From NCBI GenBank assembly GCA_964036045.1, contig OZ038378.1, positions 11,842,001-11,906,000 of the forward strand: a DNA stretch of 64,000 nucleotides, given 5' to 3'. The translations under genes were made by a program, and so were the position numbers. This document shows, one piece after another, positions 1 through 64,000 of this stretch. The stretch comes from Eutreptiella sp. 'Long Island Sound 2002'. Taxonomy: Eukaryota; Protista; Euglenida. Position 1 is the first letter of the stretch; every line of letters begins with the position of its first letter. Below the pieces are notes generated by a model. That model ran no database searches, was not told where the DNA came from, and saw nothing but the letters and a program-made list of their open reading frames with translations.

Positions 1-155
1 GGGTGAGGCAGCCACTTTTGATTTTGTCCCCTTTGATGGCGACCCCCAAGAATGCAGGGGTTATGTAGCACTTCCGCCCTCATTTGGGCCCCCGAGAAGG
101 CAAGGGTGAGGCTGCCACTTTTGATTTTGTCCCCTTTGATGGGGACCCCGAGAAG
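1..155. repeat. ~103-bp tandem duplication; member of a dispersed repeat family
   Basis: gggtgaggc(a/t)gccacttttgattttgtcccctttgatgg occurs at 1 and 104; related text (cttttgtccccttt, gcaggggttatgtagc, tttgggccccc) recurs at about 3320-3460. Confidence 0.75.
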
Positions 156-460
156 CACCAAAACGGAAGTCGAGTAGTGACTCCAAAAGGCAGCGGAAGT
201 GGACGATTACTTGAGGTGCACATGCAGGTGCATAAGACGTTACGCTATGGCGGGGAGCTTGGGACGAACGCAGTGCAAGCGGTGCCTTGAGGAATGGATA
301 TTGTAGTGAAAGTCGTAGATGGGTCTATCCCCTAGGGAGCTTTTTTTTGGGTGCGAAGTGCATGCGTCAACCAGTTCCGCGCATTGCCGCAAGACACACA
401 ATAACACACAACCATAGCGTGACAGACGATGTACGTGTTGTCGGCACAACCAAAGTTCCG

Positions 461-648
461 GGATTGGGCACCCCGTGAAACACGAAACGATGCGAAACGA
501 CCGCATTGTGGGATTGGGCACCCCATGAAGCGGTGCTCCGAAACACGAAACGATTCGAAACGATTGTATTGTGGGACTGGGCACCCCATGAAGCGGTGAT
601 GCGAAACGCGAAACATGACGAAACGTACGCCTTGCAGGATTGGGCACC
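461..648. repeat. Degenerate minisatellite, 50-63-bp units
   Basis: gga(t/c)tgggcacc at 461, 511, 574 and 637; units are filled with cgaaac sub-repeats. Confidence 0.85.
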
Positions 649-2807
649 ATGTGAGGCACCCTCTTCGGTGTTGGGCCGCGCCGAAGAGAAATCGTCCATA
701 CCCCCCCCCCCCCCCGGCAGGGGGTGTGGGCGGCTACAACCACCATTGCATTGGTGAGGAGGTGGAGTGGAGGCCTCCGTTGTTGTATGCTAACCCCTTA
801 GGCCACCGCGTCCTTGCCACACCTGATATGTGACACAACAACATCAAGTAAGCATGCAAAGATCCGTCTCTTTTGAGGCAAAATACCCCCCAATTTCCTT
901 CTGCATGCCCAAAAAATGGACAAATACACACTTTTGCACATCCAAGGTAACCCCCCGCGGCACGTTTTGGAAAATTTCAGTTTCGCACAAAAAGGGTAAC
1001 CCCCCCCCCCTTTTTCGAAGTGGCCAATTTTAGGCAAAACCCCATGACTTCACATTTCGCAGAAATCCCCCCCCCCCCTGACCCCTCCTTCCCTTCGAAT
1101 GTGGAATTGAACGCCGAAAATTTGTGGAGCCGGAAAAGCCTATGTCAGTGCCATATTGCACTTCTCTGCAGGGTCCCATATGAGGGGAGACCCTGTCAGG
1201 CAGATGTAGGCAACCCCTTAACCCCCCCCCCCCCCCCCCCTTGCTCTCGACCCCTTCCCCGAACCCATGTTACACAACCACCTACAGCACTGGAAACAAA
1301 TAAGTGTTGGTTAAACACAGGGGGCCACTAACAGTGGCGCTTGGAATTTTTTTTAAAATTTCCTTCCTTTGTGAAACAGCCGCTGTCTGATGGCTGGGTG
1401 CCTGGGCAGACAGGTTTCATTTCTGCCCTTAGGGGGGGGGGGCAGAGTACGTCCAGGCACTTGAGGGATCCAAGAGAGCAGGGTGGGGCATGAAAATAGA
1501 AACCTGTAAGTTCCTCTCCTGCCCTCTTGCTTGGGCGTGCCCCAGTGCTTCGGCTTCAAGCCTCCCTGGACTTCCAGTTTTTACAAGGGAAAAGGGATAC
1601 AATGTGAAGTCACAGAGTGTGGGCCTGCATGTAAAGCAGAAGTGAGCCTCCTGCGTCGTCCTCCGTGCGTGTTTTGTCTGTTTTGCCCCTTTGCGTTGTA
1701 GGATGGACCATGGATAGCTTTTTTCCTGTTCAGAAGGCTGTGAAAACTGCCACTGTTCAGGACATGATTGCAGTAATCAAAAATTTTCGGTACGCGGACA
1801 TTTTCAGTGCAAAGTGCAGAGAGGCAGCCTACAATTAGGTGCAAAAGACTGCTGGGCCTTTGCAAAAGCAGGTACTAGGTTCGAAACAGAGGTTATTGTG
1901 CAGTGCTGCGCAATGGGGATCACCAGACCATCGGTGTATTTTGCCCTACGATCTGCATGCAATTCAACGCGTTGTGCAGCCAGAACTGTTTGCTGTACTG
2001 CGACGAAAAACCAATCTGTCGCAGCATGCATATTTGCAAACATGCAAGTGCAATTTACTGCCAGAGAAACCCCAAGCACAGCAGCAGCATGACCCATGTA
2101 GTGGCAGCCAAGGCAGTAGTAGCAGCATCCTGACAAAAGCTGGCCCGCGACTGCACTGAGCAGCGGCCTGTGGTTTTTTAACGTTTGTCAATGTGCATCT
2201 GGAGATAAAACCCCTGGCCCATGGGTCCTTTGATGTGGAGTGTCTGTTTGCGCTTTGAACCGCATCAACAGGCATGACCGCAGGAAGTTGACAATGCACC
2301 CCCTTGAAATGCCCCTGGTGGTAACAAGGGATGCAGCACCTTGGGTTGAGTACAATTATGAAGAGGTGGTGAGGAAATGTAGGGAAAAGCGGCGCGTCCG
2401 CAGGTTGTGCGCAGTATAGGGGGCAGAAAAGGAAGGCCAGAGTGATTTGGACAGTGATAGCCCTGCATATTATTCAGGACTAGTGGCACCTATTACTCGA
2501 GCTCCTCTGATGAACAATGTCAGACATCTGTGGAGGGCAGTTCTGAACAAAATTAACCTTTCCTCACAAAACTGCACATGCTATCCCCAACGTATCTTTG
2601 AACAAGTACTGCTTTTGTGTTCCTCAACAAGCATATTGCCTGTTGCATTGTATCGCATCCTCACCATCTAGAGGTATGTGCATGGAGAGGGGGGGGGGGG
2701 GGGGGGGCTGCCGGCTAGGACCCGACCCCGGGGGGGGGGGGGGGGCTCTACACAGACCCCAAAATGGTTGTACGGAACAATAGGTTTTGTGGGCTCTAGA
2801 GGTGCCT

Positions 2808-2945
2808 GTACAACACACATGCCCTAGTAAAGGTAGATAAGCGTGCAGAGGGGGCAGAAGTGGGGGCCACGGCTGCGGGGGCGCCACAGATAGCATATAA
2901 CAAGTAGCACAGTGGGTGACCACGAAGCAATTCTCCACCATACTA
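2808..2945 (+). repeat. 138-bp dispersed repeat, copy 1
   Basis: Matches 18994-19131 in the same orientation with 3 substitutions. Confidence 0.9.
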
Positions 2946-3665
2946 AGAGAATAGCTAGGCCCTCAGTGGTTAATGCTTATCCCTGCTCTTGTGGCTGCCG
3001 TTAGAGTGTTAGAGGTCAAAACACTTCGTTGCGTTTCTTGCTTTGCTCGGTAGTTGAATGTATTTGCTGAGCATTGCGTCTTGCTTTGTCCGAGCATAGA
3101 GGCACAATTGCACAGTGTCCATGTCACTGGCTATATTGGCTATATTCCTGTGTACAGACAGATTAGCTTGGAGTTGCATGTTCTCTCGTGTGCTTGTGCA
3201 TATGCATGCGATTTTGTTATACGCATACCGTAGGTGGTGAACTTTTGCTTTCACCGCATGCGGTTATACTCAAACTCTCAGATTTTTCAAGGGACTTCAT
3301 AAAAGCAAAAAACATGTCAAACACTTTTGTCCCCTTTTGCTTCCTAGTTCTGATTTCATCCCCCACATTGAGCGTTGAGGACCCTTGAGACGGCAGGGGT
3401 TATGTAGCCCTTGCCCACCTTTGGGCCCCCAAGACAGCAAGGGTTATGTAGCCACTTTGCCCACTCTTGTTCTTTCTTTGTTCTTTCTTTCCTTATCCGC
3501 CCACTCTTGTACTCTTTGAGCGCCGGTGGTTACATGGTGCGCTCTTTAGTCCTTATCGCCTCCCACGCTTCAGTTTGGTTCCTCGAGTTGGGGTGATGGA
3601 TTCCCACACACTTTGTGTAGCCCCTTGAGTTGGAGTGATGGATCCCTTCCCCTCCCTCCCGTTTT

Positions 3666-3775
3666 TAGGCCCTTTCCTAGAAAGTGTTCCAAGTAGCCGC
3701 TCTTGGTCTTAGGCCCTTCCCTGGAAAGTATTCCAAGTAGCCACTATGGTCTTAGGCCCTTCCCTAGAAAGTCGT
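3666..3775. repeat. ~43-bp tandem repeat, about 2.5 copies
   Basis: taggccctt(t/c)cct(a/g)gaaagt...ccaagtagcc...tggtct repeated. Confidence 0.8.
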
Positions 3776-4147
3776 CCGTGTTTGCAACAGGTGCAACAAG
3801 TCGTAGGCCCTTCTTGTTCCATCCTTGAATATGCAAGTGTGGTGTAGAGGTGATGTACCATCATGGTTGCGTCCCCAAGATGGCTTCAACTCTGCTCTGT
3901 TATTGGTTTGCTTTTCCAAGGTATCTAGAGGGGGGGGCGGGGGCTCCCAACGCCCCATATGGCAACTGCCAAAGCCTCCCACCATGCCAGTCTCTAGTTA
4001 GGACTTTGCTAAGCCATCAAAATGAAAAATGTGCCATCCTTCGGCAGGGCAGACCTCCTAGATGGCCATGACCTACTGTGTTGCCTCGGCCTTGCACTCA
4101 TTACATTTTTGAAGCTCAGGGTCACCGCAAGAGGTTGAAGAGTAATC

Positions 4148-5053
4148 TTGAAATGTGCCAAGTCACCAATTGATATATTTTGTTGGGAAGGTGCCCTCTT
4201 GTCACCCCCTTATCTCTGTACAGCGTGCTGGAAGAATTGGTTCCGGAATGCAATGTGGTTGAGGAACAACCTGCGTTCCCTTAAAACATTTGTGCATAGT
4301 GAACTCGCTGCTATCTCCGCAAAAAAACAACCGAGGGAAAAAGACGACATGCTAAATGAACATTTTTCCACGCTAAGTGTGAAGTAGTCGTTCTTTGTGC
4401 ATCGGGGCAAACCTGTGTTCGATCTTTTGGACAAGGTGCAAGTTGTTGTGGCATCAAGAGTAGGTGCACTTGAGGGGTCACGGTATCCCCAAATGCACAG
4501 TGTATACAATCAGTTTGCCACTCTACTTGCCAATCTCAATGACTCCTCCCCCAGTCCTCTCAAAAATGAAGTTCTGCATGCCCTCCCCAACAAGGATAGC
4601 GGTCTATGTAAACGGCGGTGTTTGACGTGGCCCTCACTGGTGCAACCACCAAAGTTAAAAGGTACCGTCCATTGTTGCATTATGCCAAACATGCGAGAGT
4701 GTGCTACTATTTTGCTCCGATGAGATTAGACCTGCGTTGCATGCCAAGTGGCAGGTGTACAGGTAGTAGACGGCTGTTTGCCTACAGACACCTTCAACAT
4801 CCTTGATTGGTGGGACTGAATGTCCGAAATTCTGCCATTGATATTTCACATTGCACAAGGCTTGTTGGGTGGCCCTACCACCTCTTGTGATGTCGAGCGT
4901 TGCTTCTTCTCCTTGAAATGGGTCTATGATGAACCACAACAAGACATGAAGGACGAAACACACAAACACACCGGGATGCATGTCTTCTACCTTTCAATGG
5001 ATTGGTGGAGTGAACTCACATTGGCGAATGTTGTTTTGCTTTGTTTCGTGTGA
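4148..5053 (+). mobile_element. Decayed hAT-superfamily transposase (C-terminal part)
   Basis: LPLIFHIAQGLLGGPTTSCDVERCFFSLKWVYDE matches the hAT dimerisation-domain pattern (L..lA..lL..P.tS..vER.FS.l); upstream frames are broken by stops and frameshifts. Confidence 0.75.
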
Positions 5054-8000
5054 GGATGACACACTACATGGGGCATCAAGGTAGCGGGATTACAACAACA
5101 ACCTCTGTATTTACCGTGAAGCCCAAAACAACATGTGGTTTTTTCTGGCCAAAATTGTCTTACAACGGCACAACATTCTTTGGTGTCCACCTATTTTCAC
5201 CATGTTCCCATTGAGCTCCCCACGTATCCCCCATTCCCCCCCACTTTCCCCTTAGTGCCCTGCATTTCTCCCCATTTCCTTCCTTTTTTGTGGGCCGCGC
5301 ACTTTAAGGGCCAACCCAGCTGGGTGCTTCTGAGACCTAGTTGCTAAAATGCCCGCGCTTCGGTGGGGATTTCAAATATGCCAACAAAAACTACCACAAA
5401 ACAGGGATCCCCCCCCCCCCCGTCGCTGCCCCTCACGGTCCGCAAATGTACTACTCGCCGTACTGGGTACGGCGCAACAAGCTGTTGACGGAAGAGGTGG
5501 TAGACGATCCCGGACAACTGTTGAGTGATATGCATCATCGCCTTTTCCCCCCACGGGAGGGGGGGAGGGAGTGTATAAAGGGTTGTTGCCACAAGGTGTG
5601 GCGTCAAGGCCACGGGATTTGCCATTAGAGTGGGTGAAGTCATCCACTTCACCCATGGCCTCCACCCATGGCATTTAGGCATACTGTAGGGGGGAGTTTT
5701 TTGGTTTGACCCTATGTGTCTATACTCAAAATACTCAGAATTTTGTGGAGAATTCAAAAACCGATGAAAAACACAAAAAAGGATTTTGACCCCAACCTGA
5801 CCTCTGGGTCGGACCTTGGCTGATGGGAGCCTCAGTTGATGGGCAAATGAAAAATTTTTTACTCCACTTGTGTATGTTCAAAATGATCAGCACGTCATGG
5901 GTATCATTTTGAGGTATGTATGTTGGAGTACCCACCAACCCCCCCCCCCCCCGGGGAGCCCGGCGGCTGACCGCCCAACCCGCCGACCCCCAAGGTTTGG
6001 GTCAACGAAGGGGGGGGAGGGGTCGCCCCCCCCCTACAACCCCCAAAACAGTTGCACACCCCTTGGGGTCACACATTGGTTGGCGGCAGCCCCCATGTTT
6101 CAGGGCCCCTCATTACCCACTGTCAGAAATAAGCAAGTGATCGTGTTGCCGTAACAGCCCCAAGTAGGAAGACTGGGGGAAAACGGGTCCTTGTTGGAGA
6201 ATTCTCTGATTTTTTTGTGGAAAAATGAGGGCAACATTGCACTTAAAGTCCAAAAAATCACTTTTTGTGGGCCCTAGGTTGTGTGTCTGGGGGGGGGGGT
6301 GTAGTGAGCAACATGACCGGGGAGAAATGGGGAAAAGTGGGGGAAAGTGGGGAAGAACACCGGAAAAATGAGTCATAATGCCTGCAATTTCACTTTCTAG
6401 CATCTTTGGGCCCTCTTGCCCTTGTTTTGTTTATGGCTGACCAAGTGCACTCCTTTAAGGTTGTGCATTGTGTCCCCATCAAGGCCATCCGGCATCATGG
6501 CTCTCAAAGCAGATGACTTTGAACAACTACCCCCACCCCCCCTTTTGCGCAAGCACTACCTTGTCTAAGCACCAGAACCCGGTTTGACGGTGACTTTTAC
6601 CGAATTTTCTGACCACGGTTTTTATGGTCATAAACCAGGCAAAGCGTGATTGTGTGCCGATTGTAGAGGGAAAGGGGTCTGCGTCATACTTGTGATGAGT
6701 CCTCCCGCTCATAACAACATTCTGCTTCTTACTGCACCCCACTGCTCTTTGTTTTGGTGTGGTTTTCAATTTGGGAAGTGGGTTTCCAAAGTGTGGCATG
6801 CAATTTCTGATGATGAGTTGCGCTCTGCCATGCAAAAGCCATTTTCACCAAAGATATTGTGGATGACAGTCTTGTGCCAAGGAATAGGAAGCCTAATCCC
6901 ATTTCAAAGCCTGCTGCCAAGCCTGCCCCAAAGCCTGCCCCAAAGGGCAAGCATGTGCAATTGTTCAAGATGGGGTGCAAGGTTGGAAAGGGCTTCTATT
7001 TCACAGCTCTTGATGCCCCTGATGGGCAGTGAGGACCTCCAAAACTTGCTGAAATTTGCCTACACATTGTGTTCTAGTGCCCTGTTGTGACTCTTGTGCT
7101 TAGGGTGAGGTATGGGCAAGTTTTCGGGACATGCGTTCGCACCGCCTTGTCTAAGCACCAAGACCCCGTGTGACCGTCACTTTCCCGACTTTCCTGGTGC
7201 TTGTGCAAGGGGGGGGGTACAAGAAGAGCAAGCATGGAGACATGGATATTTTTGTTGGCCTTGGGCAAGGCAATTGGCCGGGCAACTACAAGGCCATCAG
7301 CTGCATCCCACTTCCAAAGCAAGCGGAGGCACGGCGGTTCTCTAGGAGGCGGGGTAAGGTGGGACCACACCAGACACATGACAGCAAAACATGGTGCAGA
7401 ACTGAACCCAGGACTAAGATTGGTGTCCGTGTTTGCGCAATTTTGGCCGCCTGGGTGGACAGCTAAATGTCTTTTCCACCTTCCTCCACCAATTTCCCTC
7501 CATTTCCCCCTGGGTTCCCCACTTTCCCCCGGTTTCCCCCACTTTTCCTTTTGGAGCGGGAAGTTGAGCGGGTAAGTGAGGTGGCACCCTGAGCAGGTAA
7601 TCAACCTTGTTTTTTGGTCCGCCCGCTGCTTTGCACTAAAATGGAGGTGATGCCAATTTTGGACTGCAAATCAATGGGACAGGATGTGTCATGTCGTTTT
7701 CATTCACGAAAGACTTGTCGGTGCCTTGCACAGAAGTGGTTTGGTGGGGACTGGGGAGGGGGGACAGGGCTCATATGGTGCATACCGCCATTATCCCACC
7801 TGGTCCCTTGTTCATATTCCTTGTTGTTGGCCACGTTGCATTGAGCTTTCAATTTTACTCCAATGTTTTGGTGTCGCCTGTTGGTCTTGGCAGGTTTCCA
7901 CTCCTGCACAGTGTGTGCAGACTCTGTATGGTGCAGTTGGTGTTCTGGAGTCCAAGATATACATTCTTTTTTTTTTGGACCATATTCCGTAATTTTGTAT

Positions 8001-8374
8001 TGACTTTTGTACAAGTTCTGCACTGTTTTTACACAGGTCCCCAGAAGTTTTGCACTGTTCCTGAGCCGGTTGGAACGGTGATATTTTGCCTGCCGTGTAC
8101 AATACTCAACTCATTCTGCATCCCCATAATGTCCTGGTTGCGGAACGTTGGGACATGCTGCATCTGCAGACGGTTCATCATGAATTGAATCACAGGCATC
8201 AATCTAGGCTCAGGGCCGATGCACACTGCAGGGCTCCACACGCACTCACCGGGGGTTCAAAAAAGCGAGGCTCAGATGGTGAATGCATAGCAGCGTCTTA
8301 AGCAGCAAGGTCGTCATCCATGCACAATCCTTTGGCCGATTTCGTTTGTCTGCTCAGGTCTCTGGCTGCCCACA

Positions 8375-9754
8375 ATGCCTCATGAATGGGTATACTACAT
8401 ACAGCCACTCATTATTCGGGCGTTGTTGTGCGCTGGAGTGCTATATTTGTGGGCTCGTTGGGCGCCGCGGCCAAGGGCTCCCGTGAACACCGCCGCATGC
8501 TCTACTCAGACGGATGCCGCTTCAACTGGTCTGCACACCTCCGCACCACAGTCAACCGCACTGCACAGGTCGCAACAGGCGATGGAGGAGCTGCGGGGGC
8601 ACAGCCATCAGCTCAGTGCGATGCTGCTTGCAGACCACGCTGGTGGCAGTGCAGCGCCACTCTCTGCGCACCCGCTGCAAGAGTCGTCTGGCCACGCCAC
8701 GGACATGCCGCCTGTGACTATGCCCGCACGAAGTGGGACCTGCAACCCTGGCAACGCCCGACGCCCTGACGCCCCCGAACCCCCGCTAGCCTCCGATTGC
8801 GGGTCTTTGTCATCATCCGGCGCCCGCCACAGCTGCCGCCGCCGCCACAGGGGCAGCGGCGGCGGACCCGTCGCTGACGAGTCGGAGGTGCCCCTGCAAC
8901 CCGACCCCACCGCCTCTCCGGAACCCATGCACAAGCACGTCCCTGGTGCGTCGCATACGCCCGCTCCCTCGCATGCCCCTATTCGGGCCCCTGGATCCGA
9001 GGCGGGCCCGGGCACCCCAGCCCCCGACCCGCTGCAGGCGCCGCCGATGGAGCTGTGGGACTATGTGCCGCAGGTGGAGCCCGAGGCGGGCCCGGGCACC
9101 CCAGCCCCCGACCCGCTGCAGGCGCCGCCGATGCCGCTGTGGGACTATGTGCCGCAGGTGGAGCCCGAGGCGGGCCCGGGCACCCCAGCCCCCGACCCGC
9201 TGCAGGCGCCGCCGATGCCGCTGTGGGACTATGTGCCGCAGGTGGAGCCCCAGGGCGGCTGGGCCCCAGGCCCGCCCTCATCTCCTCAGGTGTCCTCCAC
9301 GCAAGGCGACGGCGGCGTAACAGACGACGGTTGGGGTGTAACGGATGACAGGTGGGGCACAACCGACAACGGTGGGAGCGTGGCCGCCGAATGGGAAGAG
9401 GCGTTTCTTCCCCCTGAGGAGTTCACCCCTGAGCACGGCCGCCAGTTGCTGTGGCTGTACGCCGCGCAGGCCCAGCGCTGCACGAGTGGCTCCTGCCTCC
9501 TGCTCCGGCAGGCGTTGCGGCTTGAAGAGCTCCTCGATGACGCACAGATCTCGCAGCCTGTGAAGAAGCAGAAGCGGCTGGCGAGAAACGCCCGGCTGTG
9601 CTACGTGGAGCTGCGTGCCCGCATGCAGGAGGAGGGCTGGGGCAGTGAGCTGCCCGTGGCCAGTGCTACTGCCACTGTCACTGCCACTGCCACTGCTACG
9701 GCTGCGGCTAGTGCAAGTGGAAGTGCTAGTGCCACTGCAACTCGGGGGTCTTAG
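8375..9754 (+). CDS. Intronless hypothetical protein, 459 aa: N-terminal hydrophobic anchor, Pro-rich linker with 3 x 28-aa repeats, helical C-terminal domain, Ala/Thr/Ser tail
   Basis: Long GC-rich ORF with G/C-ending codons like the other exons; WVYYIQPLIIRALLCAGVLYLWARW followed by basic APRPR; pyrimidine tract plus AG at 8356-8357, 17 nt before the ATG, in cacaATG context. Confidence 0.7.
   Translation: MPHEWVYYIQPLIIRALLCAGVLYLWARWAPRPRAPVNTAACSTQTDAASTGLHTSAPQSTALHRSQQAMEELRGHSHQLSAMLLADHAGGSAAPLSAHPLQESSGHATDMPPVTMPARSGTCNPGNARRPDAPEPPLASDCGSLSSSGARHSCRRRHRGSGGGPVADESEVPLQPDPTASPEPMHKHVPGASHTPAPSHAPIRAPGSEAGPGTPAPDPLQAPPMELWDYVPQVEPEAGPGTPAPDPLQAPPMPLWDYVPQVEPEAGPGTPAPDPLQAPPMPLWDYVPQVEPQGGWAPGPPSSPQVSSTQGDGGVTDDGWGVTDDRWGTTDNGGSVAAEWEEAFLPPEEFTPEHGRQLLWLYAAQAQRCTSGSCLLLRQALRLEELLDDAQISQPVKKQKRLARNARLCYVELRARMQEEGWGSELPVASATATVTATATATAAASASGSASATATRGS
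8999..9250 (+). repeat. In-frame 84-bp tandem repeat x3 (EAGPGTPAPDPLQAPPM[E/P]LWDYVPQVEP)
   Basis: Units start at 8999, 9083 and 9167; units 2 and 3 look identical and unit 1 differs at one codon. Confidence 0.95.
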
Positions 9755-9999
9755 GCCAGGCGTTTCTGATCAGTTATCCAAACACCTGGACCCCATGAAT
9801 AAATGCAGTTGCGCTTGCTAAACCCTTGTACCCCTGTGGCCCCTGTACCCCTGTACCCCTCTGCTCCTGTGTCAGTATGCCTCTTGTACAAGAACCTTTT
9901 TCATGTGTCACAAATATGATTAGCTGTGTGCACGCACCTGATGTGATGCAAGAGATGGTGTTGTGAGTGCCGCGTGGGCCCAAGCACCGGGAGCAATGC

Positions 10000-10185
10000 A
10001 AATTGCTCTCGCTCTCTCCCTTTGCCTCTTCTTCGCTGCATTCTGCCTCTGTTTCTCCCCTTTTCCGTTCCTCGCTCTCTCTTCTTCATCTCTCATTTGT
10101 CTCCTCCTTCTCTGCTCTATCTCTCTGGCTTCCTCTCTCTCTCCCTCTGCTCCTCTCTCCCTCCCTCTCTCCCTCCTCCCCTCTA
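10000..10185. repeat. CT-rich polypyrimidine low-complexity tract
   Basis: About 185 nt almost entirely C/T on the + strand. Confidence 0.85.
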
Positions 10186-10799
10186 CCGATGGAGGAACAG
10201 AACTTGTGAAGCCAAGGCAGCGACTTGGCTCCCGAAGAAAGTCCGGTCCGCACACCTAGCGTTCGGGACTTGCGCCACATGACCTTCCTCTCTGCATGCC
10301 CCCTTTCATGTCTACTCCCATGCCACCGTCTAACTGCCGTGGCAGGTCTTGTACTGTGCTCTGGTTCATTTGAACATGGCAGAAATGGCATGTCTGGGAG
10401 GGAAGATCCCTGACCCAAACACATGTGACCCAATCCATGCGGCACAGCTCCAATGTATATTGCCTCGTTTCTCTCGAGACCACATCTTATCACAAGTGCG
10501 CCGGGTTAAAGCAATGTAAAGTATTTATGACCGGCAGCTGCTGTTTGCTGGTCTTGTTTATTCTTTGAGGCCCAACCCCCTCTCCTTCTGCACCATCAGC
10601 GCACCGCTCTTGGGAACCACCTGGTGAACCGGAACCCCCCCTGCCCCTGTGCCACACAGCCCACATCAGCTGCGGGGAGCACCCTCCGAAGCTGGCGGCC
10701 AGGGGTTAGGCCGAAGGTGAGGCCTGCTGGCGCCGGGAGGGAGTGGACACCTTTGGGACAAAATGGTGCTCATGTGAGCTGTGGTAGCCGTTTCGCCTG

Positions 10800-13350
10800 C
10801 ACCCTCAACCTTCAGCATGGTCCCGCACCTCCTTCTCCCTCAAGAGGACGAGAGGGGGGCCAAACCACAAACCGATGATAAAGATGCAAAAAGATCCAGA
10901 GTTGGAGTGTTCCAGAGTCTGCATGAATGTGGTGGCTCCTTTTCCTCCCCCGTAGCGCCGCTGTCCGAGAACTCCTTCCTTTGCATTCCTTTGCATTCCT
11001 TTGCACAGCGGGCAATTGACGTGGTTGATTGCGCAGCAGAGGTCTTCCTCCATGACAAGACGGTGCCAATGAACCAATTCGGATGCTTCTGTCGTGCTTG
11101 TCCAATGCTGCTGACATTCTGAATGGATGTGCGGGCTTTTACTTTCCCTGTCATCCGCATCCGGAGGCAGTCCTTAGCTGAACATCAACCCGCAGTGCTG
11201 GGGCGTTGGGTGCATCGATACATGGGCCATACACTGCAACTCATTCACACGAATGCACAAACAGACAAACGAGAACCCTCAAATGAAACAAGAACCCACA
11301 GTGCATATACACAGACAGACACCAGGAGTGACGCGGATGCCGAGAGGAGGAAACCACTGGCCGCACACTGACACGGCCACAGCCACGCAGCCCCACAGCG
11401 TCGCCCAGCAAGAGCCACCAGCCACCAAGCGACACAGCCACACAGTGTCGCATGGATGCCCCCCCTTCAGCGCCACCAGAAGCCTGCCTACGTACAACTA
11501 CGCCGCTGTGTCGTCGTTATGGGGGCTTTTTTGGGATATGAGGGATCGCTGTTTTTGTGGTGCCAAATGGGAAGCCCACATCAGTTTGGCGTGATTTTTG
11601 TGAGAAAGTGGGGCTGTTCGATGGTTGTGAGGGTCGTATGCAGGCATAGCAACATTTTTCTTGATTGGCGCAGTGGGTGCAGCTGGTTGGTGAATAGCGT
11701 GGTGGTGGAAAAGGGATCTTATCTCCCCGCGTATACCCTGCATCCGCCTGGAGCGTTCCTGTTCTGCTTGATTGAACTCAACTGCCGTGGGCAGATCACA
11801 CGTGGTGGTTGATCATATGTGTAGATGTGTTCCTTGAAGAGGTGAATGTTGGGGATCACCAGCAACATGGCGTAAAGGATCGCTTTGACTACGCTGTCGC
11901 TGGGTGGTCTACTCATGAAAGTTTTGTCAATGAGGCTGCATTGCAGCGCAGAGGCGCAATGGGCGACTGATCACCCTTATCCTTTTCTGCCTGAGTGCGA
12001 TCAGGGTGTGCACATGCACTCTGCAAAGGCGTTGTGGGATGTTCTCACGGTAGAATGGGGAAGAGATGGCAACGCCAACATCTGGCAGTGTAGCTGGAGC
12101 GTTGTCCCTCGTCACTACCATGATTTATTGCCAGACATGCACCCAGGAGCCCAACACCAATGGCCGACCACCGGCACTAGCCAGCAGCCGGTGGTGACAG
12201 CAGCAGGGTTCGGGCGCCCTGGTTCAACCACGACGCTGCATGCATGGACCGCAGGCGCAGCAACCGAGCATGCCAGGATATGGACCTGCTGCAGCCGCTG
12301 CTCGCCTCAGTATCATGGCACACATTAGAGAGGGCAAAAGGTGAACTCTACGCACAGACCAGTCCACCAACAATGCACCGCTAGTTGTTCCGGGTGTGGG
12401 GAATAAGTGGCAGGATGTTCAGTGGACCTATGGGGACCGTCCAGAAGACCCTCCTGCTGTGGGTCACCCGCCACAACGCATGGGCCTATTGGAACGACCA
12501 GGGTGATGGTAGGGTCGTCTGGAATTGTTTAAGACGGATCTGAGGCGTTTAGAGCGGTGTTGTTTTCACTGTCGGTGACCATCAGGAGATTGACTTCGTA
12601 GATTGATCTCTTTGCAAGGGTTGGCATGCTAGCAATGGTGTGTTGTGCCGTGCATGCGTGGATGTGCGGCACTTCGCAAACTGTCTCTTCAAGCCATTCA
12701 TTGTCCTTCTCCTCCTGATCCTCATCGCTCTCACTCTCGTTGTCAGTGGTGCCCCAATGTCCTCATGGATGGTGCAGTACCCCATGTGCATTGGCCCCAT
12801 TGCGGCCACATGGCTCCTGCTGCCCCCTCTGTCCTCGCCACACGAGTGGCCCACACTCCCCATCCAGAAAGGCACCTTGCTGCAGCACTGGGCTTTTTCG
12901 AAGACTGCATGGGCCAAGAACCGCCTCTGGACCGTCCTGACGTACCTTTTTGTGCATGAGACCTCTGAAAGTGCACAGATCAACGTGTTCGCTCTGGCGC
13001 TGACCGGCCTCGTGCCGTTTGAGGTGTGATTGATTGCCCGTGATGAGTGAAGAATACTATGAAGTCACGCAAGTATAGGACACCAACATCACGGTGGTGA
13101 TCAAGTTAGCCATACCCTCCTACAAGTGCCCAGCATTTTTGGCACAATTTGCACAACCCCTAGCGGGTGCCATCCCCCAGGTACGGCGGCAAGTCCGAGA
13201 GCCGCAGCTACGTCATTTGCATGCGGACTCAATGAAGATCAAGTGCAGCATGATGGGGCGGTCTTTGATGCTAGAGATCTCGAACTACACGAGGGTCTTT
13301 CCCACTGTCTTGACACATGGGTTGTTTGCCCTAATTCGTGAAATCTGTGT
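10800..13350 (-). mobile_element. Heavily decayed, possibly near-full-length hAT-like transposase
   Basis: Minus strand: PTLDLFASLSSVCGLAPLSSS*GRRRCGTMLKVE (about 10805-10900) resembles a dimerisation motif; Cys/His-rich GCANCAKNAGHL...SHLKRHEAGQRQSEHV (about 12980-13170) could be an N-terminal Zn-finger region; many stops and frameshifts. Confidence 0.4.
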
Positions 13351-13739
13351 TTGTCGTGGATGTCCCCCAGCACAGTGCACTACCCGTTGAAGAAGTTATG
13401 TTGATCATCTCTCATGAGTTCTCACTAGATTGTGGATCTCTAACCATACTCGCCACCATGGGCTCCTTGCCTAGGGCATCCCACCTCCTTAGACAAGGCA
13501 ATAGGTTGTTGGGATGCCCCTTCCTTCCCTAATGCCCAGGATGGGGACGACGGCAAGGGCAATGAGTCAGAGTAGTTGTAGCAGCAAGTTCGGGTTTACT
13601 TCAAGGTGCACAGTCCTCAGGGGATGGGTATACCGGGGGCAAGGCCAGAGACTGAGAGAGTAAGCCCGTACACGTGCGCCGTGCACCTGTTCGTGGCTCA
13701 ATCCACTGCCCGGCCGGTCCTTTAGGAAGTTGAGCAACG

Positions 13740-14110
13740 CCGGATGTCCACTTGTGGCGCCCCCCTCCCCCCCCCCGCTGGGGCCCGGAGCACCGGGCAC
13801 ACACAACCCCCCACACGCACCAACCACGGCCCACTGGAGAACGACAAAGGTGTGCCCCTGCCTTGAATGCCCCCCCCCCCCCCGCAGGACCCCAGCGCGC
13901 GCAGACACACAGGCACGGCGGCATCTCCCTCCCACCAGCGCCTTGGTGGGGTACGGGGGTCGTCAGCAGTCTGGACGGCTGTGAGACCAGACAACCAGAG
14001 GGGGGTACCCAGTCGAGCCGGTGAGGTACGGGCACACTGGCCGTGGGTCACCACCTTTGGCGCAAGCCGAGACCCAACCCAACCCAACCCCCTCCCCCCC
14101 CCCCCCCCGC
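13740..14110 (+). mobile_element. Dispersed SINE-like repeat family X, copy 1
   Basis: Core cacacaggca(c/t)ggcgg(c/t)atctccctccc...gggg..gtcagcagtc is shared with 50440-50760 (+) and 62140-62430 (-); ends in a (CCCAA)n tail. Confidence 0.65.
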
Positions 14111-15629
14111 CTTTGAGGATTGGTCAGCAGGCGTGTGCAACACAGCGTCCCCTGTTCCATGGCCTGCCCTCGTAGTCGCCTACGACTGGGATCGCTTGGC
14201 AGGTGCCATGTCAATGCCAAAAGGAGTCGCCGTGCGCACGACCTCTGCGTACGTGCACCATGCGGACGGTCTCAGGGGGATACGGGCGTGGGTGTGCGTG
14301 GGGTGGTGCCGCTCGTGCCATCACCGCACAGCGTACGGAAGGATCGGCACTGCGTGGAATGCGTGTGGGCTGTAGTAGTGACACGCGGCCGGACCCGCAA
14401 AACTCTTATCCGAAAATCGGGCTTTGTGAGCCGGGGATTCGCAAGCTTAGCCACGATTCCTGAGACCTGTGCGGTCATTTTCCTGCTGGTGTAGTGCTTG
14501 TACGCAGACCTCCATGTGGTCCTCTAGTGACCTTGTGACTTCGGTGTGATGCTTGTTCTCATCACTTCGCTTGCTCCCTCCGATTGTCCGTGCATTGCGC
14601 AGGGCCTTACCCCCGCTCCATCATGTCCAGGGGTATCCTGAGTTGATAGGGTTTCAATTGTGGTCTCAGAGCCCGGCTTGTGTGGGCTGCGGGCGATGCG
14701 CTGATTGCAGTTCGCTGTCCCCCAACCAACTCACCCCATACCCGGCGGGTATGGGCGCAGCGGAGGCAGATGACGCCCTTTGGCGATTGGCTGAGGCAAG
14801 TCGATGGTGAAATGCCTCCCCCCCACCGCTCGGGCGCGTCCAGCCCGGTTGCCCTGACTTGTGCTGATCGGAGGCAATAACGCCACATGGTTTCGCACAC
14901 TGCGCACCCCCTTGTCCCTGCGTTGGATGGGGTCAGCGGAGACCTTCAGCAACGGGACATGCAAAAATGGGTGTCCCTCCCGCGGAAGGTGCGATCCGTA
15001 TGGAGCAGTCGCACGACGCCATACCATTTGACTAGGAGGAGCGGGGGGGGGGGAGGAGCTGTGACCCTCAGACGGGGCGCAGGTCTGCACCTCGCAGTTG
15101 GGACTGGCTAGGCCCTGTTGTTATCAATGATGCATGCAATAGGCAGCACCTGATGCCCTGTGAGGAATGCGGGAAAGATTGAGGCCCACGCTACGCCTTG
15201 ACCATCCAAGGGGCCCCATTGAGTGCGTGTTAATGCTTCTGTGCAACGTGCGTTGCACAGAAGCAACGCGGTGTCCCAGCTACACTCCGGATAGGGACCG
15301 TTTTGGGACCTGAGCGTAGATTGGACACAGGGCTAAGGGTGTAGCTCTGAGCGCGATCTTGTCCTGCAGGAATTAGGATGGAGGCATCTGTACGGACTGG
15401 TTTTTACTGGAGGAGTGGCTGGGGTCTGTCGCCATATTTTCCAAGAACAAAGTGTGTCCGATGCGTTGTTCTCCAATGCCCTTGTCCACTTTGTTGCAAC
15501 GCTCTGCAGGCGGTATTTCTGTCAGTGTCTGTGTGTGTGCACGCGCGCATGTGGCAGCCTGCATGGGCATTCATGTGCGTAGGGGTAGTCATGTGCCATT
15601 GCTGCGTTTTTTTTTTTGCTTTGTTGAAG

Positions 15630-15970
15630 CATAATTGACGTGAAGTTGAGTGGCATGCACTTGTAAGACCTCCGTCTATGGTTGTTTTGGAGATGATGTA
15701 GAAAGTGGTGGTATTTGTGTCAATTAGGGTGGGGTTACGGGTTGAAGATGCGGCAGTGGATGTGGCTGTTGTGCCGGATTCTCGCCATAATATGCCATTG
15801 CACTCTGCTTGTTTGAAACAAAACTGACGTGAAGTAGAGTGGCACACACTGCTGAAGCATCCGTCTGTGGTCGTTCTGGAGAAAATCCGCAAAGTGGCGG
15901 TATTTTGTGTCAATTAGGCTAGGGTTACGGGTTGGAAAGGCGGCAGTGGATGTGGCTGTTGTGCACAATT
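15630..15970. repeat. ~188-bp degenerate tandem repeat (satellite family S)
   Basis: tgacgtgaagt(t/a)gagtggca...gtcaattagg...gggttacgggttg...ggcagtggatgtggctgttgtgc at about 15635 and 15825; same family at 32256-32955. Confidence 0.8.
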
Positions 15971-16029
15971 CTCAACATAATGTTTCATTGCCTTTTGCTT
16001 TGTCGAAGCCATCATGGTCGAATGACGCC

Positions 16030-16412
16030 CGAAAAGCATGCGAGTCAATAAGTGCCTCAACATTAATCGATTCAAGTCAGCGCCTGGCGGATGCCTCTGT
16101 TAGATTCGACAAGTTTGCCAGACGCTCTGCCTGCACCGTTCTGTTTCTTCTGCTGCCTGGTTCCTGCCTATTGCGGCAGGGGCTGTATGTATGGTCCGTC
16201 TCGAGGGCCTCTTCAACTGCACCCAATGTTTGCGCATGTGTGTGTTTGTCGTGCGCAAAAACCCCCCGGCGCCTTTCAACACTAGCCTGTGTATTGACTG
16301 CACCCATACGGAGGACCGCTGCACGGTGCGCATGCGACAGCATAGGCCCCAACTGCTTCGCTACAGTCAGCAATTTCGCCGGTTCATGCTTCGATTTTGC
16401 GAATCCAGACAT
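16030..16412 (-). mobile_element. hAT-like transposase C-terminal relic
   Basis: KLLTVAKQLGPML...TQASVERRRGVF...RRNRTVQAERLANL resembles the hAT S.ASVER.FS...RNRL..ER pattern. Confidence 0.5.
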
Positions 16413-17184
16413 CCATGACGCTCATGTCACCGGCGCACCGTGCACCTTATTCCCCTTCCACGGCAGCGGATGTGTGCCACGTGGATTTCGCGTTGAGATG
16501 CAGAGCCCACTGCAACCTTTCAAATGGAGCAGGACACCCCCACTTTCGTCCCGAGTGCAGTAGAGACCGTATTTCATTTGGGACTTGCTTTTGCATGCGA
16601 TATTACTTGTATCGATGCTTCCGGCAGCTACATCGGATTGCCGGCGCGCTTTGTGGGCAGACTGCACATAAAGACGTGCCATTTTGGCGTTGTTTGGGGT
16701 TGTTTGGTGGCCAGCTCCACGGAACTGGTTCGCTATCGCGAATCGTCGGGGCAACAGTCGCCAATCTGGGCCGCAGGAGCTGCAAATGCAGACGATTGCC
16801 TGAGGCGCAACAGAAGACGCACCGTTTGGGCTGTTGTGTGAGGCCCGTGCGCGCCGCGCTGCTTCCCCCTCTGTGACCACGTTTGTCCGTGCCGCATAAT
16901 GCGTGCACTGTGCAGACCTGAGGGAGAAGGCAATGGGTCGCCTCTTGGATTGGGGTGCGGTGCCGTACGTCGTCGGAGGAGATGCGGGCGTCTGTGCGCT
17001 GGCCGGAGCTCAGTCTTTTGGCGCCTTGCGGCGGATTTACGACTGTGTGGTCGGGCGCGCTCCCATAAGTATGCCACCATCTTGCACCGTGTCCCTGCAT
17101 GTTGCCATACCGGGATGGGGGTCCATGGTGCTGTGCATGGACTACTGTCCAGGGGTTTACCGAGAAGTATGACCCTGCAGGGGA

Positions 17185-17535
17185 CCCCCCCCCCCCCTCC
17201 TCCCTTGCGCAAGCACGGCCGAAGTCAGGGTAAACGATGGTCAGACCGCGTGCTAATTAGACAAGGCCGAGCTTACGCACGACCACCAGCGGTTCTTTGG
17301 AGGGTTGGGATTCACTACAACAACATTCACCGAAAATGACATCCAAACAAATGGAAGTGGGCTGCAGTCTTAAGCGCAATGTTGTTTGGAGCAGAAGCAG
17401 CTCTTCACAGGCACGAGGTTCAAAGAATTGCGTTTTTGACCACAATGATGGTGATGAAAAAAGCAACGGTCAGATGGCATTGCCGTGCCTAGACAAGGTC
17501 GTGCCAGTGCAAAAGGGCGGGGGGGGGGGGGTTCG
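17185..17535. mobile_element. MITE-like segment with imperfect inverted ends; related ends dispersed
   Basis: Left end ccc..cccttgcgcaagcacggcc versus right end aaggtcgtgccagtgcaaaagggc-polyG; related motifs at about 6535-6575, 7140-7165 and 56275-56305. Confidence 0.4.
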
Positions 17536-18993
17536 GGCCTGTCTTTCTGGCGTGATGGCTGGGGATGCAGAGGACCGGGAGAGGGAGAGACTGGCAGATG
17601 AATATGAAGATGAAAGAAGACAAAAACGTGCGTCTTATCACACGCACGGGCGCACTCTGACAGTGTATTGTTTAACGCTTTGCACGTGCGCATAGCAACT
17701 GCGGTTTCCTGTGCTTTGGTTGTGACCTTTTGCTTTTGGTCTTGCTCAAGTGTTTGGATTTCTGTCGCCCTGTCTTTTGGGAATGTGGGGATGCGTCATC
17801 AACGAGACATGCACAGCGCAGTCAACGTGGTGAGGAGAGCATGAAGAGACCCGAGACAAGTGAGCGACCGGACTTCTTAGGCAGCCGAGACCCTCAACTG
17901 TTCTTAACACTTTGTGAACAAATCACCGTTTTGACCCCCGGCCCCGTTAACATTGACAAACAGTTGGGAGGCAGGGGCGAAAAGCAAGCCTCCCCCGTCC
18001 CTGTCCAAGGTACGTCTGGCATTCCGACAGTACATCAAGTGTCACGCGGCGGAGCCGCGACACACATCATGCAGATTGTCCTACCTTGTCCTGAGCCGTG
18101 GGCTCCAACCCCAGTGCGTCCCACTCTGTGACCCGGCGACGTTTCGAGAGCGGGGTCGGGTTATTGGGCTGCAGTCGGCTCCCCAGGCGGGTCAGGTTAT
18201 CTGCCCCGTCAGTGCCACTGACATGAAGATGTGAGGGTACCGGAACTGCCCCTGGCCTTCCCCCGCCTCCCGGAGCCACACCAGACGTCCCTTGGCCACA
18301 GAACGACGATGGTCGTCACCCTCCAGAATCACTCTGGCATTGGAGGGTAATCAAGAATTCTCCGGTTGTGGCCAAAAGGCACGAGCCTGACCTGAAACCT
18401 AATCCGTGCCGGTGCCTAACGGCGCTTTGCTGGACCGATTGAACAATGTGTGGTAAGGGGTTGGCTCAGAAGACTGAGGGATCACGGTGGTGTCAATGAC
18501 ACGCAAGGAGAGTGTTGGCGGGCGGATAATCAAGATTTGGCATCAGACATGACGGCCCCTAATGGCGCCTTGGTGGACATTGTGGACAATCTGTGGTGCA
18601 AGGTAGGGTGTCGTGTGCCAGAATGATTGCGGAGGGTGTCGGCCGTCGTCGATTGCTGGCCAGGGTACGTCCAGCTCTGCTCCCGAGGCAGCAGGACTTT
18701 CAGTGTCATGGCCATCGTCGGATTATGGCCAAGGTTCGTCGTAAACCTGACCATGAACTGAGTGATATGTTTGGAGTGATCCCGGAGATTGACGACCATC
18801 GTCACTCTTACGGCCAAGCTGTGGCTTGTATGGCTTGTGCAAGGTACAGCTGGCCCAAGGTACTGCGGCAATGGTGCGCGGACAGTCTGCCTGCAGCTAT
18901 CTGAGCATTTGTTGTATGGCAGCTGCCGGGGTTTGACGATTGAGGTTTACATGGGATTTTCAAGCGGGTGCCTCGGAAGCCCACGGTAGCGCA

Positions 18994-19131
18994 GTACAAC
19001 ACACATGCCCTAGTAAAGGTAGACAAGCGTGCAGAGGGGGCAGAAGTGGGGGCCACGGCTACGGGGGCGCCACAGATGGCATATAACAAGTAGCACAGTG
19101 GGTGACCACGAAGCAATTCTCCACCATACTA
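18994..19131 (+). repeat. 138-bp dispersed repeat, copy 2
   Basis: Near-identical to 2808-2945. Confidence 0.9.
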
Positions 19132-21599
19132 TGTACCTCAAGTTGCGTACCTCAATGAGTGTCGCGGTTTCTCTGCTTTCGTGCCCAATTCGGTGACATG
19201 TTCCCTAGGGTGATTGCGGAGGGGGAACAACAATTGTCAGATGGTGGCCAAGGTCCTGCTTGCCCAAGGTACAGTGTCTACCAAATGGGTACCCGATTTC
19301 AGTACCGAATGTAGTAATGCATCAAGAAGTCGGGTCGGCGTTTCGACGCTGTGCTTTTGGCTGTGGCGCTGTCAGGGAAGGGGGTTTCTTGTGCGCTGGT
19401 GCGTGCTTCTTGCGCGGTGTGCTTTCATGTGTTTGCCTGTGGCATGGGTTGTGGGGTTGAAACGCACACTGCGTCGGCAGATTGCAACGGTGCGTCTGAA
19501 GCGTATTTTGAGAGGGACTCTAAAATGAAGCCTTCTGCACTGGCAGATGTACTGGTGTCCGCTGGCGGATGTGGGGATTTGTGGGTAGGCGTACCTTTGC
19601 TATTTGCAGGCTCTCAGACGTTCTATGACGTCGCCACTTTGAGCACGGCCGTGTGGCAAATGGATGCCAGCGCTTTGGACTCTTGGGACATGCTCTGTGC
19701 GTATCTCGCCGGGATGTTGTACAGTGCCGTTGTCAGGTGTCTGCCCCTGGATCAGCGCTCAGCCCCACTGTTGTGTGGCCGTTGGAGGGGTCGCAGCAGC
19801 AGCAGCAGCAGTTGGTTGTGGTTGTGGTTGTGGGTTTGCGTCGTCGTCGTCGCCGTCGTCGTCCTCGATGATTCGTGCTGTCGGTAATCCGTGTTGCAAT
19901 CCTGTCCGCACTACAGGACTGGCTGATACGGGCTGTAAATTCGTGTGAGGGGTGGAGTGGGAACTTGCGGCTGTTGAGTGCGCTGTGGGTTTGTGCAAAG
20001 GGTCTGACGGATAGTCTTCTGGGGGTGGGTGGGTGAGGGGGGATCGCGTCAGGAGGGCACCGCAAGGCGTAATGGGGGCAGCGCAGGGCGTGTGGGGGTA
20101 GTGCGGAGCGTGTGGGGCCGCGAGAGGTGACCCCGCGTGTCCTCGATGCTCGGTCTTTCACGCACGACGCACGCGCGCGCGCACACACACACGTGAAACC
20201 CAAACTCCTGGACCGCGTTGTCAAGCAAAGGCCTGAGCTCGCTCTCATCTGCTACAGGGGCACACCGCGGCGCTGGTGGCGCAGGATTTGTTCGTACGTG
20301 CGGAGCTTGCGGCAGCCTCAAGAGCCCGAAGACCGCCGGAAACCAGTGGATCCGGAACACAGAAGGAGTCTGCTGGCAGGGGCTGCGGAGGATCGCCAGT
20401 TCCGTACCTCTGCACCTTCGCGGAGCAGTGCATCGGGGGACAGGCGTGGCTTTGGCCCGAACTTGAAGTACCGCATGGGCTGAGGAGGGGGCAGGGCTTG
20501 AGAAGCGGACGGTGGCTACGGGGCGGTGGGGGCTTGAGGTCCCCCCCCCCTTGTTCCTGCCCCACTTCACCGAACACTGCGTGCCCCTGAACCGCAGCGT
20601 GTCGTCAGGTAATCGCTAACCACCGTCGGGTGGACCGCATCCGGCAGTCTGCTTCAGGGAAAAGTAAGGGCGGTCTGCGCACGGCCACCTGGTCCCTGTG
20701 TGGGAGGGACCACACCTGCGGAACCTTGGAAGCCCGCCGAGGGCCACGCTGGGGTGCCACACCCATGGCCCGGGGGCCTGGGGATGGGAGGGGGGTTTGC
20801 GGAGTTAAGTGCTGCGCCGGTGGGGGGTACCGGTCTATGGCCTCTGCAGTTGGAGGGTTTTTACCCATCACTTCTACGCCCCTCACCCTGTTGGTGCACC
20901 TCCCCTATCCCTGCCTAGTGCAGCTCACAGGACCCTCTGAGGGTTGGTTACGGCGGCTGGTGGTGGAGGGTGCAGTGAACCTCCCCCACGGGGGGCGCCC
21001 AGGTGCAGCCCCGGACACCGGACACCGACACCCCCTGAGCATTTTGGCCCTATGAAGGGGGGGAGGGGGGCTCCCGTTGCTGCTGCTAACCCCTGCCTTC
21101 TCGGCACTGAGCAAGCGCTGCGCTCAGCGCCAAAGGACTGAGCTTTTGGCAATCCGCAGCATACCTTGTTGTTGTCATGACCACTGTTTTGCAGTTGGGT
21201 TAGACATTCTTCGCGGGTTTTCCAAAGGACGCCTGACACGCACCGGCGAGTCAAGATCCCTTCCGAATCCTCAAAAAACTTCCGAATCCTCAAAAGCCCT
21301 CAGGAATCGTACCTGATTCTCTCAACCCTTCACTTTTTACATATCTGCCCCGAAACAGGCACGCATCAGCTGTTTTGAGTGCACACGCACGCAATGGGCG
21401 GCTGAAACCGTCATTAGTATCAACACAAAAAAAATAGGGGCAGAATCCACGAGGGCAAAGCAGAAATGCTGGTGGGTAAACGCGTAGTACGAACAGTGCC
21501 ATGTAGTTTGTGTGACCTCATTTTGCTGATCGTGGTGATTGGTGGAAGGGACTGGGAATGGGAGGGGGGCAAAACCTAATCAAGGTGCGCTAGGCGAAG

Positions 21600-21916
21600 G
21601 TGTAGGTGGAGCCTTTGCTGGACTAACCCCGTTCAACACAGGCACTCACCGAGAGCTACTGGAATGCAACCGGTCAAAGGCCCATAACTTCAAAAAGGAG
21701 TGGGAAGGACTGACGATGCCCATTGTTGAGTGCATAACGCACTGTCGAAAAAGCACTGAGCGAGAACCTACTGCATATCTGCTTTTCGGCCTGTTGTCTG
21801 CATGCGCGCAGCACGGCGTCAAGGGAGTGGTGTGCGCGACCACGCCGGGCGGGTGGGGGTGTGCACTGCCCTGGGCCCTGTCCACTCCCCTGCCAGCGCT
21901 GGCAGAAGGTTCCCAT
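21600..21916 (-). mobile_element. hAT-like transposase dimerisation-domain relic (pseudogenised)
   Basis: Minus frame: ...QSFPLLFEVMGL*PVAFQ*LSVSACVERG*S, which is the FP.L..l..l.......SA..ERGFS motif with in-frame stops. Confidence 0.6.
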
Positions 21917-23014
21917 TCAGTCATTGCCAGGGCCGTGAAAGTGCTCGCCACAACACATGATGGCGGAATTGTGTCACAGGGCCAGAGAGCCCGGATCACC
22001 AAGTGTGGCACATCGGTGGTGCACCGCAGTGCCGGGCATTGGGCCAGTGAAATTGTTCGTGGGGCGTTGGAGGCCATCCCCCGGTCAGGGGCCTGCATTC
22101 CCCAGGCCCAATTTGTCCCCCTGCTGGGGACCTCCGGGAATAGCCACATGGCGGCAGACCTCCGTCTTCGAACCTTTTCGTCCAGAGCCATCAAATGCGC
22201 GCCCTATGGAGCCGCTGGGGGATTTGAGGCCGCGCTGCGCCTTCCTGCTTTGTGGGGATGCAGTTGTAGGAGCGAGGTATGGTCATATGACCTCCCAGGA
22301 ACCAGCCGGCATATGTGGCAGCGCCACCTACACATTCATTCTGTGCTGTTGTGGAATTTGGAAGCTGCGATTGTTGGCCTTTGCATGTTGGGTTTTGGTG
22401 TTGGCTGGTTTTGAGATTGGTCCACCCCCATAACCCAAGATTTGATCGCCTTAATAGGCAAACTGAAGGCAATATTTGGTACATTGGCAGTTTTACTGTA
22501 CACATGAACAGTTGGATCCGGCATGCTGCTTAGTTCAAAACCCACCATCATGGGCCTCGTTTAAGATAGGCTTTGTGCACGATTCGAGAGGGGTATGCGG
22601 CACATCAAATGGGTGCTCAAGTGCAGGTGGTCAGATTCAAAGATGTAAGGAAGCGTAAAATGGATGCGGCGCAGGTGCCGTGGATTACGGAGTGCTTACT
22701 CAGTGGTGGGGGCATTTCGTTTCTGAGATGCAACGTGTGAGCTATCCCGTGTCCAGGATGCATTTCAAAGACGTCTGCGGGGACGTGGGGGCTGCCAGAC
22801 ATCGCATTGGCAGAAGAGGCAGAGTGGAAGGTGGGATCACGGTTCAACGTGGATGTGAGCCATACCAGATTAATGAGGGGTGGGGGCTCCGAGGAGTGCG
22901 AATAGAGCACACAGCGGCCGTATGTACCGTGATGAGTTCGTGCCTGCGCATTGGCGTCATCTGACGCACAGACACAGACGAAGGGAACGGGGGTTGGGAA
23001 AGCAGTCATGTGCA

Positions 23015-23246
23015 ATGATGGTGGCTCCCTTCCCTCCCACTCCCCCGAAGCCTTTCACTTCCTGACTGTCTGTTCTTTGGGATCTGATTGTTTCGGTGTC
23101 ACTATCTCATGGCTGGAAAAGGGTCACTGTAGGCCTCTTAACCCACTCTGACACTGCAGCAGCTCCACCTATCGACCCAGATCCCAGCTCCTGGTACTGC
23201 CCCTTTCACGCCATTGCGAAGTAGTTGGGGCAGCCAATTTCACTCA
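23015..23246 (+). repeat. ~220-bp direct repeat R1, copy upstream of phosphatase exon 1
   Basis: atgatggt...cccttccctccc...ccgaagcctttcacttcctg...ggaaaagggtcactgtag...ctctgacactgcagcagctcca...ttcactca; second copy at 23652-23861. Confidence 0.9.
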
Positions 23247-23303
23247 GGCTACGCATGTCATTCACCCCCTTTGCGTTAGGCTATGTGATGTAGTGCTGCG
23301 TTC

Positions 23304-23531
23304 ATGGCTGTCCAACATCTGCCCGCACTGGCCCTGGGTGTCGTTTGTGGCTTTGTACTCGCGCACGTCACACGCAGCCATCGGCCCACCGCATGTCTTC
23401 GCAGCGACTGCCTGCGTGCGGCGGAGGCCGATGCCCTGCGCCAGACCCGAGAGCTGCAGCTGCGACGGGTCAGGCGTAGCGTTCGTGTATTTCTGATCAG
23501 ACATGCACAGAGCGAGTCCAACGCATCGAAG
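23304..23531 (+). CDS. Histidine phosphatase exon 1
   Basis: MAVQHLPALALGVVCGFVLA...VRVFLIRHAQSESNASK; donor aag|gtgttc, phase 0. Confidence 0.85.
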
Positions 23532-26500
23532 GTGTTCTTGTTCCTGCTCAGTTCTGCGTGTTGTTGCCTCGGACAGCCCACTCCCTGGGCTTGGCTTTGC
23601 ACGTTGTGTCTGCATATTCCAGGCGTCTCCACTTTTGCTGCCACATTCCACATGATGGTAGCCCCCTTCCCTCCCCCTTCCCCGAAGCCTTTCACTTCCT
23701 GGCTGTCTGTTTTTTCGGGTCTGATTGTTTCGGTATCATTGATTCATGACTGGAAAAGGGTCACTGTAGACTCTGACACTGCAGCAGCTCCATCAATCGA
23801 CCCAGAGGCCAGCTGCCCCTTTCACGCATCGCGAAGTATCCGGGGCAGCCAAATTCACTCATTTTCTCGATCAAAGCTGATTGGAATGCCACCTACTTTT
23901 CAGTCCCCCCCTTTCAAAGCAGAAAGTGGTATGTTGCTGCTGCTGCGGCTACTGTCGTTGGTGCTGGTGTTGGTGTTAGGTTGGTTTCGTCTGCCATAAT
24001 CTCGCCTACACAACTGTTTGCAAAAGGCCGAGGGATTTACGTCGTCTGGCATTTTGCTCCATTTTCTAAAATGGGTTTAAAAGTCATGTGGAACAAACTG
24101 CCCGACCTGGGCTGGAGCGCCCCTGCCTTTTCTTTGCTTAAAAGGGGCCCTAAGCTTCCTGCTTCCGAGTTTCCTGTCTTCTGATTTGCTCTGGCTTCTG
24201 CTGTTTTTTTTGAAATGGATGTTCGCTTAGGTGGTTTGAAGTTGATAAACGCGGGCATCCTCATGGTGACACGTTGGTGGAGCATGACTCATGGTTCTCT
24301 TACATTGCACCAACGGACCAAAAAAAAGTTGGAAACTGCTATACATATGGCGCACGCTTGACACAGAACCTGAATCAATGGATCACTCTTTGTTTTCTTG
24401 CTGGTTCCTGGAGGATGTGCCCCAGAAGAATCCAGGATCCTCTCTATCAACGAGCCGCACTTCTGAATTGGGTAGCCATGCATGCAATTTTGTCTGATAC
24501 ACTGAAAGGTTCAGTCAGCCTCGTCGGCCCACTTTGGTCTGCTTTCGAAGGCATCTGAATATCTCTGTTCTGGGAAAAGATGCTCCCTCCAAATGTTGCA
24601 ACTACTCCTTGACAAGTTTTTGGATACCCGACAAAACATTCACCAACGTGAAACAGAGTTACCAATACACGCCATCTTCCACAATTATGCTTCCAAACCA
24701 CCGCCCTCAAAAGGCATACTGAAAGCGGACGCTCGTCGGTTGTGCAAATTTCAGCATGCAAAGGAAGCTGGGGTAGTTTTTTTTTTTTGCCTGATAGCTT
24801 CGCAGATGCAGTGTTAGATGTCTTTTCACAGATGAATCAGATGGAGCAGGAAAAATGGAGTGAGTCGGCTGGCAACGCAGGGTGTTTTCTGGTGGGCATT
24901 TCCATCATTTGTCCGATAACCACCAATAGAAAGTTGCATAAAGATCGAAACCGCCTTCAGGCCTTCCAAATGTTTACCATCAGTGAATTGGTGGTTTGCT
25001 CGATTCCTGGTGTGCCACTTCTGGTGTTGGAAGATCAGGGGCTGGAAGGGTTCCACCAGCTGCATTGCGAATGTTGAATTATGGAAAGCAATGTTGATTG
25101 AACTCAAAACCAAATTCTGTAATTCACTTGGTCAACGGTCCATCTCATGAAACTGCCTTGGACTGCACCCTGGTCCTGCACAAGCCGGTGTGGGCTGGGG
25201 ATGTGGGGGGCGGCAGCACTGGCCATGCATGGGGCATCTTCCCGGGCCAGAGATGATGGCGCCCTTCTAGACTTTGCGGTCCGCCCATGACGGAATGTAA
25301 AGCCTGTGCCTGTGCTGACAAGGGGGTGCACGCCGGGGGGGCGGTGATGCTGCAATGGTGAGCAGTGAGGCAAACATTCCCACTATCACCCATCAGACTG
25401 CCCCTCCCCCCTCCCGCCTCTCCTTTCCCCTCACCCTCCCTGCCCCCCCCCCCAAAAAAAATGACCTCAACAAAAGCAGGCCATCGGTGGTACTACACGC
25501 CCCCCCCCCACCCCTTTGGATACCCCCGCTTTAAGTGAAAGGCACCACTTTTTTGACTGGAGCCATGATGGCTGAGCTAAAATTTTCTCTTCCGTGTTTG
25601 ACCGCAGTCAATTTGGGCCAAAAGCTAACAGCTGAGCACTGAGCACCTCTAGCGGCGCCAGGGGGTAGACCCAGACCCCTCCCCCCCCCCCCCCCATGTC
25701 GTCTGGCCCTTAAGTACTGCTGTGCATCGCCCTACGGCCCTCATTCTGTGCTGCCCCCAGAACCATCTTCACAACGGTCGCCACACGTCCGTTCCCTTGA
25801 GCGCAAAGGGTGAGGCTCAGGCTGAGGCTCTGGGCCGGCGCCTCGCCGCGTGTGGCACACGGCCCCATGCGGTGTACGCCAGCGATGCCGTGCGGGCACA
25901 GCAGACCGCAAGGACTGCACTGCGGATGATGGCGGTGCTGGACACTTCTTTCGAGACCCCGCAAGTGCAGGACGCGGGGCCCCGGATCGGAGAGATCTGC
26001 ATGGGCGGATGGACAGGTATCCCCCGTCCACGCAACGTCTTGTTGGCACGATTACGCCCCCCCTGCCCCGTGAAGCTGCTGCCAGCGCGCGCAGGGCTGC
26101 GGGCATCACGGCAGCACATGACTGCCATCGAGCAATGGGGCACACATTCCCCTGTCACCCACAAAACTGCAGCCCCTCCCCCTCCTAACATGCTGCCCCC
26201 GACTAAAGACCTCCATCAACAAAAGCAGGTCTGTCACTGGACACCACTTGTACTACACGGCCTTTATGACCCCCCCCCCCCCCCACACACACACACATAG
26301 AGAGAGAGCCAGGGCGGGTTAGCGTGTGAAGCGCCGCACGCTAGTGAGAGGGCATGGGCCCCCAGCAGGTGACAATCCGTACTGGCCCCCCGGCAGCGAT
26401 GCCCGGGAAAGGGGGGATCACAGAAGGCAACAGGCTGTTTCGCCACAGAAACCTATGCCACGCCCACGGTAGAGCAGGGCTCCAAGCGGGGGCAGCAGTA

Positions 26501-29103
26501 CCAGGTGGACCTAATGGCACAGGGAGCTGAGGCGTATGACCCCCTGATTAGGCAGTCCTTCTCCCTGCCTGTGGGGCCGCGCAAGCAGCGGCGCCCGGAA
26601 ACCGGAAAGTGGCTGCGCCGCTCTTGGGTGTGCGAGCGGCACCAGCACCATCAATGCGCAGCGCGTGCAACAGTTGGGTGCGGAGTCCGGTACTGCTGCG
26701 CCAGAGGGCTGTAGGGATGCGCTGGCGGTTGGCCAGCCAGAGGACACTTGGAGACACGCCGGCAGCCAAGCCGTGCCAGGGTCACCCAGCACGTACTGAA
26801 AAGGTGCGTCCCATGCGCCCTGCAACGTGACCACTGGACACGGCAAAAAATGGTCGCCCTCTGAAACGGAGGAGAGTGGTGGGGTCGTCACCAAATTGGC
26901 ACGGGCGGGCGGGAACAGAAAACACCTGACCCTACTAACCATGGAGGTTCTGACCAATGGCAAGGGATGGAGCACTGGGCCCTCTCATCTTTATAGATGG
27001 GTCCCCCCCCCCCCCCCGTTCCTGACCCCACCCCACTGGGGTTTTGCACCTAAGGTTCTGTAAGCGCCCAAACCTGTGTGGCCAAGTGGGGCCAGCATGA
27101 GTAGCACAGCAAGGGGGTGGCCCCTGACTAGAATGTACACATAACCCACATAGCCCACACAGGATCGAGGGATGGACATGCGCTCACACATTGTAACTGT
27201 GGAAGCGCCGAACATTGGCATGTTGAACAGAGGTGATGAAAGGCGTGAGTCAGGCACAACTAGAGCCTAATGCCTAGGCACGACCACAGCCTAATGCCTG
27301 ACCATTTGAGGCCCTGGGAGGGCCAGCTAGATATGGGCGATAGGAGGCTCCATCCAATGCACTCTATCATGACGACCCCTAGTGGTCTCCCTCCCTGATG
27401 GGCACTTTTCATGCAACGCCAAGGGGTGGGCGGGGGGGGGGGGGGCGGCGTCGCCAGCCCCTAACCCATAACCCCCTCGCTTAACCTGTCACACAGCGTC
27501 CAAGACTATAATCAGCCTTTGCCCTCCTTGATATGGTCCCCCCCCCCCCCCCGCACACACACGCGCACACACACACGCACACACATGCACTATGCGCCGC
27601 CGCCCTTGCAGCTAAAAGCTAATTTGTATGAGGCTTGTGAGTGAACACCAGTCCTAGTCCTCCCAAGTCCTCCGATTCCAAGATTGATCTCATCTACAAA
27701 TGTGCATTCTGCAACTACTTCTTGCAGGTGCACATTTTTTCGGGGGTTTGCGTTCCTATTTCCTCCACCTGTTTGGTGTACCAAAGGTGGCTTCTATAAA
27801 CATGCTTTTATATGTGCCACTGCTTGTAGCACTGTGTAAGGTACCCTTTTTTTGGTGGAGTTTATAAGCTGCCTGATTCGCTTTGGTAGTTGGAAAGTTT
27901 GCATCAAGTGACCCTATCTTACCTCCATGTATACCTCCATCAGACCTCCATATTCTTCTATTGGCCGAGTCCCAAATGATTGGTGGCCACACAGAGCACT
28001 TTGTGCTTCGCCCTACAGAACCGGCAATTTTAAACATTGCAAAAGAGGAATAATCCTGAAAAATAATTTTACTCGTCTTTATGGTAAAAAAAAATTACGC
28101 ACTGACAATTTTTATTTGAGGAGTTCCGTTTTGTTAACTGACATGCCCTTACCACACACAAAATTACATGATCTTAACGCGAAAAACAAATTACACAACC
28201 TAACCGCAAACAAAAACACACACACCGACAATTCCTGTGTGCACGAGTTATACTTTTCAATGCACACTGTTTTTTGCCGGAGCTTTTTTTTTTTGCCCTT
28301 TTTGTGGCAAATTGTGCCCTCTACTTTGGGCACATGTGGAGGAAGGGTTCTTCCCCATGGTACTTTGGGCACATGTGGAGGAAGGGTTCTTCCCCCATGG
28401 TTTTCTCCTCCTTTTGAGCCGGACCTCTGGATTGCCCAATACTCTTTCTGATTTTTGTGATGGATGCCAGGTGTGTTCCATTGCATCTTAACCAAGGGAT
28501 CATCCCACGGGGCGGGGGTGTTCAAGGTGCTCCAGACCCCCTCCCCAGTTGCCTCGGCCCCCCAACTCTGGACTCCCTGCAATGCTCTGCAGCTGCCCAC
28601 TTTGCCGCTCAGGGAAGGACAAGAAAGCCTGTGAGCGCAGCCCTGAGGGGCAGGACCGTGAGGCCGATGCATGGGAGTGGAGGCCGCCTGGTGCCTCTGT
28701 AGACCCCGACGATGCTGTCATGCCGTATGGCGAGTCCTACCGGGACGTTGAGGAGCGGATGATGCAGTTTTTGGAGGGTCTCACGATTGCGGATGGTGGC
28801 CCGGACGGGGACAATAGCCACCGGGCCACGGCGCTGCCCAGTGACCAGCCGCCCATCGTATTTGTCTTCACGCATCACGCCGCCATCCGCTGTGCATTAC
28901 GGGCTGTTCTGGAGGCCTCGCCTATTGTGATCGGCCCCCGCTCCAATCCACAGAACACATCAATCACGGAGCTGGCGTATGATGCTGGTGACCCCGGCCG
29001 GAGAGGGGGTTGGAGGGCCGTGAGACTATTTGATGCAGCGCATCTGGAGTGCCCCTGGGCCGCACCGCGGCCGGCAGGGGCAAAGCCGTGCGACCAGTTG
29101 TAG
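23304..29103 (+). CDS. Histidine phosphatase / phosphoglycerate mutase-family protein, 3 exons, 324 aa
   Basis: join(23304..23531,25761..26016,28613..29103); GT-AG introns with matching phases (0, 1); motifs VFLIRHAQSESN, PLSAKGEAQA, ASDAVRAQQTA, GEICMGGWTG, GESYRDVEERM, VFTHHAAIR, NTSITEL, RLFDAAHL. Confidence 0.92.
23652..23861 (+). repeat. Direct repeat R1, copy in intron 1
   Basis: Diverged copy of 23015-23246 with two small deletions. Confidence 0.9.
25761..26016 (+). CDS. Histidine phosphatase exon 2
   Basis: Acceptor ctgcccccag|AAC; NHLHNGRHTSVPLSAKGEAQA...GEICMGGWT; donor acag|gtatcc, phase 1. Confidence 0.9.
28322..28400. repeat. 39/40-bp tandem duplication
   Basis: tactttgggcacatgtggaggaagggttcttcccc(c)atgg x2. 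Confidence 0.9.
28613..29103 (+). CDS. Histidine phosphatase exon 3 (terminal)
   Basis: Acceptor tttgccgctcag|GG; KDKKAC...GESYRDVEERM...VFTHH...DAAHL...DQL*. Confidence 0.9.
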
Positions 29104-30349
29104 GCATCCCATTCAGCTCGGATCCAGCCCCCCTACCCCCACCCCCCGCCGCTGTGCAGTGCCCCGCGTCATTAGTAGAACCGCATGCGACCCCGACCAC
29201 TCAGTCCGTGTCTCCTGACGAAGGCCTGCGGAGAAGCGCATTGGCTTGCCACTCCAGCCGTACGTCGGGGGGTCGGGTGGGGGCTCAGGCTTTCTTCGCG
29301 GAAACCTGAGCCGCTCAGTCGAGACCGCAACTGTTTCCCACATGCGTACGGCCAATGCCTTTTGGGGGTGCGGGTGCTGGTGTTGATGCTGATGCTCGTA
29401 CTACTTTGTTTTCGGTGCACTTGTGCTGGCCGTTGCCTGTCAGACTGGCGCCCCGAGAGGCGGTGGTGGCCTGCCCATGCCTGCGTGGTGGCGGTGCGTT
29501 GCCATGGGGCCGAGGGGACGCTACTGGGGCCCGATGGCCGGAATCGGGCGAGGGACATGACGCAATTCCCCCGCAGGACCTCCCAACCCACACCAACGGG
29601 GATCTCTCTAAACTGAGCCCCGAAGCTGCACGAAACCTTTGGGCAGCAACGAGCCTGGCAGGTGCCAGCGGCCGCAGCGAAGACGCCTTCACAAACCCCC
29701 CGACGCGTACTTCAAGGCTCTCAGCGCGACGCACTCATCATTTTGAGCTATAGATTTCGAGGCCTCATACACAGGGCATGTTTTAGTGGACGCGACGGTT
29801 ATTTATGAATTTGTTAAGCAAAATTCCAACCCGGTTGGCCCATAACTGTCGTTGGTTTGGGTGGTTACCTTTACCTTACCGTTGGTTCCGCCATCGCTTT
29901 TCTGTCAACTGCCAATTTGTTGCTCTAAAAGGCCGTCATCAGCCTCCGAGTAGGCCATCGCTATGTTCTCTCTCTGTGGTTGAGCTGTTTACTGCACGAG
30001 ACGTCGACATGCGAACCACCCTCTGTCTTCCAGCCCTCAAGTAGTCAGTTGGCAGAGGCGTCAACGCCAGATCGACCACTAAGTGAGAAATTGCAGCTCA
30101 GTGTGTGTTCACACTTTTGCCACCGCAGAGGCAAAGCCTGAAAGCCTGAAAGCCTTTTTTTGCCTCAACACCCAATAACCGATTGTCGGTCGCGCAATTA
30201 CGAAACAGAGGACCCAAAAGGCGATTGCGAGTGCCAGCGGTTCGTGTACTGGCACCACGGGTAACAGTGGCCGATTTTGCAAGCGGAAATCAAACGACCA
30301 GAGGCAATACGAAGCTGCTGCAACTGCTGAAAAAATACTGCCCCAGCTT

Positions 30350-32200
30350 TTTGTGAATCAAAACGGCACCTTTGCGATCAGGGGGGGGCGGAGGGGCTTT
30401 GGAAGCCTTGTGGATTGTCGCCACGGAGGCGCTAGAAATGATTTGGTCTCATCTGCAGGCATGCTGGTTTGTTCCATACCCCAACAGAAGAGTGGCATTG
30501 GAGGAGTAAGGCCCTGTGCAGTCACACCAAGCACAAGAAGTGGATGAGTGGATCTGTCCAGGGTGTTACTTGGATACAACCACCCAACAGCTACCCTTTG
30601 CACAAAACGACCATGCACGGTGTCTTACATTGCTCACATACGACGCTAGAGGGCAACCCTGGATGCAGTGACCATCCAGCATGCATCATTACACTGGGCA
30701 TGTGCTGTATGCAATCCATGGAGTTTCTCCTCGACAAGTTGGTGTTTGCAAGGACAAAACACACACTTTGGCACGTGGCTAAAGTCTGTTTCGTCTGCTT
30801 TTGTTCCCCTGGTCTCATTGACTCGAGCACCCATTGTGTCCCAACTCGACGAATGGCTGTAGTATTTCAAAGTTTCAACAAGAATACACAGTTGGAAGTA
30901 TTTCCCGAGCCCAATAAATGAGAGGAATATTTGCTTGAGCTGCATCGAATCAACACAATGCATGTGCATTCCTGCATGTGCGCCACTGCTCTGCCCCTTT
31001 GGGATCTCCGACACCCTCACCATGCTCTTGCTTTTTGCTGGCACCAGTGCAAGATCCTTGATCTTTGTCCCCTTATCATGATCCTCAATGCCTAGGACAG
31101 ATAGGAATGCGGTGATGGTTCAGCTTCAAAATTTTAATACATAATTCAACACATTGCATTGGTTTTTGAGGCTGTCAAACATTTGCGGCATGTGCCAAAA
31201 TCCAAGAAGTGTTTCGGTTCGGGCACAAATCCTTCTGGCACGCACACTGCGGATGCATTTATGCCATCGGTTTTGCTGTTTGGGTATGCAGAACGTAGCT
31301 TGGAAGGACCCACTGCAGGTTCCTGCCCCTACCATCCAATGGCATTTGGAGCTGCTGGTATGCCACCTTCATTGTGCAAATCAATGCCCCTGTGTACTTG
31401 CTTTAATTTTGCAAACCGGGGCCAAAATTCGTCCATCTACCCAAACAGATGGAAGATCTTTTTCTCTTTCTGCTTTCTGTGCTTCACAGGTATGACAGCA
31501 CCATACTTTTTTTTTCTTTTCTTTTTTTTTTTTTTCTTTTTGGTCTTGACCACCAGTGCTGCTGGAACTTAGGGAATCAGTGGGCAGAGATCCCAAAGAG
31601 GATTATCGCTGCTGCCACACCTTGAAGAATTAGCTGCTCCCAAAGAGGATAATTATTGGGGTGTTCAGCGACCTAGGGCTACGTCGAATGCAACCATACC
31701 TCATGTTTCACTGGAAATTTAGCCTGTTTTCACCGGATCCGGAATACAGCCTACGTTTCTTGTCTTTTCGAAACCTGGTTTCCTTCCAATTTTCATTTTC
31801 CCGTAGATTGTGTTTTGCCGAATCCGGTAAAAATTATTTAGAGTCACAAGTGTGTGTTCGGTGCGTTGCCACCGAAAAAGAAGACTCTAGAAGATTATCT
31901 GTCATACATCAGGTGAACCTATAGTAGAGCCGAACGAAAGGCATACTCGTGAGCCCCAAGCGCCGGTTGAAGCCTTTGGACCTCAGCAGCTTTTGACGAT
32001 TTCACGCTATTGCACTACACGGCAATATCCAAAAACGCGTGCTGCGATCTCCTTTTTTCGAACTCTACCACCCTTCCATCAAGCTGTCTTGTCTTGCAAG
32101 CAGAGCTACAAAACCTTCTCGTCTCGCTACAATGCGAACAAGAGTTGCACCAATCATTGCCCACCGTTTCACAGTTTTCGTGCGTGGTTCATTTGATGTG
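30350..32200 (-). mobile_element. Possible decayed DNA-transposon ORF
   Basis: Fragmentary coding-like minus frames (GIEDHDKGTKIKDLALVP; RWHKCIRSVRARRICARTETLLGFW; IISSASVAT); no complete diagnostic motif. Confidence 0.3.
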
Positions 32201-32255
32201 ACTGTTGTGTGCAGTTCTCACCATCATGTCCCATTCCGTTCCGATTAGGTGAATC

Positions 32256-32955
32256 ATAATTGGCGTGAAGTTGAGTGGCGTGCAGTTCTGAGACTTTCGT
32301 CTGTGGCTATTCTGCAGACAACGTGGAGACGTGTTCTGTGTGAATTTAGGTACGTTTAAGGACCAAGGAGCAAAAATGCGTCATTTGATGTGGCTTTTGG
32401 TGAAGCACCATTGACATGAAGTTGAGTGGCACTTTGCTCTCACACTTCTGTCCATGGTCAATTTTCAGACAATGTGGAAACTAGAGACATTTTGTGTTAT
32501 CTATGGTGGGGTTACGGGTCAGAAAGGATTCATTTCACGTAGCCATTGTGCAATTCTCACTATAATGTCCCATTGCATTTTGCTTTGGTGAAACATGATT
32601 GACCTCAAGGTGAGTAGCATACAGTTCTGATACTTTTGTCTGTTGTTGGTTTGCAAACAACGTGGAAAGTGGACTCATTTTGTGTTCATTGGGGTGCGCT
32701 TAAGGGCCAGAAAAATTGTGTCATTTGATGTGGCTGTTCGCGCAATTCGCACCACAAGGTCCCATTGCTTTTTGCTGTGGACAAGAATGGTTGGCGTGAA
32801 GTTGAGCGTCATACACTTCTGCAACTTCCGCGCTCATGGTCAGTTAGGAGACAATATGTTAACTCGACATTTTTTGCGTCAGATACGGTAGGGTTACCAG
32901 TTGGAAGTGGGTTCCCATTGCCCTTTGCAGGATTGACCTCAAGGTGAGTGGCACA
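32256..32955. repeat. Satellite family S, about 5 degenerate units of 150-190 bp
   Basis: ttg(a/g)c.tgaagttgagtggca / ttgacctcaaggtgagt at about 32260, 32410, 32600, 32790 and 32933. Confidence 0.75.
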
Positions 32956-33199
32956 TATTTCTTATGTCTATGGTACGTATGGAATCACAACAGCCATATC
33001 AAATGGCACATCTGACCCGGAACTCTTTTCTAATTAACACACTACGTCCAGTTCCCACATTGTCTTTAAGTTCGCTTTAAAGCCCACCCCACACAGAAGA
33101 TATACCCCCACCACCCACTTAAGCAGCCCCCCTTGCCCACACACACACATGTCAGGTACCCCCCCCCCCCTTTTGGATCCCCTAGAAATTCAATAGTTA

Positions 33200-33950
33200 A
33201 AGTACCCCCGTTTGGTGAAATGCCCCGCAAACAAAGCATGGCAATGGCTTAAACTCCAGCACAAGGAGCATCGGCATCAGGAGCAGCGGCTTGAACTTCA
33301 GTAGCAGCGGCATCAACAGCAGCAATGGCAGCTTCAATTTCAACAGCTTCGCAATCCTCAACAAGTTGTAGAGCATCAAGTAACTCACTGTCATCCATGT
33401 CGTTCACATTAAGTCCTTATTTTGCAGCCTCAGGTTCCTCAATAGCTTCAATGTCTGCAATGTCTGCATCAGATAAACTGCCCAAGTCAGAACCATCTGA
33501 TCCCTCAAACAAATCATCATTTGCCACAAGAGAATTGCGGTGGATGTCTACCATGTCTGGAATGGATATGCTATTTCAGAATGGCAATCACTATGCCCCG
33601 AAAATCTCAGACCCATCCTCACTTACTTCCGTACTCACTTGGATACCCCCCCACACACTTAAGGCACCCCCCCCATGGAAAGCCAAAAACGCTAAATTCG
33701 GGAAGGTATGAGATCATGCCCCTGGTGTTAATATTTTTTGTATGCATGCCAGTATTTGAGTAGGATGATGGGCCTCGCATAGCGGTGGATGGATTCAAAC
33801 CAAAGGTCGCTGGCTCGTGTCAGCATGTTCATGCTTGGGGTCCATTGGGGCGCCCGTGCATACACAATTTCTACCGTGTGCTGGGATGTTGCAGCCGTTA
33901 GCATGGAAAACCCCATACCATATTATGGCATTTACTGTGTACCCACAGTG
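33200..33950 (-). mobile_element. hAT-like transposase C-terminal relic with acidic tail
   Basis: MLTAATSQHTVEIVYARAPQWTPSMNML...IILLKYWHAYKK resembles L...aSq..vEr.fs...T..rN.L; followed by an Asp/Glu/Ala-rich frame (DDLFEGSDGSDLGSLSDADIADIEAIEE) containing stops. Confidence 0.5.
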
Positions 33951-34163
33951 GGGAAGAGGTGTTTTTTGTTTGGTTTACAGAGCAGCTCTGCGCACTGCAG
34001 CGCGACACATCACAAAATGTCGTTGCGTTCAACATGACAAAGTTTCCAGAAGACCAACAAACGCGGTGTGCCCATTTCCGTTTGTTTTGCTGCAAAGTCG
34101 TGTTGCGTGCGGTCGCATCTTTGCCATCGAGGGCATGCTTCGTCCTTAAAATCCCCAGGTCCG

Positions 34164-61519
<27,356 letters not shown>

Positions 61520-62139
61520 CTTTTTGGACTTCTTATGTCACGGGTTGGACCTTCGGGGGTGCCTGTACACTTGCAGGTCTGCGTATGACCCGCATTGTTG
61601 CTCTTGCATGGGTTTTGGTCTGATGGATTCTTGTGCAGACCGCATCTTGGCCGTGCATGCTGCGCTGTCCTCAAAAGGGTCCGCGGCTTCATCAAAGACA
61701 CCCTCCTCCAGCCCGCGTCAAAGTCCTGGCGGTCAGTGTCACTGTCCAACGTGATGACATGTGCGGTGCCGATAAATCGCCAATCATCTCCCGTGCTGTG
61801 TACACGCATGACCATTGATATGTCCATACGATTTGTGAACTGCCCTGTGAATATTGCATCACCCGTTTGCGACTCAATGCCCCATTTCCTGATTGCAGCA
61901 CTTTGAATAGTCACGTGTGAGTGTTATTTGGGGGCGGGAGCAATGATGACGCGTACGATGACGGTACCGGGGGGGGGGGGGGGGGGGTCCCGTCGCTTGC
62001 GGCGGCGGCGGCGGGGGGGGTGTGTGTGTGAAAAGGGGATGTTCGGCTTCCGGTCTGCACCAGAGACATGCCAACGGCCTGGGGGTAGATGCCGTGCCAT
62101 GCACATACGACCGTGTGGACCGAGGGCTTTTCAGGACCA

Positions 62140-62430
62140 CATCCGTGCACACGGTGCACCGGACCGCACCGGGTACAAGGCCTGCCGGACTGCTGACAGC
62201 CCCTGACCCCCGCGGGGGCACACGCAGGAGGGAGATGCTGCCATACGGGTGTGTGTCCTGGGAAGGGAGGACCACCTGTACAGGGCTGCGGGGGGGGTGG
62301 GCAATGAAGGGGCAGGTTGCTCCAGGGCAGGTAGGGGGGTTGTGTGTTTGCCTGGTGCTCCAGGCCCCAGTGGGGGGGGGGGGGGGGGCAGGGGAGCCTT
62401 ACGCTGAGCCCATTGGGGGAGACAGGGGCC
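62140..62430 (-). mobile_element. SINE-like repeat family X, copy 3 (inverted)
   Basis: Reverse complement contains cacacacccgtatggcagcatctccctcc...ggggctgtcagcagtccggcaggccttg. Confidence 0.6.
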
Positions 62431-63574
62431 CGGGCACACCACCTCCAGGCCACAGGGGCACACTGCAAAGCCACCCCACAACTGCCGTGGGCATGGGGAT
62501 GGCTGTGGCACGACGCTCGACTGGGCGGGGCCCGCACTCCTTGACTGCCGCTTGGTAAGGGTGGTGCTGCCGGTTGGCTGGGCCCTCACGCTCACGGCAA
62601 AGTGCCTCAGGCAGTTGGAGGGGACCCGGGGCACACGGAGCGCTGCCCTGTCCCGGGACCTCCCCATGGGAGATGCCCGGGATGCGGTGCTACTGCCCAT
62701 GTACATGGGGAGGGCCTGAGGGCACACCACCCCCCTGTTGCAAGGGAGGGGGGAGGGTCGCGGAAGGGCAATGCTGCGGTGGGATACGATCTATGATGGA
62801 CTACATTGTCTTGAACGTTCACGGGACGTTCACATGTTGGGTTCAGGACATTTTGTCTTTCGTTCATTCGCGCAACCCACCCCAAAGCACTCTCCAATCA
62901 TGCACCATTTCAGGCTGGATGCACGGAAGTGTGTTCAGGGGGCACAGCCAGCACGATCCCCGTGCACCCCCCGAACGACCCTGCGGCTGAGGGGCGGAAG
63001 GCATACTTACCGTATTAATTAGGTGCTGAACGCCTTTCAGTGCCAAATGTGTCAAATGCACGAGCCCCGAAGCCCAAGGATTTTGAGGTTGTATTGTGCT
63101 TGGATGACAAAGGATGCCTACAGAGTTGGGGCGCACTAATACCAGGGGGGCCAGTCACGTGGTTGCATGCTTCCGGCCTGTCAGAAGGTTGGATCATGGA
63201 ACACACGAGGATGGATGTGCCTCAACGCTGCATACGCAAGATATGGTCGTTTCCAAGGCGCAGTAGGGGTATGAACAGTGTTGATTTGACACCTGCGCGT
63301 ACGTTTGGCCTCCAGTTGCCGGGTGATGCCTGAAGCCGGGGACTGCGCAGGAACAACAACAAGGGCATGTAGAGGATACAGGAGGCGATGTAGGGGGGAG
63401 GTACGGGGGACGATGTTCGGCCCACAGGGGTGGCCACTTTGTGCCCAAGGAGGGATGCTCCTGCAGATGGTGAGGCAAGTGGATGGCAGGTGTGCTCCGC
63501 AGGCTCGGGACAGTGCGCTCTTGGGGAGGGTATCATTTTCCGAGTGCCCTCTTCTCTCAGATCCCAGGTCCACA

Positions 63575-64000
63575 ATGTTCCGCAACTGCGGCTGCTCACG
63601 CCCATGGGCAGCCCTGTTGGTTCTGCTGCTTTCGCTCTTGCCGGAGTGTGGGTCCGTCAGCCTCGGCGGTGTGAATTTCCTGTACCCCGCAACCTTCAGC
63701 CCCGGAGAGGATGTCCGCATCATTGCAGACGCCAGCAAGGCCACCACTACTGTGGACACGAGCTCCCTCGGTGCGACAGTGTACAAGGAGACCGCCGTCA
63801 TTTCCCAAAGCACCACGGTGAAGGACTTGGGTGGCCAGCAGTTCGAGATCACACTCCCCATCGCTGTGACAGTGTCGACGGATGCCGCGTATGAAGTGGA
63901 GTTGAGGGTCGGTGCAGCTTCCGACCGCCAGCCCTGCGCCATCAAGTTTAACAACTACGGTCTGCTGCTGGACATCGACAAGTCGTTGTACAAGCCCGGA
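63575..64000 (+). CDS. Secreted alpha-2-macroglobulin / thioester-containing protein (TEP/CD109)-like, 5' part (signal peptide + MG1 + start of MG2), runs off the window end
   Basis: Open frame of 142 codons with no stop: MFRNCGCSRPWAALLVLLLSLLPECGSVSLGGVNFLYPATFSPGEDVRIIAD...YEVELRVG...GLLLDIDKSLYKPG; hydrophobic signal peptide, beta-rich domain, then the MG2 signature DK(S/P)xYKPG; acceptor-like AG 7 or 14 nt upstream, cacaATG context. Confidence 0.8.
   Translation, partial: MFRNCGCSRPWAALLVLLLSLLPECGSVSLGGVNFLYPATFSPGEDVRIIADASKATTTVDTSSLGATVYKETAVISQSTTVKDLGGQQFEITLPIAVTVSTDAAYEVELRVGAASDRQPCAIKFNNYGLLLDIDKSLYKPG

Follow-up and report, generated by a model that had tools for sequence, protein, structure and literature searches.

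Results

The open reading frame at the 3' end of the window

The DNA analysed in this study, hereafter referred to as the window, is a 64,000-nt stretch from the euglenid Eutreptiella sp. 'Long Island Sound 2002'. At its 3' end, an ATG at position 63575 opens a 142-codon frame on the + strand that runs uninterrupted through position 64000, where the window ends, exactly as the original prediction had read it. The translation begins with MFRNCGCSRPWAALLVLLLSLLPECGSVS, continues with FLYPATFSPGEDVRII and closes with DKSLYKPG at residues 135-142; the leader, the motif and the octapeptide are all present as described earlier. It is very probable that this frame (codons 1-142, 63575..64000, + strand) forms the 5' portion of exon 1 in a euglenid nuclear gene whose product is a thioester-containing protein of full length, about 1,560 amino acids. 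Its segments on the + strand are a predicted signal peptide (residues 1 to about 24-27, 63575..63655), a predicted MG1 domain (residues ~25-134, 63647..63976; AF2 model, Foldseek and phmmer) and the start of MG2 (DKSLYKPG, 63977..64000; Pfam MG2 and alignment with human A2M).

Directly upstream on the same strand lie the 3' end of an outron (63545..63560), in which a C-rich pyrimidine tract (tgccctcttctctc) precedes the AG of the trans-splice acceptor (63559-63560), and a 14-nt 5' UTR (63561..63574) reaching from the spliced-leader junction to the start codon. Position 63575 is the first ATG past this acceptor and, because RNA places the spliced-leader acceptor at 63559-63560, the start codon is fixed there. 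P0001, an ORF of 350 aa that is 100% identical to the window ORF, was called on a public contig with the use of in-frame ATGs further 5'. These fall within the outron and are therefore lost from the mRNA by trans-splicing.

By inspection, the leader is a predicted N-terminal secretion signal with an n-region containing R (MFRNCGCSRPW), an h-region (AALLVLLLSLL, including the hydrophobic stretch ALLVLLLSLL) and a c-region (PECGS). No lipobox was seen in the leader, which ends in ...LLPECGS. In the AF2 model, a helix of low confidence occupies residues 12-20, and the first beta strand starts from residue 25. Euglena plastid proteins likewise begin with a signal peptide. Plastid targeting of the thioester protein was rejected because MG1, which starts right at the end of the leader, leaves a transit peptide no space.

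Using the 142 residues alone, Pfam did not match MG1 and gave only a sub-threshold Glyco_hydro_66, phmmer against PDB returned no meaningful match, and phmmer against 1.84 billion representative proteins returned only P0001 and a low-complexity repeat protein. A word-based search using exon 1 gave the self match only. A language-model feature search, to be taken as a lead only, gave macroglobulin MG1/MG2 clusters with a score of 0.87 and 173 features in common. A chance open reading frame was excluded, as the frame continues on the public contig (segment L001, see below), where it scores against Pfam MG2 with an E value of 1.3e-13.

Spliced leader, transcription and host

An RNA-type run from 2013 (run X4) contains a contig of 491 nt that is identical to positions 63560-64000 and has the loose letters TTCTGAGTGTCTATTTCTTTTC in front of this stretch. 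The spliced leader of E. gracilis is ACTTTCTGAGTGTCTATTTTTTTTCG (PMC6242988, PMC5654406), and TTCTGAGTGTCTATTTCTTTTC together with G63560 matches it at 22 of 23 positions. Outrons of E. gracilis carry a C-rich pyrimidine tract and CAG (PMC11170887), and the acceptor at 63559-63560 likewise lies behind a C-rich tract. Although coverage by RNA-type data is limited to the initial 441 nt of the transcript, the gene is intact and transcribed at least at its 5' end, and its transcript is spliced-leader trans-spliced 14 nt before the ATG. As the transcript carries the Euglena spliced leader, this is a real euglenid nuclear gene and not animal contamination, and the non-animal host, which had been surmised from the surrounding DNA, is borne out by the same mRNA. 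No match to dinoflagellate or Euglena spliced-leader sequences was found in the window DNA itself.

Estuary metatranscriptomes (runs X6 and X7) also contain contigs that are identical to the transcript and start exactly at the spliced-leader acceptor, the contig of run X6 beginning at 63560 and being identical to the window. Barring cross-contamination of runs, the estuary samples appear to contain this euglenid, or a near-identical strain, in a transcriptionally active state.

In another run (X1), a 4.2-kb contig spans positions 62631-64000 and beyond. Its word depth is flat at about 20, compared with more than 1000 on a nearby repeat, so the thioester gene is present at unique-sequence depth. 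The repeat is dispersed, occupies window positions 62134-62600 about 1 kb 5' of the gene, reaches a depth of about 1,650 in run X1, and shows many joints and loose ends belonging to other copies. When the ten longest ORFs 5' of the gene (204-459 aa, window 8375-60968) were searched with Pfam, no family was matched, and the 60 kb before the gene therefore look like a repeat-rich, gene-poor neighbourhood. Within it, positions 46001-48000 have a GC content of 0.758, a strong negative GC skew and long overlapping ORFs on both strands, features typical of a simple-repeat array rather than of genes.

Exons and introns of the complete gene

The original prediction had only the N-terminus in view, and the rest of the gene is supplied by a public 1.3-Mb ENA contig (ERZ25074135) that carries P0001. 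From this contig we took 21 kb, termed L001. Positions 1-10588 of L001 correspond to window positions 53413-64000 with 99.99% identity over 10,588 nt and one gap, and window position x is L001 position x-53412. The thioester-protein gene occupies L001 10163-20878 (10,716 nt) and comprises about six exons that encode about 1,560 amino acids. All exon pieces are open and lie in the same orientation along L001. Exon 1 ends at about L001 10876-10885 (window-equivalent 64288-64297), its frame running to residue ~238-241 and reading ...DKSLYKPGQSVLMRALAID...FTVEEYVLPLFEVALKQP past the window end.

The clear junctions are all in phase 0, with CAG/GTGTG or CAG/GTAAAC at the donors and CAG/ at the acceptors (the slash marks the junction). 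As the consensus of E. gracilis is GTGTG at donors and CAG at acceptors (PMC11170887), and GTGTG is found at two of the three clear donors, the predicted splice sites of the thioester gene fit the E. gracilis rules.

For the borders of intron 1 and the donor of intron 4, no convincing candidate was obtained under either the GT/GC-AG or the CCAGG/CCTG rules (PMC11170887). The donor of intron 4 lies somewhere within the unconserved bait region. Intron 1 has no GT donor in frame and does not match the published nonconventional CCAGG/CCTG consensus (PMC11170887). Homology to A2M suggests KQP/SATTILE as its join, and an exact-match scan of JGI metagenome contigs yielded no spliced transcript across it. 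At both ends of the intron, just past the window end, lies a 20-nt near-perfect direct repeat, CTCAA[A/G]CAGCCCCACACTC (L001 10864-10883 and 11686-11705; window-equivalent 64276-64295 and 65098-65117). Intron 1 may be a euglenid nonconventional intron, or it may reflect a duplication left by an insertion. Intron 2 (3.1 kb) contains a (CA)n microsatellite at L001 13560-13630 with HTHTHT runs in three frames.

Domain order and reactive-centre residues

MG2, MG3, MG4, bait-region, A2M, TED (with GCGEQ) and receptor-binding domains all lie downstream of the MG1 region, as expected for the macroglobulin-type gene that had been proposed. Following MG2 on the continued exon 1, the Pfam matches along L001 are MG3 (11715-11948, E 1.5e-7), MG4 (15073-15705, E 4.9e-5), A2M_BRD (16550-17209, E 1.5e-13), A2M (17676-19826, E 1.2e-22), TED_complement over its full profile length (positions 1-312; 17676-19826, E 6.2e-82) and A2M_recep (20561-20878, E 6.3e-7). 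The last of these is split, its first half lying at the end of exon 5 and the remainder on the last exon. MG2, MG3, MG4 and the A2M domain, which is the MG just past the bait region, occur in canonical order; MG5, for which there is no Pfam model, was assigned by position. The predicted architecture is thus that of eukaryote-type A2M/CD109/insect-TEP proteins: signal peptide, MG1-MG6 with an inserted bait, MG7, CUB-TED-CUB and MG8. Neither ANATO nor C345C/NTR, domains of complement C3/C4/C5, was found in Pfam scans of the exon pieces, and the C-terminal domain bMG10 is absent by Pfam, its place being taken by A2M_recep. The composition of the protein is Ala/Gly-rich.

The bait consists of about 100 Ser/Gly/Ala/Pro-rich residues between A2M_BRD and FFPETWLW. 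The thioester motif, PFGCGEQTM, lies inside the TED_complement match, and its GCGEQ is invariant in an alignment of the euglenid protein with 14 relatives. About 110 residues past the thioester, as in proteins of the C3/C4B/TEP type, the catalytic His of VCHDEMMGG aligns with that of the hagfish C3-like VIHQEMQGG and of all the other relatives. In C3 and C4, this His converts the released thioester to an acyl-imidazole with reactivity towards hydroxyl groups. The receptor-binding domain is followed directly by the C-terminus of the protein, ...GSASGAAPCGWLLGLVCMACLLQLR and the stop codon, with small residues and then 14 hydrophobic residues; by inspection, the tail GSASGAAPCGWLLGLVCMACLLQLR looks like a GPI-anchor signal.

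Single-sequence AF2 prediction of exon 1 left residues 17-130 (MG1) unmodelled, with pLDDT under 30. With an alignment (A1) of 50 N-termini of bacterial A2M relatives, 24-29% identical to exon 1, the mean pLDDT rose to 84, and residues 25-134 were modelled as all-beta with about ten short strands (pLDDT 75-93), a model that leans on the bacterial N-termini in A1. Foldseek aligned 205-225 of the 241 model residues to MG1-MG2 of CD109, C3 and A2M (E 1e-11 to 1e-8), and phmmer aligned residues 26-238 to CD109 41-257, so that the sequence alignment extends into MG1. On the basis of these Foldseek matches and the CD109 alignment from residue 26, the assignment of residues ~25-134 to a predicted MG1 beta-sandwich right behind the signal peptide holds. 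The domain that had been described as all-beta-looking is thus modelled, together with MG2, as a pair of MG-type beta sandwiches like those of CD109, C3 and A2M. A bacterial MG1 profile aligned only with residues 93-142 of the euglenid protein (9.8 bits).

Among solved structures, residues 123-238 align to human A2M 122-236 (phmmer against PDB, E 5e-11), placing DKSLYKPG (135-142) opposite DKSIYKPG (134-141), which bears out the spacing given for human A2M in the original prediction. A 718-aa ORF piece, corresponding approximately to exon 5, has human A2M as its best PDB match (2.6e-89), with further matches to A2ML1, CD109, C4, C3, insect TEP1 and cobra venom factor; its 54 PDB matches (E <= 0.001) include no bacterial A2M.

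Such matches raise the question of whether animal DNA contaminated the algal genome or was mis-assembled into it, in which case the gene would be an ordinary metazoan A2M or CD109. The best solved-structure matches are indeed all animal, and the architecture is the animal one. However, the Euglena spliced leader is joined to the mRNA at a CAG acceptor behind a C-rich tract, the gene is found on a 1.3-Mb contig and on the 4.2-kb contig of a separate run at unique-sequence depth, the E. gracilis GTGTG consensus occurs at two of three clear donors, and identity to any animal protein is only 29-40%. In our view, contamination is refuted because the transcript bears the spliced leader, and we assign it a negligible probability.

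Relatives and phylogeny

The nearest database proteins are 30-40% identical to the euglenid protein. They comprise metagenome proteins, a EukProt transcript, the 'CD109' proteins of Symbiodinium natans and Symbiodinium sp. CCMP2592 and a protein of Effrenium voratum, together with partial 'MAG' A2Ms labelled Dehalococcoidia, Bathyarchaeota and Theionarchaea, and molluscan, fish, insect and priapulid proteins. As a search with P0027 revealed, the 'MAG' group comprises hundreds of intronless A2Ms of about 1,400 aa on Mb-size contigs, named Chloroflexi/Dehalococcoidia. These Chloroflexota-type A2Ms share the Pfam domain set of the euglenid protein, with A2M_recep and not bMG10.

Some Chloroflexota/Dehalococcoidia-labelled A2Ms carry additional modules past the receptor-binding domain: P0055, P0056, P0059, P0070 and P0077 have an extra C-terminal LRR block, and P0087 and P0088 have a PQQ-type beta-propeller. 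The combination of a thioester protein with LRRs recalls the mosquito TEP1-LRIM1/APL1C complex.

A tree was inferred with IQ-TREE (39 rows, 737 columns, LG+C20) and rooted on E. coli YfhM from NC_000913. The euglenid sequence falls into a clade with P0004, the Symbiodiniaceae and P0024/P0033 (support 94/94). The genes adjoining P0033 on its contig are split into pieces, which suggests that its host is a eukaryote. This protist clade has as its neighbours an animal clade of A2M/CD109-like sequences (97/97) and a CPAMD8/C3-like pair, all of them within a eukaryote group (95/95). The sequences from bacteria fall outside that group and are basal under the E. coli ECAM root. Forcing the euglenid sequence into the animal A2M/CD109-like clade cost 12.3 lnL, with a post hoc and marginal AU p of 0.039. 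The euglenid branch is long (1.2 changes per column) and its composition deviates from that of the alignment; the root, on a branch of length 10, is unreliable, and the direction of transfer is unreadable from the tree. Because of the long query branch, the deviating composition, the very long root branch and the marginal post hoc p value, we draw only the weak conclusion that the thioester gene is not obviously a recent animal import.

These placements bear on two further explanations of the gene's origin. First, a metazoan immune gene could have been captured fairly recently by a euglenid ancestor through horizontal transfer from an animal. Reviews confine the family to animals and bacteria (PMC12939704) and the top PDB matches are animal, as such a transfer would predict; yet the gene groups with Symbiodiniaceae and eukaryotic metagenome proteins (94/94), outside the animal clade (97/97), it resists being forced into that clade (12.3 lnL, at the marginal post hoc p value given above), and its identity to animal proteins, at 30-40%, is no higher than to those of bacteria or dinoflagellates. 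We therefore regard a capture of this kind as quite improbable.

Second, the protist clade could descend from a Chloroflexota-type bacterial A2M that has a receptor-binding domain and was acquired separately from the animal lineage, in which case the 'animal-like' look of the protein would reflect shared bacterial ancestry. The hundreds of bacterial proteins of about 1,400 aa that carry the same Pfam set, with A2M_recep in place of bMG10, are 34-40% identical to the euglenid 718-aa A2M-TED piece, and bacterial A2Ms are basal to all eukaryote sequences under the E. coli ECAM root. However, animals plus protists form one group (95/95) that excludes the bacterial sequences, and the basal position of the latter depends on a root on a length-10 branch, which is unreliable. 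Uptake from bacteria is unlikely, if less so than capture from an animal.

The description of the gene as 'animal-type' in the original prediction can thus be retained in part. It agrees with the architecture and with the best solved-structure matches (human A2M 2.6e-89), but not with the tree, in which the gene belongs to a protist clade apart from the sampled animal clades, nor with the large group of Chloroflexota-type bacterial A2Ms that have the same architecture.

Discussion

We lean, with somewhat better than even confidence, towards the view that the euglenid thioester protein serves as a surface-held protease trap or tagger directed against microbial, parasitic or predator proteases. 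Following the established mechanism of the A2M/TEP family, the protein would be exported via the ER and held on or near the cell surface, probably by GPI attachment; a foreign protease would cut the exposed, flexible bait region; bait cleavage would bring about the conformational change typical of the family, exposing the TED and its thioester; and the thioester, assisted by the His, would form a covalent bond with the protease or with a surface close by. A wall-less flagellate with a proteinaceous pellicle could plausibly use such a protein to protect itself against foreign proteases.

A different possibility is that the gene is transcribed and yet encodes no thioester trap, being either a copy in decay or the gene for a surface protein with a structural or adhesive role. 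The long branch (1.2 changes per column), an MG1 too diverged for Pfam and the Ala/Gly-rich composition could be read in this way. On the other hand, every exon piece is open, conservation extends to GCGEQ, the catalytic His and the TED motifs around them, and the TED matches at 6e-82 across the full profile length, making this explanation very improbable.

As to what these data mean for the family, a review of A2M published in 2026 describes it as known from metazoans and Gram-negative bacteria (PMC12939704), and the TEP superfamily is treated as the root of complement (PMC8359198). In the open-access literature, we found no papers on macroglobulin, CD109 or thioester proteins of euglenids, Euglena, Symbiodinium, dinoflagellates or unicellular eukaryotes. 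Tentatively, and as a possibility that we hold well short of likely, A2M/CD109-type thioester proteins could be an old, scattered eukaryotic surface-defence module, not an animal invention shared sideways with bacteria, and its protist lineage (euglenids, dinoflagellates and small eukaryotes) could represent a GPI-anchored, protease-triggered covalent trap or tag. If this is true, the subject becomes one of unicellular innate immunity, with the thioester gene as a tractable example in a culturable alga. Found in a free-living euglenid, the gene allows the origin of thioester immunity to be tested beyond the animals, namely: whether it was inherited from early eukaryotes; or whether it was transferred between eukaryotes or from bacteria. 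It also offers a laboratory alga in which to ask what a thioester protein does for a single cell.

Comparison with known systems

Human CD109 (PDB 8s3o, 9fx2, 9fx3) has the same domain order as the euglenid protein. In Foldseek, it ranks first against the modelled MG1-MG2 (E 1.5e-11), and it matches the 718-aa A2M-TED piece at 2.1e-79. Both proteins have a thioester plus the His and terminate in a short hydrophobic tail, which is a GPI signal in CD109 and a putative one in the euglenid protein; CD109 is GPI-anchored (PMC7960916). Their identity, however, is only ~23-35% and their bait sequences are unrelated. Unlike a member of the CD109 subfamily, moreover, the euglenid gene does not branch with animal CD109-like sequences (IQ-TREE; AU p 0.039, post hoc and marginal).

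Human A2M (PDB 6tav, 7von) is the best sequence match to the 718-aa A2M-TED piece, and the euglenid DKSLYKPG and FTVEEYVLPLFEV sit opposite its DKSIYKPG and FTVEEFVLPKFEV. At the catalytic position, human A2M has N, whereas the euglenid protein has His, as in C3. A2M is not known to have a hydrophobic tail. It is a soluble tetramer (PMC12939704).

Among bacterial proteins, the A2Ms of Chloroflexota/Dehalococcoidia (e.g., P0121 and P0077) are about 1,400 aa long and share the Pfam set including A2M_recep, and their N-termini align to euglenid exon 1 (24-29% identity) well enough for a confident model. They differ in being intronless and in forming separate clades, and some of them are fused to LRR or beta-propeller modules. 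The E. coli A2M, YfhM/ECAM, belongs to the same superfamily and has a TED with a thioester. ECAM is a lipoprotein. It is very distant from the euglenid protein (outgroup branch length 10), and no ECAM-type chain occurs among the 54 PDB matches (E <= 0.001) of the 718-aa piece. ECAM carries the extra MG0/NIE domains (PMC12939704) at its N-terminus, in contrast to the euglenid protein, whose MG2 begins, as it does in human A2M, at residue 135.

In the tree, the closest relatives that bear a name (support 94/94) are the predicted 'CD109' proteins of Symbiodiniaceae (S. natans, CCMP2592 and Effrenium voratum), which are 35-39% identical to the euglenid protein and conserve both GCGEQ and the His. 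They belong to another supergroup, the alveolates, and are automatic annotations of partial entries (633-754 aa). Since protist members are already on record in such annotations (e.g., 'CD109 [Symbiodinium natans]'), what is added here is documentation and context, with no novel type of system: the euglenid gene is an added member of the known thioester-protein family, in an unexpected lineage.
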